A stretch of 63,448 nucleotides of DNA, filler included, from Parasitella parasitica NRRL 2501 (Eukaryota > Fungi > Mucoromycota): the NCBI GenBank assembly GCA_025201805.1. It is 8 parts of 8 records of this genome, joined end to end, with 100 filler letters (N's around TTAATTAATTAA, not from the genome) between each part and the next. Parts side by side here need not be neighbours in the genome. Positions count along the whole stretch, not along the records: positions 40,710 to 52,720 come from MU619292.1; 7 more parts are not named here. One strand, 5' to 3'. Below the pieces are notes generated by a model, which was given only the letters and a program-made list of their open reading frames with translations, had not been told where the DNA came from and made no database searches. Both the position numbers and the translations under genes were made by a program. Below, one piece after another: positions 1 to 63,448 of this stretch (position 1 is the first letter of the stretch; each line of letters begins with the position of its first letter).

Positions 1-682
1 ACGCGACCGATCACCAGCCAGAGGAAAAGCAATCGATTTGTGGTAGTTCACTCTTGCATTGGACGCTCGTCCATAACATGAAATGTGATCCTGAATAACC
101 TAAATTTCATCGCTGTCATTGACCAATACTAGCAAGTCATCGGCATACGCCAGCAATTTGACGGGAGGGGAGGCCACCAAGTGCAGTGAAGAGGCTTTGA
201 CCGCCTTGGTAGTGACAGAATATCCCTTGATCTTCTCGTCGTTCAAAATAGCCAGCAGAAGAGGCTCCAAAGCGAAGTTGAACAGTACCGGAGAAATCGA
301 ATCCCCCTGGCGAAGCCCGCGCTTTTGAGCCACTGGTTCAGTCATAAACCCATTGACATCATTGATCACAATCTTGGTCTTGAAGAACAGATTACGGATA
401 CTTGTAATGAATGTAGATGGAAAGCCAAACCTCTGCAGAACTCTACTGATGTAATGTTCGTTCACGTAATCATATGCCTTAGCACTGTCGATGGCCACTC
501 CAACAGCACGATTGGAATGCATCTGAGCATCTTGCATAAGAATCCGCAAAGCCAGGCCATGATCACCTATAAACCTTGTCGGCATGAAACCAGCTTGGTA
601 ACGAGTGATGACCTTGTTTGCCGCGTCTATGACTCTCGAATTCAAGATGCGGGTAAACACCTTGCAGTCAGAGTGTTGATCT
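1..682 (-). mobile_element. L1/Tx1-clade LINE reverse transcriptase fragment, 5'-truncated and disabled
   Basis: RT motifs QAGFMP.R.I.D, DSAKAYDYV, GLRQGDSISP.LF and LAYADD. An in-frame TAG at 100-102 is followed by more RT-like sequence (YGRASNARVNYHKS). A frameshifted INT/DCK motif lies near 665-680. Confidence 0.9.
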
Positions 683-918
683 GTCCTCCTTTCATCCAGA
701 CTTTAAATTGAGATAACTTTTCATCCAAGCAACCAAATTTCAAAACATAAAAAGTGTCATATTCCACAACATCAAGGTTATCTTATCATTTAGCTTTGGT
801 GCAACAGATTATAGTTTTTTCCCTTAGTTTTGTCACTTTATATTGTTTACTGTATTGCATGCATTTACTGTTTACGCAAAAATACCGTCACAGGCGTATT
901 AAAAAATTGGCTACCCTA

Positions 919-998
<80 letters not shown>

Positions 999-2009
999 NN
1001 NNNNNNNNTTGCTGCTTCTCTGCTTCGACTACTACGCTATTATTGTTACTATTATATACTCTTATACTTGATTATTTACAATACAAACAGGTGAACTTTG
1101 TGTTCATTATTGCTGGTATTATACATTATACCTCTTTGATTTTGGGTAAAGTCGATTCTTTCCCTTAAAAACAGTAAATATTACCCACGTTTTCTAAAAC
1201 ACCATAACTAATACTCTCCTACGCGTTTTCTATAGTATCACTTTTACAAGAAAACAATAAACAAGCTGGTGTGTTTCTGGTGCAGTGGCTCATTCAGGTA
1301 TTATCATTTATTATGTTTTTGCAAGAGCTTTTTTACTAACTGAAAAATCTTTTTTGTTCTACATTTGTAGGTTTGGTTCTCTGTTCATGTCAAGTGGATG
1401 GCCTATCATTGAAACTTGACATTAGCTCTTTATCCGGGTCATACAGGAACATGTAGGCTGTTTCTACTCATTGACTGTGCTTACCCTAGCAGTTCTTGAA
1501 ATGGGCCATTTTATCCGAAGCTGTGAAGTGTGGTAAGGCATTTTCCGGCTATTTAGGGTGGGGTATTCATTGAAAATCTACCAATTTCTATTTTTGGTCG
1601 AATTTCAAGCCCCGCTAACAACAAAACAGGGGGAAACCCTGTTTTTTTGTTTTTAGGATTTAGTGATTGACTTAGCCAAATTAATCGCGATTTTATGAGA
1701 AAAATAAAGAAAAAAAAATATTAAACGAAACTAGAATATACATAATCTTCCTAATTTGTTTGAACATAGAAAATCAGCATGTCTGTGCTTATATTGAAAC
1801 ATAAAGCTGGTTTGCAACGAACATATATATGCATTTTGATTCATAATTTAAGTTTAATATGTAATTTCATTTACGGCATTATCCAATATTGCCATCTGTT
1901 TAGAATAACAAAATATAAGCAGAAAAATACAATTAGAACTGAATATATTCATTTTGCTATTCCAAGATTGAATGAGGATTTAAACTAGTAGTGTACGTCT
2001 TGAAGGTAT

Positions 2010-2650
2010 TGCAGTGAATTTGAAAGATTTACGAAATAAAAAATAAAATAAAAATAAAAGCGATATGAAATTACAATTATAATCAAGTTTGAGGTTCTTT
2101 ATTATCAAAGTATACTGAGGTTTTATCTAGAGAAAACATCTTAGTATTTATATAGGATTTGAATTGTTGTATATCAGTTCTCATGGATGAAGCATTGACC
2201 CTAAAGTCAATGCGTTAATATGCCGTTGTTTAATTTTAGGTTTTTAAGGAGAAGCAAATTATGCTGAATGCTTTCACCATTGATGGAGATTTGCGTAACA
2301 TTAGTTGGGCGTGTTAGGATGGCTATCGTCATACTTTAGTTATTGTGTTAAAGATATCCTTATCTAGAATGATGGGAAAAACTCATTGAATGACGAGCTG
2401 CCATAATTGATATCTTTGTCATTATTATTCTTCTTATTCTGAATATCTATTGTGTAAGGGAAAGCACTTTGATCAGGAGTGTTTTCCTTCACACGACATT
2501 CATTGATAAGGTCTTAAATTGTATTTGTAATTCGATTAGATTTATATGACTTTATATTTTATGCGAAATCGAATGGCATGAATTGACTATGGGTGACATT
2601 TGAGTCTTATTTTCTCATTTATGCGCTTTTAGTTATACCATTCGATTGCA
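2010..2650. repeat. Dispersed repeat family A, uninterrupted copy
   Basis: Reverse complement matches 21899-22466 plus 23112-23185; the start of a third copy is at about 59056-59083. Confidence 0.85.
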
Positions 2651-4404
2651 AGTATTTATAGTAATTTGATAGTGCCGCAGAAGTAGGACCATGATCTAGG
2701 ATGAGGGATAATTGGGGACGCCTTGAACCAATCCCTATGAGCTTGGTGGATCAGAGTTTCCAAGTTACCAGTAAGTCAAGAGCGCAGATACTTATGAAGG
2801 ATAAAATGTTCTTTGTAGTAGTTTTGATGGAAGAACATTCATCAGGATTTAACGCCGATTTTAGGAACCACATGTCATAGAATACCACCGCTTTGTACTG
2901 GGATAAAGATCAGCCATTCAATGGCACCACTCATGTCTCTTTGCCATGTCTAAATAAAGTCATTCCATTCTACTACACATTTCTACTCATGCTCGCTTAA
3001 TGATGGATTATACAGAGTATAATCTATTACCGCTAAGATTTGATCTTTATCTTAAACACCATCATCATTTTTCTGCTCTTGCAATGGCTTTTTTACTCGT
3101 CGTATGCCTTGTCCATCTTTTTTTCACCTTTTACAATAAATCCACAATATATTGATATATGATGAATTCATATCTGAAGTCTTTAATAATCCATGAACTG
3201 TTTTTTTTGCATCTATATGTTAAAAAATGCAAATGGCCGGACTTGAATTGTGGAACCAGAAAATATCATTTACCTTTAATATTGATGAGTTAAACCTTTA
3301 TAATAAGCATAAAATATATAAAATGCAATTCGACGTGTTAAGATACTATACCTTGATGAAAAAAGCTTCGATTGCTTTAAATAAGTTTTAGTTAAATGTG
3401 AACATGTTGTATTATAAATCATATCATAATTTTGTTAGTTTTTTTTTTTTTTGTGTAAAAAAATACATGAATATCGTACATTGCATTCTAAACAATATCA
3501 AGTATTTTTACGTTTTACACAAATACGTTGATTTTTTTAGATGTTTCTTATTTCTCTTTTTATACATATATATATCCTATATGGACAAAAGCTAGACAAA
3601 ATTAGGATCATGTTAATTAAAAAGTGTTTACTAGCCAATGTTGTTTTGAATGTTGTGAAGGAGAAAAGGCGATGAATTATAGAGGGATTTCAGATGATGA
3701 GGCAAATTATAAAGTGATGGACATTATTATTTGATGTAATGCGCTGACAAGCAACGGTCTATTGAACTCTAATAATTAGAGAAGGAAGGAAACAAACAAT
3801 AAAATACTATGCTTAATTGATGCCACACATGGGAAGTGTCGAATTCGTAAATTATTTCGTGCTGTAACGAAATTCGAAAGGAAAAGATAGCAAAAATCTT
3901 CCGCTCGCTTGGTTGTGCTGATCCAAAAGTCAAAATTTTGTCTTAACCTATGCGAGCGAATTAGCAAACTAATGATTATTCAACACAATAGGCGATGAGG
4001 TTTGTGTTATCCTCTACGTACATTGCAGTTATTAATATGACAAAAACCCTGGTAAATTAAGAGAGAAGCCTGCTTGTGGAGTGCCGACAGCAATGGCTTT
4101 CCTTTAAATTCGTTCTCGCCACTTGTCTGATTGTTTTATAGCATTATATTGAGGCAGCAATTCTTAATTAATTAATAGCCATTATTTGCATCAATGTGAT
4201 GTGGGTATATTGGTTACAAGTTGTTGACATCAATCATAGTATATGAAGAGTTATTGGCCTTATCAGAACAGGACCCGGCCTCTCTTCTACTGATCTCTAA
4301 ATCTACATCGACTACTCTCAAAACTGTCATGTTGAAAAGTCGCCCTGCTGAAGAAAACTATGCTATTTTTTTTTGGATTAAGGGCAGCAGCGTAATCAGT
4401 TCAT

Positions 4405-5453
4405 TTATTTCGGATGACAGCTGGGTCTACTGATGTTGATCTTATTCTTGTTGGCTAGCCAAGGACTCACTTGGTACAAAAATGTGCCGTTATCGTGGAC
4501 TAGTGTCATCGAAAGAAGTTTTTTGCAATGATTGATGGATTTTGTTATGTCTGTATCGTATCCTACCAAAGCGATGAGAAAAACGTTGCTGATAGGCCAG
4601 ACGACAAGAACCATGATAGGATTATCATTTGCCTACATAGTACGATGGTTAGAATCTATGAAAGAAAAGGGCTATATATTTACAGTAATGTAGTAGACTG
4701 TGCACACACAAGGCTGACGATTGAAAGGAGTGTGGTTCTTGTTGCATTAGAAATGACTACAGACCTGTAAAAATTGACATTTCCGCCCACATGATCAGCA
4801 TAAAGCCTTCGAATATGGTTCACTAGGATACAAGTAATAACTATGTTAACATAAAAGCCTATGGCAGTATCAAACAAGGTATCAGCTATGCCAATCTAAG
4901 ATAAAACATGAGTATTATAAAAACAAAAGCAAGATGGCATAGTTAAAAGTTTACCACACGCTTGTCCTATATCTGCAGACACTCATATACACTTCTGTCC
5001 AAATGCGAGAATAGAGTATCTCAAATACACACACACTATGGATCGAAGGATGAATATGAGAATATGTATGAAATTGAAAAGAGCATATCTTTGAAGTAAC
5101 AATATGGAAATATGAGCTAGACAGCTGACATGATAAAATGAATCAGCAATTCTTCCAGTTAGCAGACAATGATGCATTAAAGAACTAAATGAAACGAATT
5201 AATTTCCTTTTTTTTTATATATACATATTATATGTCAAAATATCTAGCTTCTCTACGTTGAACTGAATACTGCAAATATTGAGCTCTTGACAATCATGGC
5301 TACAGCCATTGTAATTTTCAAAGCACGAACCAGGTATGTTTTCTGGCCTTTGGCCAAGAATACCGTTTTCACAACCAATTCTATACAAAGAGATATGGCA
5401 GCACCTTCTAGCACCAAATGAGTCAACTGTAATCGTGGTACACTTGCCTCCAT
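4405..5453 (-). pseudogene. Seven-transmembrane, GPCR-like membrane protein gene with an apparent frameshift
   Basis: Four exons joined by GT-AG introns (first intron 5256-5185 is in phase) give about 7 hydrophobic segments, with a Cys at the top of TM3 and one in the TM4-TM5 loop. The frame breaks in a (TG)n run near 5027-5036. Confidence 0.5.
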
Positions 5454-5677
5454 GTGGCTGAATTGAAACACAAACTGGGAAAAAAAAACGAGTTGTTCTG
5501 TTACAAGTCGAGGGCCTTGGTTTCGTCTAAATGAAAATGACAACCACCATGATCTGGTGCTTTTGTAATTTGCACTCAGTTGACCAGTGATAAGAAGGTT
5601 GAGAAAGAGAGAGAGAGAAACACCTCTTTTCCATTTTGTTTCATACATAAAATAAACACACCGATAGTAAAAACATA

Positions 5678-6741
5678 ATGAGTTCAGTTTCCATCGAGGA
5701 CAAGGTCAAAATTGCGTCAGATTTTCTTCTCTCTAGCCCACCAGGAGAAGTCAACGATGTATTCAACGGTAATTTCCTTGCATACATATTACTAGCAACG
5801 CGTATTTACAACCCAAAGATAGATGTTCGTACCTTGGTTGATAATGATCAAGGGCTTCAAGAGGGCATCCTACAGGCCCTGGAGCAATACAACACAGAAC
5901 AGCACATCACAGTTACGCCTCCTGGATTAGATTACGACGTAAGTTTATTTATATAAAAATGCCATCATCATCGCAACCAACATAATGAAATCAGGTTATT
6001 GTATCTAAATATGGTAAAATTGAGCAAGATAGATACCTTGATCCTCGTTCCAAGCAGACATTTAAATTTGACCATATGCGCTTGGTAAGCGAATCTTGCT
6101 CGTTATCTGTGTGTAGAGACGGGTATCATTAAGATATTTTTTTTGCTTAGACGGCCTCTGATGTGGAGGAATACGCAGTTGAAAATCAACAGGAGCCTCT
6201 TAGAGCTTCTGTTGAAAAGGAGTGTTTAGCCTATGTCGACGATCATTTTCCTAATGGCGTGTGTACCATTTACTGCACTAACGACGATATCACTATTGCC
6301 ATTGTCGACAACAAGTACAACCCCAATAACTTTTGGAACGGAAGATGGCTTGCTTTGTGGACATACGATACCCAATCAAACGAACTAAAGGGCCACACCA
6401 AGGTTAATGTTCATTACTATGAGGATGGAAATGTTCAATTAAATACTAAAAAGAGTGCGCAAGTTACCGTTGCCAAGACGGAAGTAAGTAGAAGGAGGTG
6501 GCTAGTGAGAAAAAAAAGTCTAATGCCTGCAAATTAGGACTTTGCGCAGTTGGCGAAATCTCTTGTCAAGGAAATCTCGACTTTTGACAAACAATACCAT
6601 AGCGCAATGAACGAAAGTTACAGCGACCTTGCCGAGAATACGTTCAAGGGATTGAGAAGAGCTTTGCCTATGACCTGCAACTTGTTGGATTGGAACAAGA
6701 TTTCAAACTACAAGATCGGTAGCGAGTTGTCCCAAAAATAA
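5678..6741 (+). CDS. CAP1: F-actin capping protein alpha subunit (multi-exon)
   Basis: SPPGEVNDVFND, NNFWNGRW, VHYYEDGNVQL and FKGLRRALP motifs across GT-AG-joined exons. Confidence 0.96.
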
Positions 6742-7304
6742 ACCATCTTTTTGAGAGCGAACCTCCCTTTTTTTTNNNNNNNNNNNNNNNNNNNNNNNNN
6801 NNNNNNNNNNNNNNNNNNNNNNNNNNNNNNNNNNNNNNNNNNNNNNNNNNNNNNNNNNNNNNNNNNNNNNNNNNNNNNNNNNNNNNNNNNNNNNNNNNNN
6901 NNNNNNNNNNNNNNNNNNNNNNNNNNNNNNNNNNNNNNNNNNNNNNNNNNNNNNNNNNNNNNNNNNNNNNNNNNNNNNNNNNNNNNNNNNNNNNNNNNNN
7001 NNNNNNNNNNNNNNNNNNNNNNNNNNNNNNNNNNNNNNNNNNNNNNNNNNNNNNNNNNNNNNNNNNNNNNNNNNNNNNNNNNNNNNNNNNNNNNNNNNNN
7101 NNNNNNNNNNNNNNNNNNNNNNNNNNNNNNNNNNNNNNNNNNNNNNNNNNNNNNNNNNNNNNNNNNNNNNNNNNNNNNNNNNNNNNNNNNNNNNNNNNNN
7201 NNNNNNNNNNNNNNNNNNNNNNNNNNNNNNNNNNNNNNNNNNNNNNNNNNNNNNNNNNNNNNNNNNNNNNNNNNNNNNNNNNNNNNNNNNNNNNNCAAAT
7301 AATA

Positions 7305-9270
7305 ATGTCGAATACAAAAGAGCTTTGCATTGTGCTGAAAAATCCATACAAGTGCTACTACCCTGGAGATCTTATTCAAGGCATGTATACAGATGCATAA
7401 ACGAAGCAGCTGGCTAAACATGGAATATAGGTCACATCAACTTGAATTTAAGAAAATCCGTCGATATCCAGCACATTGCCGTCGCATTCAATGGCTGCAT
7501 CGAAGGCTGCGGCGACAAAGTCCCGTTGATCAACGACCTCAGACTACTCGTAACGCCTACAAACAGCCAGAAATACACAACACTGCATCCTGGCCAAAGC
7601 TACAGCTATGATTTTGAATTCAAAATACCATCAAACAAAAGACTACCCAGTTGCGCCAATGTACGTACAATAGAGCAGCATGAGCCAAATCAGCCGGCAT
7701 TTGTACTAAACATCTTGTGCTGTGTAAATATAGATTCCAAAAGTCGCAAAAATCTCATACATCCTGACAGCAACTCACAAAAAACCAATGTTCAAATTCT
7801 CTCATGCGCTATCAAGCGCCACCCAGGAAATCAAAATCCTGGACATGATCAATGTCCTTTTGCCCGACTATCGTATGCCTGTAAAGATGAGCAACGATCT
7901 GGGCTTTATCAACGGAAGCAAATTGTCGCAATGGTGCTTGAGTTTGGCAAGATCAGCCTTTACTCGAGGTGAAAATATCCAGCTAGAATGCCAAATAAAC
8001 CATTTTCCTATTATGGAAAAAGCGAAGGCCATCAAGGTCTCGCTAATGAGACAAGTCTACAAGACCAGCTCTGCAAAGTAAGTATATCAGTGTTCATGTG
8101 TTATCATCATGACGTTCCCTGTGCTCATTTGCCTGCATTTTTGCAACGTAGAATTTTGGAGAACAAAGTATTATCGAGCACGACTCTTGATATAGATACG
8201 AAAGAAAACTCGCCAAGCCAATGTATTCCTGTCGAGTTGCATGTCCCCTACGATACGCCACCAAGTATATTTCCAGATTCAGGGAGAACATTGAGCGTCT
8301 CATACGTAATACAAGCAGAGTTGAAGATGAAGGGAGTCAAAACAGCCATCAAGCTAAAGCCAGTCTACAAGCAAGAAGTTACTATAGTGATTGGCACTTT
8401 TTCGATTGATAGTATGCCTGCCCATGACAACAGTAAGTGATGTAATCACATTATCACATTATGGATTTACAAGAAACTAATTTTTTTTTTTTTGCAGATC
8501 CCCCTCAAAAATCTCTACATCCATTAGCATCTGTACCATCATCGTCACAGCCAATGCATAGAAAGAGCACAACAGATCTGCTGCCTATAAGACGAAAAAG
8601 CACAGCACAGCCTCCTGTGCCTATGCCAGCTCAAGTCTCGTTTTCTAAATTTGACAATATTATGAAGCCCTTACCTAGACTTGAAAAGGTTACACACAGA
8701 AAATCGTATGGAAATACTGCCAGTAAGTCACTGTCATCGCCTACACCCTCCGCATCGCCATCTCCAACCCCATCTTACTCGATGCGCGTAACATCCAACC
8801 AGCAAGAGTTTGACGACTATATACCAGCCACGCCTTTACGAAGGTTGTCTTTGTCCTCTGCTCGGTCATCCACATCAACTGCAGTGAACGATAGATCACT
8901 AACGCCGTTGCCATCCATGAAATCAGCTCAAGTGCATCCATACAGTACAGTCAGCTATTTGAGCCGCAAAAACGCTCCAAGGCCTTCTCTGCTGTCAGTC
9001 CAGAGACCTCATGAAATTGGTCCCAATGATATCATCACGAAACAAGGCACTCCTGCTGCTGAAAATGGCGGTGGTGCTTACTTTAGTGCTAAAGCCTTGG
9101 ACGCAGGTGGGGAGGACGAGAACGGCAGTTCCATCCCAGAGTTACTGTCTAGACATGATACAATTTCGACGGCGTCTTCCAGCGGAATAGCGGACCCATT
9201 ACAAGTAGTTTCGAGTGCTAAACCTACCATTGCAGTGACACCGATTGATAGATCCAGTAATGTACAATAA
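7305..9270 (+). CDS. Alpha-arrestin-like (arrestin N and C domain) protein with S/P-rich tail
   Basis: YYPGDLIQGHINL, YSYDFEFKIP...LPS, AFTRGENIQL, L.VP.DTPPS and I.IGT motifs. Five exons; the first intron (7381-7430) must be GC-AG to keep frame. Confidence 0.8.
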
Positions 9271-9380
9271 AAACCCACGACTGCCTTTCGTTTCCATTCA
9301 ATCAGTTTTGCATTTTTTTTTTTTTTTTTTTTTCCCATTTGCTACCTTGTTGCAGTAAATCTCGCTCTCATTGCATACGT

Positions 9381-12023
<2,643 letters not shown>

Positions 12024-12362
12024 AAAAAATCAATAACCCTGCTCGCTAATGAACTTGTTACCAAACAAAATTGGAAATAAACCTACTCCACCGTTTCATG
12101 ATTCGAAAGTGTTACGATTAAGGCACCCTTTAATAATGGCATCTAGGCCCTATTGTTACATGTCGACATTTAGGGTTGTGCTATTTTTTCAGTGATTTAC
12201 ATCACCCGATTAAAATGTAGTACACACGTGTATTAAATATATAGAAGTTAAAAGATATAATAAATGTAAGAAATCTATGTATGCATATATAGTCGCAACT
12301 TTTGAAATATGTTGAGGATACAAATACAGTGAACTTTTTCTTTTTTTTTTTTCTCTCTCTCT

Positions 12363-14937
12363 CTAAAAGTTCATTAAAGGAGTATGTTGAGTACCCTTTG
12401 GATATACAATTAAAGTGGCTATAAACAATCCGACAGTGATGCCAATGGATGTTTCAATCATACTAAGTGCAAACCCTGCGCCTTGATTTGCAAATTCACC
12501 AGTACCCGATTGACCAAAGAAGCCCAAAGCTGATTTCAGCCCTAAACTACCAGGAACTAAATAAAAAATCTAGAATCCTATTAATAAAGTGTATTTCAGT
12601 CAGTAACCCCCCGAAAAAAAAAAACACTTACTCCAAGAATAACGGCATCCAGGGACATTTTCCCAGTAAATTTACTCAATAAATTGCCCAGCAGACCAAC
12701 AACGAATGCAGGCACAACTTGCAAGACCTGAGATGGCGCATTTGCATAGCAGGACAAGACATAGTTTGTAACAAAACCACATGCAGCAACAACTATCATA
12801 ATTGGCCAGCGTGGAATTCTGGCACGGAGATAGATACAATAGGCTACAGCAAATACAGGCACAGTAAGAAAGTAGAATGCTTGAGGTATAATGGTGACAC
12901 AAGTCGAGGAGTTGGTTGCTGCTACACAAGCCTCGGATTGACCCTGAGCAGAGACTGATTCAGGACGAATGGCACCAAAAATCTCTGATCCCATCTCAAT
13001 ACCATAGCCTAACAAAAATGAGTACATGATGGCGTACACCAATCGAATGACGCCGCACACTAGTTGTCGGGAAACCAGCTCCACAAGGGCTACCGCCATA
13101 GAATAGCCTGGTAAAATAACAATAAAAGAAGCGAATGCTACTGGTGTGAAGCAGAATCCGTACTGCCAAACAGCTCTAGACACAAAACCGATAAAAATAC
13201 AAATGGTAATTTCCCAAATTGGCTGGAAACTCATATAACGACCCGAAAACAATTCGTAAAAAGCGAAAAAGACTAACGTACAGAAGCGGTTTAGTTGACA
13301 TGGAAATCGCAGGCCAAAATCTACCATATACACAGATACTTACTGGCCATGGCTGCGGATAATCCACCTTCTTTGAACTGGCCACCATAAAACATGACAC
13401 AACCACAAAAGCTAGCGGTAGCGTACACAAATGGGTTCAACCAAACAGGGTAAAACTGAGGCTCATTGGTCACTTTGTCAATGAATTCTAATGCCTCATC
13501 AACCGAAACTTCACCGTGAGAAATCAGCTTTTCCAGACGATAGATCTCGCCCAGCTTGTGCATATCAAACAGCTGAGGGCTTCTGATGAAATGTGTTTCT
13601 GTTGTGTGTGTTGACTGGTCAAAGAAGGTGAGGAACATGACATTGGGGATATAAACGTATTCAGCGTCTACGCCGAGCGTTCGGGATACTGTTCGCAAAA
13701 TATACTCGAGACGATGCGCTGGTGCTCCATACAACATTAGACATTTGACCAGCTTACGCAGGAATTCTTGTTTTTGCAGAATGTTTGCGATTTCAAATGT
13801 AATACGTATTCGATCTTCCAACGTGATAGGTTCAAACTGAGATGCAGTTGTGAACATACTATCAATCGAGGATCGACGAGACATGTTGACAGAACAAGCC
13901 ATTTTTCGCTTCTGGAGACTAGGGACGAGGTGGTTGCTGGTGGTGATAGTGGATAGCCAACTAGTCGGTCTATGTGTTAAATTGGGTCGTTTGAGTGGTC
14001 CAATTGCTGCTGCACTTTTGGCGAATGCTGGTGTAAGAGCATCCAGACTATTAGTCTGACCTGTTAGGTTGTACATGGATGCCGGTTTCCGTATTTTTGG
14101 TGTCTTTTTATCCTAAAAATACAAATACCAAAAAAAAAAAAAAGTTAGCTTGGATTTCATACATCGGATAATGCACCTTACTTTTTTTCTTTTAATGGTC
14201 TTGCGTCGTTTCACTGTGGGACGTCTAGTCTGTGCTTCCAATTTCATCAAACTGGCCAAGACACTGCCGCTTCCTGTTGTAGTGGCACTGTTGTAGCTAG
14301 CCACTGGAGCAGGAGAATGCAGAGTCTGCTGCATTTCCAAGTCACCGGTATGATGAGACTCTGGATCCTCATGGATTGTGTGCTGATCCATTGGGTGCGA
14401 TGAAGTTGTGTGGATCCCGCCAGAGGAAGAAGAGGGGTATCTTGTGCTGATCATTCGTTGGACCAAAGATCCAGCCTCGGCAATGTGGGCAGAAAACTGT
14501 ATATGTCTGTCTCTGGCTTCCTCTTGATCTAAAGCGGCTTCGACGAGAGTACCAGCCGAGCCGTTTCTGGTGGTGGTAGCATTGCTAGATTTAACCGTAT
14601 CCCGTTCTCTGTCATTGGTTTGAGGTTTGTCATGATGGCTTTTGTACGAGGAATCCTTTTCCCTGTTTCCATAATCTGAGCAAATACTCGACTCTGATGA
14701 AATCGAGTCGCTGGATGCCATGCTCTTTTGGTCAAAGTTGTCGATGACAGGGCTGCGAACATTGATGTGCAATTGATTCGAATTGCTTCCTTCTGAATTC
14801 ATGACTTGCAATTTGGGTAAAAGGGGCCATGATCTTCTGGGCTGCAGCGACAGCGATCTCGATCTCTCAAAAGATTGGTTGTCTCCAGCGTCATTGTCGG
14901 ATGATTTTTCACTCGGACGATGTTCAGAATCCTCCAT
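12363..14937 (-). CDS. PRM10: Prm10-like ThrE/DUF1212 family membrane protein
   Basis: LMLYGAPAHRLE, VILPGY...ELVSRQLVCG.IR and the C-terminal IGITVGLFIA.LIVYP motif. Confidence 0.88.
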
Positions 14938-16304
14938 GCCAAGTGTTTGTTTAAAAAAAGATGAAAAAGATGAAGAAAAGACAAAGAGAATAAAGGAATA
15001 AAAAAAATCCCTTTTGTGTCACTTTATATGGAATGTCAACTATTCATTTAGGCGGATTTGCAAACATTTGGAAACGGAGGCGGGGGCATTTGCAATTATA
15101 GGGACCATCAATGGGTAACTCAGTTGTAAAAATGTCGTCATATGGATCATAATGTGAATACAAGATTGTTCTGTAATGTAACATCTTGGAGCAGAATATA
15201 ACCATCCTCTTATTTATGCATAGTTCATTTGTAGCTAGCTGACAACAACAAGCCTAAAGTATCGTACTTGTCGGTTTCCTGCTTTATTGAATACAATGTA
15301 AACTGGCATGATGGCAGCCACCTAAAAATAAAAAAAAAAAAAAAAAAAAACCCTCGACATGGACCATAGATGCCACGCATTTGTTAGGTTTTAGGAAAAA
15401 GGGACGATGTTAAACCTTACACCGGCCAGGGATACTTACGTTCATAATGCAATTGTTTCCATGGCTGGAAAGAGTTGTTCATTTCCCAGATTTGAAAATC
15501 AGTTTACAGCCTAGCTGTGTAAATGAGCTTGGCATGATTACATTTATATGGAAATTGCTTGTTCTCGAGCCTCGCTCAAGAAGATGCTTTTTAAGACACT
15601 TGTATTCCAAATTCACTTCAATCGCATTTGTTATGTTTTACTGGACTGACATTTACTGGATTCAGCTTGAAATATAAGAGTGAAGCGACAAAGCAATTCT
15701 AATGCGCTCTAAAAGAGTCAGCGATTGCTGTAACTGTTTTTTTGTTCTTAGAAACAATTGCGTAATATATATAAGAATCAAGGGTCATCGCCATCCTAGT
15801 ATATATCAACTGGACCAACTTCATTTCCCCCCTTTGATGGAGTTGCTTCTACTTACGTTGATTGCTTATGCAAGCTGCTCAAAAGAGTTTGTATTACCTT
15901 TTGAAGTATTTGCTAATGCCCTTTCTCACGAAAGATTTGTAGTCTTTTTCTAGATTGTGAGCATGTAAGAGTCATTAATTTCAATTAATATTGATGGCTA
16001 GACATTACAACTTTCATGGAGCAATATGCAACACTGCTATGATGGAAAGTAGGCTCCATAATTTGTCAAGAAGCTCTAACACGTAGAAATTACCACGCTC
16101 AGTTACTGATTGGTTGGTCCATTTTTGCTTGAATTCATTTAATTGCCACTGCCAATGATATTTATGCCAAATTGGGTATTCATATTGTGAAAAATACATG
16201 TGAGAATCTTTTTGCTCTCGTATCCAACAAATATAACTTTGCTGAACCTTTCTCTCTCTCTCTCTCTTTTTCTTTCTTTCTTAAGAATATAATCAATAGA
16301 AACC

Positions 16305-18588
16305 ATGTCTACTTTAACTTCTAGAGATCACCTTGTTCAACGTCATCCTACCACCGTTAATAAAACCAGCCCTGAATTCAAAAATAATGTCGAAGAATGG
16401 CAAGGCTTAATTGCTGATTTGAAAGAGAGGCTCAAGGAAGCTACAGGAGAAGGAAAGCCCAAGAGCATTGCGCTTCATAGAAAGCGTGGCCAATTGTCTG
16501 GTATAATAAATGACACATGTGCTGCTATAGATGCTAACCCCACACTTTTCTGTACCTGTGCATAGCTCGTGAGCGTGTAGAGTTAGTCTTGGATGAAGAT
16601 TCTCCATTCCTGGAGCTATGCGCTCTTGCTGGTTACGACCAAGATGACATGACACTCGGTAAATACATCATGTCTAATTTATAGAAACTTGCAATTAGAT
16701 TACTGAACATCTATGTATATGCTTCAAAGGTGGTTCTCTTGTTTCGGGCATTGGACTTGTCAGGTACTGACTATAGATTTATACATGTACGACATCTAAA
16801 TTAATCTCTTTTGATGCAGTGGTGTTATGTGCATAGTATCTGCCAATGTTGCTACCATGGCTGGTGGTGCAATGAATGAAACTTCGGCTCTTAAAGGTGG
16901 CCGTCTTCACCAAATTGCTATTCAAAACAAGTTGCCTACTGTTACATTTGTTCAATCCGTAAAAATGATAATTTTCTTTTATGAATAATTGAATATGACA
17001 ATTGACCTTTCCTTTTTTCTCTGTTTTTCTTTTCTTTTCTGTAGGCTGGTGCTAACTTGCAACAACAGTTCCGTGTTTTTCACAGAGGTGGTGCTGGTTT
17101 TCGCAACCAAGCTATACAGTAAGATCTTCAATATCTTGCGTAGACGACGCAATGTTAACGGGCGTATTCTCCTAGATCAAAGGCCGGTGTTCCATCATGC
17201 TGTGTTGTATTCGGTAGTTCTACTGCTGGTGGTGCCTACACTCCCGGTATGAGTGATTATGTAATCATGGTCAAGGTACGTATGTGAAAGAATGAACATT
17301 TGGCCTTACATGAACTTTCTCTAACTAAAGAATTAGAAACAAGCACAAGTTTTCTTGGGTGGCCCTCCTTTGGTACAAATGGCTACTGGCGAAGTTACTG
17401 ATTCTGAAAGCCTGGGTGGCGCTGATATGCACTCTCGTGTTTCTGGTGTCAGCGATCAATTAGCAAACGACGAATTTGACGGTATTCGTAAAGCGCGCGA
17501 GTGGGTTGCCAACTTGAACTGGGCGCAAAAGGGTAGTTTGCCTTTGAGACACCTTAAATGCGAATACGAGGAGCCTTACCACCCTGCCGGTATATAAATC
17601 ATACAGGCCTAACTATATAATACTAGGGCTGATCAGTATATGTCTATTAGATGAATTGCTCGGTATTGTGTCTGCAAACATTCGTATTCCTTTTGACGCA
17701 ACTGAAGTCATTATTCGCCTTGTCGATGGGTCTAGATTCACCCCATTCAAGCCAAACTATGGTGGCAATTTAGTCTGTGGTTGGGCATTTATACAAGGCA
17801 TCCCTGTGGGCATTCTTGCCAACAATAATGTGATTTTCACTCAAGAGGCTAACAAAGCAACCCAATTTATCCAGCTTTGCAATATGAAGTAATGTATAGC
17901 TTGTAATTATCTTCAATTTATGAATAACCAATATATTGGGGGGTTTTTTTTTAAGGAACACTCCCTTGGTTTACTTGCAAAACATTACTGGCTTCATGGT
18001 TGGCAAAAGATATGAAGAAGAAGGCATTATCAAGGCCGGTTCACGCTTCATCAATGCTGTCAGTAACTCTACTGTTCCTGCTATTACAATCATGATGGGC
18101 GCTAGTTATGGTGCTGGTAACTATGCCATGTGTGGTCGCGCTTATGAGCCAAGGTAAGACATCTATGTAATTGAGCACCCTTGTTTCATAGACTCAATAC
18201 TTCAACCTGTCAGATTCTTATTCTCATGGCCCAACTCCAAGTGTTCTGTGATGGGTGCGGAACAATTGACTGGTGTTCTAGATCTTGTCATGCGTCAAGG
18301 GGCTGCTAGGTATGTGCGCAATGTTATCTTGTAGCTGATAATACTTGACATTGTGTTTTTCAATGTAGAATGGGTCAAAAGATTGACGAAGAATTAGCTA
18401 ATGATAGAAAAGCAATGTTCCAAGCATCTGTTGAAGCTGAATCTGATGTCTACTATACATCTTCCCGCTTGTTGGATGACGGCATTATAGACCCTAGAGA
18501 TACTCGTACTGTACTTGGCTTCTGTCTTTCTGCAATTTACAACCACAAGGTTGAAGGTGGTAACTTATACGGTGTTAGTCGCATGTAA
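16305..18588 (+). CDS. Biotin-dependent acyl-CoA carboxylase carboxyltransferase beta subunit (MCC-beta/AccD2/AtuC-like)
   Basis: [26 protein letters not shown]...[34 protein letters not shown] and [11 protein letters not shown] motifs; about 10 exons; ends in YGVSRM. Confidence 0.92.
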
Positions 18589-18789
18589 TTTATGATTATA
18601 TTCTTATACAAATGAATAATTCTATATTTTATTTACTCTACATATAAAGTATATCGAATGCATAATATTCCAACTAATTTATATCACCATTGTATCAATT
18701 TTTGAGTTATTAATTCACGATTCATCGCCAAGATGTAAAACTAGCCTAGGACATAAGATTAGTGTTCTATTTATACTCGTTTGGTCAAC

Positions 18790-19200
18790 AATATAATTTG
18801 ATGTTCAAAGGCCAGATGCTAATCGATTAGCTGTTAAAGGTTCCAGAGTTACATTTACTAGTCATTACACTAGCTTTTCAAAATTTCTGTGGATAACTTA
18901 AATCTTGAATATTCTTAAGTTTAAAGATTATTGCATTGGAATGGATAGTCCAATCCATACTTCAACAAATATCGAACGTTATCTCGTTAGCTGTGAATGT
19001 GGTTGTTTATATATCTCGCTCTTAACTCTCCTAAAATCAACCAGTTCGAGTGATTTGGACTGTTGGTAAAATTAGTTTTTTTTTAAAAAAAAACGAAGAC
19101 AACTACCTGTGGAATCAAAGAAGTAATACACGACAGTGCCCTCTTTAATGGTCATCAGAGACTTTGTTGCTGCGTTACCGTATATACCACGGTGCAACTA
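18790..19200 (+). mobile_element. Decayed Tc1/IS630-like DDE transposase relic
   Basis: Pieces translate as TFTSHYTSF, DYCIGMDSPIHTSTNIERYL and YSPKINQFE, matching the MDNAPIH and LPPYSPELNPIE motifs, with stops and frameshifts. Confidence 0.6.
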
Positions 19201-19879
19201 ATCCTAATGTTAGTGCAATACATCATAATGTTAGGGACAAAATGGTGATCATAAAATGTCTGATTTAACATATTATTAAATAGAACAAAGTGTACAACTT
19301 AAAAGATCGCCTTTTTTATTTAGACCATGTCCAATTTCGAGAGATTCAAGCTTTTCGCCCGACTTTCAACAGTTTTTACTTTGTTTAGAGAGCTTTTATT
19401 TTAAATCAAAATACATGATCATTTAATTAATGCTTTGTTTCATACGCAAATATTCTACTTCAAATTCTTTGAAGTGCTTACATGTTTTTATTTAGTGTCT
19501 GAAATTGAGATGTGCTTGACTTAACGCCGACTTCTTGAAAAGCAACAAACTGAAATGGAAGTGAAAAAAACTAACCAAAGCATTTTTTAACTCCATTCCT
19601 TCTTGGTTTATGTTTATTTTGCTTTGTTCTTGTGGTCATCATTCATTTTATTATGGACGTCAGTAAGGACATAAACGCTAATTTTAGGGACATTATCCAG
19701 TTAAAAGTGAATTTACCCGTTATATTATGTTCGCTTGGAATTGAATTAAGTGTCAAAAACATAAATCAGGTACCTATTTTTTGTAATTAGGGATTTACTT
19801 GATAAAATTACGAGTGAAAACTTTTATATAAGGCTTAAGTCAGTGGATTTTTTTTTCAATCATGAATAATAGTTTATTG

Positions 19880-19913
<34 letters not shown>

Positions 19914-20257
19914 AAATGTTCCCTAATAAAGCATTGAATTGCATAAAACAGACCGCTCAAAAAGCAATGGCAGCAGACAACATTGAAGCAGCTTTGCAAC
20001 GACAATGCTGGCATCCTTTTTAGCCAAAAATTCAAGAAAATCGTCTTCATTCACTACAAAATGTGTGAGTATATGTATAAAAGTCAAATAAAAGAGAAAA
20101 AAAGAAAGATAAGCAGACAAAGTAATAGAAACAGAAGGATTGAAACTTCAAGTGACATAAAACTTGCATTCATCTACTCAAATAATTTAAAACCATTCAA
20201 TATGCTTCAAAACAATTAAAAATGGTAGTAGGACCATTCGATATTGTACAGCATAAC

Positions 20258-20713
20258 AATTGTATTCATATAAAGGCTACATATATCATATCTAATATAG
20301 TTACGATGTACGAATCATGATATTCATTGTTGGTAATTCTTTCACAAATAAGGAATAAGTTACAAGTTGTAATTGAGCCTCTTGCAAGGTTCCAGGCTTA
20401 TTCAAAGAATACATCTAGATCAGATCGCGGGATATCGGGAAGACATCCTACCCAATCTTCTCTTTAATGTAAAATAGAAGATAGGTCTGTCCTGGAAATG
20501 CTGTGATTTAATAAGGTTTGACACTTCTTGTCAAAAATCAGATGTTATGTGGATAAACATTAATTGGGATATATTTTAGTATAAATAGAGATCATATCTT
20601 ATGTCAATAAAAGTCTTCAGTTTTGTATCTGGTTTTATTCAGAAAGTCTTTATTACTTCATACAAATCTTATTTACATAACATTACGCTGCGCCCTTTGA
20701 CACTGGCACAACA
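20258..20713 (+). mobile_element. Solo LTR family B
   Basis: Near-identical inverted copy of 20910-21365; TATAAATA near 20580, AATAAA near 20607, ends GGCACAACA; 5' TGT is eroded and no TSD is visible. Confidence 0.85.
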
Positions 20714-20909
20714 CTTTTCATTTTCCCTGTAAATAAGCGCAGCATCTATTTTCAATTAAAGAGCAAAGGATGATTCTAATAGATACTCTGAGTATGTCTC
20801 AATACGAATTGATAGCCATGATACTGCATGATGCGAACTCAAAAGCCATTTTTATACGCCTTCATTTTTGGAAGAAATAAATACCATCAAATCAGAGATA
20901 TAGCCCTTG

Positions 20910-21365
20910 TGTTGTGCCAGTGTCAAAGGGCGCAGCGTAATGTTATGTAAATATGATTTGTATAAAGTAATAAAGACTTTCTGAATAAAACCAGATACAA
21001 AACTGAAGACTTTTATTGACATAAGATATGATCTCTATTTATACTAAAATATATCCCAATCAATGTTTATCCACATAACATCTGATGTTTGACAAGAAGT
21101 GTCAAACCTTATTAAATCACAGCATTTCCAGGACAGACCTATCTTCTATTTTACATTAAAGAGAAGATTGGGTAGGATGTCTTCCCGATATCCCGCGATC
21201 TGATCTAGATGTATTCTTTGAATAAGCCTGGAACCTTGCAAGAGGTCCAATTACAACTTGTAGCTTATTCCTTATTTGTAAAAGAATTACCAACAATTAA
21301 TATCATGATCCGTGCATTACGACTAAGTTAGATATGACATATGTAGCCTTTATATGGATACAACA
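20910..21365 (-). mobile_element. Solo LTR family B with TSD
   Basis: TGTTG...CAACA termini flanked by the 5-bp duplication CCTTG (20905-20909 and 21366-21370). Confidence 0.93.
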
Positions 21366-21370
21366 CCTTG

Positions 21371-21740
21371 TCCACGCTTAAAAACATAATTTGTAATTAC
21401 TGATATCTTCACAAACTATTAAGCGATGGAAACGCAACTTTCAGCCAAAATATTTCCCGTTTGAACTATTCTACAACATATCCAATTCGCAAATATTTCT
21501 GACCATTATTCAGATTTTGCTATGTTTTTGGACCCCCCACCTATAATATTCGATTTTCAATTTTCAACTTTGTGTCAAACTTCAAGATTATTTTGAAGTA
21601 TGAATTTGGGGTCCAAGAAAAGTCTACATCCTACTACTAGTACAATAACTGTATCTCACCAGGCTTTCTGAATTTCAGTATGTATCCTAATTGTCGTGAT
21701 ACTACTGCCAAAACAAGATTTTGCTGATTTCTATAGCAAG
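21371..21740. repeat. Old dispersed repeat family C
   Basis: Diverged reverse-complement similarity to 55740-56100 and 54196-54460; it continues on the other side of the B LTR in 20714-20909. Confidence 0.65.
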
Positions 21741-21898
21741 TTATGTGGATAATGATTGATGAAGATTTGGTTTTAATTAGTATTAATAGAGATATCTTGT
21801 CTTATGACTATGAAAGTCTCCAGTTATGTATTTGGAGTTTTATTCAGAAAGTCTTTATAACGTTAAAATAACACATTTGCACAACATTTTGCTGTGGG

Positions 21899-23185
21899 TG
21901 CAATGGAATGGGATAACTAAAAGCGCATAACTGAAAAAATAAGACTCAAATGTCACGCATAGTTAATTCATGCCATCCGAGTTCGCATAACATTTAAAGT
22001 CATATAAATCAAATCGAATTACAAATACAATTTAAGACCTTATCAATGAATGTCGTGTAAAGGAAAACACTCCTGATCAAAGTGCTTTCCCTTACACAAC
22101 AAACATTCAGAATAAGAATAATAATGACAAAGATACCAATTATGGCAGCTCGTCCTTCAATGAGTTTTTCCCATCACTCTAGATAAGGATATCCTTAACA
22201 GAATAACTAAAGTACAACGCTAGCCATCCTAACACGGCCAACCAATGTGATGCAAATCTCCATTAATGGTGAAAGCATTCAGCATAATTTGGTTCTCCTT
22301 AAAAACCTAAAATTAAACAACGACAAATTAACGCATTGACTCTAGGGTCAATGCTTCATCCATGAGAACTGATATACGACAATTCAAATCCTATAAATAC
22401 TCAGATGTTTTTCTCTAGATAAAACCTCAGTATACTTTTATAATACAGAACCTCAAACTTGATTATTGTAGTGCCAGGTCGTGAAAATGAGCACAGCAGG
22501 TGATTGTATGTGATATAAAAATATAAGAATATATTAATGTAATAAAGACTTAGTTTACCAGATACAAAACTATTGATTTATTGATTGACAAGAAGCTGTC
22601 TATTTATATTAGAATAAATCTGTGAAATTACTAGTAAAAAATATGTAAAAAAATACTTTTTAAAACTGTTATTTATTTTTTAGATGAAGCTCATCAAAAT
22701 GTCAATTAAAAACTATCTTTTTATACTAGTTTTCCAAGGGNNNNNNNNNNNNNNNNNNNNNNNNNNNNNNNNNNNNNNNNNNNNNNNNNNNNNNNNNNNN
22801 NNNNNNNNNNNNNNNNNNNNNNNNNNNNNNNNNNNNNNNNNNNNNNNNNNNNNNNNNNNNNNNNNNNNNNNNNNNNNNNNNNNNNNNNNNNNNNNNNNNN
22901 NNNNNNNNNNNNNNNNNNNNNNNNNNNNNNNNNNNNNNNNNNNNNNNNNNNNNNNNNNNNNNNNNNNNNNNNNNNNNNNNNNNNNNNNNNNNNNNNNNNN
23001 NNNNNNNNNNNNNNNNNNNNNNNNNNNNNNNNNNNNNNNNNNNNNNNAGGAACGGTTGCCATGACAACTGAGTTGAAATAGTGGTAACCATGGTATTCTA
23101 TGGATACAACAATTATAATTGTAATTTCATATCGCTTTTATTTTTATTTTTTTTTATTTCTTTAATCTTTCAAATTTACTGCAGT
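21899..23185. repeat. Repeat family A copy interrupted by a B-like LTR
   Basis: Matches the reverse complement of 2010-2650 once 22467-23111 and one ATTAT copy are removed. Confidence 0.85.
22467..23111 (-). mobile_element. Diverged B-like solo LTR spanning an N gap
   Basis: TGTAGTGCCAG...GGATACAACA termini with ATTAT TSD; the empty site is visible in the 2010-2650 copy of family A. Confidence 0.8.
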
Positions 23186-23581
23186 AGGCTTTATATTGGG
23201 AAAACAGAGACGATCTTCCATATTTATAGGGAAGCTGTTCCAAATTATACGGAAAAAGATGTTTATTTAAAAAAGATTATGTATAATTGCAGCAGTTGCT
23301 TTGTTAAACTCAAATTCAGGAACAAATAGATCTGTGTCAATAGGGACAGAAAGCGCCTGGTAAGTAGTCTACACGACCACCTAAAAAAAAAGTCTTCTTG
23401 TGATTTCAAATATATTTTGTTGTTTTTGCTCCACTCCATGAATGAAGTGAACAAATATTCATTTAAAGTGTAAATACACTGCTAAAAATATAGAGCATAC
23501 TGCATACTACCTATTAGCTTTAGACGAATGTCATCCAAAATTTTCGTTCACACATTAAACTATCAAGAATCGGACATTTTG

Positions 23582-23664
23582 TGATCTGCCATAATTATAG
23601 ACAGAAGATCATGACAATGTACTTCAATTGAAGATTGAAGATTGTCCAATGATGTGATGTGATA
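23582..23664 (+). mobile_element. Partial solo LTR family E, cut by a pogo insertion
   Basis: TGATCTGCCATAAT... is the reverse complement of the E end (39659-39742) and stops exactly at a TA. Confidence 0.8.
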
Positions 23665-24026
23665 CAGTAGCCGCTCGATTTAAGGCTACTTTTTTTGCAA
23701 GCTTTTTTTAGCCTTATATCGAACATAGCCTTATATCGTGCATGTGACTATTACTCTTAAAACAGTCACACGTATAGATACTACAGCTATTAGATTAATT
23801 TGACACATGTCCAATCTGATCCATTTACTTTATTCTTAAAAAAGCATATTTTGACAAACAATTATACTATGAGCATTAATCAACAATCAAGAGAGCGTCT
23901 CACTATCGAGCAAAAGTACGAAATCTGTATGTATAATGCTCAGTTTCCTAAACTTTCGCAAAAAGCACTCGGCGAATGGGCACAAGAAAAATTCAACCTT
24001 TCTAAGCCTGTCAGCCAAAAAACCAT
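23665..24026 (+). mobile_element. pogo/Tigger-like DNA transposon left end with CENP-B-type HTH N-terminus
   Basis: TA|CAGTAGCCGCTCGATTT terminus; ORF from ATG 23869 reads RERLTIEQKYEIC...SQKALGEWAQEKFNL and is truncated by the contig end. Confidence 0.82.
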
Positions 24027-24126
24027 NNNNNNNNNNNNNNNNNNNNNNNNNNNNNNNNNNNNNNNNNNNNTTAATTAATTAANNNNNNNNNNNNNNNNNN
24101 NNNNNNNNNNNNNNNNNNNNNNNNNN
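24027..24126. other. Artificial contig-joining linker (also 36772-36871, 40610-40709, 52721-52820, 57146-57245, 59088-59187, 60482-60581)
   Basis: Identical 44N-TTAATTAATTAA-44N cassette with stops in all six frames. Confidence 0.97.
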
Positions 24127-24437
24127 GGATAACTGTCTTGGATGCTGTTAGAAGAGCAGAAATGCTGCGAGTTAGAAACAAAAAATCATTAGATTACCTT
24201 TCAAAAAATAGTGATTTAATTTTTACATTACTCTAAATAAAAAAAGTCTTTTACACAATATATTAGTTTTTTTTGTGATGTATAAAGTTATAGTTATATA
24301 GCAAAATATTTGAGGCATCATATATCATCTGCTATATAAACTAATAAATTTATTACAGGTTTCCCAACCTTCAAATAAGTCGACTTATTGAAGTTTCCTC
24401 TTGAATAAGTTCAATTAATTGCCTGCGGGATATGAAA

Positions 24438-26085
24438 TCAGAGGTTTCCTTTTGGTCTCCTCAGGTTTCCCGACCCACATATAAATACGTATATCTGCTC
24501 TCGTATTGAATGAGCGATGGCCGTTCTAAGTATTCAAAAGGTAAATAATCCAGGGCTATTTGGTCACACTATAGCACACTTACTTGAACTCACCGCCCAG
24601 TCCCAAGTCAGTAGCCATAGTTTCTGCAAAAGATTCAGGCGAATTTCTTTTGCAAGTAATATCCCATTCAAACTGATCATTCAAAATCCTGTTTCCAACA
24701 ATAATGTCCAGTTTGATAAGTGTTCTCAATTCCATTTTTCTGTTTCCAGCAACACGGCTTTCTTGTGGCAGCACGGTCTTTAGCATTTTGCATTGCATAA
24801 ACTCGTTGTAAGAATCCGAGCGACTCGGCACTTGGTCTTGGCTATCACTGACCATGCTTGACTCATTCAAAAAATACTGTTGGACCTGCTCTCTAATGTT
24901 GGTTGATATGAGTGAAGAGAACACTGCTGTTGGCAAGCGCAAGTCTTGACAGGTGATCTCTGCAAACTGCTCGGGTGTAATCGACGATTCATTCATGTTC
25001 CAAGTGAATGTGTCTCTAATTTTGTATCCATCGTTTTCAAGGTCAAGACGGATTGGAACCAAGGTTTCCTCCTTGTCTGCTTGTTCTAGGCAATGCTGGT
25101 ATGTTGTTTTGATAGCTTGATGAGACCTTTTGTTCTTTTTGTCTGCAGGAAGTAAAACTCTTCCATGACTGCTTACGCTTGTTTTGCCATTGCCATATCC
25201 GTCATAACCTTTCCCGAATGCTAGAATGCCTCTATTTTGTGCTCTGACTCTACGCTCATTGTTTGCAATGTCAATTTCACGCTTTTTTAACTGTGCCAGT
25301 TCTACATGTCTCTTGTGCTGAGCATCCAATGCGAGTTGGTACTTTTGATCACGGTCTACATAAAGATCTAAATTCTTTTGTTCCAACTTGGTCTTTATGA
25401 CAGTTGTGTTGGGAGGAGAGATGGACGGTTGTGCAGTTGACTGTTGTAGGCTGATAGTAGTAGATGGCAGCATTTGTGATGATTGTGGTGGTAGTGGTGG
25501 TTGAGCATCTTTCTGTTGCATATACATGGATGCAGACTTTTGTTGAGTGAGTATATTTTCGTTTTCTAAATGCTGTTGCTGCTGTATTGGGTTGCCCTGC
25601 TGTGGTAACCGCTGCTGCTCCATTTGTTGATGGGCCCATATTGAATTCATTGGGCTTGCCAAACCATGATCGCCAGAAACAGAAGCAGAAGCAGCCGAAG
25701 CAGCAGCAGCCGAAGCATAAGCAGCGGCTCGTTGTTGCTGCATTTGACGAGCCATAGCTTGCTGCTGCTGTTGCTGTTGCTGCTGTTGCAAATATAAAAG
25801 ATTACGCTGCATGTGACCTGACGCAAGAACGCGTATTGTATGTGTATATAAACAGGAAAAGAAAAAAAAAGAAAAAAGCTTTCTCATTCAAAAGCATTTA
25901 GAAAAGTGAAAAGCGGAAATATAGCAGGGATGACGCAGAGTTGAAAAAAATTAGCTGCACTGCATCAAACTTACAACTCTAACTAAACCGGCCGTAGAAA
26001 GACGTGCTCACTCTTTCACAACAGTATACCGATCATGTAGGATGCGAGGATGCAGTGCTACATTCTGCTTACCAGTATCACTCAT
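24438..26085 (-). pseudogene. SNF5: SWI/SNF subunit Snf5/Sfh1 homolog, 3'-truncated by a foreign insertion
   Basis: LVPIRLDLE...RDTFTWN, LDIIVG...DQFEWDI, SPESFAE, LGLGGEF and TAIAHSIREQI motifs. Similarity stops at 24480, followed by 13 unrelated codons and TGA. Probable micro-exon ATGAGTGATACTG at 26085-26073. Confidence 0.75.
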
Positions 26086-26330
26086 AAAAGAAATATAATG
26101 CCAAGGTAATCAGAGAAATAGACGCAGAAAGGATGGTTTTATCTTTGGTGAAATTGTGATGATACCGTAATTTGGACTGTAGCTGTTCACATCACTTGCA
26201 CAATGCCAACACGGCTTTAGCAATGTCTGTCTTGTCAACCGGTTCCGGTAGCAATGCGAATCAACTTGGTGACTCAATTTAGATGCAGCAATAAAATTTT
26301 TCCTCCCTTTTATCCACTCTATTTAAAACC

Positions 26331-27708
26331 ATGTCTTCAAGACGGAATATACAAAAACAACAAAAGCCTACGAAACAAGCTAAACGTTACAGGGCTGGCC
26401 AGGTACCCGAGAATTATACCGATGATTTGAGTGATTCAGAATCTGGTCAAGAGTCAGAGCAAGAGCAGGCGGAAGCACCACAACAATTACGAAAACGAGG
26501 CGAGCTGACTTTTGCTCAAAAAGAAGTGAACACAGGTGTCCAGCAAACAGCCATATCGGACAAAGATGTTGGGAGTGATCGAAGATTAAGGCGCTTACAA
26601 CAAGCACAGCAGTTGATGGGTGAAGGTCGAAGACGACGCCAAGTTTCTTCGGATGATGAGAATGATGAGGAGAGCGATGACGATGGGAAAGCCAGAGAAA
26701 GAATGCGATTAAAGCAGCAATCCTTACAACAGCAACAACAGCAGACTGAAGTTGATGAGCAAGAAGACATAGGGCTAGACGAAAAAGAACACCCCGCTGA
26801 AGATGAGGACGAGGTAATTGCTATCAACACCCTTTCCAAATTGCTTGGCCTAAGACATTTGATTAGAGTTCTTCAGAGTATGAATCATCTAGTGAAGAAG
26901 AGGATACAATTGCCACTTTGCCAAAGCCAGTTTTCATACCAAAAGCTCGTCGAGAGACAATTTTACAACAGGAGAAATTAGCCAAAGAAGCAGAAGAACG
27001 CGAAAAGAGACTGGAAGAGGAACTGGAAGCGCGAAAGCAGCAATCGCATGATATGCTTGCTGAAGAACTTCGGCGCAATCAGGAAGAAGGTGACTTTTAC
27101 TACATTGATTTTTGTCGAGAATACATTGATTGACTGCGAATTCAAAATAGCTGTTGTTAAGGTTGCAAGTGAATACGAGGACTTTGTTGATGACACAGAT
27201 GGTTTAGACGAAGAAGCAGAGTTTGATGCCTGGAGAATGAGGGAATTGGCCCGTATCAAGCGAGATAGAGAGGAGCGTATTGCGTAAGTATTTATAGCTG
27301 ATTAAAAAGCCAAATTTGCTGAATAGCATTCATAGACGTGAAAAAGAAGAGGAAGAGCTAGAGCGTAGAAGAGCACTCCCTGAGGATGTTCGATTAAAGG
27401 AAGATTTGGAGAGGGCCAAGGCAAGCAAAAATAAGGACAAGGGCCAACATACATTTATGCAAAAGTACTACCACAAAGGTGCATTCTACCAAGATGACTC
27501 TGAAGTACTTCAACGCGATTATTCTGCACCAACGGTGGATGAGGTGCGTAACAAGGATGTGCTTCCAAAGATTATGCAAGTAAAGAATTTTGGCCTTGCT
27601 GGACGTACAAAATACACACACTTGGTTGATCAAGACACATCGAGTCGAGATTCGCCTTGGGAAAAACCATTAGCTAAACGTAGAAGAAGAAATGATCAAG
27701 ATAGTTGA
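26331..27708 (+). CDS. MFAP1: Microfibrillar-associated protein 1 (spliceosomal MFAP1/Saf3)
   Basis: RYRAG, PKPVFIPKARRET, DDTDGLDEEAEFDAWRMRELARIKRDRE, FMQKYYHKGAFY and QVKNFGLAGRTKYTHLVDQDT motifs. Confidence 0.95.
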
Positions 27709-27945
27709 TAAAGTCTTTTATTTTCTGTATTGCCCCAAGTTCCATATTTATTGTGGCTGTCATTTATATATGCCATTAACCGGTTGATCAGAGTACGATG
27801 AAGTTTGGGATGCCAAATGTAATGTTTCAAGTGGGCACAAAAAATAAAACAGTTTATTTCTTACAATAAGAAGCGAAATTGTCAAAAGAGGAAACACAGC
27901 GAGTCTGGTAAAGGGAAGGGTATTTGCGTAGATGGTCAACAGTAT

Positions 27946-28858
27946 TTAACAGGCACATGTGCCTGATGAACTGCCAGACGCTTGCTGTTGCATCAAATCA
28001 ATACCATTTAAATTGCTTCTACCGCCGGCAGTATTTCTATTACCAACAGTATTTCTACCGTTCCCAGGCGAATAAGTCTCCAGAGGGATCTTTTTAGCAA
28101 TGGCAGTGAATACAGGATCAACATTTGTTGACTTTTTAGCACTTGCTTCAAAAAACAAAAGACCTGCCTCCTCTGCATAAGCTTCTGCATCTTCTGCAGA
28201 TACTTGTCTTTCACTGCCGTTTGATTCTTCGCACAAATCAAGTTTGTTGCCAACGAGAGCAATGACAATCTCAGTGTTGGCCTGTCTTTGTAACTCCTTT
28301 ACCCAAGATTTTGCCTTTTCAAGTGTTGTCTACAGGACCCCAAAAAAAAAAGTAAAAAAAGTAAAAAAAGAAAAAGAAAAAGGAGTAAGCAGATGCTTTT
28401 GTTTTTGCTTAAAAAAAAAACAAATTGTGCGTACCGATTTAGTGATATCATATACAACAATTGCAGCTTGAGAGTTTCGATAGTACATGGGTGCTAAAGA
28501 ATGAAAACGTTCCTGACCTGCTGTGTCCCAAATCTCGAATTTGATGGTTCGCTCTTGAGCGATACACTTTTGAGTCAAGAAAGCAGCTGTTGGACAGGCA
28601 TTGATATATAGTCTGAGAGAGTAATATTCTATGCTTACCTCCAATCGTGGGCTCTCTATTCTCAGTGTATTCTTTATTAACAAACCGTTGCACTATGCTA
28701 GACTTCCCTACTGCTGATTCGCCTATCTAATGCATGAGAACGACAAAGTAATATGCTATATTTACATATTTACCAAGCAAAACGAGTTTGACATTTATTG
28801 GCTTGGCGTCAAATGTATTTGAATTAGTTTGATTTTCAAGTGTGTTGTTTGATGCCAT
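27946..28858 (-). CDS. VPS21: Rab5-family GTPase (Vps21/Ypt52-like)
   Basis: [49 protein letters not shown] and EASAK motifs; C-terminal CAC. Confidence 0.93.
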
Positions 28859-29037
28859 TATTTGATCAGGCAAGAAGAACAAAGATGAAAAGAAAAAAAA
28901 AAGAAAAATGGTAAAAAAAAAGGGAGTATTATTTATAGGGGGGCTCCGCTGGTCATTGTGATTGGATTTCTACATGTAATTTAAACACTCCAAAACCACG
29001 CACAAAAAGTTTTCGTGCTCTTTTAAACATATTGCAG

Positions 29038-31037
29038 ATGACACAAATATACAAAGCGACTTATTCAGGCGTACCAGTCTACGAGTTCAATTGTAACAAT
29101 GTTGCTGTCATGAGGCGAAGATCAGATTCTTACCTCAACGCGACACAAATATTAAAAGTAGCCGAGTTTGATAAACCACAAAGAACTCGAATTTTAGAGA
29201 GAGAAGTTCAGACTGGCCAGCATGAAAAAGTACAGGGTGGCTACGGAAAATATCAAGGTAGGCGACTGTACAAATTTGGGTAGCGTGTCTATATTAACAT
29301 GCTGTAGGCACTTGGGTTCCCTTTGAACGAGGAGTTGCATTGGCAGAGCATTACCATGTTGATACCATACTACGCCCCATTTTCGACTATGTGAAAGGCG
29401 ATGTCAGCCCCCCTTTAGCTCCTAAACATGTTACTGCCGCATCATCTCGACCAAGAAAGCCGCGCAATACAGAACCAAAACGAAAGAAAGTGATTGTTAA
29501 ACGCATGCTGACGGAGGAGGACATGGACGTTGATCTGGATAATCACCATGATTTCAACAGCTCGGCCTTTAATGAGCAGTCTTTTGTCAACAATTTTAAC
29601 AATAAAAATAGGCGACCGCGTGCCTTGACAGACTTTGCTGACCAAGACTATGAATTGAATCATGATCGCACCTATGCACAGAAATTATTACAGTACTTTA
29701 TTTCAGATGATAACGGCATACCCGCTATTTTGCTTCGTCCCCCAGCAGATTTGGATGTTAATGTGATTATCGACGATGAAGGACACACCAGCTTACACTG
29801 GGCGGCAGCTATGGGAAGACTAAAGCTGGTCAACATATTGATTGATCTAGGAGCTGATATTTACCGGGTCAACTACAAAGGACAAACGGCTTTGATGAGA
29901 TCTGTGCTATTTACCAACAATTTCGACGCCAAATCCTTTTTATTTTTGATCGACATGCTTAAAAAGACAATATTCAATATTGATAAAAAGGACCAAACTG
30001 TATTCCACCATGTTGCAGCGACGGCAAGTTGGAAAGGCAAAGTGCATGCTTCGAGATACTATATGGAATGCTTAATAGAGACATTGGCGTCAAACCAATC
30101 AGAATTAATATCCATACTTAATGTCCAAGATGTTTATGGTGATACCGCCTTGTCTATCGCGGCTAGGATTGGAAATAAGAAACTGGTAAGATTACTTGTC
30201 GATGCCGGTGCGAGCGCTGAAATTGCAAACGAGGAAGGCATGACAGCGCAAGACTATCTATCAGAGATCGAAAGAAACAACAGGTTTCAGCCACAAGCGC
30301 AGGCTTCATCCAGCGCAGCCGATGATATATACCAGAAAAACGACCATCGAGTAGAGTTGGCAGCTAGGACCAAGTTACGGCACACTGTGGAAGGATTGTT
30401 CAAAAAGATTCTGGTGGGCGATAGGTCACAGCCGCCCATTGTATCTCAAGTGTTTGATGGCCTAGCAGGGAACTATGAAAGGGATTTGATTCAGAAAGAT
30501 CATTTAATCAAAGAAAAGAAGAACGATTTGGAATTGGCCAAGAAGAGACTCGCAGGCACCAAGCACACATTTGAGCAAATCCAATACGATCCAACAAAAC
30601 TGCAGGTTGTAGAGCACGGATCTCAGAACTTAAGTAAACTACTCGTCAAACAAACACTGGTCATACAGAAAGAGTTGATTGACAGTCTGATTAGTGAATA
30701 CAAGCAAGAAACACCTGCGCAGTTTTCTGATAGCATAAATCCTGCTTCGCTGTTGACGGAATTAAAGCAACTGCAGCAAGATAGAAAGAGACACACTGAA
30801 CAGTTAATGCAGCTTCTAATGAAAACGCCGAGTAAAAGACACCAAGAATATAAACGACTTATATCCATGTGCTGCAATGTTTCGTACGAAAACGTTGATT
30901 TGATGTTATTGCCACTGTTATCATCATTTAGTGAACTAGATGCATCCACTGAATCTATAGACACAGATCAGCCATTTGCAGACCAGTACGATTCTCGATT
31001 GAAGGGAAAAGAGCGAGAGCAAACTCAATCTTATTGA
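29038..31037 (+). CDS. MBP1: APSES/KilA-N plus ankyrin cell-cycle transcription factor (Mbp1/Res1/Res2-like)
   Basis: [45 protein letters not shown], ankyrin repeats and YKRLISMCC; one intron at about 29258-29307. Confidence 0.92.
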
Positions 31038-31227
31038 TAATTATATACAACCAATTTGTTTAAAAATAAACATTTTTGTTGGATATGCTGTAATTTTCAT
31101 TTCATCTTTAAATACACTCGCTATCCTTTCATGGAGCAAAATGCATATTGATATAAGTCAAAAAGGGATTTTAATAAATGAAACTTAATAAATAAGAAAA
31201 GGGACAAAGTGAGGTGTCTAACGCAAT

Positions 31228-32480
31228 CTAGGGTAGTCCAGTAAAGATGATAGCAAGAGAGGATATCCTATCTCTTGCTTGATGGGACATGTTCTGCAAG
31301 ACTAAGATTCAGTTTGAGTTGGTGCAAACAGTAGTTCCATTTAGCGATTTGATTTTATCACCAACAATCTGCATTGTCGGATCTGATGTTTCTGGAAGTA
31401 GTATATGCATGTTTGACAAGTGTTGTTTCATCCTTGATGATTGTATGACAGTATCTTGAATGGACCTCTAATCCATACTCCACCGTATATGCAAAACCAT
31501 TTGATTCTTGATCCAGTACCCTAACCACGATTACCATAAAATATAATTGTAGATCCTTTGCGATTCTGATCGACGAACTTGCGTTCATTGGCACAAAAGA
31601 GTGTCCACGTACCGATTCCTTCTGAATTCTTTCCTTGATTTTTACGGGCATTGCTAATGCTATAGTAGTGTTCCGTTCTTTCTTGAACTTGTAAAGCCGG
31701 TTCTCCTTTAAAACATCTGTACTTTCTTTACACAGATCTTTTGGTCGCTGTTCAAAGGGCTTAATTACATTGAGCAATTAGTCCTGCCTGGATTTGATTT
31801 CGTCAGAAACTTGCGGCAACGACTTGACCCTCTTTGGAGCTGTTTTGCTTGAAATTGCTGTCCATAGGAGCTGGCTAATTGATGAATTTTGATAATGATA
31901 AAGAAGGAACGAAAGCTAGCATCTTTTGCTTTCAGTTTCAATATCTTTTAAAGCGATTTTTCCCCATTAAAGTCAAAGATGCTCATTCCAATAGAGCATC
32001 TTTTGATTCTCTGCGAGCAAAACAAAAATAAAAGGGATGCTGCGCCGAAGATTAATGCGACCAGATTACCAGACATAATCAAAGGTGAAAGACTGTTTGT
32101 AAACTTGCTGTAACCCATCGCACGAAGAATTTCGTTGGTCATCAGAACAAATGGCAAACGGAAAGACATTAATAACTATTTTCTTCGGATACGATGGGAA
32201 TAATAAGATTGCAGATTAAAAAGCACACTCTTGTTTTATTTGCGGTAATATCGTTACAAAGCCGTTTTAAAATAGTTGCCATAATAATTTTGCCGTGATT
32301 CATGAAAATTGCATTTCTAATAACCACTCAAGGACCTGAATTCTTTTTCTCGATCATTACTAGTTTCATCATCAATAACTATAATCTCTTCCTCAGCGGC
32401 AGCAGGATTAAAATCAACTTGAAGTTCAAGCGAAACAGCATCATTAATAAGCTTGGCATCAAGTTGTTGACTAGAATATG
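31228..32480 (-). pseudogene. Decayed Fanzor/TnpB-like nuclease, GSRIK..GG-type family
   Basis: Joining frames gives IIFYGNRG*GTGSRIKWFCIYGG, IIKDE..T.QTC and NGTTVCTNSN*...QARDRISSLAI (RuvC-II, zinc finger, RuvC-III order), with upstream LPFVLMTNEILRAMGYSKFT. Many lesions; RuvC-I not found; the 5' limit is approximate. Confidence 0.65.
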
Positions 32481-33979
32481 CTGTTGACTGTGCGGCAGTA
32501 GCAGCTCCTCTGTTATAACAATGACATGCTATACGGCTTGTATCCAGATCAAGGGGCTAAATCCAATGTGCTTGGGTAAAACAGGGATTTAAGCCGCATG
32601 CTCTACATATTAAACCTTAGTTACAATTGTACATAATGTTGGTACAATAAAAGAGTAAAAAATGTAAGTCGAATTGAGCATACAAATGTACGATGTCTTG
32701 ACATCGCCTGCTTTGATCAATGACTTTAAATACATTTTAATTAAATGTAGACATGTTACATTAAAAATCATATTGTGTTTTTATTAGGTTTTCTATAAAA
32801 AAAATACATTAATAGTAACGATATCAACAAGGATTAATTGCATTTTGTGCAAAATATCGAGTATTTTCCTTGTTTTTTTTATGTAATGTGTCATGTATAT
32901 GATGAAAGCTTTTTTAGTGTTTTATCAGCAACAATGATTGAACATCTTTTTTTTTTATTACCTTGATGCTATCTTTTCAGTGATTTTTTTGAGTGTTTAG
33001 TGACGAATTGAGCACTCTTTGTATTTATAGTCATATTCTTGAATATATGGTGATTATTTTTAATGTTTAGTGATGAATAAACGTCTAATCGTAATTTTTT
33101 GAGCACAAAGTCAATAAAAAATTGTGGGCAAAAAACCAAAAGCTAATTGAAGCTTACGATGTTTGAGTGATTGACTTTTACATTTTATGCGTAAATCTAA
33201 TTGCTGCTGCTTATTTTTGACGCCTAGTTGCTAATGAGTCACCAGTAGCTAAAATTATATCACACAAGTTAGCCATAGTCATAGTGAATGATTAAGTGAA
33301 TGAGTATATTAATAAAGTACGGGCAAACAAAATATAGTTTAACATTGTATTTATGATCTTCTTGAAAAAAATGATGCTTAAATCGACGCAAATGAAATGT
33401 ATCATTTCATCAACTTGTTGAGAGCTGCCTCGATTACTACAGTACTACATGACATATTGGCGTTAAATCGACAAAATAAAGATAGTATGAGCAGATGAAT
33501 ACTCACCACCGAACACTAGTTCAATAACATAGACTTGTCGTGGAGAATTGAAACATAAAATTTACATTTGGGCTGCAATAGATGCATAATTTTGCAATCT
33601 ACGGCAGAAATTAAGACAGTTGTCGTCTCCATCAACAGCATTGACAAAAGCAACATCATGAATAGCAGGCATAGTGGAGATACTGAAACATGCTACATCG
33701 AGTAGCTCGAAATTTATGATCACGAGAATTTGTGAGAAAAAAAAAAAAGAAACCAGCAAAAACATATAAATAGTGAAACAAATGTCAACTTGATCCGTCA
33801 TTATCATTTTACCAATATTGATCTGCCATAATGTAGGATAGCAGATCATGGTAATGTACTTCAATTAAAGATTGGAGATTGTCCAGTGATGTGTTGTTGT
33901 AATTGTCGAAACAGGAGGATAAAGTCTTTTCATTTATCAGGTAAAGATCCGTTTATTACATTCAAAAATAGAGGGTTTA

Positions 33980-35983
33980 TGTTGGGTTAAAAAGATAATA
34001 AAAACCAAATGTTAACGAGATACGAAAACTTAAAGATACTTTATTTAAGATCGAAATTGCATCTGCTATTTATACTTTTTACAACTGCATAAATTTATGG
34101 TGACTTATTTAGATTACTAATTGACAAGACTAATTCACAGTGACAATCTACTTGACAGGGTACGATATGAGGTTATACAGCAAGGGCTACACGTCTTTGA
34201 TCTGACAGAGCCTTAACCTTTATCCTGGTGCTCAGATCTGTGTTACTTACAGGAATAACCTTCTTGATTTGAAACAGAGACTTTATATATTCTCCAATTT
34301 ACACAAGCGTATCACATTACATCATTGGACAATGTGGAATCGGTATAAATTGTTATATGGATTCACGGAAAAAAATTATAAAAAAAACAATAAAGTCAAC
34401 TTGATAAAGGTATAGGTTTTATTATCAAATCGACAGGTGTATAAAGCTCCGGTTCATCTACTGGCCAGGTAGATGAACCTTTATATACTTAAACTGTGGA
34501 TAAATGTTCTATTTGCGATAAAAAAATATAATAAAAAAGCGGAAAGGATATACAATTATAACTCTTCGATATTTATTCAAAGTTAAAAATGTAAGCCAAG
34601 ATCCATCAAGTTGAAAGATCTTGGATGTATTTATATAAAATATAATCTGTATATTTCATGTTACTAATGCAGTAACTGGATTGTCTCCAATTTAGGCTTC
34701 ATGGGAAAGCAGTAACGATTGTGGTTCATAAGAAGCACAAAGGTGTACAATTGTCTTTATATGTTGAATGTTAATGGTGATATTTGTCATGTTCAATGTT
34801 GTTCTCAAGGACACGGTTCTTAATAAAGAAATGTCTTACTAATTCAAATAAGATGTGTGAAAGACTGCCAGTAGTTCACATCACTATTCTCGCAATTTAA
34901 CATGTACGACAATACTGCGTAACTAGCATCTTAACTTTGTGCTAATAACCTACATATCAGCAGACTCAAGATAACTTAAATCTATTTGAGTGAGGAGATA
35001 GACTTTACCCGAGGTAGTACCCTGATCAATCTTCTATGCGAAGATTATTAATATCGATNNNNNNNNNNNNNNNNNNNNNNNNNNNNNNNNNNNNNNNNNN
35101 NNNNNNNNNNNNNNNNNNNNNNNNNNNNNNNNNNNNNNNNNNNNNNNNNNNNNNNNNNNNNNNNNNNNNNNNNNNNNNNNNNNNNNNNNNNNNNNNNNNN
35201 NNNNNNNNNNNNNNNNNNNNNNNNNNNNNNNNNNNNNNNNNNNNNNNNNNNNNNNNNNNNNNNNNNNNNNNNNNNNNNNNNNNNNNNNNNNNNNNNNNNN
35301 NNNNNNNNNNNNNNNNNNNNNNNNNNNNNNNNNNNNNNNNNNNNNNNNNNNNNNNNNNNNNNNNNNNNNNNNNNNNNNNNNNNNNNNNNNNNNNNNNNNN
35401 NNNNNNNNNNNNNNNNNNNNNNNNNNNNNNNNNNNNNNNNNNNNNNNNNNNNNNNNNNNNNNNNNNNNNNNNNNNNNNNNNNNNNNNNNNNNNNNNNNNN
35501 NNNNNNNNNNNNNNNNNNNNNNNNNNNNNNNNNNNNNNNNNNNNNNNNNNNNNNNNNNNNNNNNNNNNNNNNNNNNNNNNNNNNNNNNNNNNNNNNNNNN
35601 NNNNNNNNNNNNNNNNNNNNNNNNNNNNNNNNNNNNNNNNNNNNNNNNNNNNNNNNNNNNNNNNNNNNNNNNNNNNNNNNNNNNNNNNNNNNNNNNNNNN
35701 NNNNNNNNNNNNNNNNNNNNNNNNNNNNNNNNNNNNNNNNNNNNNNNNNNNNNNNNNNNNNNNNNNNNNNNNNNNNNNNNNNNNNNNNNNNNNNNNNNNN
35801 NNNNNNNNNNNNNNNNNNNNNNNNNNNNNNNNNNNNNNNNNNNNNNNNNNNNNNNNNNNNNNNNNNNNNNNNNNNNNNNNNNNNNNNNNNNNNNNNNNNN
35901 NNNNNNNNNNNNNNNNNNNNNNNNNTTCAATCTTCAATTGAAGTACATTGCCATGATCTCCTGTCTATAATTATGGCAGATCA
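33980..35983 (-). mobile_element. Solo LTR family E carrying nested insertion(s) from 34333
   Basis: TGTTGGG...GGCAGATCA termini with GTTTA TSD (33975-33979 and 35984-35988); E sequence breaks at 34333 and resumes at 35926. Confidence 0.88.
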
Positions 35984-36254
35984 GTTTATATACTTTCTAT
36001 GAACTGAGGGAAGCGATGTGAGGATTGAAGTGAACAAGACTAGATTCCCATCATAAAATATTGTCATCTTCCCAACAATAGAAGCTATGACTACAAAGAT
36101 AAACAAATATAGCAGGGATAGAAATCGACATATTATGTCAAAATAGCATGTTGTGCCACAAACTAAAGCCTGAAAAGGAACAATTCATCAAACATTGAAA
36201 GCTTCCTAATCGCATGAATAAGAATTATGTTTCAAATGCCGTCCTTGGTCCATA

Positions 36255-36426
36255 CACTATGGCCTCGCCGATGTTCTCATGAGAATATTGATGTGCATGA
36301 ACGGGAACATTTTTTAGACCCAAAAAAAGTGCTTATCGAGCTAGGTTAAGGCGATAAATGTGCTCATGCGAGAACAAAAATTGAAACATCTTATGATCAC
36401 ATTTTTATGCTCAAATGAGCACATAA
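36255..36426 (+). mobile_element. CACTA-type (CMC) transposon terminus
   Basis: Begins CACTATGGCCTCGCC; about 170 bp is a near-perfect inverted copy of 38039-38211. Confidence 0.75.
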
Positions 36427-36871
36427 TGATGTGTCAATTTCCCAACCGGAAGTCAAACTCAAGTAAACTCAATCCTGAACACAATTCAGGAACATATCCC
36501 AATGGATCATGTTCCTTATTTATAACTCAACATGACATGTTCATGGATAATAGATACGATCTATCGTTCCATTCTCTAGATCACACCATGTCTCACACTT
36601 GTATCTTATCCTCCCATCAGTCCACTTAGATTCACTAGTATATAAACCATCATTTTTTCCATGTAATAAACGAGATCTTGACCTGATTAATTCACAACCG
36701 TTTTATTTGAATAATTTCTCATTCTGATAAATCATTTTTTAATCTGTATCTACCTATCTCGCTTATTACAANNNNNNNNNNNNNNNNNNNNNNNNNNNNN
36801 NNNNNNNNNNNNNNNTTAATTAATTAANNNNNNNNNNNNNNNNNNNNNNNNNNNNNNNNNNNNNNNNNNNN

Positions 36872-38211
36872 TTTTGTCCCGAGTTTGATAAGCAAAAACA
36901 GCAAGCCAACTTTGCAGCCTCTGTCAATTCGCCTGCTACTTTATCCGGTTTTGTAGACAAGGAAAAATTCAGTGATAGTGAGGAAGAATGTGTTGACAAT
37001 GAGGAGTCAGAAAATTTTGAAGATGAAGAAGAATTGGATAATGCTGAATCTATAGCTAGCGAAGCTGAAAATGATGATAAATGTTTGGTTGACAACATGC
37101 ACGAAGATGTAGACAAAAATGACGAGGTGGTTTTGGCAGGTGATCAGAAAACATCCACAGATAGAAGCTCTGCATACTCCAAGTATGCTTCAGATACAGT
37201 AGCTATGAATATGAAGTTGGACATGCCTGCAGAACTGTCGACTGACGCAGCTTTGCGCCAGGTAGCCAAGAAAAAGCAAGCTGAATTCCAAACCAAGCTT
37301 TATGGAAGTACCTCTGCTACAAGCAATAAAGGTAGCAAAAGCAATAGCAAGGGCACTACGGGCAAAGCTATTTCCACTCGTAAAGCGACCCTAAATAAGT
37401 AGTGTTAGTACATTTTTTTCATAGCTATAAGTTGCATTTAGTTAATAAAGGTACACTTTAATACACAAAAAAAAAAAAAAATTTGTGCCCAGTATCTGAA
37501 CATATACGATAATATGAGAGGTTTGTTGCTCATTTTTGCCCTGGATTCTAGAAGTTATGAAGCTAAACCTTGTTACTTTTTTTCAAGATGCTGCCTCCTT
37601 GCTTCTTTTTTCGAGTTTTATATATGATCTAGTGTATCATCTCTTTTCACAATTAATGTAGGTGGTTATTTGTTATTGTCGTCAACATAATTTATTATAC
37701 TCATGCACTTTTCTTGTATATAGCAAATACCTCAGCGGCTGCTTCAATTTCAAATCGGGTAATAGCTAATCTTGCACTGTTTTCCATCATTGCCTGTGTG
37801 AACCAAAGGCTACATAATCAAGACAATATTGTATGTAACGATATGAAATGAAAGCAATAATAAATTACTGGTCCATACTACAAAAATTGAGAGATAAACA
37901 AAAGTTACAGCTACATTTTTATACGCAAATTTTACTTTTCCGAGCACATTTTTTTGAGTGTACGGGCACATTTTCGCTTCATGAGCACATTTTTTCAAGC
38001 CTTTTGAGCGTAATTTTAAGCCTATGAAACTAGTAATCTATGTGCTCATTTAAGCATAAAAATGTGATCATTTAAGATGTTTCAATTTTTGTTCTCGCAT
38101 GAGCACATTTATCGCCTTAACCTAGCTCGATAAGCACTTTTTTTGGCTCTAAAAAATGTTCCCGTTCATGCACATCTATATTCTTATGAGAACATCGGCG
38201 AGGCCATAGTG
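36872..38211 (+). mobile_element. Right part of a CACTA-type element: acidic ORF tail (to 37402), subterminal repeats and TIR
   Basis: Ends GGCCATAGTG, with repeated GAGCACATTT/TGTGCTCAT motifs in 37940-38175. That the ORF belongs to the element is inferred from position only. Confidence 0.65.
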
Positions 38212-40609
38212 ATTTCCTTGTATGAGCCATGTAATAAATTTGGTGACTCATGACTTATTAAAACAGTGCACCACCTCGGCATCTATCATCAACCCCCCCC
38301 TCAGCACCAACATTCTCCTCTACAACACCAAATATTCTTCTATACAAGCTCAGAGAAGGATGTAAGAAGATAAAGCATGCATTTAACGAATACCAAGTTT
38401 GTTGGGTTAAAAAGATAATAAAAACCAAATGTTAACGAGATACGAAAACTTAAAGATACTTTATTTAAGATCGAAATTGCATCTGCTATTTATNNNNNNN
38501 NNNNNNNNNNNNNNNNNNNNNNNNNNNNNNNNNNNNNNNNNNNNNNNNNNNNNNNNNNNNNNNNNNNNNNNNNNNNNNNNNNNNNNNNNNNNNNNNNNNN
38601 NNNNNNNNNNNNNNNNNNNNNNNNNNNNNNNNNNNNNNNNNNNNNNNNNNNNNNNNNNNNNNNNNNNNNNNNNNNNNNNNNNNNNNNNNNNNNNNNNNNN
38701 NNNNNNNNNNNNNNNNNNNNNNNNNNNNNNNNNNNNNNNNNNNNNNNNNNNNNNNNNNNNNNNNNNNNNNNNNNNNNNNNNNNNNNNNNNNNNNNNNNNN
38801 NNNNNNNNNNNNNNNNNNNNNNNNNNNNNNNNNNNNNNNNNNNNNNNNNNNNNNNNNNNNNNNNNNNNNNNNNNNNNNNNNNNNNNNNNNNNNNNNNNNN
38901 NNNNNNNNNNNNNNNNNNNNNNNNNNNNNNNNNNNNNNNNNNNNNNNNNNNNNNNNNNNNNNNNNNNNNNNNNNNNNNNNNNNNNNNNNNNNNNNNNNNN
39001 NNNNNNNNNNNNNNNNNNNNNNNNNNNNNNNNNNNNNNNNNNNNNNNNNNNNNNNNNNNNNNNNNNNNNNNNNNNNNNNNNNNNNNNNNNNNNNNNNNNN
39101 NNNNNNNNNNNNNNNNNNNNNNNNNNNNNNNNNNNNNNNNNNNNNNNNNNNNNNNNNNNNNNNNNNNNNNNNNNNNNNNNNNNNNNNNNNNNNNNNNNNN
39201 NNNNNNNNNNNNNNNNNNNNNNNNNNNNNNNNNNNNNNNNNNNNNNNNNNNNNNNNNNNNNNNNNNNNNNNNNNNNNNNNNNNNNNNNNNNNNNNNNNNN
39301 NNNNNNNNNNNNNNNNNNNNNNNNNNNNNNNNNNNNNNNNNNNNNNNNNNNNNNNNNNNNNNNNNNNNNNNNNNNNNNNNNNNNNNNNNNATACTTCTTT
39401 TATTGTTCGGATACAGTTGAAAGCTGTGAATTATTACAAGTCTCTTTTTATTGTATTGAAATATCTGAAATATACATCAAAGACTAATTCACAGTGACAA
39501 TCTACTTGACAGGGTACGATATGAGATTATACAGCAAGGGCTACATGTCTTTGATCTGACAGAGCCTTAACCTTTATCCTGGTGCTCAAATCTGTGTTAC
39601 TTACAGGAATAACCTTCTTGATTTGAAACAGAGACTTTATTCTCCAATTTACACAAGCGTATCACATCACATCATTGGACAATCTTCAATCTTCAATTGA
39701 AGTACATTGCCATGATCTCCTGTCTATAATTATGGCAGATCAAAGTTAACTACAGCAATGCCACTCATGACATAGTTGTAGATTGTCCCACCCGATGGGG
39801 GTCCACGCATCAAATGATACGGCGATTTTTGAAAGTGAAGGCAGCTTATAACGTTGCGGTTATGCAAGAAAAGGACACGAAACAATTTTTCATCGAAGAA
39901 AAAGATGTAAAATATTTGCAAGCTCTTGATGAGCTTTTATTAAAATTCCATATTTCAACTAATTGGTTGAGCTCGCAATCGTAAGTTATAATCAGATTCA
40001 TCAGTACATGGACAATTGCCTTGAAATCTAACATTTCATTTAAAGCCATACTACTCTTAACAGAACTATCCCATTGTACAATTGTTTGTACGATCTCATT
40101 ACTATATACTAGTTTCCTGAGTAAAAATCAAGCTCATCCAGGTTTAGTGCTTGATGGTAACGCTGCATTTAGGAAAAGTTGAGAAAGTATTACGCGAAAA
40201 CAGATGAATCAGATGTCTATTGTGTTTCAACTATGGTTGACCCCATGCTTCAGTTTGGGTACTGGTGGGAAGAGGAGTGGGAAGACGAGATCATCGTGGA
40301 ACAAGAGTTGAAGTGTCGCTCTGCTTTTAGTGGATTTTTAAAGGAAAAATTCAAGGCTATCTCTGGGGTGTTTGCTACAGCATCCACAGCAGCAAATAAA
40401 TCAGCAACAACATCGGTAGCAACAACAGCATTTGCAAACGATGATGATGAAGAAGGAGCAGTGGCCATGATCTCAACAAAGAGAAAAAGAAAGCAGACAG
40501 TGGCTCGTCAGCAATGTGATGGAGTACAATTATCTAGTAGTAAGGGTAGAATGATGTACTATGTTAATGGACTGTTGGTGTATCTAATTGTTGACATTGC
40601 TATCAGGGT
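38212..40609 (+). mobile_element. hAT transposase relic interrupted by solo LTR E
   Basis: CMSHVINLV near 38218 (C.AH.LNL motif), VDCPTRWGSTHQMIRRF near 39778 and LRKYYAKT...Y.VSTMVDP near 40180; contains an in-frame stop. Confidence 0.8.
38400..39742 (-). mobile_element. Solo LTR family E containing a nested family-F LTR
   Basis: TG...CA termini with AAGTT TSD (38395-38399 and 39743-39747); 39391-39479 is the reverse complement of 56868-56956. Confidence 0.9.
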
Positions 40610-40709
40610 NNNNNNNNNNNNNNNNNNNNNNNNNNNNNNNNNNNNNNNNNNNNTTAATTAATTAANNNNNNNNNNNNNNNNNNNNNNNNNNNNNNNNNNN
40701 NNNNNNNNN

Positions 40710-42269
40710 GTCTTCTCTATCAAAGAAGAATTCAAGAAGACTGTAACCACTGAGCTCTCTGTAGCCAAGGTCGAAGTTTATGAAGCTTCCAAATCCAATG
40801 TTATCACAAAGGTTGAGGTCGGTCAAGTTGCTGACGGTTCTGAAGTCATTGTTAATGTCTCCAAGCCTTCCCAGCAAATCATCAAACAAGAGATTGTCTA
40901 TGAATCTGTTGAACACGCTCAAAACGAAACCAAGAAAGCTTTAACATTTGCTGTTGCTGAAACGCAAAAGAAGATTTCCTCTTGGTATGCTATCTTGTTT
41001 AGCAAGATTAGATCCATCGAATTCAGCTCTGCTGCTGCTTACAAGAAGGAGGTCGATCTTATCGTGGCCGATGCGCTCAAGGAGGCCGCTGTTATTGTTA
41101 GAGAGTCTAAATCTTCAATTGAATTCAACTACTCTCTTTCTGAATCATGTTCAACTGATGTTGCTTCAACTGTTGCAAACTCTCAGAAGCAAGCTCTTGA
41201 ATCTTTGGATAGCATCTACGTTATTGTCACCGAGCAAACTTCTGCTATTCAAGAAATTGCATCCTCAGCAGATGTCAAAACTATTGAAGAAAAGATCACT
41301 GTCGTTGAAGAGCAATCGAGACGCAAGACTGAAAAAGCTCTTCAAAGCACTGCCGAGACCGCCATCTGTGCCGGTTTTGAAGGTAAAACTATTACTTGGG
41401 TTGAAACTGCTCAAATTCCTGCTTCGTTTAAAGACGTCAAGGTCTTTGCTTTTGATCTGGTTGATACAGTTGTAAACTATCGCGCTACTATTGCCAAAGC
41501 TTGGTTCCGACTTGTAACTCAAAAGAAGAATGCTTGCACTCTCTCCCATATTGATGTTGATGCATTGATTATTCGCTGGTACCACCTTTATCTTGAGCAA
41601 CGCATAAAGGCCAAGCATTCCGATAATGATATTTATGTATTGACAATCGCCTTGAAGTTGGTTTTGGCCGAATTCTCTGTTGAATCTTCTTTCGATGAAT
41701 ATGAGCTAAAGACCCTTGCTTCCGCATGGCTTCAACTGGAGCTCTTTGAAGATGCGTCTGCTAGTATCCGCAAGATCAAGCAGCTCCAAGGCGTATATAC
41801 GGTCGCTATTTCTCATGCTTTTACTATCCGCACCATGATGGACCTTGCGCGTAGTGGCTGTCTCTGCTGGCATGCTCAATTTACTGCTGATATGTTTGCC
41901 GCTTGCACCGTCAACAATGGTACTAGCACTGAGGTAACAGTAGTTTCCAACACGGCCATGCTTCTTGGTTTGGAGAACGCTGGCCAACTTGCTGTCGTTT
42001 CGTCTAATCCCAAGATTCTCGAAGCCGCCAAAGCCAATGGCTCGAAAACTGTATCACTTGATCGATTCTCTGCTGGAAAGAAGGAGCACAGCTTTGACAT
42101 CGAATTTGACGGGTTGGACATTTTCGCCGAAAGCTTTGAAACTTTTTATGAAGCCAAGATTCTCGCATCCACCAGCATTGAAGTCCCCGCCTCTCGCTCA
42201 TGGTTTCAAAGAGTAGTATCAACTGTCGCTGAAACAGCTGAATCAGTTAGTCATGCAATAATTGGTTAA
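40710..42269 (+). CDS. 3' part of a large protein with a helical region and a C-terminal haloacid-dehalogenase-like (HAD) domain
   Basis: The frame is open from the contig edge; FAFDLVDTVVNYR, AW.QL.LFED and AAKANGSKTV resemble type II haloacid dehalogenase motifs; strong codon bias. Confidence 0.75.
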   Translation, partial: VFSIKEEFKKTVTTELSVAKVEVYEASKSNVITKVEVGQVADGSEVIVNVSKPSQQIIKQEIVYESVEHAQNETKKALTFAVAETQKKISSWYAILFSKIRSIEFSSAAAYKKEVDLIVADALKEAAVIVRESKSSIEFNYSLSESCSTDVASTVANSQKQALESLDSIYVIVTEQTSAIQEIASSADVKTIEEKITVVEEQSRRKTEKALQSTAETAICAGFEGKTITWVETAQIPASFKDVKVFAFDLVDTVVNYRATIAKAWFRLVTQKKNACTLSHIDVDALIIRWYHLYLEQRIKAKHSDNDIYVLTIALKLVLAEFSVESSFDEYELKTLASAWLQLELFEDASASIRKIKQLQGVYTVAISHAFTIRTMMDLARSGCLCWHAQFTADMFAACTVNNGTSTEVTVVSNTAMLLGLENAGQLAVVSSNPKILEAAKANGSKTVSLDRFSAGKKEHSFDIEFDGLDIFAESFETFYEAKILASTSIEVPASRSWFQRVVSTVAETAESVSHAIIG

Positions 42270-42753
42270 ACAGTAATTTGCTATCATATTATAATTAACA
42301 CTTTTTAACAATAAACAACAAGTTAAAAATTATGAATATTTAATGGCTTAATACTTTAATTTTCAAGAGATGACTTAATCTTAAAGATTGCATACAGGCA
42401 CTGCATCTGTCAAAGACCTGCAATCTGCCTTTTTAAACATTCAAGAGTGGATCGTACCTTGCTATCAAAATAAATATTACATAATAATCAAGACAGCTTT
42501 CAAGCACTCTGTAAGTCATGAACATGTCATATACTCAAGTCAATCATAGGATGCAAACATTGTCCTAAGTAATCTGTACTCTTTCGCACTCGTTTAGCTT
42601 ACTGTATATAAATGAACTGATGTTTACGGCCAGTTTCTTGATGTGTTACAAGTTGTTGGTACAGAAAGACATCATTTATCCCCTTTTCACCTTGAATATC
42701 AAGATTTTTATATGTTGTGATATGGATTTTTTATATATAATACATGATAGAGT

Positions 42754-43840
42754 TTAGTTGAACAAGGGCAAGTTAAAGTTATAGCTATAAGGATCATTGA
42801 ATCTCAAACCCTTCTCGAGAGAAGAAATCTTTTCCAAGTCGTCCTTGTCCAAAGACCAAGAAAAGATATCAAGATTAGAGTTGATACGTTCTTGGTTAGT
42901 ACTCTTGGGAATAACTGCAACGTTTCTCTCAGTAGACCAGCGGAGCAATACTTGGCCAGTAGTCTTGTTGTGTTTGGTAGCGATTTCCTTGATGATAGGA
43001 TGTTCAAGCAAAGGGGCAGCAGTCTTGCCGTCAGTAGTCAAATCAACGAATGAAGCAGGGCCGAAAGAAGAGTAGGCGGTGATGCAAATACCCTGAGACT
43101 GAACCCAAGAAACCAAACGGCTTTGCTGAAGGTAAGGATGAAGTTCGACTTGCAAAACAGCAGGTCTGATTTTGGCGTAAGTCAGCAAATCCAAGATGAG
43201 CTGGACATTAAAGTTGGAGACACCAATGTTACGAACCAATTTAGCATCAACCAGCTTCTCCATTTCGCGCCAACATTCGTGCATGGGAGAGGGCTCGAAC
43301 TCAATTTCATTCTTATTGGGTTGGTACCAGCCAGCGGGATATACTTGATCGATGTCAACATGCTTCAAGGGGACAGGGACTACATAGGCGCAAGGATTTA
43401 GCCATAAAGCAGCAGCCTTTCGTACAAATACTTACAATGAATCAGATACAGATCAACATAATCCAGACCAAGGTCCTTTAATTGCTTGTCAAAAGCACCA
43501 CGAAGTCTGTCCTTATTGTGATAAGTATTCCAGAGTTTGGTTACAACTACACAATACACGACGTGTTACTATGCATGTCCTTTAGGCGCACCTTAACCCA
43601 TAACTTACCAAAAACTTGTTCCCTAGTAACAATACCTTCGTTGATAGCCTTATTAATACCTCGGCCAACTTCAATTTCATTGCCATAATCAGCAGCGCCA
43701 TCGATTAAGCGGTAGCCAGATTTGATGGCATTGTAAATGGTGTCCTCAGCATCTTGAGGGGAAACTTTCCAGCAGCCAAAACCGACCAAAGGCATTTTGT
43801 CCCCAGTGCGATCCAAGGTAACATATGTTTGAGCAGCCAT
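42754..43840 (-). CDS. XYL1: NAD(P)H-dependent xylose/aldose reductase (AKR2B)
   Basis: [53 protein letters not shown] and GLRFNDP motifs; two introns. Confidence 0.93.
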
Positions 43841-44299
43841 CTTTTATTTAGGATGTATATATGGAAATAACAGTTGGAGTAAAAAAAATAAAAAAAAGGT
43901 GCTTTTTATATCTAAACGTGTAGAGATCCTTTTTCTTTTTTTACTCGGGAATATTACATAACAATTAATCCGGAAAGCTGCACTAGTTTAATTCGAAGAT
44001 TTATCTATAAAGAGAAAGGTGTAGACTGAAAACAGCCCTTAAAAGCGGGAGTGTAGCATTAATAAATCATAGGTCCTCTTGGATGAACCTTAATTTTTCT
44101 GTGGAGAAATGTCAAGTCTGGGGGTCGTTTGGGGGAGGGGATGGGGTGCCAATCAACTTTTTTGACACCTTTCTTTCAGCAAATCTCAGGAAACCAAACC
44201 TTCCAAGCAACTACACTATTAAAGATCTCCCTCTCAAAGACTGCAACTTTACTCAGGCAGGTACAGCACCGGTCCATCCCATTTGCTAGTACACGTTCT

Positions 44300-45690
44300 A
44301 GTATCATTACCCGAACCAGCTCTCAAATCTCAACCACTAACTCCTTTAACCATCGCTCATCAAAGATTCTTGTTTCGTCAGGTGTTACGTCAGACAAACG
44401 TCGTTCCTCTACCATACCAAATTCATTAGCGTTCCCGCTCATCAATCTGCTTGTATCAAGGCTCGACAACCAAGCCATGGTATCAACAATTTCCTGCTGA
44501 TTCGCCCAGTCCTCCCCCCCATCAGAAACTGAACTCCTCTCCTAATCTCTTTCAATGGGTCTCTGGGAATGTAAGTTCAGCTCAATCATCAAGCCGCCAA
44601 CTTAACAACTCAGGCTGCTGAGATCGCTCAACTTAATCAGCTCTTCCAACGCAATGTCCAACTTCAAACTGCATTCGATCCGTTTGCTTTCAACGCATAG
44701 CTGAACTTGAACAGGCAGCTTTTTTGCCCTCTTTCTACCCTTCAAGCAACAGTTCAGCCCTCCTCTACTGCAGCAGCTTCCTCCTGGGTGGCCGCGGCAG
44801 CCAATGACTCAATCAACGTTTAATGCCATACATGAATCAACTTAATAGCAAGCAACAGGCTAGTTTTATGCCAGGCCCATTTATTGGTGGTAATGGCATA
44901 ATTTTTGCATGCTACCAAGCTTATTGCTGAAAGGAAATCCTCTTCTTGCATTGGGCTTCTTCTGGACCAGGAAAAGGCTCACGACTACATCTACCCCGAG
45001 TGTATGCACGGCTTTTCACTCTGTTAGCTTACCCTCTACTCCCAATGGTAGCCTGGCATCTTAATTCTTTTCTACGCAAATACACATTAACATTAGACAT
45101 ATATCCTACGATTTTATTACACAACATCACGCCAACCGCCAGAGTGATCCTATATCCCCTTCCTTCTCTTCAACATTGCGTTTGATTCAGTTCTTTGCTC
45201 AGTTCAGCAGGATCTAGCATTTAAAGGCTTTGATCCTCCCCTTGATGGAGAAGCTGATGATTTGGCTGATGCCTTTACTGACTTATATCTTTAACCTGCA
45301 ACGTCTACTTCTACTATGAATACGATTATTGGCACTTTACAAAGCCTTACCATCAAACCTCTTCCTTCTTCAGATGATACCCAGGTGAAAATCTTGGACT
45401 ATGCAGAAGATACTCTGGTTTATCTTTGGCCATCACACTGTCTGTTCCAACTTTGCTGCATTGATCTTATTGCATCAGCTAATTCTTAAACTCAACTCTG
45501 TCAGTGCTGCGATCTCAGCCCTCATCCCCCACTGGGTCCAACCTTTCCTCCATCCTGGTAGACACTACCGCCTATTCCTTACGTGGTGGAGTTGGAGGCA
45601 TGCGTGTATGGTTTTCGATGATGTCCTGCTTCTTCCTCATTCAGTTACACAGTGTACTACTTATTCTTTCTCCCGTTCGGGAAAATGAAG
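44300..45690 (+). mobile_element. Heavily decayed L1/Tx1-like LINE
   Basis: Fragments QQASFMPGPFIG, LLLDQEKAHDYI, RQSDPISP and KILDYAEDTLVYL occur in RT order, with deletions. Confidence 0.75.
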
Positions 45691-45969
45691 TGCGGCCTGA
45701 TTTTTAGGTTTTAAAGTTTTGTAATAAAGCATTAGAATATGTAGTTTTGTGTGCTTTGAAGCTTATGTCTTTTAGGCAGTTAACCAAATGCACCTCGTGA
45801 AATACCTTAATACAAAATTTCTACCCTTTGACGGAAACAATGTTCTATATGAGCCTAAAATTGTATCTTTTAATGAGAATTATCAATATTATTCATATAA
45901 TGCCAAGTCTACGGTCTTTTTAATAGACGTTGCAAGCAAATATCTGATATTTAAGATTGTTTATGAGAA

Positions 45970-46070
45970 ATGAAACTGTTTTTGCACATAACTTTTGATA
46001 GAGACATTGTCCAGTAGAAACCAGGTGATGCTCAGATTGCGATAATCATGCCTGTTTGAATGGCGCATGA
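45970..46070. repeat. Dispersed repeat family I
   Basis: AAACTGTTTTTGC...ATAACTTTTGAT...ATGCTCAGAT...ATGCCTGTT recurs at about 58740-58870 and 59188-59300. Confidence 0.7.
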
Positions 46071-46309
46071 TGATACTGTAAGAGCGCGTATGGAGTCTCT
46101 ATAAATGGTGCAGCCATTATAAAATTAGAGCTACTACTGGATGCTACGTCTGAATGAAGCATGACAAAAAGTTTCAACCCGTGTCTTGTATACTTTAAAG
46201 AACAAATTTGTTGAGAAGAACCATTTTCTATAATGTACATGTGTCCATATTACATTTTTGCACTAAGAATACTAAAAGCAGCTTTAGAAGATATTGTAAC
46301 GCTTTGCCA

Positions 46310-46600
46310 AAATATCAAGACAGTCTCAAGAAGGTAAAAGAATCTGGCTACAAAGTAGTTGATATATTAGAAAATCATAAGTGAAGCGATTATGTTTGGT
46401 GAACCTAATGGTTGAAAAACTAATGACAAGATCGCTGGCAGATAGAGTGTTTGTCAGCCCAATTTCGGCAGCAGGCGATCCGTTTAACAAAAGAGATGGA
46501 AAAAAAACTGCAGAGTTAATGTCTCGCATAATTGCAAACGAAGACGCTCAAGTTAAGGAGAAGATTTGTCATTTCTGTTGACCTATTGACTAGACATGTT
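46310..46600 (+). pseudogene. Serine-recombinase (resolvase-like) fragment
   Basis: GYKVV(G)YIRKS with a 1-bp deletion, followed by RLCLVNLMVEKLMTRSLADRVFVSP..A.DPF.KRD; Y.R.S is the resolvase catalytic motif. Confidence 0.45.
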
Positions 46601-46739
46601 GAGATATACTTTTGATCGAAGTATTTGATTAAAAAAAAAGAGGTGAAGGACGTCTAAATGTTTATTCGAAACCCAGTATTTTCAGAAAGAAAAGCGTGTC
46701 TCACAGTTATATATTGGTTATTTCGTTCTAGTACACAAC

Positions 46740-47490
46740 ATGGCGGTAATGAGTACAGCTATGAACTGGAACATAGAAATTTAATCGAAAAAATTTGTAG
46801 ATAAATTGGTTGTTATTAGTCAGTAGACAAGGTAAAGTGCGTCTTACAAAGTGGTTTGTCACTATTCCACCCAAAGAAAAAGCAAAGATCGTAAAAGATG
46901 CTACACAGCTCGTATTAGCTCGACGAGTAAAAATGTGCAACTTTCTCGAATACAAAGGTAATTTCACTATACTTTATTTGCATCAGAATCCTAACACTCT
47001 ATACAGACCAGAAGATTGTATATAGAAGGTACTATCATGAACAAGCGGTTACAGATATCCCTATTAAAGCTATTGCATATATCAACGCAATAGATATGCT
47101 AGTCTCTTTTTTGTAGCGGGCATCAACCAAGACGACAACGAGTTGATCACACTCGAGATTATTCATCGCTATGTTGAGATACTCGATCGTTATTTTGGAA
47201 ATGTAAATACGTGCTCGTACTGTCCTTCTCCAACAACCGTTATTAAACTTGTCTTTAGGTATGTGAACTTGACTTGATTTTCAATTTCCAAAAGGTAGAT
47301 ACACACACATATGCATCTATTGATAGCTATGAGGTATTAATGATTGATAAAAAAAAAGGCATATTTTATCCTGGATGAACTTCTTATTGCAGGTGAATTG
47401 CAAGAGACGAGCAAAAAATTAGTATTGAGAGTGATCACGCAAGAAGACCAACTCGGGGAACAAGAAGGCAATGAACCCAAGGCCGGATAG
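46740..47490 (+). CDS. APS1: AP-1 adaptor complex sigma subunit
   Basis: [53 protein letters not shown] and [14 protein letters not shown] over six exons. Confidence 0.94.
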
Positions 47491-47587
47491 ATATCAATTT
47501 CATCAAGAAATAAATTATATTGTTATAAATGTCATGCGATATATCTTTAATGTCTATCGCTTGTAATAAATGCATATCTTGCCAAGT

Positions 47588-49409
47588 TTATTTCTTGTCC
47601 CGTAGATCCAATACTTTAAAATCATAATCTGCCGTCTTAACATGACCACCATTCTCAGCACCCTAATCATTGAAAACAAAGTAGTTGAGTAGGTGCGAGT
47701 ATTAAACCTTTATGCGGCAACTCACCGTGTATATCGGTAGATCAGGATGAGGATGGAATGCAGGAGTCTTTTTACAGTTGCTAATCACATCTAACCCTGG
47801 AGGATCTGTCAGCCGAAATATACCAAAGCTGTATACTCCAGATTAATATAAAAGTTCCCTAAGAATATGCACCCTCTTACTTTGGCTTTTGTGCCGGCGC
47901 ACAAACAATCGCAATTGCCTCTGGTAACATGAGCTGATATGAACAATGCGTGTGCAGGTCCACAGAACTTAAAAAGCAGGATTGTGTGGGATGTGTCTAG
48001 CAACATGACGAGTCAATAAAGACAAAGTAGATTATGGCTTTTCGAAAAATTTACATGAATCCACCCAAAAGTAAGCAAATCGTGCTTGTCTTGAATATCA
48101 AACAGATCCTCTTCATTTTCGGTCGTACATGTATCGGATGTGCCTATTTGCTTGGGTATAATCAACGTGGTGATTTTCAATACGTTGTTTTTCTAGCGAT
48201 TCGAGTCAGATTCAAGGTGATTTACATGTAGATCTCTCCCTTACCAATGTTCCTGCCAGTATACCACATGTCTCTATTTTGTTGTTTGTGTTTGGTTGAG
48301 CAATGGACAAAAACTTTGAGTGAATTCCTTCAGGCAACAACATTTTCCTCAACGGTTCTCCTCTTTCCGTAGATGCTATTCGAATTGCAATGAGTATAAC
48401 AACATCTATGCATAGTCTAACTGTCTTTACCGTCCGTCGAAGGCCCAGTTCCATACCCTTTTTTGTCATCCAATTGGATCTTTGGAGGAAGTTCGGGCCC
48501 TTGATTGCTGGATATTGGTATTTTCGGGGGCAATATAGGCAGGTTTGATGGTTTAGGCGGTAGATGAGGAGGCCTATCATTCTGCTGTTGCTGGATATGA
48601 TACTTGAACCTACAGTGCAAGTTTAAAATACTACCTTAGGATTTGTATGTTGTTGGACAATCACGTACCCATCACTTTGATTATGCAAGGACAAACTTGG
48701 ATAATCAGGCTTTTGATAGCCAGACACGGATGTTCTGTCATGCATAATACAGAAATGTCATTAATTTGTAGGCATTTTCCATGCAGTTACTTACGACGGT
48801 CCTTCGCTGTAGTCAATACCTACTACTCCCTTCAGTGCATCTTGTAAACTCCAATCGTTTGAAATGTCTGACGTATATGTTGGGCGCTTTTGCTGCTGGG
48901 ATTGCCATAGCGTCGCCTGCTGTGCAATTGAAGCTTCCTGATCAGCCTTTCGTGCGTCGTATATCTTCTTTAAATAAGAGTTGTATGCTCTTTCTAAAGC
49001 AGGCTTCATGGATTCCATTGACTCTAGTGCTTCCAAACAGTTCTAACAATATTCTTTTTAGCTATATTAATGAAGCGTTCAATGCAATTTTACTTTATTC
49101 AATATCTTCAAATTTCTCTTGTTTTCTATGTTTTTATAGGAAGGATGTTTTGGGAGCTCCGTTAGGCCTAGACTTTGAGAGAGAGAGAGTCAATAGCAAT
49201 TCACCTTGTATTCGAATATAAGGCCAAAACTACTTTGTATATTTCATATAAAGTACATAAGCGTGTTCTAAATCATTCTCCAGTTTATATACTCGAGCTT
49301 GTTTTAATAACAAGTCGGCAGAACGAAAATATAGCCGGATAGGAATGTTGGGATCAACCGTAATAGCTGCTTGGTTTCCAAGTTCAGTTGGAGATCTTGG
49401 TTTAATCAT
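47588..49409 (-). CDS. AMSH/STAMBP-like JAMM deubiquitinase (Sst2-like)
   Basis: N-terminal [13 protein letters not shown]...AYVLY domain; [45 protein letters not shown] and FHPH motifs. Confidence 0.9.
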
Positions 49410-49627
49410 GGTGAGTTACCAAGCAGAAAGGTTTAAAGGATGAAAAGTGAGCCAAGCAGAAAGTAATATCAGAAACACACCCATGATCCGGTCCGCATTT
49501 TTAGGCACACTGTTCTTTGCCCGCACTCGAATCCATCCATATTCCGCAACCCATAAAAGGAGTGCAGCGCTGACCCACTGGTTGAAGCTTTGAATCTCTT
49601 TCTTTAAATTTTCATCTATACACAAAG

Positions 49628-50967
49628 ATGGTAAAGTATCCAGACAAAACGAATTTAAAAGTCTATATCCATCTCGAGCATCCATCAGAGAACTTCCATC
49701 CATCGAAACCTGTACACGAATTGAGAAAAAGAGACCAGAAAACGATGTGTGTGTGTCCATCTGTGTCGAGATGGATGTTTGACACATTTCAACTATAAAC
49801 GTTTGCATTCATTCTAACAAACATGTTCAATTGTAGTCCGCTGCCAGACCTGTCCTCAACGTCTACGCCGAGTGCGGTAAGAATGTCTCTGCCACTGTTC
49901 CTCTTCCTGCTGTCTTTAAGGCCCCCATTCGTCCTGATATCGTCAATTTTGTCCACACCAACATGGCCAAGAACAAGCGTCAAGCTTATGCCGTGTCTGA
50001 CAAGGCCGGTGAACAAACTTCTGCCGAATCTTGGGGAACTGGTCGTGCTGTTGCTCGTATCCCTCGTGTCAATGGCTCTGGCACTCACCGTGCTGGCCAA
50101 GCTGCCTTTGGTAACATGTGTCGTGGCGGTCGTATGTTTGCTCCCACAAAGACCTGGAGAAAGTGGCACATCAAGACTAACCTTAACCAAAAGCGTTTCG
50201 CTACTGCCTCTGCTTTAGCTGCTTCTGCTCTTCCCTCTTTGGTTATGGCTCGTGGTCATCGTGTTGAAAAGATTGAGGAGGTTCCTCTTGTTGTCGCTGA
50301 CTCTATTGAAAAGTTGACCAAGACCAAGGAAGCTGTTGCTTTGTTGAAATCTCTTAACGCTTACGCTGATGTCGTCAAAGTCTCCAACTCTCGCAAGCTC
50401 CGTGCTGGCCAAGGTAAGCTCCGTAACCGTCGCCACAGACAACGCCGTGGTCCACTTGTCATTTACAACGAGGATAACGGTCTTGTCAAGGCTTTCCGTA
50501 ACTTGCCTGGCCTCGAACTCGTTAACGTTCGCCGTCTTAACCTTTTGCAACTCGCTCCTGGTGGACATCTTGGTCGCTTCATTATCTGGACTCAATCTGC
50601 CATTTCTCTCCTTGATGAACTCTATGGCACCTATGAAGCTCCTGCTACCTTGAAGAAGGACTATGTTTTGCCTGCTCACATCATGACTAACCCTGACGTT
50701 GCTCGTCTCATTAACTCTGATGAGATCCAATCTGTTGTGCGTCCTGCTGGCAACAAGCATCACAAGCGTCCCTTCACACAAAAGAAGAACCCCCTCAAGA
50801 ATCAAGGTGTTATGAACCGCCTTAACCCTTATGCCCAAGTCCTTCGTCGTGCTGAGCTCGTTAAATCTGAAAAGATTGCTGCTGGTAAGGTTACCAAGGT
50901 TCAAAAGAAGCGTTCTACTACCTCCATTGCTTCCAAAAAGTTCTTGGAAACTCTTCGTTCTGATTAA
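49628..50967 (+). CDS. RPL4: 60S ribosomal protein L4 (uL4)
   Basis: ATG micro-exon, intron 49631-49836, then SAARP...[23 protein letters not shown] and [15 protein letters not shown]. Confidence 0.97.
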
Positions 50968-51528
50968 ATTCGTTGCATCTAATACGTAATAAATCTTTAT
51001 TAACTATTCATGTTATAAAATATTATGCGTTTAATATATTTGTTTATTCAATATTTGCTTTTAGGAGGGACACATCGCGGAGTGGTGGACCCTGAGGACG
51101 AAAATTGAAACTATAGATTCTGATCTAATGAAGAGGAAGAGAGAGCAGAGAAAGACGGTATATATATTTATATATGAGGCTAAAAAAGAAGAAATTTAGG
51201 GATGAGGATCAAACGAAATTTGAAAAGAGAAATTAGTTGCGAAAACTTGATGATAATGGATAGTCCAAATAGCTTGTTGAATGCATGTAAATACATGAAA
51301 AGCGTATGAGTCAGGAAAAATAGGTGAGAGGAGGTGAAGAAAAAAAAAAGAAAGAGCTCAAGCATTAGACTGAGCACTGATAAATAAGCATTGACAACAT
51401 TCCAATTCATTTATCAGAAGTATTTAATCGATCTTGCAAGTTGTCGCTGATAATTGGCAGTTGACTGCTTCCCTAACATTCGTCAATTCTACTGAAGTTA
51501 CAGACCAAAATGCAAAAATAACATTATA

Positions 51529-51700
51529 CAGTCGTTCCAATGCCAAAGGGCAGTTTTTTAGAAAAATAGGCGAGTGATAAATTTGTTCAATGGACGTTTT
51601 TTTAAATCTCAATGGGCGGTTTCCTATAACCCTAAGGACGGTTTCTGATAACCCAAAGGGCGGGTTTTTTTTATTCCCAAAAGGCGGGTTGATTTTTCTC
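51529..51700. mobile_element. Tc1/mariner-like terminus (outer) with about 22-bp subterminal tandem repeats
   Basis: TA|CAGTCGTTCC start followed by about 7 degenerate CCAAAGGGCGGTTT units. Confidence 0.5.
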
Positions 51701-51736
51701 GAACTATCTTCAACCAAATGTCTTTATTCTTAAGTA

Positions 51737-51960
51737 CAGTCGACGAAACTAGGTTGGGCCAGTAAGAAAAAATTTGGGTCATTTTAAAATTGAATTTGGA
51801 CGTCGCAATGAAAGTGAGACACCAGTATGAAAATGGGACAGCAATATGAAATTGGGACGCCAGTATGAAAATGGAACAGCAATAAGTAGAAGGGGACATA
51901 TTAGTTTTTGGACCAATCAAACTTTTTTTTTCAATAGGCCAACTTCCCGTAAATAAGGGG
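51737..51960. mobile_element. Tc1/mariner-like terminus (inner) downstream of the Fanzor ORF, with about 19-bp tandem repeats
   Basis: TA|CAGTCGACGAAAC start followed by degenerate TGGGACGCCAGTATGAAAA units, best conserved at 51813-51890. Confidence 0.55.
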
Positions 51961-51990
51961 TGTCTTGCTGTTATGCAAGACATAGTATAG
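51737..51990 (-). ncRNA. Candidate Fanzor omega-RNA region
   Basis: Lies between the Fanzor stop and the putative element end, where omega-RNAs are known to be encoded; contains a perfect 8-bp stem at 51961-51982. Boundaries unknown. Confidence 0.35.
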
Positions 51991-51991
51991 C

Positions 51992-52720
51992 TTAAGCTAT
52001 TTTTGTGCAAACGATAATAATGATATTAGTCCATGAAATAATTAAATCCATATTAATATCATGATAGCATACCTCGCTGAAACTCTTCCGGCCGGTTGTT
52101 GCTGTTGGCAACCATATGCAAGAAGATTGAGCGTATATTGAGACTTGCCATATGATCTCTTTTCCATCGAGTGTGACAGGTGTTGCAGCTGAGAACTGGA
52201 TGGATCTTAAAATTGGCATTGTCTCGTTCGTTAGTAGTACTTCGTAGGTGGCATCTGGGGGCATATTTGACTTGTCAGGTACTCGTCAATCATAACCACG
52301 TACTTTCTTGAATTTGGTCGGTTCCGTCTGATCGACTTGACGTAATTTAGCAAGGCTTTTCTGAACACTTTTGTTGAAGAGGGTACATTCCCACGAAGTC
52401 CACCGAACAGAGCAGAGCCAAACGCCACCACTGTAGGTCTTTCAGCCTCACCAGCATTGTCTCTAGGGGCTAGCGGTTTCCACTTTTGTTGATTTGCTTG
52501 CTGTATATCAGGATTGTCTTCTTGATATTTTCTGCTACCTGTAAACAAACGCTTGCACATTTCGGTCAATGCCTTTTGCTTATTCCTATAGCTGTGGTAT
52601 TTGAGTTTTTTTAATCCAGTTGTGTAGTAGTCTTTAATCGTCTGAAAATTCCGAAATATATATCGCAATGCTTGATTGAACCGATCCCAGTTGCATGTCT
52701 TGGTTGATGGTGTATCAGAA
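51992..52720 (-). mobile_element. Fanzor1 (eukaryotic TnpB-like RNA-guided nuclease), C-terminal half, with one frameshift
   Basis: VVAFGSALFG..RG and VVMIDEYLTSQICP (RuvC-II). Removing one C from a 5-C run near 52257-52261 gives CPRC...IHPVLSCNTC..RWKRDHMASLNI (zinc finger, RuvC-III). The 5' part lies beyond the contig edge. Confidence 0.88.
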
Positions 52721-52935
52721 NNNNNNNNNNNNNNNNNNNNNNNNNNNNNNNNNNNNNNNNNNNNTTAATTAATTAANNNNNNNNNNNNNNNNNNNNNNNN
52801 NNNNNNNNNNNNNNNNNNNNAAATTGGTTGTTTCAATGAAAAGTTATTTCAATTTGAAGACTTGATGAAAACAGGACAAACAGGGAAAAACGGTTATTTC
52901 AACTCTCATAGTTCTTCTCTGGACTTTTACTTATG

Positions 52936-53265
52936 ACAGCTAAGTCTGAATGGATTGTAGCATTCGAATGGTGTATTATAATTGACATGTGGGTTATTTC
53001 TCTTGTTTCTACACTGCTCAATATAAACAAGCGAAATTGAGAAATCTACGACATACAGCAGTAACATTTTGAAAATATTACGGCTATATGGTATGTTGTG
53101 CTTTTTATTGGAATTGTATACAAAATATAGAGATTCTGATCTATTTTTTAGTACTGATTTCCGAAAAGAGAGATGATTCTATGCTGAAATGTCATGGTAT
53201 AATTACCAGCTATACCTCCACAGCTTTTGACTGAGCACACAGCTGAATTTAAAAAAAAAGCGCAT
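52936..53265. repeat. Dispersed repeat family J
   Basis: Diverged reverse complement of 63110-63448. Confidence 0.75.
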
Positions 53266-53731
53266 TTTCTGTTCTAAATCATTCAGTTTGTCAAAAAAAA
53301 TCATCTTGTAAGCTTTTTAATTGCTGCATATTTGATGCCAAATTTATCACAAAGAAGTATATATCCAAGCATAATGCAACACATTGATGCAAGAGTTGGT
53401 GCTGAATCTAACTGTGCAAAGATTAAAGAGAATTGTATTGAAAAATAATGGATAAAACAGAAGAACCGAATATATCTTCTTGGTTTTTAAGCTAAAATGT
53501 CTGATTTTTCATAGTTTAATGTATGAATCAAAATTTTGGGTGACATACTTTTACAGCTAATAAATAACATGCAGTATTCTTTAGATTGTTAACGGTGTCT
53601 TTACATTTTAACTGAACATTTTGCTAAGTTCATTGATCGAGTAGTGGAGGAAAAACAATAAAGTATATCGGTAATCACACAAACTCTTTTTAAAGATCGT
53701 CGGATAAATTACATATACCACCAAACGCTTT

Positions 53732-54195
53732 TGTTGTATCAATATAAAGGCTACATATGTCATATCTAACTTAGCCATAATGCACGGATCATGATATTAA
53801 TAGTTGGTAATTCTTTTACAAATAAGGAATAATATAAGCTTCAAGTTGTAATTGGACCTCTTGCAAGATTCCAGGCTTATTCAAAGAATACATCTAGATC
53901 AGATCGCGGGATGTCGGGAAGACATCCTACCCAATCTTCTCTTTAATGTAAAATAGAAAGATAGGTCTGTCCTGGAAATGCTGTGATTTAATAAGGTTTG
54001 ACACTTCTTGTCAAACATCAGATGTTATGCCGATAAACATTGATTGGGATATATTTTAGTATAAATAGAGATCATATCTTATTTCAATAAAAGTCTTCAG
54101 TTTTGTATCTGGTTTTATTCAGAAAAGTCTTTATTACTTTATACGAATCAAATTTTACATAACATTACGCTGCGGCCTTTGACACTGGCACAACA
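53732..54195 (+). mobile_element. Solo LTR family B
   Basis: TGTTG...CAACA termini and high identity to other B copies; flanks differ, so no TSD. Confidence 0.88.
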
Positions 54196-54465
54196 CAAAG
54201 TTGAAACTTGAAAATAGTATATGAGGTTTTTGGTGTCCAAATATAGCAAAATCTGAAAAACGGTCGGAGGTGCATAAAAATCAGAAATGTTGTAAAATGC
54301 TGCAAAAAATGAATATTTTGGCTAAAGATTGTGTCTCCATTGCTTAATAGTTTTTAAAGATAGCAGTTACTGGGAATTATGCCTTTAAGCGTAAAAAAAG
54401 ATTATATCTTTGTTTGGGGGCACATACTTCATCCCAAAATGAAGGTATATAAAAATGGTTTTTGA

Positions 54466-54683
54466 TGTTATTATGTCAAAAGTCTAATAAAATAAATTTG
54501 CCAAAGAATTACCCTTTATTCATAATACATCTCTCGATGTATTATATTATATACACATTCATTACACTATGGTTCTACTGTCTAGCTGCATAATGTAAAT
54601 CATGACTACCCATGATTTACTGTAAGACCCTGGGACTGATCTGAGATCCTGATGTGAGACCTTGCCATGTTATTGATACAACA
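54466..54683. mobile_element. Short solo LTR family D with TSD, inserted in repeat C
   Basis: TGTT...AACA termini with TTTGA TSD (54461-54465 and 54684-54688); partial copies at 60387-60481 and 62185-62383. Confidence 0.9.
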
Positions 54684-56867
54684 TTTGATTCCGTATTTGG
54701 CGGTATCCCGGCTATCGATTTATATTGAGACATACGCAAGTTACCTATTAGAATCTTGCTTTGCTCTCTATTTAAAAATAGGTGTTGCACTCATTTACAG
54801 CCAAAAAAAAAACGCTGTAGATTGAATCTCAGCATTGTGTGTCCATTTGGCTCAAACCAAATTCGAGCTTTTTTTTGGATAGTTCATTGCTAGATATCTC
54901 AAGAACCTAATAGGTATATCGGATATGCGTAACAAGTGTTTTATAACGTAAATTAAATTCTGCATCCAACCATATAAATTTCAAGGCTATAGAAACGCTT
55001 TTTTTTATTGCCAATTATCAATTATTCGAAAAACGCCATTTTTCATACTTTTGGAGTATAATCGAACATATTTTGAGCACTACTAGCTCTATAAACTTGA
55101 CCAAAAGGATCATCATGTTAATACCTACACACCAATATATTTTTTACTGCTGTAGCTTTATTATATCTGCCAAGAATCAAAATCTTGTCTCGGCCAAAAT
55201 AAATCTACGATTTTCCGGTCCTATGTTTAGAGGGCCAAAATAAAGCCTTTCAAAAGGGTAAAAATCAGTTCCGTTTTTCGAGATTTTCTCGCTCAGAAAT
55301 ATGTATTTTTTGACCAAACAAAAAGCATTCCGTAGCTATTTTGTAGCTCTATTTTTGTGTTGCTATATCATATATCTTTATACACTATTCATTTCTTTGA
55401 AATTTATAAAAATAAATGAAGCCTCTGCTAAAAACATTTAAAAAGATATTTTTTTCGACATATCTATCTAACACTAATACAACTAGGAGACAACCAAATT
55501 TTAAAACTATTTTAGTAATTACTCAGGCCAAGTTACCATAGTGGTTTGTTGAGAAATAGGGGAACAAAGTTTAATGCAAAAAGACAAAACTGGCTCAAGC
55601 TTGTCGAATTCGAGCTTGAATACAACATGTTTACTACCAGTAGGTGAATCAAAACGTGCTTTATCACTTTACTTAGGAACTTGAATATAATTTAATTGCA
55701 AAATTTGGTACTTGTTATAGGAACATATGCTGTAAAATATGCAAAATCTGCAAAATCTAGTTTTGGTAATATCTCGACAATAAAGATAGATATCGAGAAT
55801 CGGAAGATGTGGTGAGGTACAGTTATCATACCAGTAACTGGATGTATACTTGGCTTGGACCCGAAATCCGTGCCTAAAAATGACCCTGAAGGTTGACCCA
55901 AAGTTGAAAACTGAAATTCGAATATGAGGTTTGGGGTCCAAACATGGCAAAATCTGAAAAATGGCCAGAGGTGCATGAAACTCGGGTATGTTGTAAAATG
56001 CTCTAAAAAATGAATATTTTGGCTGAAGGTTGTGTCTCTATCGGTTATTAGTTTGCAAAGATATCAGTGATTGTAGATTATGCTTTTAAGCGGGGGAAAA
56101 GGTGATGGCCATGGTTAGGCGGCATTTATTTTAACCAAATCATAAAACTACATAAAAATAGCTGTGGAAGTCATATTTTACAGCATCTTGGCTATTGATT
56201 CATAACAAGACATAACCAGATTGTTTATGGAGTTCATACTTTGCTCCTTAATTGAAATATATGATTCACTGCCAAAGGCCTTTATATACAGCAGTAAATT
56301 CAAGCTCAGAAGTATGTTTCCATTGCAACTTGCGTACATTCTGTTTTAATATACGAAATAGATATACAATTAAAACTGGATATATTTATTCGTATATAAA
56401 AAATAAGATGATTCTTCTCCACACAACATTTGCCTAGACTATTTATACTTTTCGAGTGCTGACATCGGTTGCATGCATGTGGAATCGAGGCTTAATAAAC
56501 TTGCACCAGATAGAACCAATTACTAGCCATGTGCTGCTAGTACAAGTAATCGTAAACCAGTTATTACCAGAAGGAAACAGGAAGGATAGTGGTCTTGAGA
56601 AAGAGTATAATCGCCTTGTGGTATAAAGGATTTCTAATGAGTGTAACCATGGTATAATACTTTTGCATAATTGTGAGAATACCCAAGTTGGATCTCAGGC
56701 ACAACATCAACTCAACAACCCACCTCGCTTAGCCTTTACATCCTAAACACATTCCAGTTTTCATTGCTTAATATTTCGAAAAATAATAAATATAATATTG
56801 CATATGGTTTCTAAATGTTTTTTGACAGCATTTAAATTCTGCATCAAACCATATTAATCTAAGTAGG

Positions 56868-57145
56868 TGATGTATATTTTAGATATTTCAATACAATAAA
56901 AAGAGACTTGTAATAATTCACAGCTTTCAACTGTATCCGAACAATAAAAGAAGTATCTCGTTTATAAATACAGGGTATTTATTGTTGTGCCAGTGTCAAA
57001 GGGCGCAGCGTAATGTTATGTAAATAAGATTTGTATAAAGCAATAAAGACTTTCTGAATAAAACCAGATACAAAACTGAAGACTTTTATTGACATAAGAT
57101 ATGATCTCTATTTATACTAAAATATATCCCAATCAATGTTTATCC
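56868..57145. mobile_element. Family-F LTR end interrupted by a family-B LTR (from 56983)
   Basis: TGATGTATATT... matches 39391-39479 reversed, then TGTTGTGCCAG (B) runs to the contig end. Confidence 0.8.
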
Positions 57146-57835
57146 NNNNNNNNNNNNNNNNNNNNNNNNNNNNNNNNNNNNNNNNNNNNTTAATTAATTA
57201 ANNNNNNNNNNNNNNNNNNNNNNNNNNNNNNNNNNNNNNNNNNNNTTCCTAATCGCATGAATAAGAATTATGTTTCAAATGCCGTCCTTGATCCATCGTT
57301 AGATCAACAACGTCAATAAACAACTCAATAATATTCACACTCACGTAAGATTAGAATAGCTACGATAGAATTATCCTATTGACCTGATGAATGACCATCT
57401 CTAATCAACCCAACAAGTAGTATGATAGTATACTACTAAGCCAGAACGGCTGATTAGAATTCATAACACAACATATAAAGAATAATGGAACGGTTAAGAA
57501 ATAACGAAACAATTGTCTGCTAGTAAGACGACACTCAAATAATATAAATAGAGATATAAAATAACAGCTTATTGCACATTCAATCTACTTGCAAAATAAA
57601 GAAGGATTTTAATCGTATCTTGCTTTTTTACACTTTTTTTACTGCATTTCGCTGCATCGTGGATCAATAAGTCAATAGTATAATGTGGATGAGTAAGGCA
57701 AGAATGACAGTGTGAACCAGAGAGGCAAGAATGCAATGTGGATCGATTAGGGAAGAACGAGGTGATATATATTTTTAGATCAAGATGTATAATTGTTTGG
57801 GCTTGAAGACTCGACAGGTTCATGACACATCCAGA

Positions 57836-58652
57836 TCCGCAAAACAGTTAACTTACTGTCCGAGACAGTACCTTCCCATTGGAAATAGGGCAAACCACCC
57901 GGAACCAAGAACATGCTTCCACCAGCAACAGAAGAACCAGCAGAAGAAGACACAGGAACAGACAAGACAGAACCAGTCAAGCCAACAAGCTCACGCAGCT
58001 CCTTCAGCCTAGCAGTCTTGACCTTCAAATCCTCCACCCAAGGATCAACCTCGGCAGCAGGCGTGCTACCAGCAGTAGCAATCTTGACAGCCAAAGCATT
58101 TTAAGCTCTCTGTTTGAAGAGCAGCAAGAGCTTCATCGAAACCCATAGAGACATGAGAAGCAGAACCAGATTGAGAATTAGGAGTAGACATAGTAATAAA
58201 AAAGAATCCGAATTAAACCGTTAAAAAAAATGTTGGATCAAAAAGATAATAAAAAACCAAAGGTTAACGAGATACGAAAAACTAAAGATACTTTATTTAA
58301 GATCCAAATTGCATCTGCTATTTATACTTTTTACAACTACTGTACATAAATTTATGGTGACTTATTTAGATTACTATTTGACAAGACTAATTCACAGTGA
58401 CAATCTACTTGACAGGTACGATATGCGGTTATACAGCAAGAGCTACACGTCTTTGATCTGACAGTGCCTTAACCTTTATCCTGGTGCTCTGATCTGTGTT
58501 ACTACTTACAGGAATAACCTTTTTGATTTTTGAAATAGAGACTTTATTCTCCAATTCACACAAGCGTATCACATCATATCATTGGACAACAATCTTCACT
58601 CTTCAATTGAAGTTCATTGCCATGATCTCCTGTCTATAAATATGGCAGATCA
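57836..58652 (-). mobile_element. 5' end of a Ty3/gypsy-like element: E LTR (58231-58652), leader and frameshifted gag N-terminus (ATG 58191)
   Basis: E LTR without TSD directly followed by an ORF containing LVPGGLPYFQWEG, a motif I recognise from Mucorales gypsy Gag. Confidence 0.7.
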
Positions 58653-59558
58653 ATTTTGTTGCCAGATAGCGCCAAGTCAATGCTAAGTTTTCCAAGTTAG
58701 ATCTCGGTTCTAAGGTCATTTTAGCACAAGTTATGAGCTGATATCTGATATTTAGGATAGTAACTATTGAAAAATAAAACTGTTTTTGCGTATAACTTTT
58801 GATAAACAGGTCGCCCAAGCGAAACTAAGTTATGCTCAAATAGCGATGATTATGCCTGTTCTTATGGCGCATAAGACAGTGTTTATTTTGGTGTTTATGG
58901 AAGCCTAGGATCGATTATATGCAATTCTGATATGAAAATTTGTGATATCATCTGATAATTTTGTAGATATCGATAAAAACATGGAAACCAATGTTGTTGC
59001 CAGATAGCGCCAAGTCAATGCTAAGTTTTCCAAGTTAGATCTCGGTTCTTCTAAGTGCAATGGAATGGTATAACTAAAAGCAAGTAANNNNNNNNNNNNN
59101 NNNNNNNNNNNNNNNNNNNNNNNNNNNNNNNTTAATTAATTAANNNNNNNNNNNNNNNNNNNNNNNNNNNNNNNNNNNNNNNNNNNNCTGATATTTATGA
59201 TAAATATTGAAAAATAAAAATGTTTTTGCAGATAACTTTTGATAGAGACATTGCCCAGTGGAAATCAAGTTATGCTCAGATAGCGATGATCATGCCTGTT
59301 TAATCAGGCCTAAAGGTATTGAATTTAGTGCTATATCAAAAGTTTATCTCATGTGTCCTTATTATACAAGGTTTCACTCTTTTTATAGTACTACCACGTA
59401 TTATTTTGGAATCTGAGGTAAATCATGGGTATTACCGAGGAAGTAACTGATAGATACTGTTCCTCTAATTGAAGAACGATATTGTTTAAGATGTCACACA
59501 GAGATAAATCGGGAAATATATGCATCAGACCCTTTTGGTCTCATGATTAAATCATGAA

Positions 59559-60018
59559 TGTTGTATCCATATAAAGGCTACATATGTCATATCTAACTTA
59601 GTCATAATGCTCGGATCATGATATTAATTGTTGGTAATTCTTTTACAAATAAGGAATAAGCTACAAGTTGTAATTAGACCTCTTGCAAGGTTCCAGGCTT
59701 ATTCAAAGAATACATTTTGATCAGATCGCGGGATGTCGGGAAGACATCCTACCCAATCTTCTCTTTGATGTAAAATAGAAAGATAGGTCTGTCCTGGAAA
59801 TGCTGTGATTTAATAAGGTTTGACACTTCTTGTCAAACAGCAAATGTTATGTGGATAAACATTGATTGGGATATATTTTAGTATAAATAGAGATCATATC
59901 TTATGTCAATAAAAGCCTTCAGTTTTGTATCTGGTTTTTTATTCAGAAGAGTCTTTATTACTTTATACAAATCATATTAACATAACATTACGCTGCGCCC
60001 TTTGACACTGGCGCAACA
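59559..60018 (+). mobile_element. Solo LTR family B with TSD
   Basis: TGTTG...CAACA termini flanked by ATGAA (59554-59558 and 60019-60023). Confidence 0.93.
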
Positions 60019-60581
60019 ATGAATATTCTGTAATTCATCTTTCTTTCTCTTTTCATTTTTTTATAACCTTTGCATATGAAAAATGGCTAGAATTAAAAAG
60101 AAACAACGATTGACTTATATTCTTGTTGGCGTAACACAAATAAACAATCCTCCACGCTGGAAACCAATGGACAAAAAAAGGGCCATTGAGGAAACAGAAG
60201 TGGTAGCAGAATCTAGTCAAGCGGCAGCCAAACGGAGTCGAGGGGATGACTCACGTGATGCGAAACTAACGGAGGCTCTTTCAAATGAGTCTAGAAGAAG
60301 AATCTTGTTTCAAATCCACGCATGCCGCAAATCAGGTCAAGATGATGTTTCACTTTTGAAGGATATGCTTATATCGATGAAGGCTTTGTTATGTCAAAAG
60401 TCTGATAAAATAAATCTGCCAAAGAATTACCCCTTTATTCATAATACATCTCTCGATGTATTATATACACATTCATTACACNNNNNNNNNNNNNNNNNNN
60501 NNNNNNNNNNNNNNNNNNNNNNNNNTTAATTAATTAANNNNNNNNNNNNNNNNNNNNNNNNNNNNNNNNNNNNNNNNNNNN

Positions 60582-62184
60582 GTATGCGGGTGAATGGTAA
60601 AAGGCTTGATGATGCGTCGTTTACCACGAGTTTCCTTGGGAGCGACAACTTCCAAACGTAGACAGCCAGTTTCCGAAATGGAACACGACGTAAATGGGAT
60701 GCGAGCCAAATCAGAGGGACGAAGAAATGCAGCCATAGCCAGCAGAAAAACCAATTTTTGTTGAAGTAATTTGATGTTAGTAGACGATCTGGAGGCGATA
60801 GAGCGAGCGTAAGCCAAAGCCGGAGAAGCATCTATAGTTGGACGGTGGATGGAGACCGGTGGAGCCTGCTTAGCGACTGTATCTAAATAAGAGTTGATCA
60901 GTGAATTCTCGCTAATACCTGTGGAGTCGTCATGTAAATGAGCCACTGCTGCTCGTAGTATTTTGAGGGTGGACGCCTGCAGATTGTGAGCTTGTCGCAT
61001 GTCAGCCAAAAAGTTCACCATATTAGAAGGGGAGAAACCCGTACAAGAGACATTGTGTTAGGTAGCCCAAGCCAAGAAACGTAGCTGATTGCGCCGGTAC
61101 TGATGGTTTGTAGCGTTGTCGGCTAAGCGTTCGGCCAAGAGATCCTCCATTGCTTGCGCACTGAGGTTCTGGCGTTCAAGCTTTGCCCGGATAATACCCA
61201 AACGGAGAGCCTCCAATGCCGGTGAAGCAGAGGATGTGGCGTTCTCGGAGACGTTGTCTGGACCGACTGTGGGGGCAACAGCAAGGGATCCGTCAGAGCT
61301 AGCCGTTGGAGAAGAGGAAACCACATTGCACTGGGCCAGTAGGGAACTACCAAGGTTACCCGAGAAAGTTGTTCCTGTAAGATCTTGTGAAGGACTCTCG
61401 TGATGAGGTTCCAAGGTGGGTTGACGAAGGGATGATGAAACATCGTCCACGGGATGGTAAACGCATCCGTATGGATAGCGCCCGGATCCGGAAGCCAAGA
61501 CACGTATTTTGGTAACAGTTTGGTTGTCCTGTCGGCGAATAGGTCGACTGAGAAGGGTCCCCAGAGGTGTGATATGTGCTGGAAGACTGACGGCTTGAGC
61601 ATCCACTGATTCTTGAAGAATGTCCTGCGGGATTCCATATCGGCTATCGTGTTGTTCACTCCACTGATGTGTTGTGCCTGAATCACTATTTTGTGCTTGA
61701 GACACCAATTCCAGACTTCTGTTGCTAGGTTCAATAACGCCAGAGAGCGAGTCCCTCCTTGCTTGTTGATGTACGCCATGCTGGTAGTGTTGTCCGTCTG
61801 GATCAAGATTGTGGAATGCTCGGGAAGGGGAAAAGTCTGGAGCGCCAGATAAGCCGCTTTGAGTTCTCGCCAATTGATTGATTGATCCGCTTCGTATGGT
61901 GTCCAGTAACCATGGGCTCGATGTTGGTTCCAACTGCAGCCCCAACCCGTGTTGCTCGCGTCCACAAAGATGGTTTGTGTCGGTGTCGTTGGTAGGATCG
62001 AGCGACCGTTCCACTTCTTGAGGTTGTGGTACCACCATGATAGTTCCTGCAGACTCGCGGGATCCAAGGCTCGCGGAGTGTCCCAATCGGAATTCGTCTT
62101 GACTGTCTGGTTCTTGTAGTATAAGAGATGTCGAGTATACAGTCGGGCTGGAAAGACCGCAAACGTGGCCGCTTGGATACGCAT
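60582..62184 (-). mobile_element. DIRS1-type tyrosine-recombinase retrotransposon fragment (RNase H, adenine-methyltransferase-like domain, YR)
   Basis: VDASNTGWG, INWRELKA, TDN, HISGVNNTIAD.ESR; DLFA...DAF..PW...NPPW; an overlapping second frame encodes the YR (FLRPSDL, PKE.R) with an in-frame TAA at 61058-61060. Confidence 0.92.
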
Positions 62185-62383
62185 TGTTATGTCAAAAGTC
62201 TGATAAAATAAATCTGCCAAAGAATTACACCTTTATTCATAATACATCTCTCGATGTATTATATACACATTCATTACACTAGGGTTCTACTGTCTAGCTG
62301 CATAATGTAAATCATGACTACCCATGATTTACTGTAAGACCCTGGGACTGATCTGAGATCCTGATGTGAGACCTTGCCATGTT

Positions 62384-63101
62384 GGAGAGGGGCATGCTGC
62401 TCCCCAACGGCCAAGACAGCATAGGCGTCGCCGCCGTAGCATCCGCTGCCACCTTGGACAAATCCACAGTTGATCAGTTGTCCAAACTGACCGAGGTTGT
62501 ACTGGACATCAGCATTGAGGTGCTAAGCACCTCCTTCCTTTCGCCCATGTTCACCGGGCAATCTAGTCAGGGACAGCTTGACAATGTTGTCGGAGGGGGA
62601 AAGGGTCGGATAAGCCAAGAAAGGCTCCGCAAAATTTGCCAACGGCAGGGTAGGGTTGGCCTGGAAGCTTTGATACCTGGCTGGAGAAACCAGAATCTCG
62701 GCGAAGACGAGGTTGTTGTCTCGACGATGGTGATTACCGACCCACAACAAGTCGAGTCCATCGGCACAGAAAGCTGTCAGAGCGACCATAAACTCCTTCT
62801 GACGGTCCAAGACAGAAGTGATGTCGATGACAAAGGTGCTAGGCAAGGTGCTTGTCAAAAAAGGTCGAGTAAGTTTGCCCGAGAAGTGATCGACAGGAGA
62901 CACATTGGATGCGCTGGAGGTGAGGTTGTCAGGATCACCTGTTGGCTGGTTGTAGGTAGAGACAGACCTAGTGCGCTGGTTAGGTCGTGATCCACCAGAT
63001 GCAACGATTGACCATGATTTGGTTTTTGACTTCGGGCCCTTAAAGGTACCATTCTGTTCTTTAGTGGAGGAAGCCATGTCTATGGCTAACTGAATCATCA
63101 T
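62384..63101 (-). mobile_element. LINE ORF1 (gag-like) fragment, disabled
   Basis: SWSIVASG, IVKLSLTRLP and, beyond an in-frame stop, LGQFGQLINCG...G.YGGDAYAVL, which resembles Mucorales L1-like ORF1. Confidence 0.6.
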
Positions 63102-63448
63102 TCAGAACAGAAAAATGCGCCGGTTTTTTAAATTCAGCTACGTGCTCAATGAAAGGCTCTTGAAGTATAGCTGGTAACTATATCATGACAAATCAGTATC
63201 AGATCGTCTCTCTTTTGAGAAAGCAGCACTACTGAAGATAGATCAGAATCTCCATATATTTGAATACAATACCAATAAAAAGCAAAGAATATCTTACAAG
63301 CGTAATATTTTCAAAATGATACTGCTGCATGTCGCAGATTTCGCATTTTCAGTTGCTTGTATATTGAGCAGTGTAGGGACAAGAGACATTACCCACATGT
63401 CAGTTGTAATACACCATTCGAATGCTACAATGCATTTAAACATGGCTG

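What the first reader, a model, noticed from the sequence alone, without database searches (positions are those of the whole stretch)
51992..52720. Fanzor1 RNA-guided nuclease hidden by a single homopolymer frameshift
Seen: the ORF track reads ...IDEYLTSQICPQMPPTKYY*. Deleting one C from a 5-C run restores CPRC-x19-CNTC and RWKRDHMASLNIRSIF, so the RuvC-II Glu, the zinc finger and the RuvC-III Asp are all intact. Known: this architecture defines TnpB/Fanzor OMEGA nucleases, and Fanzor1 occurs in fungi including Mucorales. Inference: one lesion in about 220 codons suggests a young copy or a sequencing error; the contig break inside the gene suggests a multicopy family with intact members.
Basis: partly seen in the sequence, partly recalled or inferred. 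Interest (0 to 1): 0.9.

Follow-up and report, generated by a model that had tools for sequence, protein, structure and literature searches.

The report
Frameshifted Fanzor1 transposon gene copy
The contig ends inside one slightly damaged copy of a multicopy Mucor transposon that encodes a Fanzor1 RNA-guided nuclease, a kind of gene already known from these fungi, so the reading is correct but ordinary.

Summary
On the minus strand, 52719-52234 reads 162 codons ending ...VVMIDEYLTSQICPQMPPTKYY*. The next frame (52271-52062) reads ..PRCHLRSTT..SCNTCHTRWKRDHMASLNIRSIF..GMLS*. The switch lies at a C5 run (G5 on +, 52257-52261).

The two pieces match adjoining parts of an intact 827-aa relative (residues 612-763 and 762-824). 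Five related loci, and most contigs of four public runs, have four bases there.

The family occurs only in Mucorales among the hits. Its profile hits Spizellomyces Fanzor1 (E 5e-16) and Guillardia Fanzor1 (3e-13) ahead of any TnpB. A predicted fold ranks the three solved Fanzor1 proteins first. Relatives carry the RuvC-I Asp (WGxDPG).

The window shows the Fanzor hallmark: Gly at the canonical RuvC-II position (VVAFG), and the alternative Glu (IDEY) 45 residues later.

The gene sits in a multicopy element of about 4.7 kb with roughly 140-bp inverted ends (TA|CAGTCGACG...) and no transposase. The element ends at 51735. An RNA run shows in-frame, spliced sense transcripts.

This copy also has private non-synonymous changes (WNRD to WKRD), so it is probably a decaying copy; an assembly error is not excluded. 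The closest copies examined are all broken too. It is a new member of a known kind, of low interest.

The parts
52234..52720 (-). Fanzor1 ORF fragment, upstream frame (162 codons, cut by the contig edge). It holds the helical region after RuvC-I. It also holds VVAFG (Gly101 at the canonical RuvC-II position, first base 52419) and the alternative catalytic Glu146 in IDEY (first base 52284).
   Evidence: It matches P0001 at 62% identity (E 7e-56), P0106 residues 612-763 (E 1e-40), and L001 at 96.7% DNA identity.
52257..52261 (-). C5 run on the coding strand (G5 on the + strand) with one base too many. This is the +1 frameshift inside the Cys-Pro codons of the first CxxC.
   Evidence: Five related loci have four bases here. 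Most or all contig depth in four runs lacks one base here.
52062..52256 (-). Downstream frame: the rest of the TNB zinc ribbon (CPRC-x21-CNTC once the frame is joined) and the RuvC-III motif RWKRDHMASLNI (Asp188, first base 52157). Lys186 replaces the family's Asn.
   Evidence: Pfam PF07282 gives E 0.0016, 19 bits, below the cut-off. It matches P0106 residues 762-824 at E 6e-24. The motifs align with SpuFz1.
51997..52072 (-). A 76-nt GT..AG intron, starting 11 nt before the unspliced stop codon. After splicing the protein would end ...EEFQRA* instead of ...QRGMLS*.
   Evidence: The joint 51996/52073 (CT..AC on the + strand) is seen only in the RNA run X7, where depth dips in that bin. The donor and acceptor sequences are conserved in alignment A2.
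51961..51980 (-). Conserved 3'-UTR hairpin GUCUUGC-AUAACA-GCAAGAC, a candidate piece of the guide-RNA scaffold. That role is inferred only.
   Evidence: Alignment A2 and RNAalifold: 8 pairs are kept in 6 of 6 loci, with one compensatory C-G to U-A change in Parasitella and three G-U changes.
51737..51882 (.). Right terminal inverted repeat of the element. The tip is CAGTCGACGAAACTAGGTTGGGCCAGTAAG. Four 19-nt subterminal repeats lie at 51793-51887.
   Evidence: It matches the left end of the L001 element in inverted orientation at 90% over 149 nt. L001's arms are 135 nt and 88% complementary. Tandem repeats. Ends aligned.
51735..51736 (.). TA dinucleotide at the element boundary, a putative TA target-site duplication. 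Sequence to the left of 51735 is the flank.
   Evidence: Contigs of all four runs diverge 'before 51735' into different flanks. TA precedes CAGTC at four independent ends with unrelated flanks.

Best explanation
The window ends inside one copy of a multicopy, non-autonomous DNA transposon of a Mucor-type fungus. The element is about 4.7 kb, has TA-flanked inverted ends of roughly 140 bp, and its only gene encodes a Fanzor1 protein, the eukaryotic TnpB-like nuclease guided by an omega RNA.

The 219 C-terminal codons present here carry the Fanzor-type rearranged RuvC site: Gly at the canonical Glu position, the alternative Glu 45 residues later, the TNB zinc ribbon, and the RuvC-III Asp.

This particular copy has a private one-base insertion in a C-run that breaks the frame inside the zinc finger. 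It also has private amino-acid changes, so it is most likely a decaying, non-functional copy.

By analogy with characterised Fanzor1 proteins, functional members would bind an RNA transcribed from the 3' end of the element and cut DNA matching the flank-derived guide. Nothing in that last paragraph was tested here.
For: Shown here:
- The frames and the C5 run.
- The two pieces abut on an intact 827-aa relative.
- 102 homologs at E<=0.001 in the representative search. The named hits of the P0001 search are all Mucorales or Umbelopsis, including Mucor circinelloides HMPREF1544_02846, which is nearly identical.
- The family profile hits SpuFz1 at 5.2e-16 and GtFz1 at 3e-13, ahead of TnpB.
- The fold search ranks SpuFz1, PpFz1 and GtFz1 first.
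- Gly101 to Glu146 is 45 residues. This matches the 'alternative glutamate about 45 residues away' of Fanzors (PMC10530073), and the catalytic Glu in the loop before the TNB domain (PMC11423790).
- Element structure and ends.
- Multicopy status and the boundary at 51735.
- The extra C is private: five loci and the run contigs lack it.
- Three coding sites differ from every contig of the three organism-A runs (two of them also in X8): 52377, 52161 (N to K in WNRD) and 52111. All three are non-synonymous.
- About 1.6 kb of single-copy flank, including an A10 run, is identical with no gap to independent runs X1 and X3. The assembly therefore looks accurate.
- The other close copies are also pseudogenes.

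Inferred: the RNA-guided mechanism, and the Tc1/mariner-type mobilisation in trans.
Against: - Contigs of the public runs collapse repeats and drop rare variants. They can therefore neither confirm nor exclude the C5 form at this locus.
- No raw reads were available.
- The pN/pS ratio against L001 is 0.46, from only 16 differences, which is not clearly neutral.
- The upstream two thirds of this copy, including RuvC-I, lie beyond the contig edge and are unknown.
- No omega RNA was defined. The 3' region as a whole folds no better than shuffles (z -0.9), and Rfam finds nothing.
Confidence: 0.65

Rival explanations
1. The copy is intact over this stretch, and the fifth C is an assembly or sequencing error in a homopolymer. 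The locus would then encode the normal Fanzor1 C-terminus.
For: It is a single-base change in a 5-base run. Every related locus and most run contigs have four bases. In X1, the best holder, no contig shows five. The 1006PhL copy L001 likewise has one single-base homopolymer indel in the same stretch, so such calls may be error-prone in these assemblies.
Against: The single-copy flank, including an A10 run, agrees perfectly with two independent runs. The copy also has private substitutions, which are not homopolymer artefacts, and all three coding ones change the protein, including the conserved WNRD motif. In X3 about half of the depth at 52257 lacks the deletion call.
Confidence: 0.3
2. It is not Fanzor1. 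It would instead be a Fanzor2 or IS607-type gene, or a bacterial TnpB, present through contamination or recent transfer.
For: On the pieces alone, Pfam and NCBIfam see only a weak Cas12f1-like TNB match (E 0.0016) and a weak IS200_TnpB match (E 0.034).
Against: The best profile and fold matches are the Fanzor1 structures. Fanzor2 ranks lower in the fold search and is absent from the sequence hits. Named homologs are all from Mucorales-type fungi, about 830-940 aa long, with long N-terminal extensions. A spliced GT..AG intron, a neighbouring ribosomal protein gene with its own intron, and eukaryote-type TA-flanked inverted ends all point to a eukaryotic host.
Confidence: 0.03
3. The frameshift is functional, through programmed ribosomal frameshifting or a truncated regulatory protein.
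For: None beyond the position of the shift in a homopolymer.
Against: No other copy or relative has the extra base. The transcribed form in the RNA run is the in-frame one. The shifted frame stops after 7 codons, inside the zinc finger.
Confidence: 0.02

Closest known systems
Fanzor1 of Spizellomyces punctatus (SpuFz1, PDB 8GKH and 9CEU-9CEZ), with GtFz1 and PpFz1
   Same: It is the best profile match (E 5.2e-16) and the best fold match. The aligned motifs are vDPG/IDPN (RuvC-I), DEYxTSxxCPRC (alternative Glu plus zinc finger) and WNRD (RuvC-III). Both are eukaryotic and sit in a TA-flanked TIR element. SPu-1 has 33-bp TIRs and a TA duplication according to PMC3627910.
   Different: Identity in the structural alignment is only about 14%. 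The Mucor family is longer (about 830-940 aa) and its inverted ends are much longer (about 140 bp, with 19-nt internal repeats). Plain phmmer with single family members does not reach any solved Fanzor. No omega RNA and no activity are known for this family.
Fanzor1 families MCi-1 to MCi-10 of Mucor circinelloides (Bao and Jurka 2013, PMC3627910)
   Same: Same host genus and same protein class. Both are multicopy DNA-transposon passengers. MCi-1 is also TA-flanked and mariner-associated.
   Different: Conserved motifs of this family (RDHMA, HLYLPW, FRPEQYT) and its end sequences are absent from that paper's protein file and from its DNA file as stored, which was cut. MCi-1 has 20-bp TIRs, a 686-aa Fanzor and a mariner transposase. 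This element has ends of about 140 bp and no transposase, so it appears to be a further, unlisted family.
Bacterial TnpB (ISDra2 and IS200/IS605 OrfB) and Cas12f
   Same: They share the RuvC plus TNB zinc-ribbon core. The matches are C-terminal: profile E 2e-6 to 4e-2, and fold E about 1e-5.
   Different: Most TnpB and Cas12f proteins have the canonical RuvC-II Glu. This family has Gly there and the shifted Glu. TnpB is about 400 aa, has no introns, and travels with a TnpA transposase.

Membership tests
Fanzor1 | RuvC-I aspartate upstream of the fragment | tested here: inconclusive
   It is not in the window, because the contig ends at 52720. It is present as WG(V/L)DPG in the 96.7%-identical copy L001 and in most of the aligned relatives that cover that region, where it aligns with SpuFz1 IDPN.
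Fanzor1 | Canonical RuvC-II Glu replaced by Gly or Pro, with an alternative Glu about 45 residues downstream, just before the TNB domain | tested here: met
   VVAFG (Gly101) and IDEY (Glu146) are 45 residues apart. The definition comes from PMC10530073 and PMC11423790.
Fanzor1 | TNB zinc ribbon (CxxC...CxxC) followed by the RuvC-III Asp | tested here: met
   CPRC-x21-CNTC and RWKRDHMAS are present, but only when the reading is taken across the one-base frameshift. PF07282 scores 19 bits on the piece (below the cut-off) and 41 bits in relative P0001. The Asn next to the Asp is changed to Lys in this copy.
Fanzor1 | Closer to Fanzor1 than to Fanzor2 or TnpB | tested here: met
   In the profile search, SpuFz1 (5e-16) and GtFz1 (3e-13) come before TnpB (2e-6), and there is no Fanzor2 hit. 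Foldseek gives SpuFz1 2e-12, PpFz1 2e-9, GtFz1 3e-8 and Fanzor2 1e-5. No formal tree was built.
Fanzor1 | Eukaryotic adaptation: introns, and an N-terminal extension with basic NLS-like stretches | tested here: met
   A 76-nt GT..AG intron is seen in RNA contigs only. Relatives have Lys/Arg-rich N-terminal extensions of 250-350 aa.
Fanzor1 | Associated omega RNA at the 3' end of the element | tested here: inconclusive
   RNA-run contigs cover the 3' UTR up to the element end, and one hairpin is conserved with a compensatory change. However, the region as a whole has z -0.9 and gives no Rfam match.
Fanzor1 | RNA-guided DNA cleavage | not testable with these tools
   This needs biochemistry.
Tc1/mariner-type DNA transposon (non-autonomous) | Terminal inverted repeats | tested here: met
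   In L001 the arms 4657-4791 and 9239-9373 are 135 nt and 88% complementary. The window end 51735-51882 matches L001's left end in inverted orientation at 90%.
Tc1/mariner-type DNA transposon (non-autonomous) | TA target-site duplication | tested here: inconclusive
   TA precedes CAGTC at four independent ends with unrelated flanks. No complete copy with both intact tips, and no empty site, was available.
Tc1/mariner-type DNA transposon (non-autonomous) | DD(E/D) transposase gene | tested here: not met
   There is no ORF of 40 aa or more in the 1.1 kb between the left end and the Fanzor gene of L001, and no other gene in the element. If the element belongs to this superfamily, it must be mobilised in trans.

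The most novel reading that the evidence does not exclude
This RDHMAS-type family is a so far uncatalogued, Mucorales-restricted Fanzor1 lineage that is still active. It is transcribed and spliced, and the majority sequence is in frame. It has unusually long, repeat-bearing inverted ends and a conserved 3'-UTR hairpin that belongs to its omega RNA. Intact members such as the 827-aa ORF in L002 would then be working RNA-guided nucleases with a scaffold and a TAM of their own.
Probability: 0.3. Interest if true: 0.4.

Novelty: new member of a known kind. Interest (0 to 1): 0.22.

Why it matters
Little changes for biology. Fanzor1 genes have been known in Mucor circinelloides since 2013, and thousands more have been catalogued since 2023. 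Close homologs of this one already sit in public protein sets as 'Cas12f1-like TNB domain-containing' proteins.

Three practical points follow:
- Gene models of this family in public Mucor and Parasitella annotations bridge frameshifts with false introns, so the proteins listed there are not evidence of intact genes.
- The family and its long-ended element seem absent from the original Mucor Fanzor list.
- An intact 827-codon relative, and evidence of spliced transcripts, give a starting point if someone wants another fungal Fanzor1 to characterise.

Tried and rejected
- Pfam, NCBIfam and PDB sequence searches with the two pieces alone gave only sub-threshold hits: PF07282 at 19 bits, IS200_TnpB at E 0.034, and no Fanzor in the PDB. 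phmmer with full-length P0001 against the PDB was also nearly blank. A family profile was needed.
- Rfam found nothing at E<=1 over 51400-52720, and nothing at gathering scores over the whole piece.
- Folding the 262-nt 3' region gave z -0.9, so no global structure is claimed.
- I looked for the family in Bao and Jurka's supplementary proteins and DNA by short motifs and found none. Their DNA file is stored cut, so absence there is weaker.
- A resemblance between the 19-nt subterminal repeats and the MCi-1 tip was considered and dropped as too weak.
- No inverted repeats were found around the L002 and L003 copies.
- The pN/pS ratio between the window and L001 (0.46, 16 differences) is too weak to call selection.
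It was redone from the window file.
- I did not identify the host species from a single-copy gene. Placing it in Mucor rests on the 96.7% identity to a M. circinelloides 1006PhL locus.

Full report
**1. What is in the sequence**

The feature lies on the minus strand. From the piece edge, the frame starting at 52719 runs 162 codons without a stop. It ends ...NSRKYVVMIDEYLTSQICPQMPPTKYY*.

The adjacent frame, 52271-52062, reads QVKYAPRCHLRSTTNERDNANFKIHPVLSCNTCHTRWKRDHMASLNIRSIFLHMVANSNNRPEEFQRGMLS*.

The two frames meet at a run of five G on the + strand, 52257-52261, which is C5 on the coding strand.

**2. It is a frameshift, and the extra base is private to this copy**

Against the intact 827-aa relative P0106, the first piece aligns to residues 612-763 (E 1e-40). 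The second aligns to residues 762-824 (E 6e-24). The two pieces are thus contiguous at the Cys-Pro codons.

Five related genomic loci all have four bases at the site. These are two copies from Mucor circinelloides 1006PhL, one from Parasitella parasitica, and two from other assemblies.

When contigs of four public runs were laid on the window, a one-base omission at 52257 was reported as follows:

| Run | Depth with the omission / total depth |
|---|---|
| X1 | 893 / 893 |
| X3 | 239.8 / 463.7 |
| X7 | 218.8 / 218.8 |
| X8 | 101.4 / 101.4 |

**3. What the protein is**

The pieces alone give only weak family hits: PF07282 Cas12f1-like TNB at E 0.0016, below the cut-off, and IS200_TnpB at E 0.034. 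They give no PDB sequence hits.

A full scan of 1.8 billion representatives with the 162-aa piece found 102 homologs. The best is P0001, 568 aa and 62% identical. A search seeded with P0001 found proteins named only from Mucor circinelloides, M. flavus, Parasitella, Helicostylum, Benjaminiella, Radiomyces and Umbelopsis. One of them, HMPREF1544_02846 (P0103, 912 aa), is nearly identical to the window over the shared part.

A profile of the family (alignment A1) hits the following solved structures:

| Solved protein | E-value |
|---|---|
| Spizellomyces punctatus Fanzor1 | 5.2e-16 |
| Guillardia theta Fanzor1 | 3e-13 |
| A TnpB | 2e-6 |
| LaTranC, Cas12f and other TnpB proteins | 5e-4 to 4e-2 |

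The alignment pairs the family's vDPGvrD, PSxKT, DEYLTSQICPRC and WNRD motifs with the same motifs in SpuFz1.

An AlphaFold model of P0001 (pLDDT 72) ranks as follows in Foldseek:

| Solved protein | E-value |
|---|---|
| SpuFz1 | 2e-12 |
| PpFz1 | 2e-9 |
| GtFz1 | 3e-8 |
| Mimivirus Fanzor2 | 1e-5 |
| Cas12f and TnpB | 4e-5 and weaker |

The window carries the defining Fanzor rearrangement. A Gly sits where TnpB has the RuvC-II Glu (VVAFG, residue 101 of the read-through). The Glu in IDEY is exactly 45 residues later.

[quoted passage not shown] The RuvC-I Asp is not in the window. It is present as WGLDPG in L001, the 96.7%-identical copy, and in most of the aligned relatives that cover that region.

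**4. The element around it**

The reverse complement of window 52720-51749 matches L001 (M. circinelloides KE123922.1) positions 8401-9373 at 96.7%. Window 51882-51735 also matches L001 4791-4643 in inverted orientation at about 90%.

L001 therefore holds a complete element of about 4.75 kb (4643-9387), with inverted arms of 135 nt that are 88% complementary.

The ends of independent copies read TA|CAGTCGACGAAACTAGGTTGGGCCAGTAAG, with unrelated flanks. The copies are the window, the left end of L001, L005 and L006. This pattern is expected of a TA-duplicating Tc1/mariner-type element, but no empty site was available.

The arms contain four 19-nt repeats at 51793-51887.

There is no ORF of 40 aa or more between the left arm and the Fanzor gene in L001. 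The element is therefore non-autonomous.

L004 is an internal-deletion derivative of the same element.

In all four runs, contigs leave the window sequence 'before 51735' into several different flanks. Summed contig depth over 51705-52720 is several-fold that of the single-copy flank: 134.5 against about 1100-2500 in X1, and 29.6 against about 180-440 in X3. The family is therefore multicopy, which also explains the contig break.

**5. Expression**

Run X7 is RNA. It shows a spliced 79-nt GT..AG intron in the neighbouring ribosomal protein L4 transcript, and very high depth there.

X7 also contains a 695-nt contig over 52147-52720 and beyond, with two substitutions and the in-frame four-base form.

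Only X7 contains a joint 51996/52073. On the minus strand this is a 76-nt GT..AG intron beginning 11 nt before the unspliced stop. Depth dips in that bin. The donor and acceptor are conserved among six loci. Spliced, the protein would end ...EEFQRA*.

The adjacent single-copy spacer (51610-51704) has no depth in X7. DNA contamination is therefore an unlikely source of the signal.

**6. Is this copy alive?**

- *Differences from L001.* There are 16 coding substitutions (6 synonymous, 10 non-synonymous; pN/pS 0.46) and two single-base homopolymer indels, one private to each copy.
- *Private coding differences.* At 52377, 52161 and 52111 every contig of the three organism-A runs differs from the window (two of them also in X8), and all three are non-synonymous. 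52161 turns the near-invariant WNRD into WKRD, next to the catalytic Asp.
- *Assembly quality.* About 1.6 kb of single-copy flank, including an A10 run, is identical and gap-free in independent runs X1 and X3. The assembly therefore looks accurate.
- *My reading.* Together these points favour a real lesion in a drifting copy, at about 0.65-0.7, over an assembly error, at about 0.3. Collapsed contigs cannot decide, and no raw reads were on offer.

*Intact members.* The close copies I could read are all defective:
- L001 is split into at least four ORFs.
- L004 has an internal deletion.
- The Parasitella copy has several breaks and has lost a zinc-finger Cys.

Their public gene models hide these breaks as introns. 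An uninterrupted ORF was found only in a more distant relative, the 827 codons of L002.

**7. Guide RNA**

In characterised Fanzor1 systems the omega RNA comes from the 3' end of the element. This rests on established knowledge and PMC11423790.

Here the 3' UTR is conserved to about 125 nt past the stop, even in Parasitella, which lacks the inverted ends.

It contains one hairpin (window 51961-51980, minus strand) that is kept in 6 of 6 loci, with one compensatory change.

The region as a whole folds no better than shuffles (z -0.9), and Rfam has no match. I therefore leave the omega RNA undefined.

**8. Comparison and novelty**

Bao and Jurka (PMC3627910) listed ten Fanzor1 families in M. circinelloides. 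Conserved motifs and end sequences of the present family are absent from their sequence supplements as stored. It seems to be an additional family. Its proteins are nevertheless already in public databases with a Cas12f1-like TNB label, and large surveys have since catalogued thousands of Fanzors (PMC10530073).

**Verdict.** This is a correct reading of an ordinary thing. It is a new member of a known kind, of low interest.

Noticed in passing
window 49963-51541 (+): A ribosomal protein L4 gene exon (ORF 49963-50967). RNA run X7 shows a spliced 79-nt GT..AG intron at 50986-51064, which lies after the ORF's stop codon, and the transcript contig runs on to about 51541. The DNA runs hold a second L4 copy about 10% different (39 of 379 letters).
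   Followed up: partly
window 51527-51702: A second, unrelated repeat lies 33 nt from the Fanzor element end. Its contig depth is raised, loose ends occur at 51527 and 51702, and it contains a 22-nt tandem motif (51610-51663, about 2.5 copies). It is possibly the end of another small transposon.
   Followed up: no
L001 6001-9060; L003 4001-7120; L004 3001-6429: The public gene models for this family in Mucor circinelloides 1006PhL and Parasitella parasitica (P0103, P0104, P0105) bridge frameshifts and deletions with predicted introns. The annotated proteins look whole, but the loci are pseudogenes.
   Followed up: yes
L005 1092-4867: An assembly labelled Umbelopsis isabellina (GCA_016758905.1) holds a copy about 77-80% identical at the DNA level to the Mucor element, including the TACAGTC end. 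This is surprisingly close for a different order. It could be horizontal transfer or a mislabelled or contaminated assembly.
   Followed up: no
L004 2555-2643 and 5706-5794: This internally deleted copy has truncated tips, and its flanks are themselves inverted copies of each other for at least 20 nt beyond the element. This suggests insertion into, or formation of, a larger palindrome.
   Followed up: no
L002 1439-3922: The intact 827-aa relative and several others (P0107, P0108, P0115) carry an N-terminal Cys/His motif (CxxC...H...C, zinc-knuckle-like) that the Mucor circinelloides copies lack.
   Followed up: no
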